The notes under the pieces: model-generated
Database searches by the model: none
Told to the model about the DNA's origin: nothing
What the model saw: only the letters and a program-made list of their open reading frames with translations
Source: an uncultured Bdellovibrionales bacterium
GTDB taxonomy: Bacteria > Patescibacteriota > Minisyncoccia > Moranbacterales > GWC2-37-73
Reading direction: 5' to 3'
DNA: 64,000 nt
Assembly (NCBI GenBank): GCA_964609855.1
Contig: CAZSTB010000003.1
Span: forward strand, 4,305-68,304
Shown: positions 1 through 64,000 of the stretch, piece by piece
Layout of the letters: every line of letters starts with the position of its first letter
How positions within the stretch are numbered: the stretch's first letter is position 1
Position numbers and translations under genes: made by a program

Positions 1-114
1 TGATAGAAATATTCACAATTGTATTTTTGTTTTTTATAAATTCTGATTCCAAATCACGGATATGCTTACATAAAAACGTAATTTAAAATCCCAAGCCGAT
101 TCGAGTTTAAATCA

Positions 115-873
115 TTAGTTCTTTTTTTCGATTTTGTATTGCCCTGTTATCATTCGCCACTTTACTTGAAAGAGCTCCTTTAAGGTTTGAATATAACCCT
201 TTATTCCAACGGTACTTTGCCCTGAATCCGTCCAAACAATTGGAACTTCAATTATGGAATATCCCATTTTTTTAGCTAGTGCCAAAATTTCAAAATCACC
301 ACCCCAGCGAACTGCTTTCATTTGGGGAATTATTTTTTCCACCACCTCCTGAGACAAAACCTTAAAACCACATTGGGTATCTCTAATACCCCGCAAATCC
401 AGCGTGTACTGAATAAGAATGTTTCCCATATCGCCCAACATCTCCTTTATCTTAGGCTGATGTTTTTCAATTTTAGCCTCTTCAACATCACGCGATCCAA
501 TTATCACATCTTCCTTTTTTTCGATATGCTCCCAGAATTTATCGAGGCTATTAATTGCGGTTGCGCCGTCGGCATCAGTGAATAATCGGAATTTTCCATT
601 AGCCTTAAGTAAACCCTCCTGAACTGAAAACAATTTTCCCTTATTTTCTTTTCTGTCTATGATAGTCAAATTCTCAACAGAAGAACGCAAGCCCTCAACA
701 ACCTCAGTCGTATTATCCTTAGAACCGTCATTAACAACAATGACCTCATACGAGATATCTTTTCCTTTGAAATATTCCCCGATTTCCTGCATATTCTCCC
801 TGATCCCCCTGCCTGTTCGGCTAGCCTCGTTATAAGCAGGCATTATTATTGACAATAAAATTTGATCACTCAT
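115..873 (-). CDS. glycosyltransferase family 2 (dolichyl-phosphate mannosyltransferase-like)
   Basis: N-terminal GT2 signature (LSIIMPAYNE ... VIVVNDGSKDNT ... TDADG) and DXD motif; full-length ORF. Confidence 0.8.
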   Translation of the reverse strand: MSDQILLSIIMPAYNEASRTGRGIRENMQEIGEYFKGKDISYEVIVVNDGSKDNTTEVVEGLRSSVENLTIIDRKENKGKLFSVQEGLLKANGKFRLFTDADGATAINSLDKFWEHIEKKEDVIIGSRDVEEAKIEKHQPKIKEMLGDMGNILIQYTLDLRGIRDTQCGFKVLSQEVVEKIIPQMKAVRWGGDFEILALAKKMGYSIIEVPIVWTDSGQSTVGIKGYIQTLKELFQVKWRMITGQYKIEKKN

Positions 874-970
874 CAGCTTAGTATAAATTAATTAAAAAAA
901 TTTAGCAGTTTTATCTTGAATTAATTATACTATATAGTCTCAATTGTTTCAACATCCCAAAAGCCACTTA

Positions 971-1729
971 TCAGATGTATTTCCTCGCAAGAACATTGTA
1001 AGTACTGTCCACTTCACGAATATAGTCTTCATTGATTTTTTCAATATATTCATGCCAGCAAAGATGCTCCCACAAGTGCAAGCTGTAAACTCCGTCCAGA
1101 TCATTATCAACATTCACGAAAATATTTTTCAAACCTTCTTCGCTCCAAATATGCTTATAGAAAGATTTTTGCGGTTCAATTTTAATGGCATCGGGGAATT
1201 CCTTGGATAATCTTAGCGGATAAAGAATACTGTGATTATTCCAGGAGCCATCGAATTCTTTAACAATATTTTTCTCCCAAATAGTTCCGAAAAGTGATTG
1301 CGCTTCAGCCATAATGATGGCATTTCCTAGCCCAGCAAAAGGATCAGAAAGATCTTCCAATCCCATCACAAAAGGTTTTTCTCGCATAGCTTGCGGAATT
1401 TTTTCCACAAAAATAGTGTCTATATCAGCATAAATACCGCCTTGGCAATTTAACATTTCCAATCTGATAAAATCCGACTGATGCGCATACCCCAACTTTT
1501 TGCCGTTAATAACTTTTTGGGGACTTACTTTTACAAGGCAAAGATGCTCGCGTATTTTTTCCCAATATTTTCCATACGGCTCCTGCTCATAATAGAAATA
1601 TATCTTATCCGGCTTATTAACTTCCATACATGACCTTAGACAAATGTAGTGCACCAGATGTAATTTTTGAGGGGTCGGCTTAAACCCGAAGATAAAATGG
1701 AAAGTATTTGGAATCATACTTATGAACAA
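971..1729 (-). CDS. glycosyltransferase with DXD sugar-binding region (GT32/OCH1-like)
   Basis: motif GGIYADIDTIF, typical of the Gly_transf_sug DXD region; sits in a glycosyltransferase cluster. Confidence 0.55.
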   Translation of the reverse strand: MFISMIPNTFHFIFGFKPTPQKLHLVHYICLRSCMEVNKPDKIYFYYEQEPYGKYWEKIREHLCLVKVSPQKVINGKKLGYAHQSDFIRLEMLNCQGGIYADIDTIFVEKIPQAMREKPFVMGLEDLSDPFAGLGNAIIMAEAQSLFGTIWEKNIVKEFDGSWNNHSILYPLRLSKEFPDAIKIEPQKSFYKHIWSEEGLKNIFVNVDNDLDGVYSLHLWEHLCWHEYIEKINEDYIREVDSTYNVLARKYI

Positions 1730-1747
1730 AATAATATTTAATACGAA

Positions 1748-2749
1748 TCATATCTTCGTAGTCTCCGCAATCGACCAATTCGGAACACTGTTTTCTTTAA
1801 GAAATCTCTCTGCAGCTTTTCTATTCTTCTCGTGTAAAAACATATATATGCAAAATAACATTCTTTTTAAAAGCGAATTAATTTTCGTATTTGTTCGGGA
1901 TTCTTTATTGAAGGCATACTTCCAGGAAAAATACTGCTGCAAAAAAATCCTTTCGGATCCAAAATAATTGAAAGCGCGCTCAATTCCCGCATGAATCCTG
2001 ATCTGTTGTTTTTTCCATTCCTGAAATGAAAGTGGAACTTTTATATACGAAATGGAATTAGGTGGTTTTATGATGGCCGGCGTTCCATTATTCAAATACT
2101 CAGCTTTCCCATTAACTACATAATAATTACTTAAAAAAGCATCATCCGTTATTCCGATTTCGTCGTCCGGCAACGTCGGCAGATATTTTAAATATGTCCC
2201 GAAACTTGGACCCTCGCAAAACTTCGGCCGTTCAGCTTCCAGTAAATATGGCTGCACGATTATACTATGAAAAATCCATTTCCTGATCGCCTCTAAAGAT
2301 GGATACCGTTGCCAGAAAAATCCCAACGGATATTTGATTGCAATAAAAGCGGATCCCACCAATACCGGTAAACCCACTTCTTGCTCATGCCTCATCAATT
2401 CTCCCAGATTAACAAGTAAAGATTTTTCACTGAGATACACGTCATCATCAAAAAAATGAACGATTTCTATATCGTCCATTTTTCTCGCAAGTTCAATAAT
2501 CTTGTTCATTGCGTTATTTTTTCCAGCTTTTTCCCCTGAAATAACATGCCCATCCAAATTCGCATGAGCAGCAAAAAATTTGTTTACTTCGCTTCGCGTT
2601 TCAAGATTTTCGTCATTTCCATTTATACAAACAGCGAGACTAGCGTTAAATTCGCCAGGAAGCAGCATAATCTCCGCATAGATTCTTTCTAAAGAAGCAC
2701 GGATATAGTTTGAACTTCTTATTGTTGAAATTCCAATCAGTATGTGCAT
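1748..2749 (-). CDS. putative glycosyltransferase (GT2-like, FFDDD motif)
   Basis: DDD motif and Rossmann-like N-terminus; the context is a GT cluster; weak assignment. Confidence 0.4.
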   Translation of the reverse strand: MHILIGISTIRSSNYIRASLERIYAEIMLLPGEFNASLAVCINGNDENLETRSEVNKFFAAHANLDGHVISGEKAGKNNAMNKIIELARKMDDIEIVHFFDDDVYLSEKSLLVNLGELMRHEQEVGLPVLVGSAFIAIKYPLGFFWQRYPSLEAIRKWIFHSIIVQPYLLEAERPKFCEGPSFGTYLKYLPTLPDDEIGITDDAFLSNYYVVNGKAEYLNNGTPAIIKPPNSISYIKVPLSFQEWKKQQIRIHAGIERAFNYFGSERIFLQQYFSWKYAFNKESRTNTKINSLLKRMLFCIYMFLHEKNRKAAERFLKENSVPNWSIAETTKI

Positions 2750-2792
2750 ATTTCAAAAAAATCAATGCCGAACACTTCAAACATCCGACATC

Positions 2793-3584
2793 TTATTGAT
2801 TATATTTTCCAGTTATCAAGCGAATTTTTACCCGTAACAAATCAATGAAAGCTTGAAAAAATCCATTAGGACCAATTAGCGTAACAGTGGAATCATCCTC
2901 ATTGAGCCAGCGCACCGGCACTTGCTTAACTTTATAGCCGAATAAACCTGACAACGCGAGCAGCTCGAAATCAAATCCAAAACGTTCCACTACCATTTTT
3001 TCGGCTATTTTATGCGCAGCCTCATTGGTAAGCACTTTAAATCCGCATTGCGTATCTGGGAATCTCCAGAGTCCTAAAATAATTCTAATCAGCCAGTTTG
3101 CTATTTCGCCCATAAACTGACGGTACCTAGATTGTCTGATTTGAATGAAAGCGCCCTCGATTTTACGCGAACCCACAACCACGTCGTAGCCGTTTTCAAA
3201 TTCTGGCAGAAACTTTTCCAGATGCGTAATTGAAGTTGAACCGTCAGCATCTAAAAATAGAACATACTTTCCTTTAGCCTCAAGGAATCCCTGACGAACA
3301 ACATAACCTTTTCCGCGATTTTCAGGATTTTCAATCACTCGCATATTCTTCAATTGACTCATGTAATTTCTGGCAATTTCAGCCGTGTTGTCTGGTGAAC
3401 CATCCGTAATCAGAATGATTTCATATGAGTAATCCTTGCCGCTTAAGAATTTCTTAATGTCCAACAAATTGTTCCCAATGAATTCATGCTCCCTATATGT
3501 TGGTATTATTATCGAAAGATATAATGCTTTTTCCATGATTTTAGACTTATAGTTTATCGATTGCTCCCCAATTAAGTATAGCAT
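2793..3584 (-). CDS. glycosyltransferase family 2 (DPM1-like), paralog of 115-873
   Basis: LSIIIPTYRE ... ILITDGSPDNT ... LDADG motifs. Confidence 0.8.
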   Translation of the reverse strand: MLYLIGEQSINYKSKIMEKALYLSIIIPTYREHEFIGNNLLDIKKFLSGKDYSYEIILITDGSPDNTAEIARNYMSQLKNMRVIENPENRGKGYVVRQGFLEAKGKYVLFLDADGSTSITHLEKFLPEFENGYDVVVGSRKIEGAFIQIRQSRYRQFMGEIANWLIRIILGLWRFPDTQCGFKVLTNEAAHKIAEKMVVERFGFDFELLALSGLFGYKVKQVPVRWLNEDDSTVTLIGPNGFFQAFIDLLRVKIRLITGKYNQ

Positions 3585-3623
3585 GCCTAAATAAAAACAA
3601 CATGAATAGTTCGGAAACTAGGC

Positions 3624-4061
3624 TTAACGATTACTTTGATTGTCTAACCATTCCTGTAAAATTATTCTGGCCGCTTCTTGGTCATCAGTTGCTGCGAGTT
3701 TCTTTTTCCCGTGCAATTTTATATTTCCCTGCGCAATTTTTGTCGAAAACATTTCTTCCTGAAAAGCAACTTTAATTTCAAAAGCGTCTTCAAGCAATTT
3801 AGCAAAAGCAAGTTTCTCCTCCGCGCTCTTTTCGTCTTTTTCATGACTAGTCATGCCCATCACGATCATTTGCACATTTTTATCTTTAATGATTTCAGCC
3901 AGATTATGCATTAAATTCTTGTCATTTGCTAGCACTGTCAGCGCAAAGGCCATTTTAGTCTCCTGGTCAGCCACTGCTAGACCGATTTTGGAGCTGCCAA
4001 AATCTACCCCTAAAATATGGCTTATTTGAGCGTTATTTTGCATAGCTATTGACATTGACAT
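3624..4061 (-). CDS. ruvX: putative pre-16S rRNA nuclease / Holliday junction resolvase-like YqgF
   Basis: ILGVDFGSSKIGLAVAD N-terminal RNase H-like motif; size ~140 aa. Confidence 0.65.
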   Translation of the reverse strand: MSMSIAMQNNAQISHILGVDFGSSKIGLAVADQETKMAFALTVLANDKNLMHNLAEIIKDKNVQMIVMGMTSHEKDEKSAEEKLAFAKLLEDAFEIKVAFQEEMFSTKIAQGNIKLHGKKKLAATDDQEAARIILQEWLDNQSNR

Positions 4062-4122
4062 AATTATGTGCTATTATTAATTGAAGTAGTACAATCCACT
4101 AGTAGTGAAAGGGGTTATAAAT

Positions 4123-4503
4123 ATGAACCGTTTCATGGCTCTGGCTGTTGTAGCTGCTGTGCTCTGCTCGTTAACTATTGCTTGTATCTTCAAGTTCAGT
4201 ATTAGACTCAGCGATAAACGCACGAGTTGCAATACTGAAACATCACTGCTAAACCAGGATTCCGTTGCCGTGTTTCGAAATGTTCGGGGCACAGTAATCG
4301 ACAAGGACAACCTCCTGCTCACGGACCTCGGCCAACAAGATGACCGCGATCCGCAGGTCATTGTCGTAAGTAACCTTTCAGACTTTACTAAACAAGTCGA
4401 TAACCCACAGGGCATCGATCTGCACGCTAAGTTGGAAGGTAACGAGTGGCGCATCATTGAAGTCAAACAGGCCACTTACATTGCGATTGCGAAAAGCATT
4501 TAA
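4123..4503 (+). CDS. small hypothetical protein with N-terminal signal peptide or TM anchor; GC-rich cassette
   Basis: ATG at 4123 preceded by SD GAAAGGGG (4107-4114); hydrophobic N-terminus MNRFMALAVVAAVLCSLTIAC; followed by strong intrinsic terminator; opposite strand to all neighbours; G+C visibly higher than flanks. Confidence 0.5.
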   Translation: MNRFMALAVVAAVLCSLTIACIFKFSIRLSDKRTSCNTETSLLNQDSVAVFRNVRGTVIDKDNLLLTDLGQQDDRDPQVIVVSNLSDFTKQVDNPQGIDLHAKLEGNEWRIIEVKQATYIAIAKSI

Positions 4504-4526
4504 ACGCGATTCGCGATCAACATCCA

Positions 4527-4582
4527 CCTCTGATACACGACTTAATCCTAACGGGTTGATAGTGTATCAGAGGTTTTTTTAT
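4527..4582 (+). terminator. rho-independent terminator (12-bp stem CCTCTGATACAC / GTGTATCAGAGG, then T7)
   Basis: perfect inverted repeat 4527-4538 / 4563-4574 followed by TTTTTTT 4575-4581. Confidence 0.8.
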
Positions 4583-4725
4583 TTAAAAAAACCTTTTCTA
4601 TTGTCACTTATGATGCAACGAGGAATTCGCAACATCATAGCCCATGATATTTAATTAGGGATTCGTCGCTATACACTGAATGATTTTTACATCTCGTATT
4701 CATACAAAATACGCTATACAGAATA

Positions 4726-5487
4726 CTAAGCAGTCAAAACTTCCACTCCATCATTGGTAATCAAAATCGTATTTTCATAATGAGCTGAAAGCTTCCGGTC
4801 AGCAGTTAAAAAAACCCAGCCATCCCTGCCGATAACGGTTTCGTGCGTGCCGACATTCACCATCGGCTCCAGTGCTAGGGTCATACCAGATTTAAGCACT
4901 AGGTCGCGATAGCCGCGTTCAAAATAATTTGGAACTTGCGGATCTTCATGCAGATTTTTTCCAATACCATGCCCCACCAGATTTTTCACAACTGAAAAGC
5001 CCGCAGTAACTGCAACTTTTTCACAGGCTTTGGAATATTCACTGAGATTTTTTCCGTCCTTAAGTTGCTTCACCCCTTTCCAAAAAGATTGCTCTGTTGC
5101 TGCAATTAATTGCTTGGCTTGCTCGGAAATTTCTCCCACCGCAAAGGTACGAGCCATATCAGCGCAAAAACCCTCCATCTTTAAACCGATATCGATCTTC
5201 AAAATATCACCCTCTTTCAAAATTACCTCGCTGCTTGGAATACCATGTACCACTTCATCATTAAGAGAAGCGCAGATGGTCGCCGGAAAAGGATTATGCC
5301 TGTCACCATACCCTTTGAATGCTGGAACGCCGCCAGCAGCTAAAATTGAATCCTCAGCGAGCCTATCAATCTCTTGGGTGCTTACGCCAGGTTTAACAAC
5401 CTCAGCCAGCTTTCGCATAACCTCAGCCAACGCTTTTCCAGCCTTGCGCATAATGGCAACCTCTTGTTCAGTTTTCAGATGAATAGA
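4726..5487 (-). CDS. map: methionine aminopeptidase type I
   Basis: pita-bread fold motifs (GHGIG, metal-binding D/H/E pattern); follows adk as in the spc/alpha operon; the ORF extends to 5514 but the likely start is MSIHLK. Confidence 0.85.
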   Translation of the reverse strand, partial: SIHLKTEQEVAIMRKAGKALAEVMRKLAEVVKPGVSTQEIDRLAEDSILAAGGVPAFKGYGDRHNPFPATICASLNDEVVHGIPSSEVILKEGDILKIDIGLKMEGFCADMARTFAVGEISEQAKQLIAATEQSFWKGVKQLKDGKNLSEYSKACEKVAVTAGFSVVKNLVGHGIGKNLHEDPQVPNYFERGYRDLVLKSGMTLALEPMVNVGTHETVIGRDGWVFLTADRKLSAHYENTILITNDGVEVLTA

Positions 5488-5639
5488 CATGATATTCAAA
5501 AATCCTAAATCCAAATTTCAAATTTCAAATAAATGACCGAAGTTCAAATGTCTAAAATTTAAGATTTTTGATTTGAGATTTTATTTGTCATTTAGATTTT
5601 AGATTTTTACATTACGACAAATAATAGGATTGCAAATTT

Positions 5640-6290
5640 CTAGTTTTCTCTGAACTTTTCATTTATTTCATTAAAAACGTCTGCAACGGGTTGGTTTCCA
5701 TCCACTTCAATCAGCATTCCTTGCTCGCGATAATATGCTACAACGGGAACTGTAATTGCATAAAAATCTTTGAGACGTTTTGCAACGCCGTCGGGTGTAT
5801 CATCTCCGCGCTGCATAATCGGGCCACCGCAAGTAGGACAAGGGTCGTCGATATTTTTAATATGCTTATCAAGCACGAAATGGCGATAGCAAACAGTGCA
5901 AGCATAGCGTTTCGTAATTCGCGCAATGGATTCCTCGTACGGCAAAGTTATATATATAGCCTTATCTATATTTCTCCCAAGACTCTCCATCAACTTTGTG
6001 GTTGGTTGAATTTGTCCGAGTGTTCGCGGAGCACTATCCAAAATGACACCCATCTCAGCCGGAACTTTCTCCAAATAATTTCTTAAGACTTCAACTGTAA
6101 TCTCATCTGGAATAAGCTCTTTGCGGTCATTCAAATCTTTGATTTTTCTTCCAAGCTCGGAATCCTCGCGACCGATTTCTCGAAAAATTTGACCTGTTTC
6201 AAGATGATAAAGTTTAAATTTCTCGCATAACTTATCGGCCTGTGTTCCCTTGCCGCTTCCCTGTGGACCAAATATTAATAGGTTCATCAA
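5640..6290 (-). CDS. adk: adenylate kinase with Zn-binding lid (CxxC...CxxC)
   Basis: P-loop GPQGSGKGTQ; LID with CTVC...CPTC; position after secY. Confidence 0.85.
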   Translation of the reverse strand: MMNLLIFGPQGSGKGTQADKLCEKFKLYHLETGQIFREIGREDSELGRKIKDLNDRKELIPDEITVEVLRNYLEKVPAEMGVILDSAPRTLGQIQPTTKLMESLGRNIDKAIYITLPYEESIARITKRYACTVCYRHFVLDKHIKNIDDPCPTCGGPIMQRGDDTPDGVAKRLKDFYAITVPVVAYYREQGMLIEVDGNQPVADVFNEINEKFREN

Positions 6291-6413
6291 TTAATTTGAA
6301 ATTTGAAATTTGAAATTTGAAATCAATCCAAAACGATTAAATTAAAAATTTATCAAATAAAAAATTAAATAAAAATTAAAAATTTTAAAATAAAAATTCT
6401 CGCGCAGCGAGGT

Positions 6414-7706
6414 TTAGAATCCCTCGTAATCGCGCATCACTAACTGACTTTCAATCTGCTTGATTGTTTCGATTACCACCGAAACAACGATAAGAATACT
6501 AGTTCCACCGATTTGTAAGGATTGAACATTAGTAATACCTTGGATTATATATGGAAGAACTGCGATACTTCCTAAGAAAAGTGCGCCCGTCAGAGTGATA
6601 CGATTCATGATGTTATACAGATAATCAGCGGTTGTATTTCCAGGTCTAATTCCTGGAATGTATCCTCCTTGTTTTTGCAGATTTTCAGAAATCTTAACTG
6701 GGTCAAAAACAACGGCAGTGTAAAAATAAGTGAAAGCCACAATCAACACGAAATAAGCACTGGAATAAAAGACTTGATTTTGAAACAAAGCATTTACCCA
6801 AGTTGCAGCACTGGCAATCCATGGAGTGCTCGCTCCCATTAAGAAAGTCGCGATCATTCCTGGGAAAAGCATAATAGACATCGCAAAGATAATCGGGATT
6901 ACCCCGGCTTGATTCACGCGCAATGGCAAATGTGAAGAAACTCCCCCATAAGTCTTATCGCCGCGGATACGTTTTGCATATGAAACAGGAATATTTCTTT
7001 GGCCCTCGGTGACAAGTACAACTCCCGCAATTGTTATGAAAGTAACGATCAAAAGTGCGAAGTAAGTGAAGAACTGAGTCGAGTCGAAAGTAAGGAAAAT
7101 TTTAGAGATAGATGAAGGCAAACCGCTGACAATACCTGCAAAGATAATCAGGGAAACTCCATTACCAATTCCTTTTTCAGTAATGAGTTCACCCAACCAC
7201 ATCAAAAATATTGTTCCAGCCGTTGCGATAATCACCAACACCGTCATGTCAAAAGCTGAAACAACTGGCAGCACGCCTTGAGAACGAAGCAATGTCACCA
7301 TTGAAAAAGTTTGAAGCGCAGCCAATGGCACAGTTAGCCACCTGGTCCACATATTGAATTTCTGACGCCCAGCCTCACCTTCTTCCTTATAGATCTGTTC
7401 AACACGTGGAACAATCATAGTTAAAAGCTGCATAATAATTGATGCAGTAATGTAAGGCCCAACGCCTAACATGACTATGGAAATGTTTGTGAGTCCTCCT
7501 CCAGAAAACACATTAAGCATGCCCAAAAATTGGTTACCCTCAAAAAGTCTTCTAAGTTGTTCCATATCCACTCCAGGAAGAGGGATGTTTGCAGCAACCC
7601 GAAAAACAATAAGAATCCCCAAAATAAAGAGGATCTTATTGCGAAGTTCAGGCAATTTGAATATTTGTGTGATTTTTTCTAACATGATTTTTAGCTTATT
7701 AGGCAT
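6414..7706 (-). CDS. secY: preprotein translocase subunit SecY
   Basis: 10-TM SecY-like sequence; follows rplO. Confidence 0.9.
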   Translation of the reverse strand: MPNKLKIMLEKITQIFKLPELRNKILFILGILIVFRVAANIPLPGVDMEQLRRLFEGNQFLGMLNVFSGGGLTNISIVMLGVGPYITASIIMQLLTMIVPRVEQIYKEEGEAGRQKFNMWTRWLTVPLAALQTFSMVTLLRSQGVLPVVSAFDMTVLVIIATAGTIFLMWLGELITEKGIGNGVSLIIFAGIVSGLPSSISKIFLTFDSTQFFTYFALLIVTFITIAGVVLVTEGQRNIPVSYAKRIRGDKTYGGVSSHLPLRVNQAGVIPIIFAMSIMLFPGMIATFLMGASTPWIASAATWVNALFQNQVFYSSAYFVLIVAFTYFYTAVVFDPVKISENLQKQGGYIPGIRPGNTTADYLYNIMNRITLTGALFLGSIAVLPYIIQGITNVQSLQIGGTSILIVVSVVIETIKQIESQLVMRDYEGF

Positions 7707-7793
7707 TAGCTTATTAACTTTTTAGCTTCATTACTAATAGCGTTAATAGCTCTGATATTTACCTAAAAAGCTAAAAAGCTAAAAGCCCGAAAG

Positions 7794-8231
7794 CTATTCC
7801 AAGATAGTACCACCTGCTTTGGTGATAGCAGCTTTTGCAGTTTCTGAAAGAAGAATTTCTGCTGAAATTGTAAGTTTTTTGGTAAGCTCTCCGTTTGTCA
7901 AAATTTTCACGCCGTCTTTTGAACGAGATTTATCAACAAGCTTAGTTGCGATCAAAGCTTCCAAAGAAACAACATCGCCATCCTTGAAGAATTTTTCCAA
8001 ATTTTCCAATTTAACAACAGTTTTTTTAGCGTTAAGTGATTTGAAACCACGAACTTTCTTCAAACGTTCCACGAGTGAAGATCGTCCACCCTCAAACAAT
8101 GGATCAATAGATGCTCCAGAGCGAGCTTTCTGACCCTTGTTTCCACGTCCAGAATAAGTTCCGCGTTTTCCACCGCGACCAACTGTCTTCTTGTCTTTAC
8201 GTTTTTTAACCGTAAGCTGATGAATTTGCAT
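7794..8231 (-). CDS. rplO: 50S ribosomal protein L15
   Basis: GRGGKRGTYSGRGNKGQKARSG motif; operon position. Confidence 0.85.
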   Translation of the reverse strand: MQIHQLTVKKRKDKKTVGRGGKRGTYSGRGNKGQKARSGASIDPLFEGGRSSLVERLKKVRGFKSLNAKKTVVKLENLEKFFKDGDVVSLEALIATKLVDKSRSKDGVKILTNGELTKKLTISAEILLSETAKAAITKAGGTILE

Positions 8232-8253
8232 ATATTTATCGTAAGTCTTAGAC

Positions 8254-8778
8254 TTATTTTACTTCTTTAATTTCTTCTTTAACTTCAGCATCCTGGAAAG
8301 CTTTGATACGTGGCGCTTTCAATGCTCTAAGAGCTTCGATTGTAGCACGAGCAACGTTTAGCTTGTTTGATGTACCCAAAGATTTTGAAACAATGTCGCG
8401 AATTCCAGCCAAATCAACCACTGCGCGTACAGCTCCTCCAGCAATAACTCCACGTCCTTGTGAAGCTGGCTTTAGCAAGATCTTTGCGCTACCCAATTTC
8501 ATGTCAATATCATGAGGAATAGTATTCCCAGACAATTTAACTGTAATCATGTTTTTCTTGGCATCATTGTAAGCCTTGCCAATAGCGTCAGAAACATCAG
8601 ATCCTTTTGCAACACCAACACCAACTTTACCCTTCCTATCTCCAATAACCAATGTTGCGCGAAAGCGGAATCTACGTCCTCCCTTTACCACACGAGTAAC
8701 GCGAGCCAAATCCAAAAGTTTTTGTTCAAACTCCGGTTTTTCTCTACGTACGTTTTTTTTGCCTGATCTCTTATTCAT
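8254..8778 (-). CDS. rpsE: 30S ribosomal protein S5
   Basis: S5 dsRBD and C-terminal domain (VVKGGRRFRF ... GRGVIAGG). Confidence 0.9.
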   Translation of the reverse strand: MNKRSGKKNVRREKPEFEQKLLDLARVTRVVKGGRRFRFRATLVIGDRKGKVGVGVAKGSDVSDAIGKAYNDAKKNMITVKLSGNTIPHDIDMKLGSAKILLKPASQGRGVIAGGAVRAVVDLAGIRDIVSKSLGTSNKLNVARATIEALRALKAPRIKAFQDAEVKEEIKEVK

Positions 8779-8808
8779 AAGATAATATTGTATTTATAAT
8801 TCAAAACA

Positions 8809-9159
8809 TTAAAACAAAAGTCCACCCTCTCTTGCGCCATCAGCCAAGGCTTTAACCTTTCCATGATAACGATATCCAGCGCGATCATAAGTCACAGATC
8901 CGATTTGCAAAGCAACACACTTTTTTGCAATCAGTTTTCCAACTTCTTTAGCGCCTTCGATGGTGTTAGCCATTTTCTTAATCTCGCTAAGCTTTACGCT
9001 TGCAAGTGTCTTTCCAGCGTTATCATCGATAACTTGCACATAAATGCTTTTCAAGCTCTTATATACAGCCAAACGAGGACGTTCCGCGCTTCCGGAAATC
9101 TTTGCGCGAACTCTGCGCTTTCGCTGAATTCTTCCACTATTGTTACTTGTTTTTTTCAT
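8809..9159 (-). CDS. rplR: 50S ribosomal protein L18
   Basis: RKRRVRAKI ... RLAVYKS ... YDRAGYRYHGKVKALADGAREGGL. Confidence 0.85.
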   Translation of the reverse strand: MKKTSNNSGRIQRKRRVRAKISGSAERPRLAVYKSLKSIYVQVIDDNAGKTLASVKLSEIKKMANTIEGAKEVGKLIAKKCVALQIGSVTYDRAGYRYHGKVKALADGAREGGLLF

Positions 9160-9239
9160 ATAATAACTTGCGAATTACAACTTACAACTGACTAACACTC
9201 AATTTTATTTGTGGTTAGTAGTTAGCAGTTAGTTCTTAT

Positions 9240-9776
9240 TTACTTGGATGATTTCTTACCCTCCTTACGGCGAACATGTTCACCAACGTATTTAAATCCT
9301 TTTCCTTTATAGGGTTCAACTGGTTTCAATGCGCGTATATTTGCAGAAAACTGTCCCACTTTGTGTTTATCAATTCCAGCTACTGTCATTGTATTTCCTT
9401 CAATTGTAACTTCTAGATCCTGAGGAACTTCAACTACAACCGGATGTGAGAATCCCAATGCAAGAGTAATTGTCTTACCTGCAATTGCCATACGAAAACC
9501 AACTCCGTTAAGCTCAAGTTGTTTCTTAAAACCATTCACTGTTCCTTCAATCATGTTTTCAATCACGCGAGCAGTCGTTCCCCAAATAGCAGGAGCGGTT
9601 TTGCTTTTGCTGATTTTTTCTACAGTAAATTCATTTTCACCGAAATTAAGAGAAACATCTACATGATGTGCGAAAGTTAACGTTCCCTTAGGTCCCTTAA
9701 CGGTAACGATATTCTTATCGACTGTTACGTCCACTCCCTGAGGGATAGCTACTGGTTTTTTTCCAATTCTACTCAT
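9240..9776 (-). CDS. rplF: 50S ribosomal protein L6
   Basis: MSRIGKKP ... two L6 repeats; operon position. Confidence 0.9.
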   Translation of the reverse strand: MSRIGKKPVAIPQGVDVTVDKNIVTVKGPKGTLTFAHHVDVSLNFGENEFTVEKISKSKTAPAIWGTTARVIENMIEGTVNGFKKQLELNGVGFRMAIAGKTITLALGFSHPVVVEVPQDLEVTIEGNTMTVAGIDKHKVGQFSANIRALKPVEPYKGKGFKYVGEHVRRKEGKKSSK

Positions 9777-9858
9777 ATTTCATTTAAGCATTTAAACATT
9801 TAAACATTTAAACATTTCTGTTTGTAAGTTTGTATGTTTACATGATCTTTTTGATTTA

Positions 9859-10263
9859 TTACCAAACTTCACAAATTACTTCTCCTCCAAGACCAGCCTT
9901 TTGAGCTTTGTCTCCAGTCATCATCCCCTTGGATGTAGATACGATTGAAATTCCGTAACCATTTTTCACGCGCTTGATGTCAGTCTTTTTGACGTAAATT
10001 CTCTGTCCCTGACGACTTACACGCTTGATTTCTCTGATTGCAGGATTCTTTTCAGTATTTGAAACTACTTCGTATTTTAAAACAATTTTAAGCACAGGAA
10101 AAGCCCCATCCATTTCTTTGCGAACTGACTCGATAAAATTTCGCTGTTCTAAAATTTTAGCAATAGACAGTTTCAACTTCGAAAAAGGTACTGACACTTC
10201 CTTGTGTTTTACCATCTGCGCATTTCGAATTCTTGTAAGCATGTCTGCTATTGGATCTAACAT
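9859..10263 (-). CDS. rpsH: 30S ribosomal protein S8
   Basis: MLDPIADMLTRIRNA N-terminus. Confidence 0.9.
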   Translation of the reverse strand: MLDPIADMLTRIRNAQMVKHKEVSVPFSKLKLSIAKILEQRNFIESVRKEMDGAFPVLKIVLKYEVVSNTEKNPAIREIKRVSRQGQRIYVKKTDIKRVKNGYGISIVSTSKGMMTGDKAQKAGLGGEVICEVW

Positions 10264-10314
10264 ATTCTAATTCTTTATCCTAATTATATTATATAAAATT
10301 CAAACCCCTATTCC

Positions 10315-10500
10315 TTACCAACTGCTCTTTGTTACTCCTGGCAATTCGCCTTTACTTGCTAATTCTCTAAAGCAAATTCTGCAAATATCGTAGGCGCGAA
10401 GGTATCCATGCTTACGTCCACATCGCCAACAACGACGAACGATACGGGTGGAAAATTTAGGTTTTTTTTCAGCTCGGGCTTCGGTAGATGTTTTTGCCAT
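10315..10500 (-). CDS. rpsZ: 30S ribosomal protein S14 type Z (zinc-binding)
   Basis: 61 aa, [23 protein letters not shown] with CxxC...CxxC. Confidence 0.85.
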
Positions 10501-10573
10501 AATATTAACTCATTACTTACAACTTATAACTTATAAACAGTTGTTAGTTAAGTTATTAGTTACTTGTTATTTT

Positions 10574-11131
10574 TTATTCGCTTTTTAGCGGAAATCCTAA
10601 TAATTTAAATAATTCCAAACCTTCATTTTGCGTCGTTCCATTCGTAGAAATCGTAATCTGCATTCCGAATGTGTGACGAACTTTTTCTGGCATGATTTCG
10701 GGGAAAATGAGATGTTCTTTAAGTCCGATATTCAAGTTTCCAGCTGAGTCTACTGCTTTACGATTAATTCCTTGAAAATCTCTAGTTCGCGGAAGCGTTG
10801 CAGCTACAACTCTGTCGATAAACTGCCACATCCGAACACCTCTAAGGGTAACTTTCACACCAACTTCCATTCCTTCGCGAATCTTAAATCCAGCAATAGC
10901 TTTTTTAGCTTTAGTCTTAACCGGCTTCTGTCCAGTAATTGCTGTCAAAGACTGCATGATCTCTTCGATCTTGTCATTCTCCTTCACGATTTTGCCGATA
11001 CCAACATTAACCACAACTTTCTGAATGCGAGGCACAGCCATCACGCTCTTGTAGTTGAATTTCTCTTGCATTGCAGCTACCGCAACTTTATTGTATTTAT
11101 CTTTTGCTGGAGTGATATTCATACGATTCAA
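10574..11131 (-). CDS. rplE: 50S ribosomal protein L5
   Basis: L5 signature and operon position. Confidence 0.9.
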   Translation of the reverse strand: MNRMNITPAKDKYNKVAVAAMQEKFNYKSVMAVPRIQKVVVNVGIGKIVKENDKIEEIMQSLTAITGQKPVKTKAKKAIAGFKIREGMEVGVKVTLRGVRMWQFIDRVVAATLPRTRDFQGINRKAVDSAGNLNIGLKEHLIFPEIMPEKVRHTFGMQITISTNGTTQNEGLELFKLLGFPLKSE

Positions 11132-11162
11132 TTAAAACAATAGTAAATTTATTTGCCCTAGT

Positions 11163-11468
11163 TTACAGCTCTTTGTTACATTTTTTACATACGCGAACTT
11201 TCTTGTCTGCAACAAATGAATACGCAATTCTTGTAGTTTTTCCGCAAGAGCTGCAGATAATCATCGCATTCGATGCATCAAACGGAGCAGCAATCTCTAC
11301 GCGTTGTCCGCGTTCACCTTGTCTGCGAGCTTTTTGATGTTTCTTAACGATATTCATTTCTTCGACAACGATTTTTCCCTCGCTAGGAACTGTTCTAAGA
11401 ACCTTTCCTTGCTTGCCCTTGTCTTTTCCTGCAATTTTTTTAACGAGGTCGCCTTTTTTGATTCTCAT
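11163..11468 (-). CDS. rplX: 50S ribosomal protein L24 with C-terminal Cys4 zinc-ribbon-like tail
   Basis: KOW motif KKGDLVKKIAGKDKGKQGKV; C-terminus CSSCGK...CKKCNKE. Confidence 0.85.
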   Translation of the reverse strand: MRIKKGDLVKKIAGKDKGKQGKVLRTVPSEGKIVVEEMNIVKKHQKARRQGERGQRVEIAAPFDASNAMIICSSCGKTTRIAYSFVADKKVRVCKKCNKEL

Positions 11469-11505
11469 ATATCTAAATTTAATCCAAATTACTTAGTAAA
11501 AATTT

Positions 11506-11871
11506 TTACAATACTTCCGGTGCCAAAGAAACAATCTTTGAAAATCCTTTTTCGCGAAGTTCGCGAGCAACTGGTCCAAAAATACGAGTTCCTTTAGGTT
11601 CTTTTTCATTAACAATCACAGCGGCATTTTCATCAAAACGTATGTATGATCCATCCTTTCTGCGCAAAGACTTTTTCTGACGAACAACAACTGCTCGTAC
11701 TTTGTCTCCCTTTTTCACAAGTCCGCGAGGTTCGGCAGATTTAACACTGCAAACAATAATATCTCCGACTGAAGCATAGCGTCTGCGAGATCCTCCGAGC
11801 ACTTTGAAACATTCAATAACCTTTGCTCCTGAATTATCTGCTGCCTTTAATTTTGTTTCTGCCTGAATCAT
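11506..11871 (-). CDS. rplN: 50S ribosomal protein L14
   Basis: [18 protein letters not shown]-terminus. Confidence 0.9.
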
Positions 11872-11987
11872 ATACGTGGTTTCTTAGTTGATTAGTTTCT
11901 TAGTTGATTAGTTTTCAGTTGAGTCCAATATAACTACGCAACTAATTAACTATTTAACTTACTATAATACGGTAATTTTATGGGTTA

Positions 11988-12230
11988 TTAGGCTACTACT
12001 ATATGGCTCTTGTCCTTACTGATAGGTTTACATTGAGTAAATTCAACTTTGTCTCCTTTTTTGAATTTATTTTCCTCATCATGAACCTTGTAATTCTTGG
12101 TTGAGCGATATTTCTTTAGATATTTCGGATGTGTCTTAAGTGTTTGTACTGCAACAACAATTGTCTTATTCATTGCGTCACTTACAACAATTCCCTTCTT
12201 CTTTGCTAATTTTTTAGTAATGTTCGTCAT
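11988..12230 (-). CDS. rpsQ: 30S ribosomal protein S17
   Basis: GIVVSDAMNKTIVVAV ... KYLKKYRSTKNYKVHDE. Confidence 0.8.
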   Translation of the reverse strand: MTNITKKLAKKKGIVVSDAMNKTIVVAVQTLKTHPKYLKKYRSTKNYKVHDEENKFKKGDKVEFTQCKPISKDKSHIVVA

Positions 12231-12276
12231 ACTAATGATATGCGATGTAATTTAATAAATGAGTCCGATGATATTT

Positions 12277-12465
12277 CTATACTGCGCGCTCAGTCAAGAT
12301 TGTCGCAATTCTAGCAATGTCAGTTTTGATAGCGCGGTACTGCCGATGATTCTTCAGCTGACGAGCAGCGATATCAAATCTAAGCTTTACTGCCTGAGCT
12401 TGCTTTTCAGCAATTAGCTTTTTCAGCTGCTCAACGTTCATATCTCTAATTTCCTGAATTTTCAT
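12277..12465 (-). CDS. rpmC: 50S ribosomal protein L29
   Basis: 62 aa helical, KIQEIRDMNVEQLKKLIAE. Confidence 0.8.
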   Translation of the reverse strand: MKIQEIRDMNVEQLKKLIAEKQAQAVKLRFDIAARQLKNHRQYRAIKTDIARIATILTERAV

Positions 12466-12560
12466 AAATTTAACTTATAACTTACAACTGACTACTCTCA
12501 CAAAATGCTCATGCATGTATTCTTGTTGTTTGTTGTTAGTTGTTAGTAATTAGTTGAATG

Positions 12561-12977
12561 CTATTTTTCTTCTTTAACGATGAATTTGGTTTTCACATTG
12601 AGTTTATGAGAAGCAAGTCTCATAGCTTCTTTTGCGATCGGCTCAGTAACTCCACCCATTTCAAACAAAACTCTTCCTTGTTTGGTTTTCGCTACGAAAT
12701 GGTCGACGCTACCTTTACCTTTACCCATGGGAGTTTCATCACCTTTCTTAGTCATCGGTTTATCTGGAAAAATTCTAATCCAAATCTTACCACCGCGCTT
12801 TACATATCGAGTCATCGCACGACGTGCAGCTTCGATCTGACGAGCAGAAATAAGTCCAGAAGTTGTAGCTTTAAGTCCAAAACTTCCAAAACTAACAGTG
12901 TTTCCCTTGGTTGCAACTCCACGGATTTCTCCGCCTCGGTGAATCTTTCTGTGTTTAACTTTTTTTGGCATCAACAT
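12561..12977 (-). CDS. rplP: 50S ribosomal protein L16
   Basis: [17 protein letters not shown]-terminus. Confidence 0.9.
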
Positions 12978-13045
12978 ATGCGTGTATTTTCTAAAATCAA
13001 ATTTACGCTTATCGCTAGTTATCTATATTTAGTGCTGTTCAGGAA

Positions 13046-13699
13046 TTAAAGACTTTTGTCTTCAAAAACTTCTCCTTTGTAAAGCCATGTCTTGACACCA
13101 ATTGCTCCATAGGTTGTAAAAGCGGTTGCTTTTGCAAAATCTATATCAGCGCGCAAAGTGTGAAGTGGAACTGTTCCTCTTGAAAGCCATTCCCTACGAG
13201 ACATTTCTGCTCCGCCCAAACGACCTGAAACTTCTATTTTAACACCCTTGATATTCCTATTCTTTTCAACTTGGTCAAGCATTGATTTGAGAATTCTTCG
13301 AAATGGTACACGCTTCTCAAGTTGTTCAGCAACATTTTGAGCTACAAGTGATGCATTTTCTTCGAATTGTCTCACTTCTTGTGCTTCAATACGTAAATCA
13401 ATCTTTTTTCCTGCGAAAAATTTCTTCTTGATTACAGTACTCATATCACCAATACCCGTTCCACCTCTTCCGATCAATACTCCCGGACGTGATGTTTTGA
13501 TGATCAATTTCAGCGTATTTGCGCTTCTTTCAATTTCAACATCAGCAATCGCTGCAGATTTCCATTTCTTCATTATGAATTCGCGAACCTGGATATCTTC
13601 TTTGAGTTTAATTGTGTAATCTTTACCTGCAAACCACCTTGATTTCCAAGTTGTTGTGATTCCCAAGCGCAGTCCTGTTGGATTGACTTTATGTCCCAT
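13046..13699 (-). CDS. rpsC: 30S ribosomal protein S3
   Basis: MGHKVNPTGLRLGI and KH domain. Confidence 0.9.
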   Translation of the reverse strand: MGHKVNPTGLRLGITTTWKSRWFAGKDYTIKLKEDIQVREFIMKKWKSAAIADVEIERSANTLKLIIKTSRPGVLIGRGGTGIGDMSTVIKKKFFAGKKIDLRIEAQEVRQFEENASLVAQNVAEQLEKRVPFRRILKSMLDQVEKNRNIKGVKIEVSGRLGGAEMSRREWLSRGTVPLHTLRADIDFAKATAFTTYGAIGVKTWLYKGEVFEDKSL

Positions 13700-13777
13700 A
13701 ATATTTACTTATCACTTATTACTTACCACTTACAACTTTTTTGTTATAAGTTGTGAGTTATTTGTTGTTAGTTATAT

Positions 13778-14350
13778 TTATGCTCCTGATTTTCTTTGAA
13801 AAACTTTCTTCAAAAATCCATCATCCTGTCCTTTTTTAGCAGTATCTTTTTTCTTTGAAGTTTTCGCAATCACTGATTTCTCAACAGCAGCTTCCTCAGT
13901 CTTTCCTTCTTCTTTTTCAAATTCAGCCATCTGCTCTTTCATCAATTTGGTTCTTGCAGCTTCACGTTCAGCCTTCTCTTTTTCTAATTCTTCTTTTGAA
14001 CGCTTATTCTTTCCTTCAATTCGTTCTTCAAGTTCCAATTTGATATGAGAAGTTCTTTTCAAAAGCAATGTTGCTCTTCCGTGTGCCCTTGGAAGCCATC
14101 TTTTCAACTTCGCTCCCTCACCAACAAGAATGCTGCTTACAAACATATTGTCCTTGTCCAAACCGAAATTATTTTCAGCATTTGCAAGAGCACTGTTTAG
14201 CAGTTTTTCCATTGGCTCGCTAGTCTTCTTTACAACATGTTGCAATTGAACAAGCGCAGCGCTTGCATTCATGCCAACAATACTATCAGTAACGAGACGC
14301 ACTTTACGTGGAGATGTTCTTAAATTTTTGAGTGATGCTATTACTTTCAT
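13778..14350 (-). CDS. rplV: 50S ribosomal protein L22 with ~80-aa K/E-rich C-terminal extension
   Basis: L22 core up to about residue 110, then a low-complexity charged tail. Confidence 0.85.
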   Translation of the reverse strand: MKVIASLKNLRTSPRKVRLVTDSIVGMNASAALVQLQHVVKKTSEPMEKLLNSALANAENNFGLDKDNMFVSSILVGEGAKLKRWLPRAHGRATLLLKRTSHIKLELEERIEGKNKRSKEELEKEKAEREAARTKLMKEQMAEFEKEEGKTEEAAVEKSVIAKTSKKKDTAKKGQDDGFLKKVFQRKSGA

Positions 14351-14376
14351 ATAATATGCTCTAAATAAATCTTAAC

Positions 14377-14718
14377 TTATTTTTTCTTTCCTCCTCCGTC
14401 AGCTTTTGCTGCCTTAGCTGCATCTTGCTGTTTCTGCTTAGCTGCTTGTTCTATTTCTTTCTGCATCTTTCCTCCATGTCTGTTGAATTTACGTGTCGGT
14501 GCAAATTCTCCAAGTCTGTGTCCTACCATTTCTTCAGTCACATATACTGAAGTATGCTCTCTTCCATTATGCACTCCGAAAGTAAAACCAATCATTTCAG
14601 GAGCAATTGTGCATGCGCGTGACCAAGTCTTGATAGTTCCTTCTTCTGGTTTTGCGTTAAGCACTTTCTTCATTACACGAGGATCAACATATGGTCCTTT
14701 TTTTAAACTTCGTGACAT
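14377..14718 (-). CDS. rpsS: 30S ribosomal protein S19 (K/A-rich C-terminal tail)
   Basis: [12 protein letters not shown] ... [11 protein letters not shown]. Confidence 0.9.
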
Positions 14719-14781
14719 AATTTTAATTCTTTAGTTCATTAGTCAAAAGTGGAAACAATTGACCATTTTAACTAGTTATTA

Positions 14782-15612
14782 CTATTTCTTAATTCTTCGT
14801 TTTACAATAAATTTATCGCTGTATCTATTCTTCTTTCTTGTCTTCTTTCCAAGAGCAGGCTTACCCCAAGGTGTCTTAGGATGTTTAAGTCCAATACCTT
14901 GACGTCCTTCTCCTCCTCCGTGTGGATGATCAACAGGATTCATAGCAGATCCGCGAACTTCCGGTCTCTTTCCCTTCCATCTGTTTCGTCCAGCCTTTCC
15001 AAGTTTTTCGCTGCTATGTTCGAAGTTACTTACTCTTCCGATAGTTGCGTGACATTCTTTATTTACCAAGCGAATTTCTCCAGAAGACATTTTCAGTTGA
15101 GCCATTTTTCCATCGATAGCCATCAATGTTGCTCCTGAACCAGCACTTCTAGTGATTTGTCCACCTTTTCCAGCAATCAATTCAATATTTGAAATAATAG
15201 TACCTGATGGAATGTTTTTAACAGCTGTACGATTTCCTTTCTTGATTGGCGCATTTTCACCACTCATGATTTCCATTTCAGCTTTCATTCCTTCAGTTGC
15301 AAGCACATAGCGCTTTTCACCATCAGCATAACAAACCAATGCAATAAGAGAACTTCGGTTTGGATCCTTTTCGATTGCAATAATCTTTCCAGGAATATCA
15401 AACTTCTGCTGCTTGAAATCCACCAAGCGATAACGTCTCTTGTGACCACCACCTTGGTGACGAGTAGAGATTTTACCGTGTGATCTTCCACCTTTTTGAG
15501 TCATTGGCGCAAGAAGTGATTTCTCAGGTTTCTTGTCGGTCAAATTATCAGGCTTCACAATCGACATATTGCGACGTCCAGCGGTATTCTTTTTGTATAC
15601 TTTAATTGCCAT
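14782..15612 (-). CDS. rplB: 50S ribosomal protein L2
   Basis: MAIKVYKKNTAGRR ... GGGEGRQ motif. Confidence 0.9.
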   Translation of the reverse strand: MAIKVYKKNTAGRRNMSIVKPDNLTDKKPEKSLLAPMTQKGGRSHGKISTRHQGGGHKRRYRLVDFKQQKFDIPGKIIAIEKDPNRSSLIALVCYADGEKRYVLATEGMKAEMEIMSGENAPIKKGNRTAVKNIPSGTIISNIELIAGKGGQITRSAGSGATLMAIDGKMAQLKMSSGEIRLVNKECHATIGRVSNFEHSSEKLGKAGRNRWKGKRPEVRGSAMNPVDHPHGGGEGRQGIGLKHPKTPWGKPALGKKTRKKNRYSDKFIVKRRIKK

Positions 15613-15668
15613 ATCTTTCGCTCGCTAAATTTAAAACTTAAAATTTCAAATTTGAAATTAATTTATGC

Positions 15669-16082
15669 TTATACTCCTTGGAAAAATTCAATCTTATCTC
15701 CTTGTTTCAAGGTCACAGTAGCTTTCTTAAAGCCTGACTTTGTTCCAACATGTCTACCGTAGGCACGTTTTTTAGCTTTAATATTAACTACAGTAACTTT
15801 TTCAACTTTTACACCGTAGATTCCTTCAATCGCTTTTTTAGCTTCCAGCTTAGTAGCGCTGCGGATAACCTTAAAGGTATATTTATTGTCAGCAATTGCA
15901 GCATGAGTCTTTTCAGTAATCCATGGCTCCACCAACACTCGGTATGCAATGTCTGCATTCTTTGTGATTGTAGTTGCCTCCTTCTTGGTAGCCACTGACT
16001 TTTTTACGGTCTTTTTTGGTGTAGCTTTTACTGAAGACACCTTTTCAATTTTTTCTTCTGTCGCTGCCATATCTATAATCAA
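15669..16082 (-). CDS. rplW: 50S ribosomal protein L23 with K-rich N-terminal extension
   Basis: L23 core YRVLVEPWITEK ... ; ~40-aa lysine-rich N-terminal extension. Confidence 0.8.
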   Translation of the reverse strand: MIIDMAATEEKIEKVSSVKATPKKTVKKSVATKKEATTITKNADIAYRVLVEPWITEKTHAAIADNKYTFKVIRSATKLEAKKAIEGIYGVKVEKVTVVNIKAKKRAYGRHVGTKSGFKKATVTLKQGDKIEFFQGV

Positions 16083-16123
16083 ATAAGTTATTATTTTCTA
16101 ATGGATGATAAATAAATTTATCA

Positions 16124-16759
16124 TTATTTTTGCTCTGCAAACTTTTCTTCCAAATAAGCTATCGCTTGTTTAGAAAGAAGCAAATATTTGTTGTTAAGCA
16201 AATCCATAACATTCAAATCTTTCGCATAAGTATTCAGAACGCTTGGGATGTTTCGGCTGATCAATGATGACTCTCTTTCTTCTTCAGTGAAGGCCACCAA
16301 AACTTTTCCACCAAGGTTCAATTTCTTCAAAACGCTAGCAAATGCTTTTGTCTTAGCTTCCTTAACTACCAAAGTGTCCAAAGCAATCAATGTTCCAGCT
16401 CTAAGTTTTTCACTTAGAGCGATAACAACCGCTTTTTGCTTCATCTTCTTATTTAAATCTCTCTTGTAGTTTCTTTCATTAGTTGGTCCGAAAGCAACAC
16501 CTCCACCTCGCATCACAGGATTTCTTTTCTGTCCTTGTCGAGCAGAACCGGTTCCCTTTTGCTTGAATGGTTTCTTTCCAGATCCAGCAACTTCGCTCTT
16601 ATCTTTCGTATGAGCAATCGGGTTACGCTGATTTCCAGCCATCACCATGAATACTTGGTGCAGGAGTTCGTTATTTGCTTTTGCAGCAAACACGCTATCT
16701 GAAACAGACAGATCCTCAATTTTTTTTCCTTCTTGATTGTGAACAGCAATTGTAGCCAT
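16124..16759 (-). CDS. rplD: 50S ribosomal protein L4
   Basis: KQKGTGSARQG motif. Confidence 0.85.
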   Translation of the reverse strand: MATIAVHNQEGKKIEDLSVSDSVFAAKANNELLHQVFMVMAGNQRNPIAHTKDKSEVAGSGKKPFKQKGTGSARQGQKRNPVMRGGGVAFGPTNERNYKRDLNKKMKQKAVVIALSEKLRAGTLIALDTLVVKEAKTKAFASVLKKLNLGGKVLVAFTEEERESSLISRNIPSVLNTYAKDLNVMDLLNNKYLLLSKQAIAYLEEKFAEQK

Positions 16760-16815
16760 AATATTCGCTCCGCTAAATTTTAAATTTCAAACTTTAAATT
16801 TCTTATTGAAATCAA

Positions 16816-17376
16816 TTATCCTCTGATCTCAACGATTCTTCCAACCACACCAGGCACAGCGCCCAATACTGCAAGAATATTTTTTTCCATATCAACATAT
16901 ACCACTTTCACATTTTTCATTGTAGATCTCTTTCCACCCATTCTTCCAGCCATACGCTTTCCCTTGATAACATGTTGTGGTTGCTGAGCTCCAATTGAAC
17001 CTGGCGCTCTAAGATCATGCTTGTGTCCATGAGTCGCAGGAGAACCTTTGAAACCATGGCGCTTAACTACACCTTGGAAACCTTTAGCCTTCGCAATTCC
17101 ACTAACATTAACTTCGTCGCCGATTACAAATGTTTCAATTGTAATTTCTTGACCAACTTCAGCTGTTGCTGGCTCTTCCAAGCGAAATTCTTTACGATGA
17201 GTAACTTTCTTAGTCTTTGCAATTTCCAATTGAACTGCATTGTAACCATCTTTTTCCAAAGATCGTACAACAGAAACTTTGTTTGGGTTACATTCGATTA
17301 GAGTTACGTTAAGTGCACCTTGCTCCTTATCGTAAAGCGTTGTCATTCCTAATTTTGTTCCTAAAATGTATTTCAT
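16816..17376 (-). CDS. rplC: 50S ribosomal protein L3
   Basis: MKYILGTKLGMTTLYD start at internal ATG (~17376); the ORF track extends to a TTG at 17403. Confidence 0.85.
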   Translation of the reverse strand: MKYILGTKLGMTTLYDKEQGALNVTLIECNPNKVSVVRSLEKDGYNAVQLEIAKTKKVTHRKEFRLEEPATAEVGQEITIETFVIGDEVNVSGIAKAKGFQGVVKRHGFKGSPATHGHKHDLRAPGSIGAQQPQHVIKGKRMAGRMGGKRSTMKNVKVVYVDMEKNILAVLGAVPGVVGRIVEIRG

Positions 17377-17401
17377 ATCTGTAATTATTGCTAATTGTAA
17401 C

Positions 17402-17425
17402 AAAAAAAACTGGCTTCTCAGCCAG
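17402..17425 (-). terminator. intrinsic terminator / attenuator hairpin (CTGGCTGAGAAGCCAG + U8) directly upstream of rplC
   Basis: inverted repeat 17410-17425 with A8 run 17402-17409 on the plus strand, which is a U8 tract on the minus-strand transcript. Confidence 0.6.
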
Positions 17426-17615
17426 CATAGCCCAGGGGATTCCTGAACTTAGCTAATTGAGTATCCCAAAGGGACTTTAACTAGTTTTTTTCGTTTTTTC
17501 TAACTTATATATACTATACTACTTTCGAAAATAATGCAAGCCCCCTTGACTCTAACTGTGCATAAGTCTTCATCGGGCTAAATTCAGACTTTTTTCGCTT
17601 AAATAAAGCGTAGAT

Positions 17616-18005
17616 TTACATCTTTATTTCAACATCAACTCCTGCTGGAAGATCTAGACTTGTAAGGTTTTCAATCGTTTTTGCAGTTGGGTCCCAGATA
17701 TCAATAAGACGTTTGTGAATTCTCATTTCATACTGGTCACGAGCATCCTTGTAAACAAATGTCGATTTGTTAACGGTAACTTTGTGAATTTCAGTTGGAA
17801 GTGGAACTGGACCGGTAAATCTTGATCCGCTTCGTTCAACTGTTTCCACGATTTTGCGAGCAGACTGGTCTATAACCTTGTTGTCATACGCTTTAATCTT
17901 GATTCTGATTCGTGTGGATGATTGTGCTGTGTCTGTTTTTTTCGCTGCCATCGTGGTCATTGATAAATAAATATTTAATTCTTTTGCGGTGCTCGTCACT
18001 GCCAT
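17616..18005 (-). CDS. rpsJ: 30S ribosomal protein S10
   Basis: IRIKIKAYD ... ; the likely start is MAAKK or an internal M. Confidence 0.9.
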
Positions 18006-18061
18006 AAGGCGGTTTCATACAAGCAAGGCAAGTGTATATATTAAACTTCTAGTGAACACAT

Positions 18062-18092
18062 GCAGACATATGGGAAAATCCTATATGTCTGC
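18062..18092 (-). terminator. possible tuf terminator hairpin (10-bp stem GCAGACATAT/ATATGTCTGC)
   Basis: perfect 10-bp inverted repeat just downstream of the tuf stop; only a weak U-tract follows. Confidence 0.35.
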
Positions 18093-18108
18093 TTAGTCTA
18101 CTCGAAGA

Positions 18109-19302
18109 TTATTTGATAACCTTTGTCGCAACACCGGCTCCTACAGTCTTGCCACCTTCGCGAATTGCGAAGCGCATTCCTTCAGCCATAGCTACTGGTG
18201 CGATCAATTTGATTGTAAGGTTGATTGTGTCTCCAGGCATAACCATCTCAGTTCCTTCTGGAAGTATTACTTCTCCAGTCACATCAGTTGTTCGGATGTA
18301 GAATTGAGGTTTGTATCCTTTGAAGAATGGAGTATGACGTCCGCCTTCTTCTTTGGTCAAAATGTAAATTTCTCCTTCGAATTCAGTATGAGGTGTGATT
18401 GAACCAGTCTTAGCAAGAACTTGTCCGCGTTCAACATCTTCTTTCTTGATTCCGCGAATCAAAAGTCCAGCATTGTCTCCAGCCTGTCCTTTGTCCAATG
18501 ATTTGTTGAACATTTCGATTCCAGTAACCACAGTTTTAGCTGTTGGGCGAAGACCGACGATTTCAACTTCTTCATTGATGTTGATTTGTCCGCTTTCGAT
18601 TCTTCCTGTTACCACTGTTCCGCGACCTTCAATTGAGAAGATGTCTTCGATTGGCATTAGGAAAGGTTTTTCAGTCTCACGAACAGGTTCTGGGATTTGA
18701 GCATCCAAAGCAGCCATAAGTTCGTAGATTGGTTGAACACTTGCATCATCAACTGTCGTAGATTCAAGAGCTTTTGTAGCAGATCCCTTAATAACAGCTG
18801 CATTGTCTCCATCGAATTCATATTTTGAAAGAAGTTCACGAACTTCAGCCTCAACCAATTCAACCAATTCAGCGTCATCAACCATGTCAACCTTGTTGAT
18901 GAAAACAACGATTGCAGGAACACCAATTTGTTTTGCAAGCAAGATGTGTTCTCTTGTCTGAGGCATAGGACCATCAGTAGCAGAAACTACCAAGATTGCT
19001 CCATCCATCTGAGCAGCACCAGTAATCATGTTCTTGATGTAGTCAGCATGACCTGGACAGTCAACATGAGCGTAGTGACGAATGTCAGATTCATATTCAC
19101 AATGAGAAGTTGCGATTGTAATTCCGCGTTCTCTTTCTTCTGGAGCGTTGTCGATTTCACCAACTCCTCTTTCTTTTGCGAATCCCTTCAAAGCTTGACC
19201 ATGAAGAATAGCCGCGGTCAAAGTAGTTTTGCCGTGGTCAACGTGTCCAATTGTTCCCACATTCACATGTGGCTTTGTGCGCTCAAATTTTGCTACTGCC
19301 AT
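18109..19302 (-). CDS. tuf: elongation factor Tu
   Basis: [22 protein letters not shown] motifs; 397 aa. Confidence 0.95.
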
Positions 19303-19531
19303 ACAATTTTTTATATAAGTTAATTAGTTTTTTACGTTTGTAACGTGTAAGATTTAGTATATACGTTTTCGCCGAAACATGCAAATTTAAAGCAAATTTA
19401 AGCCAAAAACAATACTTGATTATTTTACACGAGTAGGAATATTTGTCAAGAGCTGCAGGGTTAGCTTTTAGGTTTTAGCTTTTAGCTTCTAGGGAATGCA
19501 GCTTTTTGGCTCAAATATCAGCTTACTTTAA

Positions 19532-20386
19532 CTAGTTTAGCCTTATTGTGTTTCCCACGATCCATTGAACATAGTCACATCCATTTGGTAGCCCGGAATC
19601 ATCCTTAAAACCAGTTCCGCAGCCAGAATCGAACTCCAAATATTTTTCAGACATTTGACCCGGAAAAAGCGGATACATAGCTCCAGCATCACAAAAATTA
19701 AAATCTCTTTTAAATTTCGCTTCGTCATCATATTTCCCTTCATTAGGAATAATGACAAATGAATATCCATTTCCGCCCTGAAAATCACCCTCAGCTATAA
19801 TAGAATATCTAATTCCCTTTTTTCCTACGAAGGGTTTCAGTACTGATTTTACAAATTGCAACTGATTATCAAAACCATACCAACCTTCTTCTTGATTATC
19901 ACCTCCAATCAAACAGACAGCATCTAGCATACTCTTTTCATTGAAATAGTCTTCCGAAATTATGTCAAAAGTATTTTTTACAACAGTGAAATTATTCCCG
20001 TAATCATTAAAAGAGAATTCAGGGAATTTTCTAGCTTCAGCATTGGGATTTGGTTGAGCGAGTCTGGTTTTCTCGTATAAAGCATCCGGGTCGCTCTTAT
20101 AATCATTGGCTGTTTTCTCAATAGCGGGGCATTCCGCAAATTCACAATTCGGACCGATTCTTCCCACGGATGAACCGTCATCGCAAAGTTTGGCATCCAT
20201 TATACATGCAACATCTTCTTCTTTTCTCTCTTCTTTGGTGGCACTTACTGGGGTGTTTTCAATAATTGATGGCTTGTCACCGACGACTGCCCTCTCATTT
20301 TCCATCCAAATAATTGTTCCAACTACAATTGAAATCAAAAGAATAGTTCCTACTGCCAATTCGCTTGCGATTTTTTTGTTGAACAT
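19532..20386 (-). CDS. hypothetical membrane-anchored extracytoplasmic protein (Cys-containing)
   Basis: N-terminal TM helix and a soluble domain with several Cys; no recognisable family. Confidence 0.45.
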   Translation of the reverse strand: MFNKKIASELAVGTILLISIVVGTIIWMENERAVVGDKPSIIENTPVSATKEERKEEDVACIMDAKLCDDGSSVGRIGPNCEFAECPAIEKTANDYKSDPDALYEKTRLAQPNPNAEARKFPEFSFNDYGNNFTVVKNTFDIISEDYFNEKSMLDAVCLIGGDNQEEGWYGFDNQLQFVKSVLKPFVGKKGIRYSIIAEGDFQGGNGYSFVIIPNEGKYDDEAKFKRDFNFCDAGAMYPLFPGQMSEKYLEFDSGCGTGFKDDSGLPNGCDYVQWIVGNTIRLN

Positions 20387-20509
20387 TTTATTTTTAAAAA
20401 ATAATTTATATTTTCCTAATTCCTAATTCCTAAAAATTATACCACAAAAATTGATATAAAAAAAACCACCAGCCAGTAAAAGCCAGTAGTTTTGAAGTCT
20501 TATTTGTTG

Positions 20510-20854
20510 TTAGTGAGACAAGGAAAGCTTTTCGAGCTTCACCACGCGCTTTTCCAATTTTTCAAAATCATCTTGCGGAACTTTGCGCTTGAGTTCGAAT
20601 TTCACCTCAACCATATCATCTTGAAGCCTGTCAATCTTCATATCTATTTTATCAAGTCTTTCATCAATTCCATCCAGTCTGTTATCAATTCCATCTAGTC
20701 TATTATCAACTCCATCAAATCTGTGATTTACATTTTCAAATTTAATATCCATACTTTCTGCCATGATCTTAAAGGAATCATCAATTCGCTCAAGTATTGA
20801 GTCGACATCATTAACGGTATAAACTTTTTCTTCAGATGTTTTTTCATTTTTCAT
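20510..20854 (-). CDS. hypothetical coiled-coil protein with tandem heptad repeats (xRLDGID)
   Basis: protein repeats FDGVDNRLDGIDNRLDGIDERLDKID, mirrored by ~21-bp DNA tandem repeats 20620-20720. Confidence 0.4.
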   Translation of the reverse strand: MKNEKTSEEKVYTVNDVDSILERIDDSFKIMAESMDIKFENVNHRFDGVDNRLDGIDNRLDGIDERLDKIDMKIDRLQDDMVEVKFELKRKVPQDDFEKLEKRVVKLEKLSLSH

Positions 20855-20937
20855 ATGTGTAAATATTATTCCAATAAGTTATTCGAGTCAAATCATTGTA
20901 AATGCATGCTGGCTTCTGCAAGGGTTTCCATAAACCC

Positions 20938-21165
20938 CTAAATATGATCCTTGAAAATCATGGTTCTGTTGGTCACATTCTGTCCTTCTTTGTTCTTATA
21001 AGAGTCCGTGATGGTCAAATAGTTGCTACCATTGCTAGCTTTTTTCACATCGAAAAAATAATTCTTACCGCCAGCTTTAAGCATCTTGGAAAAAACCTTG
21101 TCCTGATTGAATTGCTGGCTTTTGTTGTTTTGGTTTTGAGTGCTATATGTCATATTTATGTTCAT
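20938..21165 (-). CDS. PUR-alpha-like nucleic-acid-binding protein (DUF3276 family)
   Basis: KNYFFDVKKASNGSNYLTITDS motif is characteristic of bacterial Pur-alpha repeat proteins. Confidence 0.55.
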   Translation of the reverse strand: MNINMTYSTQNQNNKSQQFNQDKVFSKMLKAGGKNYFFDVKKASNGSNYLTITDSYKNKEGQNVTNRTMIFKDHI

Positions 21166-21258
21166 TTAACATGTCATGCTGAATTCATTTCAGCATCTAT
21201 GATTGCTAAAAGCATTTCTAGATCCCGAAACAAGTTCAGGATGACATGTTGATAATTT

Positions 21259-21362
21259 AATATTTGTTACATGTTATATGCTACATGCCGCATGTTACAT
21301 GATTTCAGCAAATATTTGTTACATGTTATATGCTACATGCCGCATGTTACATGATTTCAGCA
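21259..21362. repeat. perfect 52-bp tandem duplication (2 units), each with three TACATG-containing motifs
   Basis: 21259-21310 is identical to 21311-21362. Confidence 0.9.
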
Positions 21363-21510
21363 TTGGCCACTGCTCTAGTGTTATTATAACACTCCTTACA
21401 TATCACTGCAATATCAATGGGTGTGGATAACTTTGACTAGCTTTTAGTTGTTAGCTTTCAGGAAAACAAAAACAGCCCGTGGGCTGTTTTTGGTGAATGG
21501 ATTTGGGTGT

Positions 21511-22032
21511 TTATTTATTCTCTATAATTCGCCTTGCTTCCCTTAAAATTGCGAGCTCTCTCATATTCATATATTTTCCATCACTAACATCCGGAAACTC
21601 AGAAGACAAAATAGAGATAGCCTCATCGAGTCCAGTCCATACCAGCTGAAATCCATTTTCTAATTCCTTTTTATCAAAATTAGGCTGCGACAATTCGCCC
21701 ACGGACTTTGCAATATAGCAATATGAAATCTGCAATAAGTTTTTATAATTACGATATTCAATCGTGACTCCAATTTCATCAATGATTTCAATCTCACTTC
21801 CAGTCTCTTCGAGACATTCGCGTCTTAAGGCAGTCTCAACGTCTTCTCCAGATTCAAATCCTCCACCTGGTAATTTGTGATAATTATCTTTTGAAACATA
21901 CAGGAGTGCGATTTCATTTTTATCATTAAATATAACTGCGCGCGCAGCTTTCCTAAGATTATACGATACTCCAAATTCCTCCCTTTCAGGAAGTCCGATA
22001 CTAAGTCCATTAATTTCAAGAAGAAGTTTCAT
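21511..22032 (-). CDS. NUDIX hydrolase
   Basis: Nudix box GGGFESGEDVETALRRECLEETG. Confidence 0.75.
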   Translation of the reverse strand: MKLLLEINGLSIGLPEREEFGVSYNLRKAARAVIFNDKNEIALLYVSKDNYHKLPGGGFESGEDVETALRRECLEETGSEIEIIDEIGVTIEYRNYKNLLQISYCYIAKSVGELSQPNFDKKELENGFQLVWTGLDEAISILSSEFPDVSDGKYMNMRELAILREARRIIENK

Positions 22033-22198
22033 AAATTACATTTTTTAAATTATCATGTTACCCACCCAGATACCCATCTAAATTCCTATTTAAATATATA
22101 TCCAGTCTACGCCCTCGTTTAGCTTTTAACAAGAAAAGTCGCCGTAACCGATTCCGGTCACAGCGACTTTATTCAAAAGCGTCAAGCAATGGATCTGC

Positions 22199-22798
22199 TT
22201 ATTTTTTCGGCTCATCCTCTATACGCAGGAAACCAAGCGGGCCCGTGTAAATTCGATCTGCAAATTTATTCAAGGCGTTGAGATTTTCTTGCATTCGTTC
22301 TATTTTCATGATCTGTGACGTTGCTCTTTCCTTAAAGAAATCAAACTCATCCTTCAATGAGCCAATGCGAAGCTCAGTCAACTGCAGCTCGTCCTGCATA
22401 TCGTCAAAATTCTTGTCGTATACGTCAATGACTTCGTTCAAAGCATTAACGCTCTCATTTTGACGAGCATGAATCGAATCAATCCTTCCATGCAAAGCCT
22501 TGAACGTTTTGTTACTATCCATGAATCCTTTATTGTAGACCATTACCATTTTATTCAAGGCCTCTTTTTGCTGTTGAATGATTTTATCACGTTCAGCAAG
22601 AGCCTTATTGAAAGCTTGCGTCTGCTGAGCTAATGCGCCTTGCACTATGAATGAAATCCTTTTGTGCTCGTAGAAACGGTTATACAATACGGATAAGCAA
22701 AGGAGGAGTAATGCAACGCCCTGAATGAAAAGAATAACATCTTTCGAATCAAGCAGTTTTTTAGAATCCTTAGCTGTGGAAATATCTTTCTCTGACAT
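22199..22798 (-). CDS. hypothetical membrane-anchored coiled-coil protein
   Basis: one N-terminal TM helix followed by a long helical region; no family assignment. Confidence 0.4.
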   Translation of the reverse strand: MSEKDISTAKDSKKLLDSKDVILFIQGVALLLLCLSVLYNRFYEHKRISFIVQGALAQQTQAFNKALAERDKIIQQQKEALNKMVMVYNKGFMDSNKTFKALHGRIDSIHARQNESVNALNEVIDVYDKNFDDMQDELQLTELRIGSLKDEFDFFKERATSQIMKIERMQENLNALNKFADRIYTGPLGFLRIEDEPKK

Positions 22799-22935
22799 GA
22801 TGCACCCCCTATGAATTAATTTGTAATTCTTGAATTGACAACGAACATGTTATTATGCATTATTTTAAACAGCGTGTCAAGCATATGAAAACAGCCCTTA
22901 CGAGGCTGTTTTAAAAACATATAAATCAGTCCGAA

Positions 22936-23502
22936 CTAATTCTCAAATAAATTATCTCTCACGAAAACAAATCCCTTTCTTTGATTATCATCGGTATTCA
23001 GCTTCATTGCATCCTCAACGCTAAACCATCCCCATTCATGAAATTCTTCTGAAAGTTTTTCATCGCTAGGATGGAAAGTATTTTTATCCACTGGAATAAA
23101 ATGCCAGATATCGAAATGTAGCCTGCATTTTTGCTTTTCAGGATTATTGATTGGACAAATGGTTAGCAGTTGCGGCTCCCCTATTTCAAAATCATTGTGA
23201 TCAAGTCCCCATTCTTCTTCAATCTCTCTTCTTAGTGTGTCTCCAAGAGTTTCTCCTTCATCAATATGTCCGCCGTTCACCAGCCAAAGTCCAGCTTTTT
23301 TATGATGACCGATAAATATTTCTTTAGCAACTGGATCGTAAGGCGCAAAATATGTGCACATATGCGAAAGCTCATTTTCTTTTTTGCACAAATTCCCATC
23401 CTCAATTCTCTCCAAATATTTCAAAGCTGTTTCGTCATTTGGAAATTTTCGATTTATCAAATCTTCAAGTTCAACTGCTAGTATTGATTTTGAATCAAAC
23501 AT
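22936..23502 (-). CDS. NUDIX hydrolase
   Basis: Nudix box GGHIDEGETLGDTLRREIEEEWG. Confidence 0.7.
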   Translation of the reverse strand: MFDSKSILAVELEDLINRKFPNDETALKYLERIEDGNLCKKENELSHMCTYFAPYDPVAKEIFIGHHKKAGLWLVNGGHIDEGETLGDTLRREIEEEWGLDHNDFEIGEPQLLTICPINNPEKQKCRLHFDIWHFIPVDKNTFHPSDEKLSEEFHEWGWFSVEDAMKLNTDDNQRKGFVFVRDNLFEN

Positions 23503-24098
23503 TATATTTTAAAATTAAACCATTTACTTAGGACTTCATATTGTTTTTTGACCAACACTTTCTCATCTTCAAAATATATTTTGGCGTTGTAATCGCGTTC
23601 AATTTTTTGGGAATTTTTTTCCAAAATTTCAGCAAAATTTTTATTAGAATATTTTCCAATCCAGAGGTAAAAGGGAGGTAAAAAATGCGCCATTGCATCT
23701 GCTGAGGCAATAATCTTCTGTTCCAATGTTTCAGGTAGGTAATTTCTGCAGCGATGCCTAAGCACAATACCTTTAACTTTTTCTGCAACTTCCACATCAA
23801 AACCTTTTTCTAAAAGAAATTTATATGCTTTTTCTGACCCAATTTCATCATGAGGCTCTGCATCTTCAAGCCTGGCGATATCATGAAGCATTGCGCCAAG
23901 CCAAACAGTCTCTAAGTCAGCATTATATTTAACAGCTAGCTGTTTACTGTATTCAATAACTGGCTTGAGATGAATATTCCAGAATAATTTATAAAATTCC
24001 TTTGTTTCAGCATTAGAGAAACTATGTTTTTCAATTCTTGGATTATAATGTAAATCCTTTATCTCTTCTTCAATTTTTTCAATATTGTCTTGATTCAT
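23502..24098 (-). CDS. HD-domain phosphohydrolase
   Basis: H...HD motif (LHDIARLED) and size ~200 aa. Confidence 0.6.
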   Translation of the reverse strand: MNQDNIEKIEEEIKDLHYNPRIEKHSFSNAETKEFYKLFWNIHLKPVIEYSKQLAVKYNADLETVWLGAMLHDIARLEDAEPHDEIGSEKAYKFLLEKGFDVEVAEKVKGIVLRHRCRNYLPETLEQKIIASADAMAHFLPPFYLWIGKYSNKNFAEILEKNSQKIERDYNAKIYFEDEKVLVKKQYEVLSKWFNFKI

Positions 24099-24180
24099 AT
24101 TTTATTGTAACAATTAATTTTCCTTTCTTTGATCAACTAAACCGCCCATATATTTTGCTTTATAAATTTCTTCCCCATTA

Positions 24181-24780
24181 TTAAACTTTCTCAAAACTAT
24201 TTTCATTCAAAAAACTTTTCACAGCATCTAGAGGTTTCAGCTTGATGTATGTTTCGCGGTAGTCATCTTCCGAAAGAGACGACCGCGTAACAGCATACCC
24301 GTTTGGAATAAATATTTTGTCCCAACCGAAACCGATAGTGCCAGCTGGTTTTTCTGCAATACTGCCCTGAAGTTCACCTTCAAATAGTTTCAGAGTTTCT
24401 CCATCGTAATATCCAAAGACGCAGCGCGCGATTGCGGCCCTGTCTTTTCCATCCAGCAAACCGCAGAGCGTCTCCTCGCTATTTTCTTCAAGAAAAAATT
24501 TTATGAACGGTCCTGGCAATCTGCCGAGCGCAGAAAACTCCAAAGCCACATCTTCAACAATAACCGGCTTTTTTATTTTTTCATATGCCTGCCTAACTTT
24601 GTGCTCGACAATTTCGCGTAAATCCAATGACTGAATTTCATCTAAATCTATTTTTACATGATCAATCGGGATTCCGATATATTTGCATAAATAGTCCGCC
24701 TTATTCTGATTTCCGGTTATAAATGTCAAATTGATATCTGCTGCCATATTTCTATAATCACCGTGCAAATTCAAGCACAA
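24181..24780 (-). CDS. rdgB: non-canonical purine NTP pyrophosphatase (RdgB/Ham1 family)
   Basis: FITGNQNK ... E..AL...K motifs; the likely start is MAADINLTFITGN. Confidence 0.7.
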   Translation of the reverse strand: MCLNLHGDYRNMAADINLTFITGNQNKADYLCKYIGIPIDHVKIDLDEIQSLDLREIVEHKVRQAYEKIKKPVIVEDVALEFSALGRLPGPFIKFFLEENSEETLCGLLDGKDRAAIARCVFGYYDGETLKLFEGELQGSIAEKPAGTIGFGWDKIFIPNGYAVTRSSLSEDDYRETYIKLKPLDAVKSFLNENSFEKV

Positions 24781-24927
24781 TGGTTTATTTTAATTTATAG
24801 TAATTCTAGGTGGGTATTTAAATACCCACCCATCCATACACCAAGACTACTCTCATTATCTACATCAATCAAGATATAGCAAAAGGCCGGAAAATTTCCG
24901 GCCTCTGAATTCATATTCAATACAACC

Positions 24928-26703
24928 CTAAAACTTTTGCTTCTCCCAAAGTTCATATAATCTACCTTTTGCCGCATATAGCTGCTCGAAATTTCCTGAT
25001 TCCAAAACCCTGCCTTTTTCAATCACTATGATTTTGTCCATTTCACGAATCGTTGTGAGTCTATGCGCAACAACGACCGCCGTAACTTTTTTGAGAAATT
25101 TATGCAGGGAATCCTTAATTTTCTCTTCCGATTCCATATCCAAGTGCGATGTAGCCTCATCCAAGAATAATATTTCCGGCTTTTTATAAACTGCCCGCGC
25201 AATCCCAAGGCGCTGTCTCTCGCCGCCTGAAAGCTTGACCCCTTTTTCACCGATAAAAGTTTCAAGTCCTAGTGGAAGTGTCTGCGCGAATTCTGCCACA
25301 TGCGCAATTTCCAGCGCTTTCAATAAGTCATTTTCACTGCGCTTTTTCGAACTGGCAATCGTAATATTTTCTCGCAGCGTAAAATTGAAAACTTCAGTAT
25401 CCTGCAGAACCACCCCGACATGGTCGAAATATGACTTCTTTCTGATTTTTTTCAATGAAAGATTGTCGAAAAGTATTTCGCCTGTGTAACTCTCATTCTC
25501 CTTGAGCAAAAGTTTCAGTAGTGTGGATTTTCCCGAACCGGAAAGACCAACTATTCCGATGCGCTCGCCTCTGTTTATCTCAAAAGAAATATTTTTTAAA
25601 ACTTTATTTTTTCCGTACGCGAAAGATAAATTCTTAACTGTCATTTTTTTCCAATCGGATGGTAAAGCAACTTTGTTCTTGTTGCTATCGATGGTAATTT
25701 TCTCATTCAAAGTTCTCTGCATTCTCGCAATCCCGTATTTGCGGATGATCAAATCCTGCATAGTATCTGACAATTCATCAACTGATTGAACCAGACTGTT
25801 AAAATATCCATGAAATAAAATCAGCACCCCAACTTCATACTGGCCCCTGGAAATTCCGTACACAATTAGAATCATTATCCCGATTCTAAATCCGGAAGAC
25901 CACAAATTCAATATTCCTGCTCGCGATTGAAAACGCAGAATCCTGTGCCTGATTTTCCCAAAAAGCTCATTAATTTGAACATTGATTATCTTTAATATTC
26001 GCTCTGTCATCGCGAGCACTTTCACGCTCCTGATATTATTGATTACCTGGAACATAAGGCCGGATATGCCCTCTTCCATAAGGTCGACTTCTTGAGAGAC
26101 TCGCACTGCTTTTTTCAACAAATAAAACGAGATGGCAAAGTAACTGAATAGAAAAATGAGCATCGATTCTCCCACTTGTCGATCAACTTTACTGAGAATG
26201 AAAATCATACCGACGAAATTCACACCGATCGAAATATAGTTATTAATCCACATCGCCAAAATGCGATAGATTCCATCAGAACCTTTCTGAATTCTCTTGA
26301 GCTTGTTTCCGGCATTTTCCTTTTCATGCCAAGCGATATCAAGAAATGAAAGTTGGCTGATCATTTTGACCTGAGAATCAAGTGCTACTCTTTCGGCAAC
26401 TTGATAGCCGACATACTTTGACATGTATTTGCAGACATGACCGACAATGTATGCCAAAGACAAGGCGGCAATAATTTTCCAGAAATATTCTAAGGAATCG
26501 CCTGGCTTAAATTTACTGAAAAAAGTCACAATCAGCGCAAATCCATAAACAGGAAAAAGATTTATCACATCGCTGATAAATCGCAGCAATGAAGCAATAA
26601 AAAAGCGCCATCTGTATGGTTTCAAAAATATTCCAATATCCCTTATCAGTTCTCGATTGGAATATTCAATAAAATCAGTTTTTACTTCTTTATTTTCTTT
26701 CAT
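24928..26703 (-). CDS. ABC transporter, fused permease/ATPase (type I exporter, MsbA-like)
   Basis: 6-TM domain followed by Walker A GLSGSGKST, LSGGERQRLGIARA and Walker B ILFLDEATS. Confidence 0.85.
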   Translation of the reverse strand: MKENKEVKTDFIEYSNRELIRDIGIFLKPYRWRFFIASLLRFISDVINLFPVYGFALIVTFFSKFKPGDSLEYFWKIIAALSLAYIVGHVCKYMSKYVGYQVAERVALDSQVKMISQLSFLDIAWHEKENAGNKLKRIQKGSDGIYRILAMWINNYISIGVNFVGMIFILSKVDRQVGESMLIFLFSYFAISFYLLKKAVRVSQEVDLMEEGISGLMFQVINNIRSVKVLAMTERILKIINVQINELFGKIRHRILRFQSRAGILNLWSSGFRIGIMILIVYGISRGQYEVGVLILFHGYFNSLVQSVDELSDTMQDLIIRKYGIARMQRTLNEKITIDSNKNKVALPSDWKKMTVKNLSFAYGKNKVLKNISFEINRGERIGIVGLSGSGKSTLLKLLLKENESYTGEILFDNLSLKKIRKKSYFDHVGVVLQDTEVFNFTLRENITIASSKKRSENDLLKALEIAHVAEFAQTLPLGLETFIGEKGVKLSGGERQRLGIARAVYKKPEILFLDEATSHLDMESEEKIKDSLHKFLKKVTAVVVAHRLTTIREMDKIIVIEKGRVLESGNFEQLYAAKGRLYELWEKQKF

Positions 26704-26907
26704 TTCTAAATTATACCATACTTCTTTCGTGTGCTGAAACTGTTGACTTCCAACTATTTTCTAATATCATATACAATCGGTATAGGAAATTTATCGATAA
26801 CATCCCCGATATCAAATGGAGCAAGCAGCAATTATCCCACCATGGAAACACGGCGGGATTTTTTATAATTAATTATTGCTTTCTAATTACAATTAAAGAG
26901 TTATTCA

Positions 26908-27165
26908 CTAATTAGGGCTCTCTGTTATTTTGCATGGTAGTTTCTTTGTCATTCCGAGCGAAGTGAATCGACCAAAGGGAGATGAGCGCAGTCGAGGAAT
27001 CTGAGTTAATATACTTACAAAATCTGGTATTAAATGCGGATCCCTGCGCCACAGCTAAAACCAAAGGCGGCATGCGGTCGGCTACATTCCTCCGCTACCG
27101 CGTCGTCATTTTGCTCGGGATGACAAAATAATAAAAGGTCGGTTAGTGTAGTGCCCTATTTAATT
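26908..27165. ncRNA. candidate structured ncRNA of unknown class (GC-rich, ORF-free, closed by 12-bp helix)
   Basis: GTCATTCCGAGC (26948-26959) pairs with GCTCGGGATGAC (27113-27124); outer complementarity 26908-26920 / 27153-27165; several internal complementary segments; strand unknown. Confidence 0.35.
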
Positions 27166-27233
27166 GACTAGCAACCAATTTTGAAATATATTTCAATCAG
27201 CTCTTAAAAAAAATTACATAGGGAGGAAGCGAT

Positions 27234-27608
27234 ATGCTATATCTTATTTTCATCAGCTTTTTTGGCCTACTCATTCACCTCGCAGCCGGTCACAGCGCCA
27301 CACATATTGCCAAAGATTTCATTGGCGGTGCAATTATTTTGATCGGCGGCTTAACCTCAATTTTCTGCATCAGAATGGGCTTGCAAATTCGCAAGATTCC
27401 ATCCCAACTTTGGCAGCGAAATCAACAAGCGGCAAAATTAGCCAGGAAAGCAAACCGTCGCGAAAAATTAAACGAAGCCGAAAAAATCGCAATCCACCGG
27501 CTGATAAAAGAACGCATCCTTATCGCAACTCCCTGTGTATTAAATAAGCAATGCTTCATATACTTAAAACTTTCCGACGCGGCAATTAACAATATTTTAA
27601 GATATTGA
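27234..27608 (+). CDS. hypothetical small membrane protein
   Basis: SD GGGAGG 6 nt upstream of ATG; two predicted TM helices then a basic C-terminus. Confidence 0.45.
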   Translation: MLYLIFISFFGLLIHLAAGHSATHIAKDFIGGAIILIGGLTSIFCIRMGLQIRKIPSQLWQRNQQAAKLARKANRREKLNEAEKIAIHRLIKERILIATPCVLNKQCFIYLKLSDAAINNILRY

Positions 27609-27755
27609 TTTAATCAAATGATTCATGCATCACATAAACCCACAAAATTGTGGGTTTTATTCTATAAAAAAACAGCCCCTTGCGAGGCTATTTCTAAAAG
27701 TATTCAGCATGCATTCATGTTTAAATATTTGTATGCTTGTATGTTTATATGAAGT

Positions 27756-29843
27756 CTATTTCTTAGCAATAATAGTGTCTGCAACATTCTTTGGAACTTC
27801 GCTATACATTGCAAATTCCATTGAATAACTTGCGCGACCTTGGGTCATTGAACGCATTTGAGTTGCATATCCGAACATATTTGCCAACGGCACTTCAGAT
27901 TCAATTTCTTTCACGCGTGCATTTCCTTCTCCGCGGTCATTGATTTCTTTGATCATTCCACGACGCGAGTTGATGTCTCCAACAATGTCACCCATGAATT
28001 GTTCCGGACAAGTAACCACAACTTTCATGACAGGTTCCAAGATAACAGGAGTAGCGCGTTTTACAGCTTCTTGAACTGCTAGTGAACCAGCAATTTTGAA
28101 AGCAGCTTCAGATGAATCGACTTCATGGAAAGATCCATCGTAAAGAGTAACTTTTACATCAACCATTGGATATCCGGCAAGTACACCGTTTTCCAAAGCT
28201 TCCTTTGCTCCCATGTTAATCGGTTTGATGTATTCTTGTGGAATAACACCTCCCTTAATTTCGTCGAAGAATTCATATCCCTTACCTTTTTCATCTTGAG
28301 GGGCAACTTTTAGCCAGCAATGACCATATTGTCCGCGTCCTCCAGACTGACGAACAAATTTTCCTTCAGCTTGCGCTTCAGATTTAATTGTTTCGCGGTA
28401 AGCAACTTGTGGTTGACCAATGTCAGCTTCAACTCCGAATTCGCGCTTCATACGATCAATAATAATATCAAGATGAAGCTCACCCATTCCGGAAATAATC
28501 GTTTGTCCTGATTCTTCATCAGTTCTAAGACGAAGTGTCGGGTCTTCGCCAGCAAGTTTTCTAAGGGCTAATCCCATTTTTTCCTGGTCAGCTTTAGTCT
28601 TAGGTTCAACTGCAATATCAATCACAGGTTCTGGGAATACAATATTTTCCAAAACGATCTGCTTTTGTTCATCTGAAAGTGTATCTCCAGTAGTAGTGTT
28701 TTTAAGACCAACCAAAGCTCCAATTCCTCCAGCTCTAATTTCATCAATTTCTTCGCGGTGATTTGCATGCATCTGCAAGATTCGCCCGATACGTTCTCTT
28801 TCACCTTTAAGTGAATTGATAACATAACTTCCAGCTTTAAGTGTTCCAGAATATACGCGGAAGAAAGTAAGTTGTCCAACAAACGGGTCAGTTGCAACTT
28901 TGAAAGCCAAAGCTGAAAATGGTTCGTCGTCAGATGCAGCGCGAGTAACTTCTTCTCCATTTTTTGGATTCACACCAACAACAGCTGGCACGTCCAATGG
29001 TGAAGGAAGATAATCAACAACAGCGTCCAATACTAATTGAACTCCTTTGTTGCGAAGCGCAGTTCCAGTGAAAACAGGAACAAGCTTTGCAGCAATTACT
29101 CCGCTGCGAAGTGCAGCTTTAAGTTCATCAATTGAAATCTCTTCTCCATTCAAATACTTTTCAGTAAGCTCATCATTTGTTTCAGAAATTTTTTCAACCA
29201 TCTTCTCTCTCCATTGTTGAGCTTTTTCCAAAAGCTGCTCAGGAATTTCACCCTCCACAACAATTTCTCCCATCGGTCCGTCGAAAGAATAAGCTTTCAT
29301 TTTTACCAAATCTACAACACCAGAAAATTCATTGCGTTCTCCGATTGGAATTTGAAGAGCAACAGCATTCGGAGTCAAACGATTCCAAATTGAACCAAGC
29401 ACGAAATCAAAGTCAGCACCTTCCTTGTCGATTTTGTTTACGAAACAAATTCTTGGAACGTGATATTTGTCAGCTTGACGCCATACGGTTTCAGATTGCG
29501 GCTCAACACCTTCCTTACCATCAAAAATTACCACTGCGCCATCCAAAACGCGAAGTGAACGTTCAACTTCCACTGTGAAGTCTACATGTCCCGGTGTATC
29601 GATGATGTTGATAGGGTGACCTTTCCATGCACATTTAGTTGCAGCAGAAGTAATGGTAATTCCACGCTCCTGTTCCTGCTCCATCCAGTCCATAGTTGCT
29701 GCACCTTCATGTACTTCACCAATTTTGTGAGTAATACCGGTATAGAACAAAATACGTTCAGTAGTTGTAGTTTTTCCACCATCGATATGAGCGATGATTC
29801 CAATATTTCTCAATTTTGAAATGTCGTTGATCTGGTCTGACAT
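27756..29843 (-). CDS. fusA: elongation factor G
   Basis: [21 protein letters not shown] motifs; 695 aa. Confidence 0.95.
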
Positions 29844-29917
29844 ATGAAATTATTTTTTAATTTTAAATTATAACAAAGATAGAAACTTCCTGTAAGTAGA
29901 AGTTTCTATCAAAAAAT

Positions 29918-30385
29918 CTAGGCGAAATGTGCGAACGCTTTGTTAGCTTCAGCCATGCGGTGAGTATCATCGCGCTTCTTCATTGCAGCTCCGACTTTGT
30001 TTGATGCATCGATCAATTCATCTGCCAATTTTTCTGCCATGCGCTTCCCTTTACGAGAACGACATGCAGTCAAAATCCAACGTACTGCCAAAGTCTGTCT
30101 TCTTTCTCCGCTTACTTGAATCGGAACTTGGTAGTTAGCACCACCAACGCGTTTTGATTTAAGTTCCAAAAGAGGAGAAATGTTCTTGATTGCTTGTTCG
30201 AAAACATTCAATCCACCTTTTTTAGTTCGCTCATGAATCACATCGAAGCAATCATAGATAACTTTTTCAGCAATGCTGCGCTTTCCATCTTGCATAACAT
30301 TTCCGATAAAGCGTCCCACTAAAATGTTTCCATATCGTGGATCTGGTTTCCATTGTTTTTTATAAACTCTTTTTCTTCGTGCCAT
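29918..30385 (-). CDS. rpsG: 30S ribosomal protein S7
   Basis: S7 signature; str operon position. Confidence 0.9.
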   Translation of the reverse strand: MARRKRVYKKQWKPDPRYGNILVGRFIGNVMQDGKRSIAEKVIYDCFDVIHERTKKGGLNVFEQAIKNISPLLELKSKRVGGANYQVPIQVSGERRQTLAVRWILTACRSRKGKRMAEKLADELIDASNKVGAAMKKRDDTHRMAEANKAFAHFA

Positions 30386-30463
30386 ATATATTTTACCGAT
30401 TCGAATCTCCTAATGAATACGAATCTACAAATTTAAATCTTAAAGTATGTTATTCGCAATTAG

Positions 30464-30886
30464 TTATTCAGTCTTTGCTTTCGGTCTTTTTGCTCCGTAT
30501 TTTGAACGAGAGCGGTTTCTTCCATCAACACCAGCTGAATCTAAAACTCCACGCACGATGTGATAACGAACACCCGGAAGATCTTTAACGCGTCCTCCAC
30601 GAATCATAACGATTGAATGCTCTTGCAAGTTATGACCAACTCCAGGAATGTAAGCTGTAACTTCCATACCATTCGTAAGACGAACTCTAGCAATCTTTCG
30701 AAGAGCTGAGTTAGGCTTCTTTGGGGTTGTTGTACTAACTTTGATACAAACTCCACGCTTGAAAGGATTCACGGTCTTTTTAGGCTTATTTTGAAGTGTG
30801 TTGAAAGTCATTGTCATTGCAGGAGATTTTGTCTTACTAACTGCAGACTTTCGGCTTTTTTTCACTAATTGATTGATTGTTGGCAT
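30464..30886 (-). CDS. rpsL: 30S ribosomal protein S12
   Basis: [10 protein letters not shown] ... [10 protein letters not shown]. Confidence 0.9.
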
Positions 30887-31212
30887 ATTCTACATCAATT
30901 TCTAATTTCTACCGCCAATTGGCGGAGAAAACTAAAATTTTAATTTTCTATATATAATTAATACCCTTTTCTACCATCACTGCTCCCAACTAAACTGCCG
31001 ATAAAACAGAAAAAAGTCGGGAAAATTTAAATTCCGACATCTGCGCCAGTCCTGTCCAGAACGAAACAGGCTTTAACTGAAGTCTTTTTTATACAAAAAA
31101 CGGCTAGAAAACTAGCAAGATAATGATACACAATTAATGAAATTATGTCAACTCCAAGCTGCTCTTTATTGCCTTAGCTTCGCAATTTGTCATCCAAACT
31201 GCAAAGCTTCTA

Positions 31213-31911
31213 TCATAATGCCAATCCAAAGAAAAGATTGAGCATAGTATTTAAGAAAAAGCCAAGTGGAGCGGAAAATATGATAATGAACAGTAAAAGC
31301 AGCATAAACCCGTATTGCTCAAACATAATCATAACCTCCTGACGAACAGGAAAAAGCGTAAACAAGAGCTTTGAACCATCCAGTGGCGGGAAGGGTATCA
31401 AATTAAAAAATGCCAGAATTACATTCCAAAAGATTATAATCATCAACAGCGCGAAAAAGATAGAACCCACTGACCCAGAAACCGCTGCAGAAAGCTGTTC
31501 CCATGAAGCCAACTTAACTCCCGCCACAATTGCAATCTTAACGGACAAAGGAATTGTGATAAGTTTTCCAATTATTGCAGCAACTGAAGCCACAGTTATA
31601 TTTGAACCAGGCCCACCAAGAGCAACTAACGCTGGACCCCATTTTTGGTTCTTCAGATTATAGGGGTTATAAGGTACGGGTTTTGCCCAACCAAAAGCAA
31701 ATCCGGTCGAAATAAACATCGCAATGGGTACAATAATAGATCCCCAGATATCGACATGACTAATTGGATTAAAATTGAGCCTTCCGGAATATTTTGCAGT
31801 CGAATCACCAAGCCAAAGAGCCACGTAGCCGTGTGCGACTTCATGCACGATAATTGAATAAATCAAGATTGCGATAAAAAAACCTATTAGAATAATTGAG
31901 TTCAGGTCCAT
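31213..31911 (-). CDS. M50 family membrane metalloprotease (site-2 protease-like)
   Basis: HEVAHG HExxH motif inside a TM helix; polytopic membrane protein. Confidence 0.7.
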   Translation of the reverse strand: MDLNSIILIGFFIAILIYSIIVHEVAHGYVALWLGDSTAKYSGRLNFNPISHVDIWGSIIVPIAMFISTGFAFGWAKPVPYNPYNLKNQKWGPALVALGGPGSNITVASVAAIIGKLITIPLSVKIAIVAGVKLASWEQLSAAVSGSVGSIFFALLMIIIFWNVILAFFNLIPFPPLDGSKLLFTLFPVRQEVMIMFEQYGFMLLLLFIIIFSAPLGFFLNTMLNLFFGLAL

Positions 31912-32106
31912 CTTTTTATAATTCGTTAGAAATTACATTTACCCCCTATTTTCAAGATTTTAAGCAAATTCACGTTAAAATCCATAAGATTAGCTTTTTT
32001 GATGTGCAGGCTTGCCAAATCTCACTATTCATGATACACTGTCGAGAGTAATAAATCAATGCCATCTAAGCATACAAACATACAAGCATGCAAACAGATT
32101 GTTTCG

Positions 32107-32136
32107 TGTTTAAATGTTTAAATGTTTAAATGTTTT
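32107..32136. repeat. tandem repeat (ATGTTTAA)x3.5 immediately upstream of the rpmB start
   Basis: tgtttaaatgtttaaatgtttaaatgtttt. Confidence 0.9.
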
Positions 32137-32143
32137 AAAGAAT

Positions 32144-32320
32144 ATGAGTCGAACTTGTACAGTATGTGGCCGCGGAACAACAGCTGGAAATTCACGAAGC
32201 CATTCAAACATCGCAACCAAGAGAACTTTCTCTATCAATATTCAAAGTAAGAAAGTTGGTGGACAGAAAATAAAAATGTGCACCAAATGCATCAAAACTG
32301 AAAATAAAGAAAAGAAATAG
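32144..32320 (+). CDS. rpmB: 50S ribosomal protein L28 (Zn-binding C+ form)
   Basis: MSRTCTVCGRGTTAGNSRSHSNIATKR ... CTKC; the ORF track starts earlier at 32114. Confidence 0.75.
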   Translation: MSRTCTVCGRGTTAGNSRSHSNIATKRTFSINIQSKKVGGQKIKMCTKCIKTENKEKK

Positions 32321-32393
32321 TAGTTTTCAGAAAACTTTAAAAAAATTCCTTACCCTCAGGTAAGGAATTTTTTGTCATTCAGCTTAAGCTGAA

Positions 32394-32597
32394 TTATTCT
32401 CGCTTGAAAGCTCCGACTGCAAAAATCAAATACAGACCAGCCAAACCTACAAGGTCATAAATCAATCGCGACAAAAGCGACATCTCCCCGAAAAGCTCTG
32501 CCACCAAATTGTAGTTGAATAGACCCACGAAACCCCAGTTTATTGCTCCCACAATCACTAAAACCATGGCAACCCAATCCAAAGCTGTTATTTTCAT
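32394..32597 (-). CDS. DUF378 family small membrane protein
   Basis: VLVIVGAINWGFVGLFNYNLVAELFG matches the DUF378 consensus. Confidence 0.55.
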   Translation of the reverse strand: MKITALDWVAMVLVIVGAINWGFVGLFNYNLVAELFGEMSLLSRLIYDLVGLAGLYLIFAVGAFKRE

Positions 32598-32720
32598 ATT
32601 TATTCACCTCCTCTAGCTTGTTAATATTTGTACATATAATACAAATTAAAACCTTTTTTGCATCAAAAAAAAATCGATTGGCTCGATTTTTTATGTCGCA
32701 AGCAAAGTCTCGCTATTTGC

Positions 32721-33086
32721 CTACTTGGAAGTTTTTTCCACTTTTAGCCTTTTTTCAGAGTCCTCCTTATCGGATTCTTCCTCTTTTTCTTTCTTTTTCT
32801 TTTCAACTTTGAAAATTCTCGATAAATACAAAGACACTGAAACAACTGCAACTGTCAAAATAATCGCATAAAGAAACTTGGCTTTAAGTCCATCGCCAGG
32901 TTCATCGAAAAATCTTTCAATGAAGGCTTTGATCGCATCATTCCACGCCAAACCAGCCACTAGTCCGAAGCTTGTTATGATATATCCAAGAGTTTTTTCC
33001 CTGACTTCTTTTTCAAGTTCCGACCCCTTGTCTTTGAAAATGACGATTCGCTTTACAATTTTTTTCATATTATCCATGGTTAACAC
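32721..33086 (-). CDS. hypothetical membrane protein with K/E-rich C-terminus
   Basis: two TM helices; low-complexity charged tail. Confidence 0.35.
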   Translation of the reverse strand: MLTMDNMKKIVKRIVIFKDKGSELEKEVREKTLGYIITSFGLVAGLAWNDAIKAFIERFFDEPGDGLKAKFLYAIILTVAVVSVSLYLSRIFKVEKKKKEKEEESDKEDSEKRLKVEKTSK

Positions 33087-33266
33087 TTACGAATTTGGTC
33101 ACTATCTTCTTTCAATCAACTTATTATTATGCGAGGCAGTCCCCAATCGAAATCAGGCTGACTAAATAAGAAAATCGAAGAAACGCTGACTGCTATACCT
33201 TTTCTCATTATAGCATAAAAAATCCCCAAGTGTTAAAAAACATCCATTATAACTGGATGTTTTTAA

Positions 33267-33839
33267 CTAGAGAACTTTCAGTTGTGCCACGATTTTTTCA
33301 TAATCGGGAAAGGTTTGTGCGACCAATGACCAGAAACGCTTTCCATGATTAAACTCTTTCAAATGGCAAAGTTCATGCACGATGATATAGTCCGCATGAC
33401 GCTGCGGCAGAAGCGCAATCTTATAATTGAAATTCAAATTTCCCTTGGAGCTGCAACTTCCCCATCTGGTTTTTTGGTTACGGATAGCTACTGCATTAAA
33501 ATTGAAGCCATAAATTGCATTATATTTCTCCAGTCTCTTAGTGACCATCTCTCGGGCATATTCCCTGAGCTTGAGGTATTCGCTATGATCATGTCGAGCA
33601 AAAAGACTATTTCTTCCAATCTTTTTCATAGCTTTGAGCTTCTCCAGAACCCAAACCGCATTTTGCTGCACAAAGTTTTCAGCGCTTGCTACGCTCATAT
33701 ACCACGGCAACGTCACGACACAATTTCCATCGCAAGATATGGCTAATTTAAGCCTTTTTGCTTGCCTATGTTTCCTTACCGTATATTCAATTTTCTCATT
33801 TTTCAGAGTGATTTTCTTTGTAACAGTCATATTTTTCAC
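33267..33839 (-). CDS. YgjP-like metal-dependent hydrolase (DUF45 / M48-like, HExxH)
   Basis: IVHELCHLKEFNHGKRFW motif. Confidence 0.65.
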   Translation of the reverse strand: MKNMTVTKKITLKNEKIEYTVRKHRQAKRLKLAISCDGNCVVTLPWYMSVASAENFVQQNAVWVLEKLKAMKKIGRNSLFARHDHSEYLKLREYAREMVTKRLEKYNAIYGFNFNAVAIRNQKTRWGSCSSKGNLNFNYKIALLPQRHADYIIVHELCHLKEFNHGKRFWSLVAQTFPDYEKIVAQLKVL

Positions 33840-33925
33840 ATTAACCAGCTTGCTATTAATCTAATACATCAATTCGCGATAAAGCATTCTTTATTGACTT
33901 TTATTTAAAAGTATGCTATAATTAA

Positions 33926-35128
33926 CTACTGCCTTATCAATGTGTTATACCTCTGGATGGTTTTATTGTAAAGCCCCACGATATCATTGAGTTTTTTTAC
34001 GTCTTTTTTATATTGCTCGAATAATTTATTATATTTTTCAACCAAGGCGTTATATTTTTCAAATTCTTGCCTTTTTTCATATTTATTCAGATCGTTTTTC
34101 CACTCAGTTAACTTTTCCTCGGCCGCAGCAACAATTTTCTTCTGTTCATTGATCATCGGCAATGTTTTCTCGAATGAAATTTTCAACTGATTTATTTCCG
34201 CGATTATCTTTTCAGTTTTTATGATGCCCAGATATTCCCTGCCTTCAGTTTTCTGCAAAATTACAACCTGACCCAACTGCCCGACAGCCGCCAAGTTCGC
34301 TTGATCCAAACTTAGTTCAGTCAATTTGGCGACATTTACAGTTTTATTGCTCGCAGAGTCGAAACTTGGAACAATCCCAATCTTATTTCCCTCCGCCGTG
34401 GTTTCGCTGTAGCAATAACCACTTCCATATGTTGAATTAGCTTTCGGACACTGAATTCCGATTGCCATATGATTATCATCCGGATATGTGAAGATTGCAG
34501 TTCCGTATCCCATAACCCTAAGCAAAGCAATTGCCAACAAACTCTTGTCGCTGCACACGCCCAACTGCTGAAAAAGAACTTCATAGGGATAACGCATCGT
34601 TTCATTGGAATTTTTAGCCAAAATATTTTCAGCTTTTGCATCGTCATACGGAATCGATTGCACGAATGCCATCGTCAAATCAACAAGCTCATCGTCAGTT
34701 AACTTTTGCTTAACGCCAAGCTGGCGAATTTTTTCCACCAGTTCAATAATCGTTTTATCCTCCTGATCGATCTTTAAAAAATTTCCATAATACTCCTCTT
34801 CCCAATTTTGTGGCAAAGTTCCCACATAGGAGAATGATTTAGGTTGATTTTTGTAAAATTCATTAACAGACTCATACAAATTCTCCGTAATTGAATATTT
34901 GACACCTTTATATTCCCATTGGTAAACGCGTTCCTTGGCGCCTTCTAATTGTGGGAAAGGCTTTTTAAAGATAATTTTCTCCGCCTCACCATCGGTAAAA
35001 TTTTCAATGACTGAAAAAACTTGCGATGAGGAAAGATTTCTTTTTTCAGCAATAAGCCAAAGTGCGCCTGCTATTAAAAGCAGCTCTAGGGAAATAATTA
35101 AAGTTTTTTTAAGCAAATTTTTCAGCAT
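33926..35128 (-). CDS. membrane-anchored protein with transglutaminase-like cysteine protease core and C-terminal coiled coil
   Basis: GVCSDKSLLAIALLRVMGY ... NHMAIGI ... (Cys/His/Asp arrangement of the transglutaminase-like fold); N-terminal TM. Confidence 0.4.
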   Translation of the reverse strand: MLKNLLKKTLIISLELLLIAGALWLIAEKRNLSSSQVFSVIENFTDGEAEKIIFKKPFPQLEGAKERVYQWEYKGVKYSITENLYESVNEFYKNQPKSFSYVGTLPQNWEEEYYGNFLKIDQEDKTIIELVEKIRQLGVKQKLTDDELVDLTMAFVQSIPYDDAKAENILAKNSNETMRYPYEVLFQQLGVCSDKSLLAIALLRVMGYGTAIFTYPDDNHMAIGIQCPKANSTYGSGYCYSETTAEGNKIGIVPSFDSASNKTVNVAKLTELSLDQANLAAVGQLGQVVILQKTEGREYLGIIKTEKIIAEINQLKISFEKTLPMINEQKKIVAAAEEKLTEWKNDLNKYEKRQEFEKYNALVEKYNKLFEQYKKDVKKLNDIVGLYNKTIQRYNTLIRQ

Positions 35129-35230
35129 ACAAGATAGTATTTTTTATTTTTCAAATGAGACCTCATGCACCTATGATTATACTACGCCCACCAATTTTTA
35201 GCACTAAATTTTAAAAATTGCAAAAGAAAA

Positions 35231-35267
35231 AAGGAGTATTCGCGGTTTACGAAAACTCCTTCTTTTG
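35231..35267. terminator. bidirectional intrinsic terminator (AAGGAGT...ACTCCTT flanked by A-run and T-run)
   Basis: stem 35231-35237 / 35255-35261 with an inner CGG/CCG extension; T-tract on the plus strand and U-tract on the minus transcript. Confidence 0.6.
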
Positions 35268-35375
35268 AATTGCTCTTTGTAAGAGCGGATACTCGCTTCC
35301 ATATCCTTTTTTAAAGATATGGATAGTTTATTGAATTGGATGAGGTCATCATACCAAAACAATTACTGTTAGCGA

Positions 35376-35609
35376 CTAGAGGTATGCACCCTTAACGGTT
35401 GAGCGCGGAAGTCCGGTGTTTTCAAGCTTTTCCGGATCCGAACTTGCAACCTGCGTCATGCTGAGCGGAGGTGCCGGTTGATCCTGACCATTTCTGCTCA
35501 GGCATTTTCCCTTTTCAAGTCCCGGGCATTTTCCATTGCTGCACTTTGTTTTGCAGCGTTCCTCTCCATAGCAGGATTTACAATCAAATTCCACAATATC
35601 TCTTTGCAT
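35376..35609 (-). CDS. small Cys-rich hypothetical protein (6 Cys in the first 36 aa)
   Basis: ATG preceded by SD AAAGGGGAT; GC-rich island; last gene of a 4-gene operon. Confidence 0.4.
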   Translation of the reverse strand: MQRDIVEFDCKSCYGEERCKTKCSNGKCPGLEKGKCLSRNGQDQPAPPLSMTQVASSDPEKLENTGLPRSTVKGAYL

Positions 35610-35627
35610 TTTTATCCCCTTTTTTTG

Positions 35628-35810
35628 CTATTGAACTCCCAGACCAAGATGTTTACGGATATTGTTTGCGTTGGTATTCAGCCAGCAAAAATCGTCCGCG
35701 CCCCTGCATCCGCTGAATAACCTTTCTATTCTCCGAAGCAATTTGCGTAGTTCGTGATCCGATTTTCCAGCCAAACTTACAATATTGCTTCTCGCCCTTT
35801 TCCTGATCAT
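35628..35810 (-). CDS. small basic hypothetical protein (~60 aa)
   Basis: ATG at 35808-35810 preceded by GGAGG with a 5-nt spacer; the ORF track begins at a TTG at 35822. Confidence 0.35.
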   Translation of the reverse strand: MIRKRARSNIVSLAGKSDHELRKLLRRIERLFSGCRGADDFCWLNTNANNIRKHLGLGVQ

Positions 35811-35830
35811 ATCCACCTCCAATTTTGAAT

Positions 35831-36097
35831 TTAGGCTGCCTCCCTTGAATTAAAATTTTCGCTCAACTGCTCAGGTGAAATCTTCTCCAACAACTCACGA
35901 GAAGGGTTCGCACTTTGCAGCATCCTTATTAGTGAATCATTGAGAAATACGTGTCCGCATCCGCAATCGAGTGTTTTTGTTATCAACTGCTCGGTGCGCA
36001 TGCGACTTTTGATATCTCCCGGGTGTGTCTTACCAAGTCGCTGAATCAACTGATGAAGCTTTCGTTTCAAAGCAACAGTTCTTTTCATATTCAGCAT
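35831..36097 (-). CDS. small hypothetical protein (88 aa), weak Spo0E-like helical resemblance
   Basis: ATG preceded by AAAGGGAGGAG; basic helical N-terminal half. Confidence 0.35.
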   Translation of the reverse strand: MLNMKRTVALKRKLHQLIQRLGKTHPGDIKSRMRTEQLITKTLDCGCGHVFLNDSLIRMLQSANPSRELLEKISPEQLSENFNSREAA

Positions 36098-36113
36098 GAC
36101 TCCTCCCTTTAGA

Positions 36114-36317
36114 TTATTTATTTTCCTGCATGCAGCGCAGCGCCTTAATCCTTGGATCCAGATATGTTTTCAAGATAAATGCATTTTGTTTCTCCACTTC
36201 TGACGACTCAGAAAATTCCATCACACTGACAGCATCGACGCGACATTTCTCCAGAACTTCAATGTCCTGCGTCTTCTCTGCAATCCGCTGAATCTCAAAC
36301 AGATCGATGTCTAGCAA
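36114..36317 (-). CDS. small acidic hypothetical protein (67 aa)
   Basis: TTG start preceded by a perfect SD AAGGAGGTG with a 7-nt spacer. Confidence 0.35.
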   Translation of the reverse strand: MLDIDLFEIQRIAEKTQDIEVLEKCRVDAVSVMEFSESSEVEKQNAFILKTYLDPRIKALRCMQENK

Positions 36318-36662
36318 ATCACACCTCCTTTTTAGTAAACCAAATTTTTAAAAAACTATCCTTATTATTATAAGCAAACAACTTGCAGCAAAATAAAAAA
36401 CCAGCTTTCGCTGGAATAATTTCAATACTACTTTTTGCTTAATTCTATGAAATATTACCCAACGAAAATTTGCCTCCGACGAGGAGAATAATGAGTCCAA
36501 ACAGGACAATCACAAATTTTTTTGTTGAGTTATTTTTCATATATCATCATTATAAACATTTTTCGCGGCCTGTCAATAACAATGAGCTTAGATAACATCT
36601 CGTATCTTGTATCGCGTATCTTGTATATCGTATTTTATACATTGCATTTATACACCATACAT

Positions 36663-36697
36663 AATACTAGATACTAGATACTAGATACTAGATACTT
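36663..36697. repeat. tandem heptamer repeat (TACTAGA)x4-5 downstream of paralog A
   Basis: atactagatactagatactagatactagatac. Confidence 0.85.
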
Positions 36698-36707
36698 TAT
36701 ACATGCA

Positions 36708-37835
36708 TCATTCCACACTTAATCCGCTCGGAGAAGCAGGAGCAACGACATCGAGAATGGAATCACTAGTAGTAATCACAACATCATCAATCTGCACAGG
36801 ATAACTGACATTCTCAGTGTACAAATGTGAACCCACATGATGATTATCCATTAATTCAACATAGTTCCAACCATTTTCAACACTTCCTCCTGACATGACA
36901 AATTCCATATTTGTCTTGTAGAACATGCGCACATCGTCCAAACTAACCTCTTGAATTCCATCTGCTGCGCCTGGTGCGGAATTCATTTTTACATGATAGG
37001 TATATTTATGCCATTCTCCATCCATCCTGATAGTGTCTACAACAGGATTACTGGAGGGCAGTGCATATGTATAACGATTATTTAAGAGGATATTCTGATA
37101 AGGATAATAACTGCTACTATTATACCAAGCATCCACGGTTTCATCATAAACTTCAGGAGTTCCATTTGAAGTTTGCGAACGGTTGTAATACTGCATAAAA
37201 TAAGGCCTGCTAGAATAAAAGCTTCCCATGTGTGGCAGCCACGCAGGGTGTGTAGGCCTAGCCTCAACCGAATGATCATCCGCCAAGGATGTTGAAACGG
37301 TCAACTCGCCATTAAACCTGGCGATATAAAAAGCCTTCGTTATACCGGAATAATTAATGTCAGACCCATCCCACCAATCCATATCACTTGGATATTTCAC
37401 CCACATCTCCACCCAAAGCTCAGGATATCCCGCTTCGCCGAAGTACATCGTAAGGGGACTGCCTCCAGCCCACCCAGTACTATATGTAGGATTACCCTTG
37501 GCTGATTCAAAATTGTAAGTCAAACCTCTTGAGCTTTCTCTACCTTGTCTCGCTCCAATAGTAGCCATTGGGCCTTGAGAAACTGCAAGAGTTGAAGGCG
37601 AAGTTCTGACCCATGAATTGGGATGCAACCACTGCCCATTCATCTTTTTGGGAGGATCCAGAGTTCTTGATGGATTGCCCGTCCAAGCATTAGGAAAACC
37701 ATTTGATATCCTAGGCGCAGACCAGTCAGCCGCATCTTCAAAGTTAGTCTCCCAAACAACAGCTGCATTTGCAAAATTTTGCAGCATGAAAAATATTGCA
37801 AGTAGGAAGAAAAATTTTAGAATTTGTTTTTGCAT
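36708..37835 (-). CDS. secreted beta-rich (jelly-roll/concanavalin-like?) protein, paralog A; C-terminus ...APASPSGLSVE
   Basis: signal peptide MQKQILKFFFLLAIFFMLQNFANA; shared motifs HVKMNSAPGAADG and LDDV; TGA stop directly after the conserved C-terminal motif. Confidence 0.6.
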   Translation of the reverse strand: MQKQILKFFFLLAIFFMLQNFANAAVVWETNFEDAADWSAPRISNGFPNAWTGNPSRTLDPPKKMNGQWLHPNSWVRTSPSTLAVSQGPMATIGARQGRESSRGLTYNFESAKGNPTYSTGWAGGSPLTMYFGEAGYPELWVEMWVKYPSDMDWWDGSDINYSGITKAFYIARFNGELTVSTSLADDHSVEARPTHPAWLPHMGSFYSSRPYFMQYYNRSQTSNGTPEVYDETVDAWYNSSSYYPYQNILLNNRYTYALPSSNPVVDTIRMDGEWHKYTYHVKMNSAPGAADGIQEVSLDDVRMFYKTNMEFVMSGGSVENGWNYVELMDNHHVGSHLYTENVSYPVQIDDVVITTSDSILDVVAPASPSGLSVE

Positions 37836-37951
37836 TTCTTAATTAAGCCATTTTTATTATTGTTTCGCGTTTAACGTTACAAACCCTTATGAACTCGTAA
37901 CTTTTATATATTTTCTATTTTTGCGTTTATACTTAATAACTCATACATGCA

Positions 37952-39028
37952 TCATTCCACTCCTAATCCTGTCGGTGCTGCAGGAGCAGCGGAATCAAAC
38001 AGACCTATCACATAATCAGGAGCAAGTTGGGTTGTAGATACTACAAAGTCATCGAGTCTCATCTGATGATGAAGTGTATCAGAATCATAATAATTAGAGG
38101 TGCCAGCCATCGCCATATTGCCGAATAATACGGCGGAGTTTATTTTCCTGGTCAGATCAGTCACCACTATCTGGTCATAATATCCCCATGATGCTACAGC
38201 AGGATTATATGACGCCATATTGTTATCTGGAATTATCCACGCCTCAACGATACCGTCTGAATTTGGGGTGCTGTCCGTAAAAGTGTTCAACTTTATATGG
38301 AATTGAACAAAATTCCAATGTCCCACAACATATGCGTAGTTAGTCGCAGATGGAGAATATCCGCCGTGAGTCCAAGCATAATCACCTGAATTTGGACAAC
38401 CAACAACTCCATTGCTAGGGCCAAATATTCCCAGATAAATTCTCCAGACACCATTTCCATCAGTTACCAATTCGAAATATTGTTGCTGTCCTCTTTTATA
38501 CCCAAATTCATCGCATGTACTGTTGGGATTTTCAGTAGCAATATTGACTCCCGTATTGGAATGCATAATTTTCCAGGGACTCATGCCCGCACCTGGATTG
38601 AAGTCAGCAGGAACATACAGCCATGATTGGTACCAAATTTCATCATAGCCCGACGTTCTTCCATTACTCAAAATCAAATCGAATGACCCACCATTGATGT
38701 ACTGACTATATTCATAATCAGCAGCTAGCGATTTTCCCGAGTTGCCATGATAAACATTTTGGTCGATAGAATATAAGGGAGGAGTTAGCGCATTGCTTCC
38801 AGCTCCCTGCGCCCACGAATACCAGCAAGGCAAGTTTGTTTCATAATCACAAGGTCCGCTTGGCATATCACCGATAGTGCTGGGCCAATCATGGCTCAAA
38901 TTATCCGAAGTGCTTTGCCACGTATAGGAATTGAAGTTATCCTCAAAAACAATTGCGGCCTGAGAAAAACCAGGCACCGCAAAAAATATCGCGAGCAGTA
39001 AGAAAAATTTTAGAATTTGTTTTTTCAT
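37952..39028 (-). CDS. secreted beta-rich protein, paralog B; C-terminus ...APAAPTGLGVE
   Basis: likely start MKKQILKFFLLLAIFFAVPGFSQA at ATG 39026-39028 (the ORF track extends to a TTG at 39070); family motifs; TGA stop. Confidence 0.6.
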   Translation of the reverse strand: MKKQILKFFLLLAIFFAVPGFSQAAIVFEDNFNSYTWQSTSDNLSHDWPSTIGDMPSGPCDYETNLPCWYSWAQGAGSNALTPPLYSIDQNVYHGNSGKSLAADYEYSQYINGGSFDLILSNGRTSGYDEIWYQSWLYVPADFNPGAGMSPWKIMHSNTGVNIATENPNSTCDEFGYKRGQQQYFELVTDGNGVWRIYLGIFGPSNGVVGCPNSGDYAWTHGGYSPSATNYAYVVGHWNFVQFHIKLNTFTDSTPNSDGIVEAWIIPDNNMASYNPAVASWGYYDQIVVTDLTRKINSAVLFGNMAMAGTSNYYDSDTLHHQMRLDDFVVSTTQLAPDYVIGLFDSAAPAAPTGLGVE

Positions 39029-39046
39029 TAAATACCTAAAAATCTT

Positions 39047-39068
39047 GTTACGTAGCATGCTACGTAAC
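39047..39068. promoter_or_regulatory. perfect 22-bp palindrome GTTACGTAGCATGCTACGTAAC 19-40 nt upstream of the paralog B start
   Basis: self-complementary sequence; a related palindrome is upstream of paralog D. Confidence 0.6.
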
Positions 39069-39233
39069 AACTCGCTAATTTTTATCTTATAATTATACCA
39101 CTTTTTATTGGTATTTCGTATTTCTTATACTTAACATTACAAACCTTATGAACTTGCAACGTTATAAACTTTTATGTATTTTGCATTTTTGAATTTATAC
39201 TTCATACATAATACCAAATACTTTATACTAAAG

Positions 39234-40295
39234 TTATTCCACCCCCAATCCTGTCGGTGCGGCCGGTGCAGTAATATCAGCCGTGCCAATGATATAATCT
39301 TTTCCAATAAAAGAATCACTAATCACAAAATCATCCAAAAATATTTTCATCTCCGTGTTCTCGTAGATGGTTCCTGTTTGATTTATGGTTATGTTATCCA
39401 GTGCATTGACCCAATTCCAACCAGGAGAAAGGCCATTTACTGAATCGGCGCCGACCCAAGCAAGCCCAGTCCGCTTATGATGCTGGTAAGAATTTATGCC
39501 ATCATCAACCCACACCTCCCATTCGCCATCCGCAACGCCCGGCGCGCTGTTCATCTTTACTCTGAATTCATAACTATGCCAACCACCATCCGATGGCATT
39601 GGCAGAGTATAAAAATCTTCCGCCGAAGCATCGCCAGCGCCAGGATCAAAAACGCGCGCGCCAAGAAAATGGACAGCATTGAGATCTGGCGGATTTTGAT
39701 AACCAGTGCCCGTGTTTACTGCAACCTCAGGATAGAAAGTTGGCGCCTGATAACTGGGAGCTAAAAATTGCTGCGGATTATTTACCAAGGATGGCTCCAG
39801 TTGATATCTGGAAATCCTGGCAATCTTATGATAATTCCCATTATTAATGCCTTCATTATTTATAGTCGGCCAATGAAAAGTTACTGGATCATATTTGTAA
39901 TATCCCCGCATATATAATTCTTGATATCCAGCATTTCCAAGATATAAATCCAGACCACCTCCCGCCCAGGTATGTACAGCCTCAACTGCAAAGGTGATGC
40001 CTTTTCCGGAATTTCGAGCGCCGCCAGCATCCAATTTCCAAGTTGGACCCCTGTCCCATCTTGGAATAGCTGCACTGTAAGCAGTCCAATTTTGCGGTGG
40101 GGGCTGACTTGGACCGCCTGGTTTATCTTTCCAGGTATTTGGCCAACCAGCGTTCGTGCTCGGATAAGACTCCGCCGATTGCCAATCGGGAGAGTCATTG
40201 AAATTATCCTCAAAGATAATTGCGGCCTGGGAAAAATTTGGCAGCAAGAAAAACATCGCGAGAAAAAGAAAAGTTTTCAGCATTTGCTTTATCAT
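39234..40295 (-). CDS. secreted beta-rich protein, paralog C; C-terminus ...APAAPTGLGVE
   Basis: signal peptide; EFRVKMNSAPGVADGEWEVWVDDG; TAA stop after the motif. Confidence 0.6.
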   Translation of the reverse strand: MIKQMLKTFLFLAMFFLLPNFSQAAIIFEDNFNDSPDWQSAESYPSTNAGWPNTWKDKPGGPSQPPPQNWTAYSAAIPRWDRGPTWKLDAGGARNSGKGITFAVEAVHTWAGGGLDLYLGNAGYQELYMRGYYKYDPVTFHWPTINNEGINNGNYHKIARISRYQLEPSLVNNPQQFLAPSYQAPTFYPEVAVNTGTGYQNPPDLNAVHFLGARVFDPGAGDASAEDFYTLPMPSDGGWHSYEFRVKMNSAPGVADGEWEVWVDDGINSYQHHKRTGLAWVGADSVNGLSPGWNWVNALDNITINQTGTIYENTEMKIFLDDFVISDSFIGKDYIIGTADITAPAAPTGLGVE

Positions 40296-40476
40296 TTCTT
40301 AATTATACCACTTTTTATTGGTATTTCCTATTTCGTATTTGGTATCTCGTATCTTATATATTGTACTCGTGTTTTGTATTCAACTTTATGAATCTTACGA
40401 ACTTTATAAGCTTTCTTGCATTCTACATCTTTTGTATTTATACATCATACATAATACTAGATACTTTATACTTGAG

Positions 40477-41688
40477 TCACTCCACACTTAGTCCAGTTGG
40501 CACAGCGGGGGCAATAATATCAGCCTCTAAATTACCAATAACATAATCAAAAGGCAACCTACCATCTTGCGGGGAATTGGACCAAAGAGCCGGCTCTGTC
40601 TGAATAGAATCGGCACTCAAAGGTTCATAGGCGATAACTGGGCCGTAATAAATCTGTTGAGCCCCATCATAAAAGCGGCTCATATTGTCAGGCATCCAGA
40701 TGTTATTCCATTCCGGCGTGGCATGCAGAGCTCCAGTATTTAGCCATGGAATATCAACTGTTTTGTAGTGAGTCCAAGTTGTTCCAACTTCAGTACTATT
40801 ATCAATCCACATCTCAAATTCGCCGTCCATGACGCCTGGTGCACTATTCATCTTTACGCGATATTCCAAAGTGTGCCAATCACCGTCTTCTGGGAGATAT
40901 GGCCCAGGATTACCCCCAAGGGTTGGGTTATAGCCATCGTAAGGAGCATATCTATATTCAGGATCGACACGAAAAGTAACCTTAGCTGCTGTATTTTTCC
41001 TGTACGTTATTGGGTTAGCATAATAATAGTAAGGATTTTCCAAAGTGTCAGGAATTGCAATCGGCATAGTATAACAAGTCGGATTCGAAGGTTGAGTATT
41101 GCATCCTTGAGTATTAAACATACTTTCAACAGAAGGATTGGCCCAAAAGCGCCCTATCCTTATATTCTTTATCATACTAATCTGATTTCCAGTTGAGACT
41201 CCTGGTCCGCATCCTGGACAATCAGCCCATTGTCAAACGGGTCCAAACTTAACTTTCATGCGCACATACATCTCATGATATCCTTCAACCTTAGGAAATA
41301 ATTTTCCCATCCTTGCCCCATGCCACGCTCCATAATCCCCTTCAGTCACAACACTGTAAATCAAACATTTTTCTTGATTAATGACAGAAGGATCGCTGCA
41401 ATTTACATTGTTAGCAATATTCAATGGCGAGATGGTAGTAGCCTCATTAGCAAACCCCGTCCAACCCGAAGGAGGACAGCTAGTGCTACATGTTCCGCCC
41501 TGATCAGCTGCAAAACTGATTGGCCAATCATGTTGAGTTATCCCAGAACTCCAATCAGGCGTGTCCTGCCAACCTTCTTCAAAAAAAACAGGCTTAGGCG
41601 GATTAGCCGTTGGAATAGCGTAAGCAAAATTTGGTAACATGAAAAATGCAGCAAGAAATAAATATAATTTTAAATTCATATTTTTCAT
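40477..41688 (-). pseudogene. secreted beta-rich protein, paralog D, interrupted by one in-frame TGA (41233-41235); C-terminus ...APAVPTGLSVE
   Basis: ORFs 41233-41694 and 40477-41175 are in the same frame, separated only by a TGA; the N-terminal part has the signal peptide and the C-terminal part has the family motifs. Confidence 0.55.
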
Positions 41689-41704
41689 ATTCAATTTCCT
41701 AAAT

Positions 41705-41725
41705 TACGTAGCATCATGCTACGTA
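41705..41725. promoter_or_regulatory. 21-bp palindrome TACGTAGCAT-C-ATGCTACGTA 17-37 nt upstream of the paralog D start
   Basis: 10-bp arms with a single central base; same core as 39047-39068. Confidence 0.6.
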
Positions 41726-41835
41726 GCAAATTTCACGCAACTTCGCGAGATAATAAATTTTTCTAATGCCTTGATTATACCATAAAAATCCAACAACTAC
41801 TATTATAAATTGATTTTTAAATACGGATTTTAAAA

Positions 41836-41870
41836 AACAAAAAAGCTGACTAAAATAGTCAGCTTTTTAA
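41836..41870. terminator. bidirectional intrinsic terminator (AGCTGACT / AGTCAGCT with flanking A and T runs) downstream of ndk
   Basis: 8-bp perfect stem 41844-41851 / 41857-41864, 5-nt loop, T5 after, A-run before. Confidence 0.7.
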
Positions 41871-41889
41871 AAGTATAGCTTCGATAGGA

Positions 41890-42573
41890 TTATTCCAAAA
41901 TCCCATCAAGATTCACGTCATATAACATCGCTTCTGAAATTGATTTGTATTTGATTATTTCGCTTTCATCAAACCAGATCTTGATTTCCCTCTCAGCTTC
42001 TTCCGGTTTGTCTGAGCAGTGAATTAAGTTTCGAACTGCGCGGCTATCCATTCCAGCAAGATCATAGGAATCTAGAGTCAGATCTCCGCGGATTGTTCCG
42101 ATGTCGGAAGTCAAAGGCTCGGTTCCACCTACAAGTTTAGTCACAATTCCCACAGCGGAATTACCCTCGATCACCATGGCAAGAACTGGTCCGGAAGTCA
42201 TGAAAGTCACCAACTGTCCGATAATGTCGCGGCCGTATTCAATTGCTTCTTTTTCAATCGGAAGATTCATCTCTTCGCGTCCTTTCACGATTCTCTCCCC
42301 TTTTAATTGGAACCACGCCTCGTCTTTGTTGTAGTGAGTCCAGCATTGCTCTGTTTTTGGAACCAACATTTTCATTGCTGTCATCTTGAGCCCTACTCTT
42401 TCAAAACGACTGATAATTTCTCCCATCAGATTTCGCTGAATTCCGTCCGGCTTAATAATAACGAATGTCCTCTCCTTTTTTGGATGTTGCATCTTATTTT
42501 TTATTAAATAATTACTAAAAAAGCGACTCTTAGTCGTAAATCTAGTATACAGCAAAAACATGGCAGGACGCAA
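41890..42573 (-). CDS. ndk: nucleoside diphosphate kinase (with internal insertion; likely start at MQHPKK)
   Basis: ERTFVIIKPDG ... NLIHCSD catalytic His motif ... ; longer than canonical Ndk because of an insertion and an N-terminal ORF extension. Confidence 0.75.
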   Translation of the reverse strand: MRPAMFLLYTRFTTKSRFFSNYLIKNKMQHPKKERTFVIIKPDGIQRNLMGEIISRFERVGLKMTAMKMLVPKTEQCWTHYNKDEAWFQLKGERIVKGREEMNLPIEKEAIEYGRDIIGQLVTFMTSGPVLAMVIEGNSAVGIVTKLVGGTEPLTSDIGTIRGDLTLDSYDLAGMDSRAVRNLIHCSDKPEEAEREIKIWFDESEIIKYKSISEAMLYDVNLDGILE

Positions 42574-42642
42574 ATAGATTGACTAATCACACCTGATGCC
42601 TACATGCGCAGCTACAAAGCATTATTCCCAATTCCCAAATTT

Positions 42643-42679
42643 GCAAACACTATCACACTAGATAGCGTGATAGTGTTTG
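42643..42679. promoter_or_regulatory. 13-bp perfect inverted repeat CAAACACTATCAC-N11-GTGATAGTGTTTG between comEC-MBL and ndk
   Basis: 42643-42655 / 42667-42679. Confidence 0.5.
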
Positions 42680-42685
42680 CGGATT

Positions 42686-43552
42686 TCAATTGCTTATTGA
42701 TTTGCATTTTAAGGTTGGGCTTTGGCATTCATAAATAATATCCCCTCGCTCATCAGTTCTGAAAACACTTATCCCGCGCTGCATCAATCTTTTCAATATA
42801 TCAGCATGCGGATGACCGTATGAATTATTCTTGCCAACCGAAACGATAGCATCACGAGGCGCAACCCTATCTAGGAAATCATCGCTTGAAGAATATTTAC
42901 TACCATGATGGGAAACTTTCAAGACATCAGATTTTATATCAATTCCGCGCGCCAGAATTTCTTTTTCCTGTTCGCCAGGAAGGTCGCCTGTCAGCAGAAA
43001 ACTATTTTCTCCAAAGCTTAATCTCATCACCACACTGCCAGCATTCGTATCCTTAGTATTTTCAACTATTTTTTCAAAAGGAAAGATGATTTCCACTTGA
43101 GCATCTTCGCTTAAAATAATCTTTTGTCCAACTTGAGCTTCCACGATCTGAGACCCCTCAGCTGCAACAGCTTCTTCCAAAGCCTTGAATGTCTGCGACT
43201 CGCTTCTTGCATTAGTTTTCATGACCGCAGAAATTTCATGGGTCCTGAAAATTTCAATCAGTCCCCCAATGTGATCTGCGTCAGGGTGAGTTTCAATAAC
43301 TGCTTCGATTTTTCTATCCCAAAAAGGAATATGCCTGCCTAGTTTTTCCAAGAGCAGTTTCCCATCTTTTCCACCGTCAATCAAGATCTGCTTTGAACCT
43401 TGAGAAATCAAAATACTATCGCCTTGTCCGACATCGAGAAATACGACCCGCATTTCCCCTTTTTTACCATGCAAAATAATAAAAGCTAGAATTACAGCCA
43501 GCAATAGCATTAAAATAAGCACACTATATGTTAATTTTCTCTTATTGAGCAT
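42686..43552 (-). CDS. ComEC/Rec2-related metallo-beta-lactamase domain protein (membrane-anchored)
   Basis: VVFLDVGQGDS ... HPDADHIGG ... VSHHGS motifs; N-terminal TM. Confidence 0.7.
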   Translation of the reverse strand: MLNKRKLTYSVLILMLLLAVILAFIILHGKKGEMRVVFLDVGQGDSILISQGSKQILIDGGKDGKLLLEKLGRHIPFWDRKIEAVIETHPDADHIGGLIEIFRTHEISAVMKTNARSESQTFKALEEAVAAEGSQIVEAQVGQKIILSEDAQVEIIFPFEKIVENTKDTNAGSVVMRLSFGENSFLLTGDLPGEQEKEILARGIDIKSDVLKVSHHGSKYSSSDDFLDRVAPRDAIVSVGKNNSYGHPHADILKRLMQRGISVFRTDERGDIIYECQSPTLKCKSISN

Positions 43553-43675
43553 TCATATTTAATTTTCAATAATCAGTTTTCAATTTACAATGAATTCTCA
43601 ATTAAAAAATTATCAAACTAAAATTTTAATTGAAAATTGCAAATTTAATGAAAATTGTGAATTGAAAATTGAAAA

Positions 43676-45004
43676 TTATTTATCATCCCTCCTATTTAAA
43701 TATTTATCCAAGAGATAAATCGACAACGATAATATTATATAATAAACCACCACAAATAACACTGACACTTTTTCAATCTCCACACTTGCCCAAGAAAATC
43801 GTGACAAAAGGTGGATCAGTGAAATCTCATAGTGAAGCGGCAAATAAGTGAGCCACGCTAAAATCAGAGAAAGTGGAGAAAAAATAAATTCTGCCAGTGC
43901 CGTCAGAAATGCCAAGAACATTGAAAGTGGCACTATCGGCAAAATCAAAACGTTCGCCAGCAGCGAAACAAGCGAAGCGGTGTGAAAATTGTATGTGATT
44001 ATGGGCAGCACAAAAATCTGCGCACTGAGCGAAAGCGCGATTATTTCGGAAATTCCCAGCGCCTTATGTTTTTTGATGAAACTTTTCTCCCAAAATGGAG
44101 AAGTTGAAACTATTCCCAGTGTCGCCAGAAAAGAAAGCTGGAAACCGATATCATATCTGAGCAAAAGCGGATTCAAAAAGAGCATGACTGCTCCTGCAAA
44201 AATAATCGCGTTTTCCGAGGAGGCCAGTCGCCCATGCTTCATAGCCCAAAGCAAAATAAAGTACTCCGCTATGATGGTCACATTGTATCCGGAAACTGCC
44301 ACGATGTGGGTCATGCCGGTGCGCGAAAAATCATTTTGAATTTCTTTGGAAAAACCACTTGAACCACCAAGCAGAATTCCTCCCGCCAAGACGCTTTCAG
44401 GACTGGGGATGACGTCATTTATATTTTTCTCTAGCAAATTTTTCAATCCAAAGATCTGTGTCAAAAAAATATTCCCGCCGTACTCTCCGATTTTTCTGAA
44501 ATTTTTATCCTCGCAGGAATACAAAACTCCTTCTTTTGCCATATACATCATGTAATCAAAATCGGAATCTTCTTTATTTTCAATTCTCTTGGCCCGGCAT
44601 AAAACTTCAAGCAAATCTCCATATTGAAAAACCGGGTACATGGGAACCTGCAGAAGCATCACTATCTTTTCTTTTTCCAATTCAACAATGAGATTCCGCC
44701 CAAAAGAAGAATCTGAACTTTTTATCACCAACGCGCGCCCGCTAAAATTTACATTTTCAAAAACCGCATCATTGATTTCTTTCAAGCTGAAACTTGTTCG
44801 CCAAACACCGACAATAAAAAAGACAAAAATAAAAGCGACCAAAGTCGCATGTCCGTTCTTATAGAAAATTGTCATCAGCAACACTGAAAGAACGAGAATT
44901 GCCAATAAATAATTTCCACTTATTTCAAAAAATGACCGTAGAAAAACACCAAGAATAAATGCGAGCAATAAAAACAGCAAGATACGCGACTTTGATATAT
45001 CCAT
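43676..45004 (-). CDS. comEC: ComEC/Rec2 competence channel domain protein (DUF4131 + competence TM domain)
   Basis: polytopic membrane protein with the ComEC-like arrangement; sits directly upstream of the separate MBL-domain ORF. Confidence 0.65.
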   Translation of the reverse strand: MDISKSRILLFLLLAFILGVFLRSFFEISGNYLLAILVLSVLLMTIFYKNGHATLVAFIFVFFIVGVWRTSFSLKEINDAVFENVNFSGRALVIKSSDSSFGRNLIVELEKEKIVMLLQVPMYPVFQYGDLLEVLCRAKRIENKEDSDFDYMMYMAKEGVLYSCEDKNFRKIGEYGGNIFLTQIFGLKNLLEKNINDVIPSPESVLAGGILLGGSSGFSKEIQNDFSRTGMTHIVAVSGYNVTIIAEYFILLWAMKHGRLASSENAIIFAGAVMLFLNPLLLRYDIGFQLSFLATLGIVSTSPFWEKSFIKKHKALGISEIIALSLSAQIFVLPIITYNFHTASLVSLLANVLILPIVPLSMFLAFLTALAEFIFSPLSLILAWLTYLPLHYEISLIHLLSRFSWASVEIEKVSVLFVVVYYIILSLSIYLLDKYLNRRDDK

Positions 45005-45062
45005 ATGTGTTCATTGAGAGCAAGTTTATATATCAAATTATATCAAGATAATGAATTTTATG

Positions 45063-45091
45063 AAACCCCGCCTGAATGTTCAAGCGGGGTT
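45063..45091 (-). terminator. putative terminator hairpin (AAACCCCGC...GCGGGGTT) after 45134-45589
   Basis: 8-9 bp GC-rich stem; moderately U-rich tail on the minus transcript. Confidence 0.45.
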
Positions 45092-45133
45092 ATTAAATCT
45101 TGATTCTTAATTACAGACTAACTGCAAGGCGCA

Positions 45134-45589
45134 CTATCGGGAAATCCCAGTAAGAAATGCGGGCGCATTTGATCTCAAACTGCCGCCCAGCCAAAACCAG
45201 CCGCGATAAAGGTTTAGTCCCTTATCTAAAAACGGAACCCTGATTTGATGGTCCGGTCTTCTGACAGCATCCTTCCAGCCTATCACTCTCTTCCCCTTGA
45301 AATACTTGTCATGAAAGGAGTTTCCTCTAAATTCGATAGCGATTATCTCAGCCAGACCTAAGCAGTGCGGCAACAGATTCTCGTCCTGCAATTTTTCATA
45401 AAATTCGACTCCCGGAACAAACTCCCTACCCCGATTGAGACGTGACCATTCAATTAGTTGTGCCACATCCAACAGATATGATTCCTTTGTTGGCGGTTCA
45501 GAATAAACCTTGGCCTCAAGAAAATGTGCATATTGGGCCGCTATCGCTACCGGGAAACATTCCACAACTGAATCGCTTTTTTCGTTCAT
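45134..45589 (-). CDS. hypothetical protein, GC-richer cassette with strong SD
   Basis: ATG preceded by AAAAGGAGAGG; G+C visibly higher than neighbours; no family recognised. Confidence 0.45.
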   Translation of the reverse strand: MNEKSDSVVECFPVAIAAQYAHFLEAKVYSEPPTKESYLLDVAQLIEWSRLNRGREFVPGVEFYEKLQDENLLPHCLGLAEIIAIEFRGNSFHDKYFKGKRVIGWKDAVRRPDHQIRVPFLDKGLNLYRGWFWLGGSLRSNAPAFLTGISR

Positions 45590-45713
45590 GAGCCTCTCCT
45601 TTTGATGGATTTTAAAAAAATACGATCTAATAATCCGACAGCAACTAAGGAACTATGAACCAACAATAGTTCAAAAATAATTATTATGCAAGTACGAAAA
45701 AGTCTATATTTTA

Positions 45714-45935
45714 TCAAATATCAATATCCACCATTTTAATCTTGGCAGATTTTCCGCCCACTATAGTAATCAGGCTTTTTGCGACTTTAAAATATTTAGC
45801 TAAAATTTCAATTAACATTTCATTTGCCTTTCCGTCAACCGGAGCCGCCGTAAGCCTAACTTTATATTCTCCTTCAGAAATTTTAATAACTTCATTTCTA
45901 GAGGATCGCGGAGCTGCTTGGATATATATTCTCAT
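45714..45935 (-). CDS. DUF167 (YggU-like) small protein
   Basis: LTAAPVDGKANEMLIEILAKYFKV pattern typical of DUF167. Confidence 0.5.
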   Translation of the reverse strand: MRIYIQAAPRSSRNEVIKISEGEYKVRLTAAPVDGKANEMLIEILAKYFKVAKSLITIVGGKSAKIKMVDIDI

Positions 45936-45937
45936 TT

Positions 45938-46225
45938 CTATTTTTCTATTTTAAATTCATTTTTTACCGCAGAAAGAACTTCATCATCTATCTCATCAGG
46001 AAGAAAGTCCCCGGATGGATTATGATTTCTTGCCTCATAATAAACAAAATTTTTCACCTTGCTAGCAATCATGATTGAATACTCTCGAACTTTCCCTTCT
46101 TTTTTGACTTCCTGCGCAAGAACAAATCCGGCTGCAATGATTGCGAAGATAAAGAAAGGAACATATGGAAAGATTTTTTTGAAAAATTTAAGCATTAAAT
46201 TAAAATTATTTTTATGCGATTGCAT
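45938..46225 (-). CDS. hypothetical small membrane protein
   Basis: single TM, 95 aa. Confidence 0.3.
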   Translation of the reverse strand: MQSHKNNFNLMLKFFKKIFPYVPFFIFAIIAAGFVLAQEVKKEGKVREYSIMIASKVKNFVYYEARNHNPSGDFLPDEIDDEVLSAVKNEFKIEK

Positions 46226-47081
46226 CAGAATTTTTAATTCTACGTCTTATAATAGCATCCGAAATTCGCAATTGCATATTTATTAACATTAAGAAAACCA
46301 GGAAAGCATTTGCCCATAAAAACACATTCATCACAACAGGATTTTTCATGTCAGTTCCCAAATTAAGGACATGTATTAATACAACCGCATAGAGTAATAT
46401 ATTCATAAAATGTGCAGTTCTCCAAATCCGAGGAGAAATATACTTTCTGCCATATGAGGTGGCAACCAGGATTATCATCAAATAAAAACTAAATATTCCA
46501 AAACTTATTAATTTTGACTGATAAGCCGAAGCAAAGGGCACAAAGAGATCAACCAGTGTCAAGTTCAAATACTTATCAAAAGCCAAAACCACACCATGAA
46601 AAAATACTACAATCACTGCCTGCAGTGAAATCCAGGCATGGATATTTAAGGCATGAATAGGAGAAAATATTTTGCGAAAGAATGGTAACCTAATTGTCAA
46701 TCCAAGAAATATGGAAATATATAAAAGAGTAAAAGCAACCAGACCACTTGCCCGAGAGCTATACCACGCCCAGGGAATTTCAGTTTCATCAGTTAACTCC
46801 TCGGCAAGCAGCTCAGGCGCACCCGGAAAGGAAGACTGCTCACGCGCTGAAGTGCCAGACATAATCTCCACCCCATCCTCATATCCGTCGCCATCTGAAT
46901 CAGCCACGTTTAAATCCGTACCATAAAGCTGCTTCTCTCCCTCATCAGTTAAGCCATCCAAATCACGATCAATAATCAGGCCATCGCCATAATCAACACT
47001 AAAATTTCCTTGGGCTTGGAGATTTATATTTATAGCAACAAAAAGTGTTAACGAGAGTATAATTAAGAATTTTTTACACAT
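46212..47081 (-). CDS. membrane protein: extracellular Ca-binding (thrombospondin type-3-like DxDxDG) repeats plus polytopic TM domain with paired His (ferric-reductase/MsrQ-like?)
   Basis: DRDLDGLTDEGE and DSDGDGYEDGVE repeats; TM helices with His spaced 13-14 residues apart. Confidence 0.4.
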   Translation of the reverse strand: MCKKFLIILSLTLFVAININLQAQGNFSVDYGDGLIIDRDLDGLTDEGEKQLYGTDLNVADSDGDGYEDGVEIMSGTSAREQSSFPGAPELLAEELTDETEIPWAWYSSRASGLVAFTLLYISIFLGLTIRLPFFRKIFSPIHALNIHAWISLQAVIVVFFHGVVLAFDKYLNLTLVDLFVPFASAYQSKLISFGIFSFYLMIILVATSYGRKYISPRIWRTAHFMNILLYAVVLIHVLNLGTDMKNPVVMNVFLWANAFLVFLMLINMQLRISDAIIRRRIKNSDAIA

Positions 47082-47133
47082 GCGAATGTTATTTTAAAAA
47101 AAATTTCAAAAATTACTTCTTTGGTTTTAGGTT

Positions 47134-48078
47134 TTATTTTAGATATTTTCTAAATTCAGAGCTTACCCACGATTGTCCCTTGTAGTTCAAGATTATACAT
47201 GCTAAAGCTTTTTTTTCTGCAAATAAACTGCCCTTTTCCCAACCCATAATAAAGATTACTTTCGCCAAGACATCAGCCATTTCAACAGTTGGAGCTATAA
47301 CCGTTACCGATTTTAATTCAAAAGAAAAATTTTCTAAGTTTTTCGGATTAACTAAATGATGAAACCTCAAACCAGCTTTCTCCCACTTTCTTTTGCCGAT
47401 ACCGGAAGTAGCCACACCTTGCTCTCGTAATTGAAACAAAACTTTTTGATTGGAAATACCTTCAATATCAACCAGCCAAGGTTTCCCTTCCTTATCAATT
47501 CCAGCAAAAAACATATCCCCACCCGAATCAACTAAGAAATTTTTCCAATTTCTTTTTTTAAGATAATTCGAAACCAAATCCGTGACATATCCCTTAACAA
47601 TCCCTGAAAAATCCATTCTCCTATTAAACTGAATTTTATCACCATCTATAAGCAAATCTTTCGATAGTTCATTTTCGTTAAAACCGTCATAGACTTGCCT
47701 TGATCTTGAAAAAGAAAATATATCCTTAAAATCCTTATCATAACCTGAACTTTCGAGCGCATCCAAGATTCTTGGGTCAAATAGCTGCTCACTATTATCA
47801 TAGTACCTCAAGCTACGTCGCGCTACTTCCAATAAATGATGTGATGTTTCATGCTTTTCTCCCAATTTTCGGTTAATCATTGAAAGTTCACTTTCGCAGT
47901 CGAACCTGCTGAATATTTTTTCAAATTCCCCATAGTAGGTTGCAGCTGCTGCCAAATCCTTTTTAGCAAGCAATTGCTCTCGTTCAGAGGAAACTACGAT
48001 TTGAATATCAATATTTGTTCCCATGGAAACAAACTGACTCCTAACAATACCTGGATAAGCTTTAACTTCCTTTTTCAT
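47134..48078 (-). CDS. apbE: FAD:protein FMN transferase (ApbE family)
   Basis: DSGGDMFFAG and GVATSGIGKRKW motifs. Confidence 0.7.
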   Translation of the reverse strand: MKKEVKAYPGIVRSQFVSMGTNIDIQIVVSSEREQLLAKKDLAAAATYYGEFEKIFSRFDCESELSMINRKLGEKHETSHHLLEVARRSLRYYDNSEQLFDPRILDALESSGYDKDFKDIFSFSRSRQVYDGFNENELSKDLLIDGDKIQFNRRMDFSGIVKGYVTDLVSNYLKKRNWKNFLVDSGGDMFFAGIDKEGKPWLVDIEGISNQKVLFQLREQGVATSGIGKRKWEKAGLRFHHLVNPKNLENFSFELKSVTVIAPTVEMADVLAKVIFIMGWEKGSLFAEKKALACIILNYKGQSWVSSEFRKYLK

Positions 48079-48476
48079 TGTGATATTTCATATTTATCAT
48101 CAATGCCATTCAAATTTGCGTCAGTAACAATATATATTTCCGCAATATCACGATGAGGATCCTTATCATCGGTCAAGCCATCCCTATCCGTGTCTTTCAA
48201 GACAAGATCTTTCATCACCGTTCGCGTAACCGTTCTTGCAGGTTCTGTAATAGTTTTGGTGGTATATTGATCACGTGCTGAATCTTCATCACCGTCATCC
48301 TCCTCATCTTTTTCGTCTTCATCGTCCTCCTCATCCTTTTCATCCTCCCCATCTTCCGCCTGAACAGTCTGCAAATATCTGCTTCCATTCTTACTATTAT
48401 TGATAGCCAAAGTAGCCACAAATAAAAAAGTGGTAAGAAAAAAAATCAAAAAATAATTGCTCTTTTTATTTTGCAT
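48075..48476 (-). CDS. secreted acidic protein with D/E-rich tract and DTDRDGLTDDKD Ca-binding repeat
   Basis: signal/TM at N-terminus, poly-acidic region, TSP3-like repeat. Confidence 0.4.
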   Translation of the reverse strand: MQNKKSNYFLIFFLTTFLFVATLAINNSKNGSRYLQTVQAEDGEDEKDEEDDEDEKDEEDDGDEDSARDQYTTKTITEPARTVTRTVMKDLVLKDTDRDGLTDDKDPHRDIAEIYIVTDANLNGIDDKYEISQ

Positions 48477-48486
48477 AAACTTTCTT

Positions 48487-48837
48487 TTACGATTTTTTTG
48501 TGGTTTTCTTTGGCTCTGGAGCGGGAATCTTTACGGTAGTAGTTTTTGCCGGAATCACCTCTTTAACGACAACTGGTGTCTTTACAGTTATCGAATCTGG
48601 ATTTTCTTTAATACTATCGTTTTGCTGCGAGCGGTTCTTATCAATAATTGCCTGTAATTCCCGGGCTTTAATTTCCAAGGGGCTTTCCGTCGGAGCTTCT
48701 TCTGGAATACTGGCTTGCAGCTTAGCTGCTTCTTCCTTTGCTTTCTGATTCTTGAAATACAAAACACCGCCGACTACCAATGCAGCGTTTACCACTAAAA
48801 CCAAAGCTTGAAACATTATACGTTTAATTTTTTCCAT
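48487..48837 (-). CDS. hypothetical membrane-anchored protein
   Basis: N-terminal TM; low-complexity tail. Confidence 0.35.
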   Translation of the reverse strand: MEKIKRIMFQALVLVVNAALVVGGVLYFKNQKAKEEAAKLQASIPEEAPTESPLEIKARELQAIIDKNRSQQNDSIKENPDSITVKTPVVVKEVIPAKTTTVKIPAPEPKKTTKKS

Positions 48838-48951
48838 TGTATTTGCCGTTTAAATCATGAATTTATTGAAAAAATAGTCCTATTCAATTCATAAAGATTT
48901 ATACGCTTTCTTGATGATTTTTATTCATTATATCGCCCACTGAGATAAAAG

Positions 48952-49653
48952 TTAGTTATTCATTCTAATGCAAACGTTTGATATATATGGCTCCATGAAA
49001 AGCTTTATTTTTTCAAGATCCAAAGCCTGGTTTTTCGTGGTTGCTTTCAAATTATCATCCAAAATTCTCATCTCGCGGTATTCCTGCAAATAATAAGCAT
49101 TTGCCCCCTTTATCCACTTGGCGATTTCCAGAAAATCTTCTTCGCTATGAAGTCCTGGAACGACAGTGGTTCGAAACTCATATGGAATTCCGCTTTCCAT
49201 TATCATTCTAACACTTTTCCTAATCCCCGCCATGTCTGCAACAACACCAACTACCTTGCTGTAGTTTTTTTGACTGCTCTTTATATCCATCGCAATGTAA
49301 TCAACTAGTTTTTCTTTGATGATTTTTTCCAAGACCTTAGGCTGCGTTCCATTGGAGTCAAGCTTCACAGCATATCCCATGCCTTTGATTTTTTTGATAA
49401 ATTCAATGATATCAGGCTGAATCGTCGGCTCTCCGCCTGTAATACAGACACCTTCCAGTTTCCCTTTTCGCTTTTCCAATAGCTCAAAGAATTCTTTTTC
49501 CATTTCATTAAGCTCCGGAAACTGCTCCGGCAAAACCAATTCCGGATTATGACAAAAACTGCAACGAAAACTGCAACCCACAGTAAAAACCGTAGTGGCG
49601 ATTTTACCGGGAAAATCTATTAGGGTTAACTTTTGAATACCACCGATGCGCAT
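48952..49653 (-). CDS. nrdG: anaerobic ribonucleoside-triphosphate reductase activating protein (radical SAM)
   Basis: CSFRCSFCHNPE CxxxCxxC cluster motif and GGEPT. Confidence 0.8.
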   Translation of the reverse strand: MRIGGIQKLTLIDFPGKIATTVFTVGCSFRCSFCHNPELVLPEQFPELNEMEKEFFELLEKRKGKLEGVCITGGEPTIQPDIIEFIKKIKGMGYAVKLDSNGTQPKVLEKIIKEKLVDYIAMDIKSSQKNYSKVVGVVADMAGIRKSVRMIMESGIPYEFRTTVVPGLHSEEDFLEIAKWIKGANAYYLQEYREMRILDDNLKATTKNQALDLEKIKLFMEPYISNVCIRMNN

Positions 49654-49989
49654 ACGCGTAATTTTTAATTTTGAATTTTTAATTTTAAATGAATTTCCAA
49701 TGACAGAATTTTCAAAACCCGTTTACTATGTCATTCTGAATTTATTTCAGAATCCACCTTCTTCATTTCAGCAAATTTTCTCCCAGCAAAATATCCCTAA
49801 GTAAGTCCAGAATGACAATGAGTTATTTTTTAGCTCAAATAAAGTAATTATCAATGTAACACCTTTTTACGCAATTCTTCTCCGACAGGGAGAGAAAAAT
49901 GAATAAATCTTAAGATTACGTACCCAAAACTCTTGAAATAAATTTTACATGTAATGATTTTGTTTCCACATTTCTTTTTCCGCAAAAGA

Positions 49990-50290
49990 AACCTGGAGGA
50001 AAGAAAACTCTCGCACGGAGTTCGCACTGGCAAAATTGCTACGCTCGCTCGCTAAATTTCCTCGCGCAAAAAAGTCGCAGAAGGAATTTTGCTGAGAAAA
50101 TTTATAACACTCCCTCGCTGCAATTTTGAAACGCGCTCCTAGTGCGAATTTAAATACGGAAATACAAAATGCAAAACGTTATCATATTGGAAACTTGCCT
50201 CTCCGCCCATTGCGTTAGTGCGTTTCAAAATTCACGATTGCGAGCGTTAAAAAATTACTTTTGGAGCGTAGCGGAATAGTAATTTTAGTG
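49990..50290. ncRNA. candidate structured RNA / regulatory region within the 960-bp nrdG to nrdD-mini-gene spacer
   Basis: multiple 7-9 bp long-range complementary pairs (50022-50029/50141-50148; 50039-50047/50264-50272; 50127-50133/50220-50226); GC-richer; no convincing ORF. Confidence 0.3.
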
Positions 50291-50615
50291 AGCAAGAGTA
50301 AGAATTTTGTCAGCACAAGCTAGGGCGGGACTTTCTTTTGTTACTTTTCCTTTCTAGAAAGAAAAGTAAATTTAAATATACGTCAACAATAAGAGTACAA
50401 ACCAAATTTAATTCAGTAAATAAATCAGTGAATAAAATCCTGGATTCCGGGTCAAGCCCGGAATGACAATTCTGTAAAAAACTTTCTATCATTCCCAAGC
50501 TACTTTTAAAATCCTACACTCAGAGATCCTGAAACAAGTTCAGGATGACAGCTAGAATTGAGGGAATTCGAGGCAATCCATGAAAGATTGCCTCGATATA
50601 TTCCCAGATCTTTTT

Positions 50616-50879
50616 CTAAGCGCAAACGCAGCCTGATTCCACTACATATTCATTGCGGTCTGCAAATTCCGCCTGCTTACCTTTGTTCCATTGAGTCACG
50701 GGACGAATGTAGCCGACAACTCTTGAATAAACCTCAGTAGGTTGGAAATTTCTCAGCACGCTGTCAGCTTGGTGACAAGCTTTGCATTTGTTGTAAATCT
50801 CAGCTCCTACCTTGTACGGCATATATTCCTCATTGCTCTCGATTGTTTTCCCACAATCATGACATGTGTATTTTTCCAT
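50616..50879 (-). CDS. stand-alone NrdD C-terminal-like domain: Zn-ribbon plus glycyl-radical motif (RVVGYIRPV), 87 aa
   Basis: 27 of 30 residues identical to the NrdD C-terminus (EVYSRVVGYIRPV.QWNKGKQAEF.DR); about 80% DNA identity between 50651-50738 and 51024-51110; intact CxxC...CxxC and clean ATG start. Confidence 0.6.
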   Translation of the reverse strand: MEKYTCHDCGKTIESNEEYMPYKVGAEIYNKCKACHQADSVLRNFQPTEVYSRVVGYIRPVTQWNKGKQAEFADRNEYVVESGCVCA

Positions 50880-50969
50880 ATGTTTTTATTTTTAATGTTA
50901 AATTATTTTCAAACTCTTCAAGCAGAAACGTCTCCCTGCCTAAAAATTTAGTTTGTCTTTCGCGACTGA

Positions 50970-53231
50970 CTATTTTTTCTTCTTATCTACCGTTTCCACT
51001 TCGCATTTTCCGTTTTGAAATTCCTTGCGGTCTCCAAACTCAGCCTGCTTACCTTTATTCCACTGCTCCACTGGACGAATATAGCCAACCACGCGAGAAT
51101 AAACTTCAGTCTTTTGCTCTACCACACATTTTGGACAAATGTGCTGCTCACCTGGAATATAACCATGAACCGGACAAATGCTGAATGTTGGAGAAAGTGT
51201 GAAATACGGAAGTGCATAATTCTCAGCGATTTTTCTTACCAGATTCTTCACCATTTGAATGTCCCAAATTCTTTCCCCTAAGAATCCATGAAGAACAGTT
51301 CCTCCGGTATATTTTGTCTGAAGATTATCCTGCAAATCCAGAGCTTCAAAAATATCCTCCGTGAAATGAACTGGGAGTTGCGAAGAGTTTGTGTAATAAG
51401 GTTCTCCGCCATTTTCTTTGACTGCTTTGTCATTTGCGAAAATGATATCCGGATATTTAACTTTATCAAGTCTTGCTAAGCGATAAGCGGTTCCTTCTGC
51501 AGGAGTTGCCTCCAAGTTGTAAAGATTACCTGTTTCTTCTTGGTAACCTGTAATGCGCTCTCGCATATGCACCAAGATTTCTTCAGCCAAGGCTTGTCCC
51601 TCCGGACTCGTAACTTCCTTACCGATAAGATTCAATAATCCCTCATTCATTCCGACCAAACCGATTGTTGAAAAGTGATTTGCCCAATATTGTCCCCTGC
51701 GCATCTTAATCGCATCTAGATAATATTTTGTATATGGATATAATCCTTGCTCAGTAAGACCCTCAACAAGTTTTCGCTTAGTCTCCAAGCTTTCCTTTGC
51801 AAGATCAGTAAGTGCATCCAACTCTTTGAAGAATTCTTTCTTATTTTTTGCTCTGTATCCAAGTCTTGGAAGATTGATAGTTACAACTCCAACTGAACCA
51901 GTCAGTGGATTTGCTCCAAAAAGTCCTCCTCCGCGCTTATGAAGTTCGCGATTATCCAATCTTAGGCGGCAGCACATGGAACGAGCATCATCAGGATCCA
52001 TATCTGAATTAACGAAGTTTGCGAAATATGGAATACCATATTTAGCGGTCATTTCCCAGATAGGATCGAAGCGGTCATCCTCCCAATTAAAATTCTTGTC
52101 GATGTTATAGGTTGGAATCGGGAAAGTGAAAATTCTTCCGCTTGCATCTCCTTCAGTCATAACTTCGGCAAATGCACGGTTGATCATATTCATTTCTTCC
52201 TGAAATTCTCCATAAGTTTCCAATTGCGGAGCACCACCGATGATCACTGCTTCTTTTGCTAAATTCTTCGGAGCAGTAATATCCATCGTAATATTGGAAA
52301 ACGGAGTTTGAAATCCTACACGCGTAGAAACATTCATGTTAAATACGAAAGACTGAATTTCCTGCTTTACTTGTTGGAATGAAAGCTTATCGTAACGAAC
52401 GAATGGGGCAAGCAAAGTGTCAAAGTTTGAAAATGCTTGAGCGCCGGCAACTTCTCCCTGTAAAGTGTAAATGAAATTCACCATTTGTCCGAGAATACTT
52501 CCGAGATGCTTAGCTGGTCTGCAGGCTACCTTTCCTGGAACCCCAGTGAAACCTCTGCGAAGTAAGTCTTGCAAATCCCAACCACAGCAATAAGCAGCAA
52601 TAAGTTGCAAATCATGAATATGGAAGTCTCCACCTTCATGCGCAGCTCTGATTTCTTTAGTGTAAACCCGGTTCATCCAGTACTTACTGCTAACTATGGA
52701 AGCGATGTAATTATTAAGTCCTTGCAAGGAATATGCCATATTAGCATTCTCCTTAACTTTCCAATCTATCTCTTGAATATATTTATCTACAAGACTCACG
52801 GCCTCATCCAGGGATTGCTCAGTTTCTCTGATTTTGCGATGTTGTTCGCGGTAAAGAATATATGCCTTGGCTGTTTCCTCGAAATCTAAAATCATCAGCA
52901 CGCGCTCAACCAAATCTTGAAGTTGTTCGATTGTTGGGATATCTCCTTGCTTGTAATTTTTGTTCAAGATTTGAACAACCTTGTCGGAAACTTTAGCAGC
53001 TTCAACTTTTCCACCCTCTCCTGTAATCGCCAAAGCTTTACTCACTGCAATAGTAATTTTTTTAGGATCAAAGGGAACTACGCGTCCTGATCGTTTTACA
53101 AGTTTTTTCACCATGTTCTTAGTCTTTGCAGGTTTTGCTTTTACCAGAGAAACTTGAGACGCTATCTTTTTCACCGCCACAATCTTTTTCTCACCCTTTG
53201 TTGAATTTTTCTTTGTTTTTGCCATATCCAT
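50970..53231 (-). CDS. nrdD: anaerobic ribonucleoside-triphosphate reductase (class III)
   Basis: N-terminal ATP-cone, C-terminal Zn site CPVHGY...CPKC, glycyl radical motif RVVGYIRPV; 753 aa. Confidence 0.9.
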   Translation of the reverse strand: MDMAKTKKNSTKGEKKIVAVKKIASQVSLVKAKPAKTKNMVKKLVKRSGRVVPFDPKKITIAVSKALAITGEGGKVEAAKVSDKVVQILNKNYKQGDIPTIEQLQDLVERVLMILDFEETAKAYILYREQHRKIRETEQSLDEAVSLVDKYIQEIDWKVKENANMAYSLQGLNNYIASIVSSKYWMNRVYTKEIRAAHEGGDFHIHDLQLIAAYCCGWDLQDLLRRGFTGVPGKVACRPAKHLGSILGQMVNFIYTLQGEVAGAQAFSNFDTLLAPFVRYDKLSFQQVKQEIQSFVFNMNVSTRVGFQTPFSNITMDITAPKNLAKEAVIIGGAPQLETYGEFQEEMNMINRAFAEVMTEGDASGRIFTFPIPTYNIDKNFNWEDDRFDPIWEMTAKYGIPYFANFVNSDMDPDDARSMCCRLRLDNRELHKRGGGLFGANPLTGSVGVVTINLPRLGYRAKNKKEFFKELDALTDLAKESLETKRKLVEGLTEQGLYPYTKYYLDAIKMRRGQYWANHFSTIGLVGMNEGLLNLIGKEVTSPEGQALAEEILVHMRERITGYQEETGNLYNLEATPAEGTAYRLARLDKVKYPDIIFANDKAVKENGGEPYYTNSSQLPVHFTEDIFEALDLQDNLQTKYTGGTVLHGFLGERIWDIQMVKNLVRKIAENYALPYFTLSPTFSICPVHGYIPGEQHICPKCVVEQKTEVYSRVVGYIRPVEQWNKGKQAEFGDRKEFQNGKCEVETVDKKKK

Positions 53232-53301
53232 TTTGATTAATCCCCTTTTTTATTATCTTAATTATTTATCAACAATACAGAAATTAAAGTGTAAACCTTT
53301 T

Positions 53302-53754
53302 TCAACTAGATTCCATTTTTTCCATCTCTCTTCTGAAACTATCAGCGCTTTTAAATGATTTATACACGCTCGCAAATCTCAGATATGCAACATCGTCCAG
53401 TTCCTTAAGTTTTTCCAAAATAAATTTGCCTATTTCCTTACTCGTAATCTCACTAGATTCCCTGGCTTGAATATTATATTCGATATCCCCGATAGCCTTA
53501 CTGATCTTATCCTCACTGACTGGACGTTTCTCCAGGGCTTTATGCAAACCGATTTCTATTTTTCTACGGTCATATTCCTGCCTGCTGCCATCGCGCTTAA
53601 TAACAGTAAGTCGCATAATTTCCATTTCTTCGTAGGTAGAGAACCTTGCCTGACATTTTTCACATTCTCTGCGTCTACGAATTGCTTTTCCATCATTAGT
53701 ATCTCGCGAATCAACAACTCTAGATTCACCGTTTCCACAAAAGGGACACACCAT
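53302..53754 (-). CDS. nrdR: transcriptional repressor NrdR
   Basis: MVCPFCG...CEKC zinc ribbon plus ATP-cone. Confidence 0.85.
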   Translation of the reverse strand: MVCPFCGNGESRVVDSRDTNDGKAIRRRRECEKCQARFSTYEEMEIMRLTVIKRDGSRQEYDRRKIEIGLHKALEKRPVSEDKISKAIGDIEYNIQARESSEITSKEIGKFILEKLKELDDVAYLRFASVYKSFKSADSFRREMEKMESS

Positions 53755-53824
53755 ATTTTTGTTTTAAATTATTATATTGCTACATGGCTACATTGTTATA
53801 TTGGTAACATTGCGCTTGTTTTTA

Positions 53825-53855
53825 ACAATTTAACAATGTGACAATTTAGCAATGT
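53825..53855. promoter_or_regulatory. tandem direct repeats ACAATTTA(A/G)CAATGT upstream of nrdR (third partial copy at 53867-53878)
   Basis: acaatttaacaatgt + gacaatttagcaatgt; candidate operator (NrdR autoregulation?). Confidence 0.4.
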
Positions 53856-54116
53856 ATTCCAAGCTTGACAATTTAAGGTTTTTGATACCTATTATTGTTG
53901 CTTTTTTATCTTAAACCACAACATATTGTGTACCGTTAGTCCATTATACCACAAGTCAAATATCTGCCAAGCCAGCTATTCCAAGCCATTTTTTGGAGTT
54001 ATGCACAGATAAATAAAACATTTAACATACAAACATCTAACCATCTAAACATTTAACATACATGATAATAACAAATGTATCATTGAATCATATGGGACAT
54101 TAAAATATCAATAAAC

Positions 54117-54152
54117 AACAAAAAAACAGGATCAGTCTCGCATCCTGTTTTT
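54117..54152. terminator. bidirectional intrinsic terminator downstream of ftsZ (AACAGGAT / ATCCTGTT)
   Basis: 8-bp stem 54125-54132 / 54142-54149; A-run before and T-run after. Confidence 0.7.
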
Positions 54153-54194
54153 AACATGTTTCCATGTTTACATGATTGTATGTTTAAATGAAGA

Positions 54195-55424
54195 TTACTT
54201 CTCCATCTTTCTTCTAATGAAGGCCGGTATTTCCAATTCATCCTCCTCTTCATGTTTCATTTCTACCAAGGGGCTCATCATCTGACGTGGTTGAATCTTA
54301 TCTTCAATGATCATCTTGGGCTCCAAAATCTTTTTGCTTGGAAAAGTTATGGATTCAACAAATTCCTCCTCTTTCTTCTCCTCCTTTTCGTTTTGAGCAA
54401 TAGCCTGATCGATTTGAGTTGTACGATTTGCGGGAACTCGATTAATCAAAGGATTTTCTTGATTACGGTCACTATCGAATCCTGTTGCGACCACTGTTAC
54501 ATGGATTTCGCCTTTCTTAACCTGATCATCAACAACAGCTCCGAAAATTACCTTTGCATTAGGATCAATACTTTCCGTAATAATATTTGCAGCTTCATTG
54601 ATTTCCAACATACCCAAATCACTCGAACCGGAAATATTGAAAAGTACGCCCTTTGCCCCATCAATTGAAAGTTCAAGTAGTGGACTATTGATTGCAGCTC
54701 TGGCCGCTTCAGATGCCCTATTCTCACCACTGGCAATACCAATGCCCATCAAGGCGCTTCCGGAGTCCTGCATGATTGCTCTTACGTCTGCAAAGTCGAC
54801 GTTAACAATACCAGGCTTCGTAATAAGGTCAGAAATTCCCTGCACACCTTGCCTGAGAACATCATCTACAATCCTAAAGGCATTGATTAGCGTAGTTTTA
54901 CGATCGATAATTGCAAGCAATTTGTCATTAGGAATCGTAATAAGACTATCTACACGTTCGCTGAGATTTTCAAGCGCCGCCTCACTGATCATTCTGCGCT
55001 GAGCGCCTTCAAAAGAAAAGGGTTTTGTAATGACCGCAATCGTAAGTGCTCCAAGTTCCTTAGCTGCTTCAGCGACAACCGGAGCCGCACCACTTCCTGT
55101 TCCTCCTCCCATACCCGCACAAACAAAAACCATATCTGCTCCCTTAAGCACATCTTGAATTTCATCGCGATTTTCTTCGGCAGCTTGGCGACCAACTTCA
55201 GGATTCATTCCAGCACCAAGACCCTTGGAAAGATTTTTTCCAATATGAACTTTTTCACCAGCTTTTGAATGATGCAAAGCCTGAGAATCTGTATTTATCG
55301 CAACAAATTCCACACCTTTTATTTTCGCATCAATCATCCGTGTGATAGCATTATTTCCACCACCACCAACACCCACAACTTTAATTCGAGCAAACGTTTC
55401 AATATCCGGTTTAATTTCTGCCAT
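54195..55424 (-). CDS. ftsZ: cell division protein FtsZ
   Basis: GGGTGSG tubulin signature. Confidence 0.95.
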
Positions 55425-55542
55425 ACTTTTTAGTCAAATATATAAAAAGAATTAATTCCTATTCTTTTTAGTAGCGATTAATACTACCTAGTACCTCAAT
55501 CTAACACACTCAATAAGCCTATGTCAAGAATATTTCCCGCAT

Positions 55543-56811
55543 TTAAGGCAAGAATTTTTTCATCCAACCCCTGACTTTCTCCGTGGTTTCCGTAATTCCT
55601 TTCGAAAAGAGCTCTGATGTAAGACCATTATTAAATCCTTCATTAACATGGCTGTTATTCTGCTGCTGCCCCCAAATAATCAAACCAGCTACTGTGGCAA
55701 AGGACGGATCGTCAACTTTGTCGAGAATTCCACTAAAACCCGCTGGGAAACCTATCTGTATCGGCAAACCGAGCGCGTCCTTGGCCAATTCTGAAATATG
55801 AGTCATCTTTGCACCCCCGCCAACCAATACAGCTCCAGAAGGCAATAATCCCGCCTTTCCGATTAGTTTCAATTCTTTCTGAACTAAGGAAAATATTTCC
55901 TCCAGCCTTGCTTCAATTATTTCAGCAACATGATGACGAGAAATAATCCCGCTTTCCTGTGAATCAATCTGAGAAAGATCTATTCCCTCTTTCTTGCTGA
56001 TATCGTGCGAAATAGCACTACCATATTCCAACTTGATTTTTTCGGCCGTATCAATAGAAGTTCTTAATCCAATAGCAATGTCATTTGTAATGTGTCCTGC
56101 GCCAACTGGCAAAATAGCTGTATGAATAAGGTCCCCTTCTTCATAAACCGCCAACGATGTCGTTCCACCTCCAATATTTATAAGCACCACTCCAAGCTCC
56201 TTTTGTTTCTTGCTTAGCACAGCCTTTGCAGCTGCCAAGGGTTCAAGCACAAGGTCATCAATCTCAATGTTAGCCTGATATACGCATTTGCTGATGTTTT
56301 TAACGTGAGATGAGCTACTCTCAATAACTAAGGCATCAACCTCCAAACGAACACCTTTCATGCCTAGTGGGTCCTTAATATTATCCTGATCATCTAGACG
56401 ATATTTTCTCGCAATTACATGCACAATTTCCTTATTCATTGGAAGTGATACAAGTTGAGCCTCTGAAATAACTCTGTTTATATCATCTTCAGCGACTTCA
56501 CCGTCAGCTCTTCCGATTGCAATAACTCCCTTTGAGCTTTGAAATCCTACATCAGCACCTCCGATATTAATCAGAACCCTCTTAATAGGGACGCCCGCCA
56601 TTCTTTCGGCCTGCTCCACCGCTTCATTAATAACAGAGGCAACATCCTCAACATCAGTAATAACACCTCTTCTAATTCCAAAGGACGGCACAACACTAAC
56701 GCCGACTATTCGAAGCTGCTGCTCTGCACCCATTTGTTGAGCAACTATTGTACGCACGTTGGATGAACCAATATCCACCCCAACAATTATTGCATTATTA
56801 TCCCTAGCCAT
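55543..56811 (-). CDS. ftsA: cell division protein FtsA
   Basis: actin-like ATPase motifs VGVDIGSSNVR ... GGGTT; upstream of ftsZ. Confidence 0.9.
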   Translation of the reverse strand: MARDNNAIIVGVDIGSSNVRTIVAQQMGAEQQLRIVGVSVVPSFGIRRGVITDVEDVASVINEAVEQAERMAGVPIKRVLINIGGADVGFQSSKGVIAIGRADGEVAEDDINRVISEAQLVSLPMNKEIVHVIARKYRLDDQDNIKDPLGMKGVRLEVDALVIESSSSHVKNISKCVYQANIEIDDLVLEPLAAAKAVLSKKQKELGVVLINIGGGTTSLAVYEEGDLIHTAILPVGAGHITNDIAIGLRTSIDTAEKIKLEYGSAISHDISKKEGIDLSQIDSQESGIISRHHVAEIIEARLEEIFSLVQKELKLIGKAGLLPSGAVLVGGGAKMTHISELAKDALGLPIQIGFPAGFSGILDKVDDPSFATVAGLIIWGQQQNNSHVNEGFNNGLTSELFSKGITETTEKVRGWMKKFLP

Positions 56812-56976
56812 ATTTAATAGTGAAATTTGAAAAGTCTCTACCCAAACAAATTCCGATTATCTAACTTTTTTTATTTTAATTCCAAAATAAACTCAAACCA
56901 GAAAATTCATTTCTAGTATATGAATCATTATATATGATTTTCAAAACACACGCAAAATATAAAACAGAAATCCGAG

Positions 56977-57357
56977 CTACTTCAACATCGAAATCATTTG
57001 CGCGACATATGGGTAAAAAATGATAATACCAACAACTATGGAAATCAATGCTGAAATCAAAACTACAGCAGCCATGAGATCCTTGATCAATCTTGCATAA
57101 GGATGAATCCTAGGCTTCAAAATATCAACCACACGCTCAAGGACCGTGTTTGTAAGCTCAGAAATAAGCACCCACATTATCATCAAAAGCAGCACGATCG
57201 CCTCCCAACCCTTTAAATCAAAAATGAAAATTAAGAGAATTACGAAAATAGCAATCACCAATTCGATGCGAAAGTTTTTTTCATGAGCAATGGCATAATT
57301 AATCCCATCAAAAGCGTGACCGAGACTCTTTCTGAAGCGTCTAATTTCATCTCCCAT
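56977..57357 (-). CDS. dgkA: diacylglycerol/undecaprenol kinase (DgkA family)
   Basis: 3-TM small protein with the ELxNTAxE motif (ELTNTVLERVVD). Confidence 0.65.
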   Translation of the reverse strand: MGDEIRRFRKSLGHAFDGINYAIAHEKNFRIELVIAIFVILLIFIFDLKGWEAIVLLLMIMWVLISELTNTVLERVVDILKPRIHPYARLIKDLMAAVVLISALISIVVGIIIFYPYVAQMISMLK

Positions 57358-57430
57358 AATTAATCAAAAAAAATATTATACTTCAAGTATAATACAAAAA
57401 TCACAATAGTTGAAATTTTATAAGCAATAG

Positions 57431-57910
57431 CTAATTGACAAGTGTATCCGCGACAGCTCGCTGCATAGTGAACATCTTTTTTCCATGCCCAAGTCCCAGC
57501 AAATGCAGGATCCCATGTGAGGTAATATAAGTAAGCGCATATTCAAAAGTTTCGCCATCATCCTTAGCGTTACGACCGATATAATCCAAGCACAAAATCA
57601 ATTCTCCAATAAATATCTGCTCGCTATTTTTCTCAGCAAAGTCCTGAAGTTGCTGAGTAGTTTCCCATTCAGAAAATGAAAGCACATCAGTCGGCTTATG
57701 CTTTTTACGATAGTCGCCGTTTAATGTTTGAATTTCTTGCTCACTTACCAGGGCGACGGAAAGCTCAATTGTTTTACCATCAAGAAATTTCCAATTCAAA
57801 GATTCCAAGGTTTGCTTAAAAGCAGCCAAAAATATTTTCTTGGAAACTTTTTGCTTAGTGGTATTGTTGACTTCCAATTTAAATTTCATCAGTTTATGCC
57901 CTTGCTTCAA
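57431..57910 (-). CDS. ybeY: rRNA maturation endoribonuclease YbeY
   Basis: HGILHLLGLGH zinc-binding motif. Confidence 0.8.
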   Translation of the reverse strand: MKQGHKLMKFKLEVNNTTKQKVSKKIFLAAFKQTLESLNWKFLDGKTIELSVALVSEQEIQTLNGDYRKKHKPTDVLSFSEWETTQQLQDFAEKNSEQIFIGELILCLDYIGRNAKDDGETFEYALTYITSHGILHLLGLGHGKKMFTMQRAVADTLVN

Positions 57911-58355
57911 GTATTTTTTTGGCCAACTCGCGAACTACTGTTCCGTCAGCCTTGCCTTTCATTTTGGCCATCGCCTGCCCCATAACTTTTCCAAGATCAC
58001 CCACACTTGTTGCGCCTGAAGATGCAATCACTTCCTCAACGATTGCCTCCATTTCTTGCTCCGAAAGTTGCGCTGGAAGATACGGCATCAAGATTTCAAG
58101 CTCTTCCTTTTCAAGCTCAGCCAAATCTTCTCTCCCGCCATCGATAAATTGTCTAATGCTGTCTTGACGCTGCTTTACAGCTCGCCCAATCACTTCAAGC
58201 ACTTCCTCATCAGAAAGTCCTGTTTCGCGTTTTTGTTTTTCAATTTCCATGTTCTTGACGGCACTATCCAAAAGCCGAAGCGTATCACGGCGCTTTGCCT
58301 GCCCTGATTTCATTGCTTCTTTTAAATCTGCTAGAATTTTTTCTTTAATGGTCAT
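57894..58355 (-). CDS. yqeY: GatB/YqeY domain protein
   Basis: YqeY-like N- and C-terminal helical domains; conserved neighbourhood with rpsU and ybeY. Confidence 0.65.
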   Translation of the reverse strand: MTIKEKILADLKEAMKSGQAKRRDTLRLLDSAVKNMEIEKQKRETGLSDEEVLEVIGRAVKQRQDSIRQFIDGGREDLAELEKEELEILMPYLPAQLSEQEMEAIVEEVIASSGATSVGDLGKVMGQAMAKMKGKADGTVVRELAKKILEARA

Positions 58356-58487
58356 ATATTTTTAATTGAAAATTAATTATGTTCGCAACCCGAACAGCAA
58401 ATCTTGCAATCCGGAAACATTCACAATTCAGAAGCTTATGAGCGAAATGCCCCGAAGAATCGGGGCATTTCAAACAAAAGGCTGTGA

Positions 58488-58742
58488 CTATTTTTCCATT
58501 TTACGCTTGATGTTTTTCAAAGCTTCATCATCGAATTTTCCAAGTTTTTTCAACTTATCAATTTCTTTGCGAATTTTAACTTTATATAGAGCTTCGTCGC
58601 GTTTTTCAGTCTTGCTTTTCTCATCGTTTCTGAATCTTGTTCTGCGAGCTCTCACTAAAACACCACTTTGCTGAATTTTACGAGAAAATCTTCGCATTAA
58701 GCTTTCAGTAGTTTCTTTGTCTTTTTTCTTAACCTCAATCAT
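58488..58742 (-). CDS. rpsU: 30S ribosomal protein S21
   Basis: MIEVKK ... SLMRRFSRKIQQSGVLVRARR; basic, 84 aa. Confidence 0.7.
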   Translation of the reverse strand: MIEVKKKDKETTESLMRRFSRKIQQSGVLVRARRTRFRNDEKSKTEKRDEALYKVKIRKEIDKLKKLGKFDDEALKNIKRKMEK

Positions 58743-58955
58743 GTGAAAAACCTCCTTTCTATAGTTATTTCCTTATTATCCCCTAATCAATCATATTATA
58801 CAGATATTCGCAGATAAGTCAACTAGGTCAGCTTATTAGCTTTTTAGGCGTTAACTTCTTAGGTTTTTAACTTTCCGAAGAATAAAAAGCAGAGAGATTT
58901 ATAATCTACTATTTATCTCCTAAGAAGTTAAAAAGCTAATGCCTGACAAGCTATT

Positions 58956-59318
58956 TTATTTCCAATCAACCTCAAGAGGACGAATTTCTTCGTGGAGAGC
59001 TGCTCCGCCAATCAAGTGCAGATGAATGTGATCAACTTCCTGTCCGCCATGCTTTCCAATTCTGAAAAGCAATTTATATCCATTCTCAGAAATTCCTAAT
59101 TGCGCCGCGATGTCTTTAGCAACCAGAATCATCTCTCCTAATAGCCGCACTTTCTCCATCGTAACATCATTAATAGAGGCAATATGTTCTTTAGGAATGA
59201 TCAGCACATGAACTGGCGCTATCGGATGAATATCTTTAAAAGCAATTATCTCCTTATTTTCAAAAATTATTTTAGCATCAAGTTTTTTTTGAATAATTTT
59301 ACAAAAAATACAATCCAT
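58956..59318 (-). CDS. HIT family (histidine triad) hydrolase
   Basis: HIHLHLIGG histidine triad. Confidence 0.8.
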   Translation of the reverse strand: MDCIFCKIIQKKLDAKIIFENKEIIAFKDIHPIAPVHVLIIPKEHIASINDVTMEKVRLLGEMILVAKDIAAQLGISENGYKLLFRIGKHGGQEVDHIHLHLIGGAALHEEIRPLEVDWK

Positions 59319-59458
59319 AATTTAACAAGCAAATCCTAATGTCAAAATCCTAATGTCAAATAAATGTTCAAAATCATAATTTTAGAAAATTTGGATTTAT
59401 ATAATTTTGATTTTATTTGACATTTGACATTTAGATTTTAGATTTTAGATTTTTTTAT

Positions 59459-60886
59459 TTATTCTTCGTGTGAAACCACTACATTATTTTTCAAGATTTT
59501 TTTTACGGCATTTATCAATCTCTCATTGGAAACTGTTTCTTGAGTTCCACTGATCATATCTTTAACAATCACCGTTTCATCTAAAGCTTCTTTTTGACCG
59601 ATAATCAAAGTGATTTCCACTTCCAATCTATCAGCAACGCGAAGCTGAGATTTAAGCGCGCCACGTCCGAAACTTTCTGCAGTTAAAATGCTATTTTTTT
59701 GCAGTTCTGCAAAAACATTCAAACTTTTCTTCTTAGCAAGATCTCCCAGCTGCGCTAAAAATACTCGCGGCTTAGGTTCTATGTATGATTTAGCATGAAC
59801 TCTTTTCATTTCAGCTACTAATCTATCGATTCCAAGTCCGAATCCAATTGCTGGTGTTGGCTCCCCACCCAAACTCTCAACAAGATTATCATAACGACCA
59901 CCACCTCCAAGCGAATATTTTCTTCCATCCTCATCTCCTGACCAGATTTCAAAAACAGTTTTAGTATAATAGCTCAATCCACGTACTAAACGAGGATTTA
60001 TAATATAAGGCAAGTCCAATTCATCGAGATATTCCAGCAAGCTCTTAAAATGCACGCGACATTCCACACAAAGATGATCTATGGATTGAGGCGCAACTGA
60101 AGAAACCTGCATACATTTATCCTCTTTGCAATCCAGGATTCTCAACGGATTAGTCTCCAAGCGACGCTTACAATTTTGACAAAGTTTTTGTTTTTTTGAT
60201 TCAAAGTAAGCAACTAAAAGATTTTGGTATTCTTTGCGGCATTTTGGGCAACCTATGGAATTAACTTGAAATTGGACATTCTTAATTCCAAGTCCTGACA
60301 CGACCCTATGTGCGGTTTGAATGAGCTGCGCATCCAATATCGGATCTTGCTCGCCAAAGGCATCGAAATTAGCTTGCCAAAGTTCCCTAAAGCAACCATC
60401 TTGAGGTCTATCATATCTAAAAGCTTGTCCTGTTGAAAATAATTTTACTGGCTTTGACAGCACATTCATCCCATGTTGAATGTAGGCTCGACAAACTCCA
60501 GCAGTAAATTCCGGTCGAAGTGCGACTTTATCGCCACTTTTAGTTGTGAAAGTGTACATTTCCTTATCAACAATGTCAGTACCTTTTCCAATCGAACTCG
60601 AAAACAAGTTTGCATATTCCATCACAGGTAGGTCAATGCGCTGAAAACCATATTCAAGCGCCATACGCGAGGTAACTTTGCGAATTTGATTCCAATAAGG
60701 CTGGTCACCCGGAAGCAGATCTCTCATTCCTCGAGGAGGTTGCATTACCAGTTCTTCCTTAACCACTTGAACTTTGGATTTTGAAGTTTTCTTAACACCT
60801 GCTCCGGCATTTTTTTTGCCAACGGTTTTTTTATCCATTTTTTTTGTAATAATTCCTTTAATTTGCTTACCTTGCAGTTTTGCCAT
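59459..60886 (-). CDS. hisS: histidine--tRNA ligase with K-rich N-terminal extension and Cys-rich insertion
   Basis: class II motifs FRYDRPQDG ... and GGGGRYDNL; about 45-aa Lys-rich N-terminal extension; eight Cys in four CxxC pairs in the insertion. Confidence 0.85.
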   Translation of the reverse strand: MAKLQGKQIKGIITKKMDKKTVGKKNAGAGVKKTSKSKVQVVKEELVMQPPRGMRDLLPGDQPYWNQIRKVTSRMALEYGFQRIDLPVMEYANLFSSSIGKGTDIVDKEMYTFTTKSGDKVALRPEFTAGVCRAYIQHGMNVLSKPVKLFSTGQAFRYDRPQDGCFRELWQANFDAFGEQDPILDAQLIQTAHRVVSGLGIKNVQFQVNSIGCPKCRKEYQNLLVAYFESKKQKLCQNCKRRLETNPLRILDCKEDKCMQVSSVAPQSIDHLCVECRVHFKSLLEYLDELDLPYIINPRLVRGLSYYTKTVFEIWSGDEDGRKYSLGGGGRYDNLVESLGGEPTPAIGFGLGIDRLVAEMKRVHAKSYIEPKPRVFLAQLGDLAKKKSLNVFAELQKNSILTAESFGRGALKSQLRVADRLEVEITLIIGQKEALDETVIVKDMISGTQETVSNERLINAVKKILKNNVVVSHEE

Positions 60887-61010
60887 AATGCTTAAAATAC
60901 ACAGCCAAGTAATGATTACAAGCTAATTTATCAGCTCAATAATCGCTTCTTGTATCTCCATATTTAAATATTAAGAATCAGATGTAGCGTGTTTAATGAA
61001 TTACCTATGT

Positions 61011-61655
61011 TTATAAAATCTCAGCCTTATCCAGCGGCCAGGCACGAATCAAAACTTTCCCAACAACGTCCTCCTCGGGAAGCGGTCCCCATGCTCGCGA
61101 GTCATGTGAAAATTGTCTATTGTCTCCAAGCACGAAATATTCATCACTTTTAAGCGCGACGGTTACCGCGCCGTTCGTATTCAATCCTGCTGGAAGATAA
61201 GCTTTTTCATCTAACAGCTCCCCTTCAGGATTTTCATTATTGAAAATCTTCACTTTTCCTCCCTCCACCTTTACTTGTTCACCAGGCAGCGCAATAACCC
61301 TTTTAATGAAAAATTGTGATGGATCTTTCGGATAACGAAAGACTACCACATCACCTCTCTTCAGCTCCTTAAAGGAATCTACGGTAAAAAAATGCTTGTC
61401 ACCTAAATTTGCCTCCGTTCGTTTGTAACCGAATTCATTCACTATAAGATAATCACCATCCTTAAAGTTTGGCTCCATACTCGCGCCTTGCACGAAAAAT
61501 GGCTGGAAGAGAAAAATCCTAATCGGTACAATAATAACTAACGCCCAGAAAAAAACTTTTATAATTTCCCAAAGAAAACTTCCGACACCATAATAAACAT
61601 CCTCATCATTTTCTAAAATTTCATCACCATTTAGATTTTCCATAAAAATAAGCAA
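61011..61655 (-). CDS. lepB: signal peptidase I
   Basis: GASMEPNF (Ser), KRVIALPGE (Lys), GDNRQFSHDSR boxes. Confidence 0.85.
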   Translation of the reverse strand: MLIFMENLNGDEILENDEDVYYGVGSFLWEIIKVFFWALVIIVPIRIFLFQPFFVQGASMEPNFKDGDYLIVNEFGYKRTEANLGDKHFFTVDSFKELKRGDVVVFRYPKDPSQFFIKRVIALPGEQVKVEGGKVKIFNNENPEGELLDEKAYLPAGLNTNGAVTVALKSDEYFVLGDNRQFSHDSRAWGPLPEEDVVGKVLIRAWPLDKAEIL

Positions 61656-62221
61656 TCGCGCCAGCTAAATCTCTGGCGAAAATTTTTATAAATTATTTTC
61701 AAATCAATTCGCTCAGCTTCCAAATTCTGCAAATCTCCAAAAAACCTTGATTTACAGCGATAATAACACGTATTTTAACTTTATGCAAGAGTATGATAGT
61801 AAAAACTAACGAGGCTTTTTCTTGAATAATAATCAGCATTAGCCCTAGAGCAAGCCTGCATACCTTGTTCGACAATAAACAACTATTGTCTGAAAAAAAA
61901 TTTCACTTTCAAAACTGAATTTCTTTGACATTCAAGCTTCTATTGAGCTATTATACATTAAGATATCAATGAAAAATATTGCTTAAATGTATTTCTAAGT
62001 ATTACAAAGAATAAAGGTTTTAATACCCCAGGGAAAGCCCTAGACCCCTTTGTGCTCACGAGGCCCGTCTCGCATAGGGATTGTCAAGGTGTCTCGAGCT
62101 ACAAACCCCTTGATATTGTCGTTCGCTCGAAAATTGAAAGAGTACATCTTATTTCCCGCAACTTCGCTAGATAATAATATCCTTTCTCTCAAAAAATCAG
62201 CTAATTCTAGTTACATCAAAA

Positions 62222-63832
62222 ATGGACGGCATCAGAAAAAAAATCATTATCAGACCTCAGCCGATTTCCGAACCACTCAGAAAAGAATCGGCCGTCCCAA
62301 GACAACTTCTACGAAAAAAGGAGGAGCTTTTCATCTCAAAGGATGAGTCAGAGCAAATGGAAAAACATGAAAAATCTTTCCATAAAGGTTTGCGCACACG
62401 AAAAATTATTTGGACCATAATCATAGTTATTCTTTTACTGATTTTCGCAGGAGCAATCTTCATCTTTATCAAAACCTATCTCATTAGTAAAAAGATGAAC
62501 AGTCAGCAAAATATTAGTACAAATTTCTCACAAGATGTTCGCACCATAATCTCACCAATCATTCCACAAAAATCACAGATATTAAGAGGTCAGGAAACTG
62601 GACGAATCAACATCTTGCTACTGGGAGCTGCCGGACAAAACAAACCCGGAGGCAATCTTACCGACACAGTCATGATTGCTAGTATTGACCTACACAGCAA
62701 TAAAATTGCCTTTCTCTCACTGCCAAGAGATTTTTACGTGACAATTGCCGACAGCAATAGCTATGCAAAAATTAACAGTCTTTATCCGATCGGGATCAAG
62801 GATGAGAGAGGTACAGAATACATAAAAAAGACCGTTGAAAAAATTACCGGCATTACTTTGCACTATTATTTAGTAGTCGATTTTGAAGGATTCGAGAAAA
62901 TAATAGATGACATTGGCGGCATAAACATCATCTCTGAGCGTGATATATACGACGATCGTTATCCTGGTCCCAATTACAGCTACAAAACATTCGCCCTCTC
63001 CAAGGGACTGCATAGACTAGACGGCGAAACTGCACTCATGTACGCACGCGAAAGGCACGACGACCCCGAAGGAGATTTTGGCAGAGCGAAGCGTCAGCAG
63101 CAAATTATTCAAGCCGTAAAGAATAAATTCTTCTCAGCTCAAACACTTTTCAATGTCAGCACCTTAAACAATATCCTAAACACTCTCGGCGACAACATCA
63201 AAACCGACATAGCTTTCAATGATATCGAAAGTTTCATACAATTGACCAAAAAATTAGATACCCAAAACATCACCAATTCTGTAGTTGATGCCTGGAAGAA
63301 AGATAGCCTGCTAAAAGTTTCACACGTCCAAGTGGGAAATGTCAGCGCTTTCATCTTAATTCCACGCGTTGGTAACTACAGCGAAATCCAAGAACTTGCT
63401 CAAAATATTTTTAATCTTAATGAGCTGAAAAAACGCCAAGAGGAAATCGCCCAGGAAAAAGCCAGTATTAAAATTTTTAATGCCAGTGGCGATAACGCCC
63501 TGACAAAAAAAATTCAGACACTTCTTCAGGATAAACTGGATTTCAATAATGTCTCAGTTTCATATACTCAAGAACTGCAAACGCCCAGAAACAAAACAGT
63601 CATAATTGACCATTCGGGAGGTGCAAAAATTTTCACACTTGATGAGCTTGTAAAAAAGCTTCCCGCAGAAATAGCCCGCGATTTCACATTGCAAGAGGAA
63701 AACGCTGATATTATCATCATTCTTGGCAGCGACCTTACTGAAACTTATAAATTCGATGAGGATTCAGCTGAAGATTTTAAAAATTCCCAAGAAGATCAGA
63801 ATATTATCAATTTTACAAAAACTAATCGTTAG
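62222..63832 (+). CDS. LytR-CpsA-Psr (LCP) family cell-envelope phosphotransferase with C-terminal LytR_C-like domain
   Basis: N-terminal TM; LCP core (LLLGAAGQNKPGGNLTDTVMIASID ... LPRDFYV ... RERH ... R). Confidence 0.8.
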   Translation: MDGIRKKIIIRPQPISEPLRKESAVPRQLLRKKEELFISKDESEQMEKHEKSFHKGLRTRKIIWTIIIVILLLIFAGAIFIFIKTYLISKKMNSQQNISTNFSQDVRTIISPIIPQKSQILRGQETGRINILLLGAAGQNKPGGNLTDTVMIASIDLHSNKIAFLSLPRDFYVTIADSNSYAKINSLYPIGIKDERGTEYIKKTVEKITGITLHYYLVVDFEGFEKIIDDIGGINIISERDIYDDRYPGPNYSYKTFALSKGLHRLDGETALMYARERHDDPEGDFGRAKRQQQIIQAVKNKFFSAQTLFNVSTLNNILNTLGDNIKTDIAFNDIESFIQLTKKLDTQNITNSVVDAWKKDSLLKVSHVQVGNVSAFILIPRVGNYSEIQELAQNIFNLNELKKRQEEIAQEKASIKIFNASGDNALTKKIQTLLQDKLDFNNVSVSYTQELQTPRNKTVIIDHSGGAKIFTLDELVKKLPAEIARDFTLQEENADIIIILGSDLTETYKFDEDSAEDFKNSQEDQNIINFTKTNR

Positions 63833-63960
63833 AAATTTTTAATTTAATTTTAATTTGAAACAAACTCTTAATTCCAAGTAATTTAAATAAATTTAAATTT
63901 GATAACAATTTTAAATTTTAAAATTTCAAATTTTCCTATCATATGAAACTAATAATTGCC

Positions 63961-64000
63961 CTAGGTAACCCAGGAAAGCAATATGAAAAAACCAGACACA
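63961..64000 (+). CDS. pth: peptidyl-tRNA hydrolase, 5' partial
   Basis: MKLIIALGNPGKQYEKT N-terminus; truncated by the window end. Confidence 0.6.

Follow-up and report, generated by a model that had tools for sequence, protein, structure and literature searches.

We propose that an 87-amino-acid (aa) protein encoded beside nrdD is a glycyl-radical module of class III ribonucleotide reductase (RNR), which would be activated by NrdG and would act in trans, and from comparative sequence evidence on uncultured organisms we consider this reading likely. In the window (the whole stretch of 64,000 nucleotides analysed here) the module would be an exchangeable second carrier of the radical, most plausibly serving NrdD that has been cut by O2, while in relatives it would be the sole carrier. 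Its nature as a trans-acting radical module is well supported by the comparisons laid out below, and its use as a spare for O2-damaged enzyme is, by analogy, the most likely role in the genome of the window. In class III RNR, NrdG makes a radical on a glycine of the C-terminal domain of NrdD. This radical domain is flexible before activation and flips out of the barrel to meet NrdG (PMC12662201), and O2 cuts the NrdD chain at the radical glycine, which kills the enzyme (PMC12288474). Pyruvate formate-lyase (PFL) has a free counterpart of its radical domain, GrcA, which takes the place of the cut domain once the PFL activase has activated it (PMC13450708). According to a June 2026 review, spare-part proteins of this kind are known for formate lyases only, other members of the family being undecided (PMC13450708). 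This agrees with an earlier reading of the DNA, made without database searches (the sequence-only reading), which was aware of no GrcA analogue described for class III RNR. Likewise, neither a split class III RNR nor a free-standing NrdD radical protein turned up in our literature searches.

The small gene and its surroundings

The sequence-only reading had reported an 87-aa ORF just downstream of nrdD that encodes only a CxxC...CxxC zinc ribbon and a glycyl-radical loop. Position and composition are both borne out: the ORF lies between nrdD and nrdG (Table 1), and its product, MEKYTCHDCGKTIESNEEYMPYKVGAEIYNKCKACHQADSVLRNFQPTEVYSRVVGYIRPVTQWNKGKQAEFADRNEYVVESGCVCA, carries the ribbon cysteines as C6xxC9 and C32xxC35, followed by the loop, in which a renewed check of the translation again places the glycine.

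The order nrdR–nrdD–small gene–nrdG is the rule across related loci. Indeed, nrdR is kept upstream of nrdD in most of them, and nrdG lies downstream of the small gene in the window and in most related loci with long enough flanks. NrdD of the window combines an ATP-cone with the barrel, and NrdG is the activase that would be expected to install the radical on both glycine loops, that of NrdD and that of the small protein. In a promoter/terminator scan, which was otherwise at chance level, the sole exception was the missing terminator between nrdD and the small gene, with no terminator-like site on the minus strand of the 90-nt spacer; this spacer is consistent with co-transcription of the two genes. 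The spacer towards nrdG is unusually long, with about 962 nt compared to 50–300 nt in most relatives, and is probably not part of the mechanism. A repeat search of this spacer gave short hairpin repeats and nothing else, and an Rfam scan of the whole window, the spacer included, returned zero matches.

The G+C content of the window is 38%. Metagenome-assembled genomes of Ca. Moranbacteria/Moraniibacteriota (Patescibacteria) stand closest to it, their NrdD sequences being at most 91% identical. Some record titles of relatives evidently stem from mislabelled bins, e.g., 'Bdellovibrionales'. In two related loci (L069 and L076) a class I/II-type RNR lies nearby, which is a point against the reading proposed here.

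Table 1. Features of the nrdR–nrdD–nrdG region in the window, in the direction of the minus strand.
Feature	Position	Strand	Remarks
ftsZ	54195-55424	(-)	first in the order ftsZ, nrdR, nrdD, 87-aa ORF, spacer, nrdG
nrdR, transcriptional repressor of RNR genes	53302..53754	(-)	Pfam Zn_ribbon_NrdR and ATP-cone; directly upstream of nrdD
nrdD, class III ribonucleotide reductase, 753 aa	50970..53231	(-)	Pfam NRDD (1e-197) and ATP-cone; NCBIfam NF006126, 1066 bits
nrdD finger loop SMCC	51969-51980	(-)	translation checked
nrdD Zn site C686-C702	51126-51176	(-)	translation checked
nrdD own glycyl-radical loop EVYSRVVGYIRPVEQWNKGKQAEFGDR	51027-51107	(-)	G716 at 51084-51086; translation checked
Spacer from nrdD to small gene, 90 nt	50880..50969	(-)	A-rich leader ahead of the ATG
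Small gene, candidate free-standing glycyl-radical module, 87 aa	50616..50879	(-)	ATG start, TAG stop; stop codon included
Zinc ribbon, residues 4-38	50766..50870	(-)	C6, C9, C32, C35; family-specific EEYMPY insert; translation checked
Glycyl-radical loop EVYSRVVGYIRPVTQWNKGKQAEFADR, residues 49-75	50655..50735	(-)	presumed radical glycine G56 at 50712-50714
C-terminal cysteine pair CVCA, disordered tail	50619..50630	(-)	pLDDT <50 for residues 81-87
ORF-poor spacer from small gene to nrdG, about 962 nt	49654..50615	.	short GTCATTC...GAATGAC-type hairpin repeats
nrdG, radical-SAM activase	48952..49653	(-)	NCBIfam TIGR02495 NrdG2, 222 bits (cut-off 131)

A conserved family related to the C-terminus of NrdD

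The loop had been described as almost identical to the C-terminus of NrdD, and BLASTP aligns the 87-aa protein with NrdD residues 706–738 at 28 of 33 identical positions (85%, E=7e-18). The sole domain match in a Pfam scan is NRDD (PF13597, E=3e-13), covering profile positions 510–562 of 562 only; PF01228 (Gly_radical, the GrcA/YfiD family) gave no match at E<=0.1. The ten-stranded alpha/beta barrel with its finger-loop cysteine is absent, and the NCBIfam NrdD score (TIGR02487) amounts to 40 bits against a cut-off of 326; the NrdD-type feature that the protein does possess is the C-terminal four-ligand Zn site followed by the RVxGY hairpin. The spacing of the ribbon differs, with CHDC-x22-CKAC in the ORF versus CPVH-x9-CPKC in NrdD, and the EEYMPY insert in this N-terminal ribbon is specific to the family and missing from NrdD.

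An AlphaFold2 model based on 110 sequences (mean pLDDT 72.6) has pLDDT values of 82–91 in the ribbon (residues 1–40) and moderate values of 53–76 in the loop. It consists, beyond the ribbon, of a beta hairpin (51–54/57–60) with G56 at its tip, a helix (61–72) and a disordered cysteine tail. The hairpin as modelled has the shape expected of a glycyl-radical hairpin, and the lower pLDDT of the loop would fit a segment that becomes ordered only on docking. Foldseek of the model against the PDB returned generic zinc-ribbon ribosomal proteins only (best E=0.08), and a search of PDB chains with the 87-aa sequence as the single query gave no meaningful match.

Homologues of the protein form 645 clusters in a search of 5.8 billion proteins. 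The best 120 of these are all 80–113 aa long and 61–89% identical and, where named, originate mostly from Moranbacteria, Parcubacteria or Patescibacteria. Across 110 aligned members, C6, H7, C9, Y22, C32 and C35 of the ribbon are invariant, as are E49, Y51, S52, R53, V55, G56, R59, P60, Q63 and W64 of the loop, and RVVGY is invariant in the 110 homologues. The tail of ~26 aa past the loop holds two or more cysteines, arranged as CC, CxC or CxxC, in 48 of 71 family members. A profile search of 1.84 billion representative proteins yielded 3801 matches, 421 of them at E<=1e-10; the best 150 of the 3801 all measure 42–159 aa and include a wider group of 110–146 aa with an N-terminal extension.

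The small gene is real, conserved and under purifying selection, and the sequence-only reading was right to regard it as a maintained gene rather than debris: beside the 645 clusters and the invariant Zn ligands and glycine loop, its dN/dS (pairwise Nei-Gojobori) is 0.079 between loci with a loop-bearing NrdD and 0.115 between loci with a loop-less one. In addition, it starts with ATG in 80 of the 81 loci compared (see below), and in nearly all 81 this start follows an A-rich leader. The same reading had taken the gene for a partial duplication of the 3' end of nrdD. What stands is the DNA identity, the 90 loop-coding nucleotides of the small gene and of nrdD in the window being 80% identical. 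Because this value is near the level found for loop DNA between different genomes (mean identity 72–76%), and because the ribbon is built differently, the small gene is an old paralogue and not the product of a recent duplication, and its 80% identity reflects constraint.

The two loops also appear to evolve jointly. In the 35 loci with a loop-bearing NrdD, the loop of NrdD and that of the small protein share 90% protein identity within a genome and 81% between genomes, and the same codon is used at identical residues in 64% of cases within a genome versus 44% between genomes. Clear gene conversion, with codon identities of 0.86–1.0, is seen in L020, L023, L044, L067 and L077, and in L023 the cysteine tail, too, has been copied onto NrdD. 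In other lineages the loops share lineage-specific residues (RIVGY, WNAGK, EEYKDRKE) with synonymous identity at background, and in the window they are near background (0.87 for protein, 0.80 for DNA and 0.56 for codons). Such a pattern fits two loops under a common sequence constraint, which they would share if each has to engage one and the same activase and barrel.

Loop-less NrdD and its small neighbour

Far from being confined to one genome, the small gene was found in 80 fetched species-representative loci, which together with the window make up a set of 81. NrdD has its own RV[VI]GYIRP loop in 35 of them, the window included, and is without the glycine motif in 36. The loop-less NrdD is a single intact ORF of about 500–730 residues (most 670–730) that stops 6–29 residues (median 15) past the Zn site CxxH...CxxC, and in 36 of 36 cases a small gene with an intact loop adjoins nrdD. 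Several loop-less tails retain decayed remnants of the loop (EQKTEVFLKVGEEE, EQKTDVFLIAGDDE, DQKTKVFSQVKRK), and 24 of the 36 still have the aromatic residue where the alignment places the Tyr of EVYSR. The NrdD of the window, if cut by O2 at G716, would retain 13 residues past its last Zn cysteine; the loop-less NrdDs therefore closely imitate, by genetic means, the O2-cut enzyme.

Trivial origins of the loop-less NrdD are unlikely. Pseudogenization is opposed by a dN/dS of 0.075 and by the SMCCR finger loop, which is kept in 36 of 36; likewise, 217 of the 239 columns invariant in loop-bearing NrdD are kept in the loop-less form. Stops are mostly TAA or TAG, so that recoded UGA is an improbable source and recoding is no concern. 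The small gene is also unlikely to be joined to nrdD by a frameshift or by splicing, given gaps of 24–427 nt (in one locus an overlap of 22 nt) in any frame, and its own ATG and ribbon further oppose this. The two loop states are interleaved in a neighbour-joining tree built from the NrdD core, with a minimum of 8 changes by parsimony and an ambiguous root state, and loop-less sequences are nested within loop-bearing clades of this simple distance tree. Loop loss is scattered and recurrent across the NrdD tree. In about half of the sampled related species the small protein is the sole radical carrier found at the locus and apparently an obligate subunit, where 'sole' refers to the loci beside nrdD, as loop-less species may encode another RNR or a loop gene elsewhere.

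As the set of 81 loci had been selected for the small gene, we built a profile of the NrdD core without the loop (A4) and scanned metagenome contigs. This sample comprises 80 nrdD loci at 64–85% identity, of which 76 are informative and 73 were assigned to a class. In 52 loci NrdD has its own loop and a downstream mini-gene is absent; in two, both are present; in 13, NrdD has no loop and a mini-gene with a glycine loop follows within 1.8 kb downstream; and in six, NrdD has no loop and a mini-gene is absent within 4 kb. Loop-less NrdD is thus tied to a downstream mini-gene, which accompanies 13 of 19 loop-less but 2 of 54 loop-bearing NrdDs (Fisher odds ratio 56, p=2.7e-8). In the six loop-less loci without such a neighbour the mini-gene may lie elsewhere, as in the clade linked to superoxide dismutase (SOD) described below.

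The mini-gene is of the Moranbacteria type in only one of the 13 loop-less metagenome loci. The other 12 display a second architecture, in which NrdD ends with ...CxxCDEEIGY... and is followed by a ribbon-less, ATG-started ORF of 44–54 aa that holds the loop only (e.g., MTEEKQSKRQACEIYSRVVGYLRPVSQWNDGKQAEFSDRKTYDKQLEEV). Because 12 of 13 minis are of this second type, separately encoded glycine loops of class III RNR would have arisen more than once. nrdG comes after the 44–54-aa mini in 11 of the 12, and none was detected in L208, where the downstream flank is short; the order nrdD–mini–nrdG is found in all mini-bearing loop-less loci but this one.

A split RNR, i.e., a barrel gene without the module and an adjacent gene that supplies it, is found in the 36 related loci and the 13 metagenome loci, while in the window NrdD keeps its loop. 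The small protein of the window has the make-up of a spare part, being small, free-standing and homologous to the parent enzyme's radical domain. The sequence-only reading had proposed a GrcA-like free module serving NrdD. This core of the proposal gains support from the loop-less NrdDs (36 of 81) and from their association with mini-genes in the metagenome sample; in many relatives the module is the only carrier found beside nrdD and would be more than a spare.

In five loci the small gene is unlinked from nrdD and lies, in five of five, directly upstream of an Fe/Mn superoxide dismutase gene, with a Fur-family regulator directly upstream of the small gene in four. These loci belong to a different group of Patescibacteria, labelled Staskawiczbacteria, Parcubacteria or Saccharibacteria. 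The linkage has been kept although the SOD proteins of the five loci are only 38–79% identical. The Fur–SOD surroundings point to an oxidative-stress setting; in the window, the small gene has no Fur or SOD neighbours.

Proposed mode of action, competing readings and occurrence in viruses

From these comparisons we infer activation by NrdG, docking in trans and rescue after O2 damage. NrdG would abstract the C-alpha hydrogen of G56 in the small protein, to which it would have easy access because the module is not buried in the barrel. The activated module would then dock into the barrel of NrdD and place its glycyl radical beside the finger-loop cysteines (SMCC), taking over the job of NrdD's own C-terminal hairpin, and the radical would pass to the finger-loop cysteine. 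The docked complex would have to accommodate two zinc ribbons, that of the module and the one that NrdD keeps. In the window, the tethered loop of full-length NrdD would normally win over the free module, whereas O2 scission at G716 would leave the barrel vacant, as in the loop-less NrdD of relatives, which evidently functions with the module, and the module would fill in. Against the proposal stands that the NrdD loop of the window is intact and perfectly conserved, so that the module would not be needed for basic activity.

On a wider scale, we lean towards a form of class III RNR in which the glycyl radical resides on a small, diffusible and replaceable subunit. It would have arisen at least twice, as an 87-aa zinc-ribbon type and as a 44–54-aa loop-only type, would be the sole source of the radical in many Patescibacteria and other uncultured bacteria and a spare in window-like genomes, and would allow phages to recharge or take over the anaerobic RNR of the host.

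The small protein might instead be the main, constitutive radical subunit in the window too, with the loop of NrdD redundant or secondary. Half of the relatives use the small protein only, its gene sits inside the nrdD–nrdG operon with a terminator-free upstream spacer, and keeping both copies is the rarer condition (2 of 54 loop-bearing NrdDs in the unbiased sample). Yet, the RVVGYIRP of NrdD is perfectly conserved in 35 of 35 loop-bearing loci, which argues that it is used, a tethered loop should beat a diffusible one for the barrel, and in another clade the Fur–SOD neighbourhood suggests a role connected with oxygen; we regard this alternative as unlikely.

Somewhat harder to sustain, and in our view quite improbable, is a regulator or decoy that competes for NrdG or fills the NrdD barrel and thereby buffers or throttles radicals without catalysis. 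A free glycine loop would be a good substrate of NrdG, the gene adjoins an nrdD regulated by nrdR, and phage copies could in principle disturb the dNTP supply of the host. Such a decoy offers no account, however, of a constrained NrdD that repeatedly loses its loop only where the mini-gene is present, and it would leave the loop-less enzymes without any radical source, which counts against it.

An accessory role in redox or metal supply, in which the ribbon and the cysteine pair deliver reducing equivalents, as does the C-terminal cysteine pair in class I/II RNR or NrdJb, or else metal, and the glycine loop serves for docking only, draws on the 48 of 71 members that end in CC, CxC or CxxC, on the double-cysteine MCCR finger loop of the window's NrdD, a trait tied to disulfide/thioredoxin-type reduction (PMC9669993), and on the split class II subunit NrdJb, which carries a zinc finger and a cysteine tail. 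It is very unlikely as the main function: the radical motif is the most conserved part of the protein, 23 of 71 members are without the cysteine pair, and the 44–54-aa minis and many phage minis have no ribbon and often no cysteines. An accessory role could also coexist with the radical role instead of replacing it; given the MCCR finger loop, one may speculate that the C-terminal cysteine pair shuttles reducing equivalents.

Finally, duplication debris, i.e., a non-functional remnant left when the nrdD 3' end was partly duplicated, to which the position next to nrdD and the 80% identical loop DNA could point, is already refuted by the conservation and selection data, with hundreds of same-length homologues across many species, a dN/dS of about 0.08–0.12, ATG starts in 80 of 81 loci, invariant metal ligands and glycine loop, a conserved N-terminal motif of the family's own that is missing from NrdD, and NrdD, not the small gene, having lost the loop in 36 loci.

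With the trans-acting radical module as the preferred reading, the closest parallel is GrcA/YfiD of E. coli together with Y06I of phage T4. Like the 87-aa protein, these are small free copies of the C-terminal radical domain of a glycyl-radical enzyme, and the same logic would be expected, with activation by the activase of the parent enzyme and replacement of the O2-cleaved domain. Phage-encoded versions exist of both GrcA (T4 Y06I; PMC13450708) and the NrdD-type minis. The parent enzyme differs, however (PFL for GrcA, class III RNR for the 87-aa protein), and the 87-aa protein has a zinc ribbon that GrcA lacks, falls outside the Pfam Gly_radical family, unlike GrcA/YfiD, and is encoded inside the nrdD–nrdG operon. 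Furthermore, the parent enzyme has lost its loop in many species, in which the NrdD-type module would be obligatory, a situation not known for GrcA.

The closest homologue is the C-terminal domain of NrdD itself (T4 NrdD 1H7A, T. maritima 4U3E, P. copri 8P23), which has the same four-ligand Zn site and RVxGY hairpin. Compared to this domain, the 87-aa protein forms an independent polypeptide that begins at a start codon of its own, its ribbon contains an insert of ~21 residues with the conserved EEYMPY, and most members have a cysteine-rich tail. An architectural parallel is given by the split class II RNR NrdJa/NrdJb of Pseudomonas aeruginosa, where barrel and C-terminal zinc finger/tail module are encoded by two adjacent genes (PMC9669993). 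NrdJb has a reducing cysteine tail and an IscU-like domain but no radical, which in that enzyme derives from adenosylcobalamin. The beta subunit of class I RNR (NrdB/NrdF) likewise bears a stable radical on a small separate subunit, from which it is handed to a cysteine of the catalytic subunit, yet neither its fold nor its chemistry is related (ferritin-like di-metal tyrosyl radical, long-range transfer), and the likeness is an analogy only. As a separate small radical subunit is the class I arrangement, the proposed module bears on RNR evolution.

The locus and its relatives provide a concrete and testable spare-part candidate for class III RNR, an enzyme essential in anaerobes. If the proposal is true, spare-part systems would for the first time extend beyond pyruvate formate-lyase, and living cells would offer a model of an RNR whose radical subunit is detached from the barrel. 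Species with a loop-less NrdD would possess a natural two-piece enzyme, which could reveal activation outside the barrel followed by docking. The module would also explain how oxygen-sensitive, genome-reduced Patescibacteria maintain their dNTP supply under fluctuating oxygen without remaking a 750-residue enzyme.

Copies borne by phages suggest, in addition, an unrecognised class of auxiliary genes. nrdD was not detectable near the phage minis, where a detection of low sensitivity gave few weak tblastn matches (23–30% identity), and PHROGs holds no dedicated family for the minis, which match solely the C-terminus of NrdD families. Members of the 110–146-aa group occur on phage contigs with portal and capsid genes, and also on a bacterial contig of 193 kb, far from any nrdD. 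A scan of IMG/VR gave 343 matching stretches; the best 80 loci contain 65 motif-bearing ORFs of less than 400 aa (mostly 45–170 aa) and 8 of at least 400 aa, and many of the short ones are without the ribbon. The archaeal virus ANMV-1 encodes a 144-aa CDS of the same kind, which is annotated as 'anaerobic ribonucleoside triphosphate reductase'.

A second, ribbon-less split of class III RNR

Besides the free-standing module with zinc ribbon and glycyl-radical loop, 12 metagenome loci (L186-L188, L191, L196, L197, L204, L208, L214, L223, L239 and L244) are predicted from their sequences to encode a class III RNR that is split in another way. Here, NrdD terminates directly past its Zn site (...CxxCDEEIGY...) and is followed 3' by an ORF of 44-54 aa with an ATG start, which carries the Gly loop only and lacks the zinc ribbon. 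The distance between both genes ranges from -4 to 172 nt, in any frame. The activase gene nrdG follows the short ORF in 11 of the 12 loci; in L208, where the downstream flank is short, it was not detected 3' of the mini.

Gene conversion and possible decay of nrdD

In locus L023, the NrdD C-terminus and the small gene share 97% DNA identity over the loop, and the Cys tail of the small protein (ACESC) is also present on NrdD. These sequences read as a clear case of gene conversion, with the small gene as donor and nrdD as recipient. In L059, nrdD matches in three overlapping pieces and its tail is interrupted by stops, reflecting either decay of the gene or frameshift errors from long-read sequencing. 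Its neighbour, the small gene, is intact, with nrdG located another 1.8 kb on.

Coordinates of the features discussed
Feature	Locus	Position	Remark
nrdD region	L059	3737-5939	CP064994.1, complete Moraniibacteriota genome
Small gene with superoxide dismutase context	L069	5424-7105	
NrdD C-terminus and small gene	L023	4147-4278 and 4344-4607	
124-aa member of the wider group	L081	8001-8375	N-terminal extension, ribbon and loop
Gly-loop protein of ANMV-1 virus	L170	3857-4291	KP703175
ORF-poor spacer, small gene to nrdG	window	49654-50615	about 962 nt (962 or 963)
43-nt imperfect inverted repeat in spacer	window	50095-50137 / 50217-50259	
C-terminal Cys pair of the 87-aa protein	window	50619-50630	

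Modules away from nrdD

In all five loci where the small gene is unlinked from nrdD (L069, L070, L071, L075 and L076), it lies directly upstream of a Fe/Mn superoxide dismutase gene, a linkage that is kept although the dismutases share only 38-79% identity. A Fur-family regulator directly precedes the small gene in four of them, L075 being the exception, and a class I/II-type RNR is found 2-3 kb from this site in L069 and L076. The gene for the 124-aa member of the wider group follows a 2-oxoacid:ferredoxin oxidoreductase operon on a bacterial contig of 193 kb and has no nrdD within 8 kb.

Short free-standing NrdD-type Gly-loop proteins (~45-170 aa), some with and some without zinc ribbon, also occur on many phage and virus contigs (L084-L089, L090-L169). 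With low-sensitivity detection, nrdD was usually not detectable within 10 kb of them, and PHROGs holds no family for these minis. They are reminiscent of T4 Y06I, the phage homologue of GrcA.

The window spacer and the C-terminal cysteine pair

The spacer between small gene and nrdG measures 50-300 nt in most relatives versus ~962 nt in the window, where it harbours a GGAATGACA-like hairpin element, in three copies, and an imperfect inverted repeat. It has no Rfam match; across the whole 64-kb window (38% G+C), no Rfam family reached gathering score and ARAGORN found no tRNA genes (1-64000).

A Cys pair (CC, CxC or CxxC) ends 48 of the 71 Moranbacteria-type free-standing modules, and several ribbon-less minis terminate likewise; the finger loop of the window NrdD bears a double cysteine (MCCR). 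The pair could possibly act as a redox shuttle, the role that two C-terminal cysteines have in class I/II RNRs.
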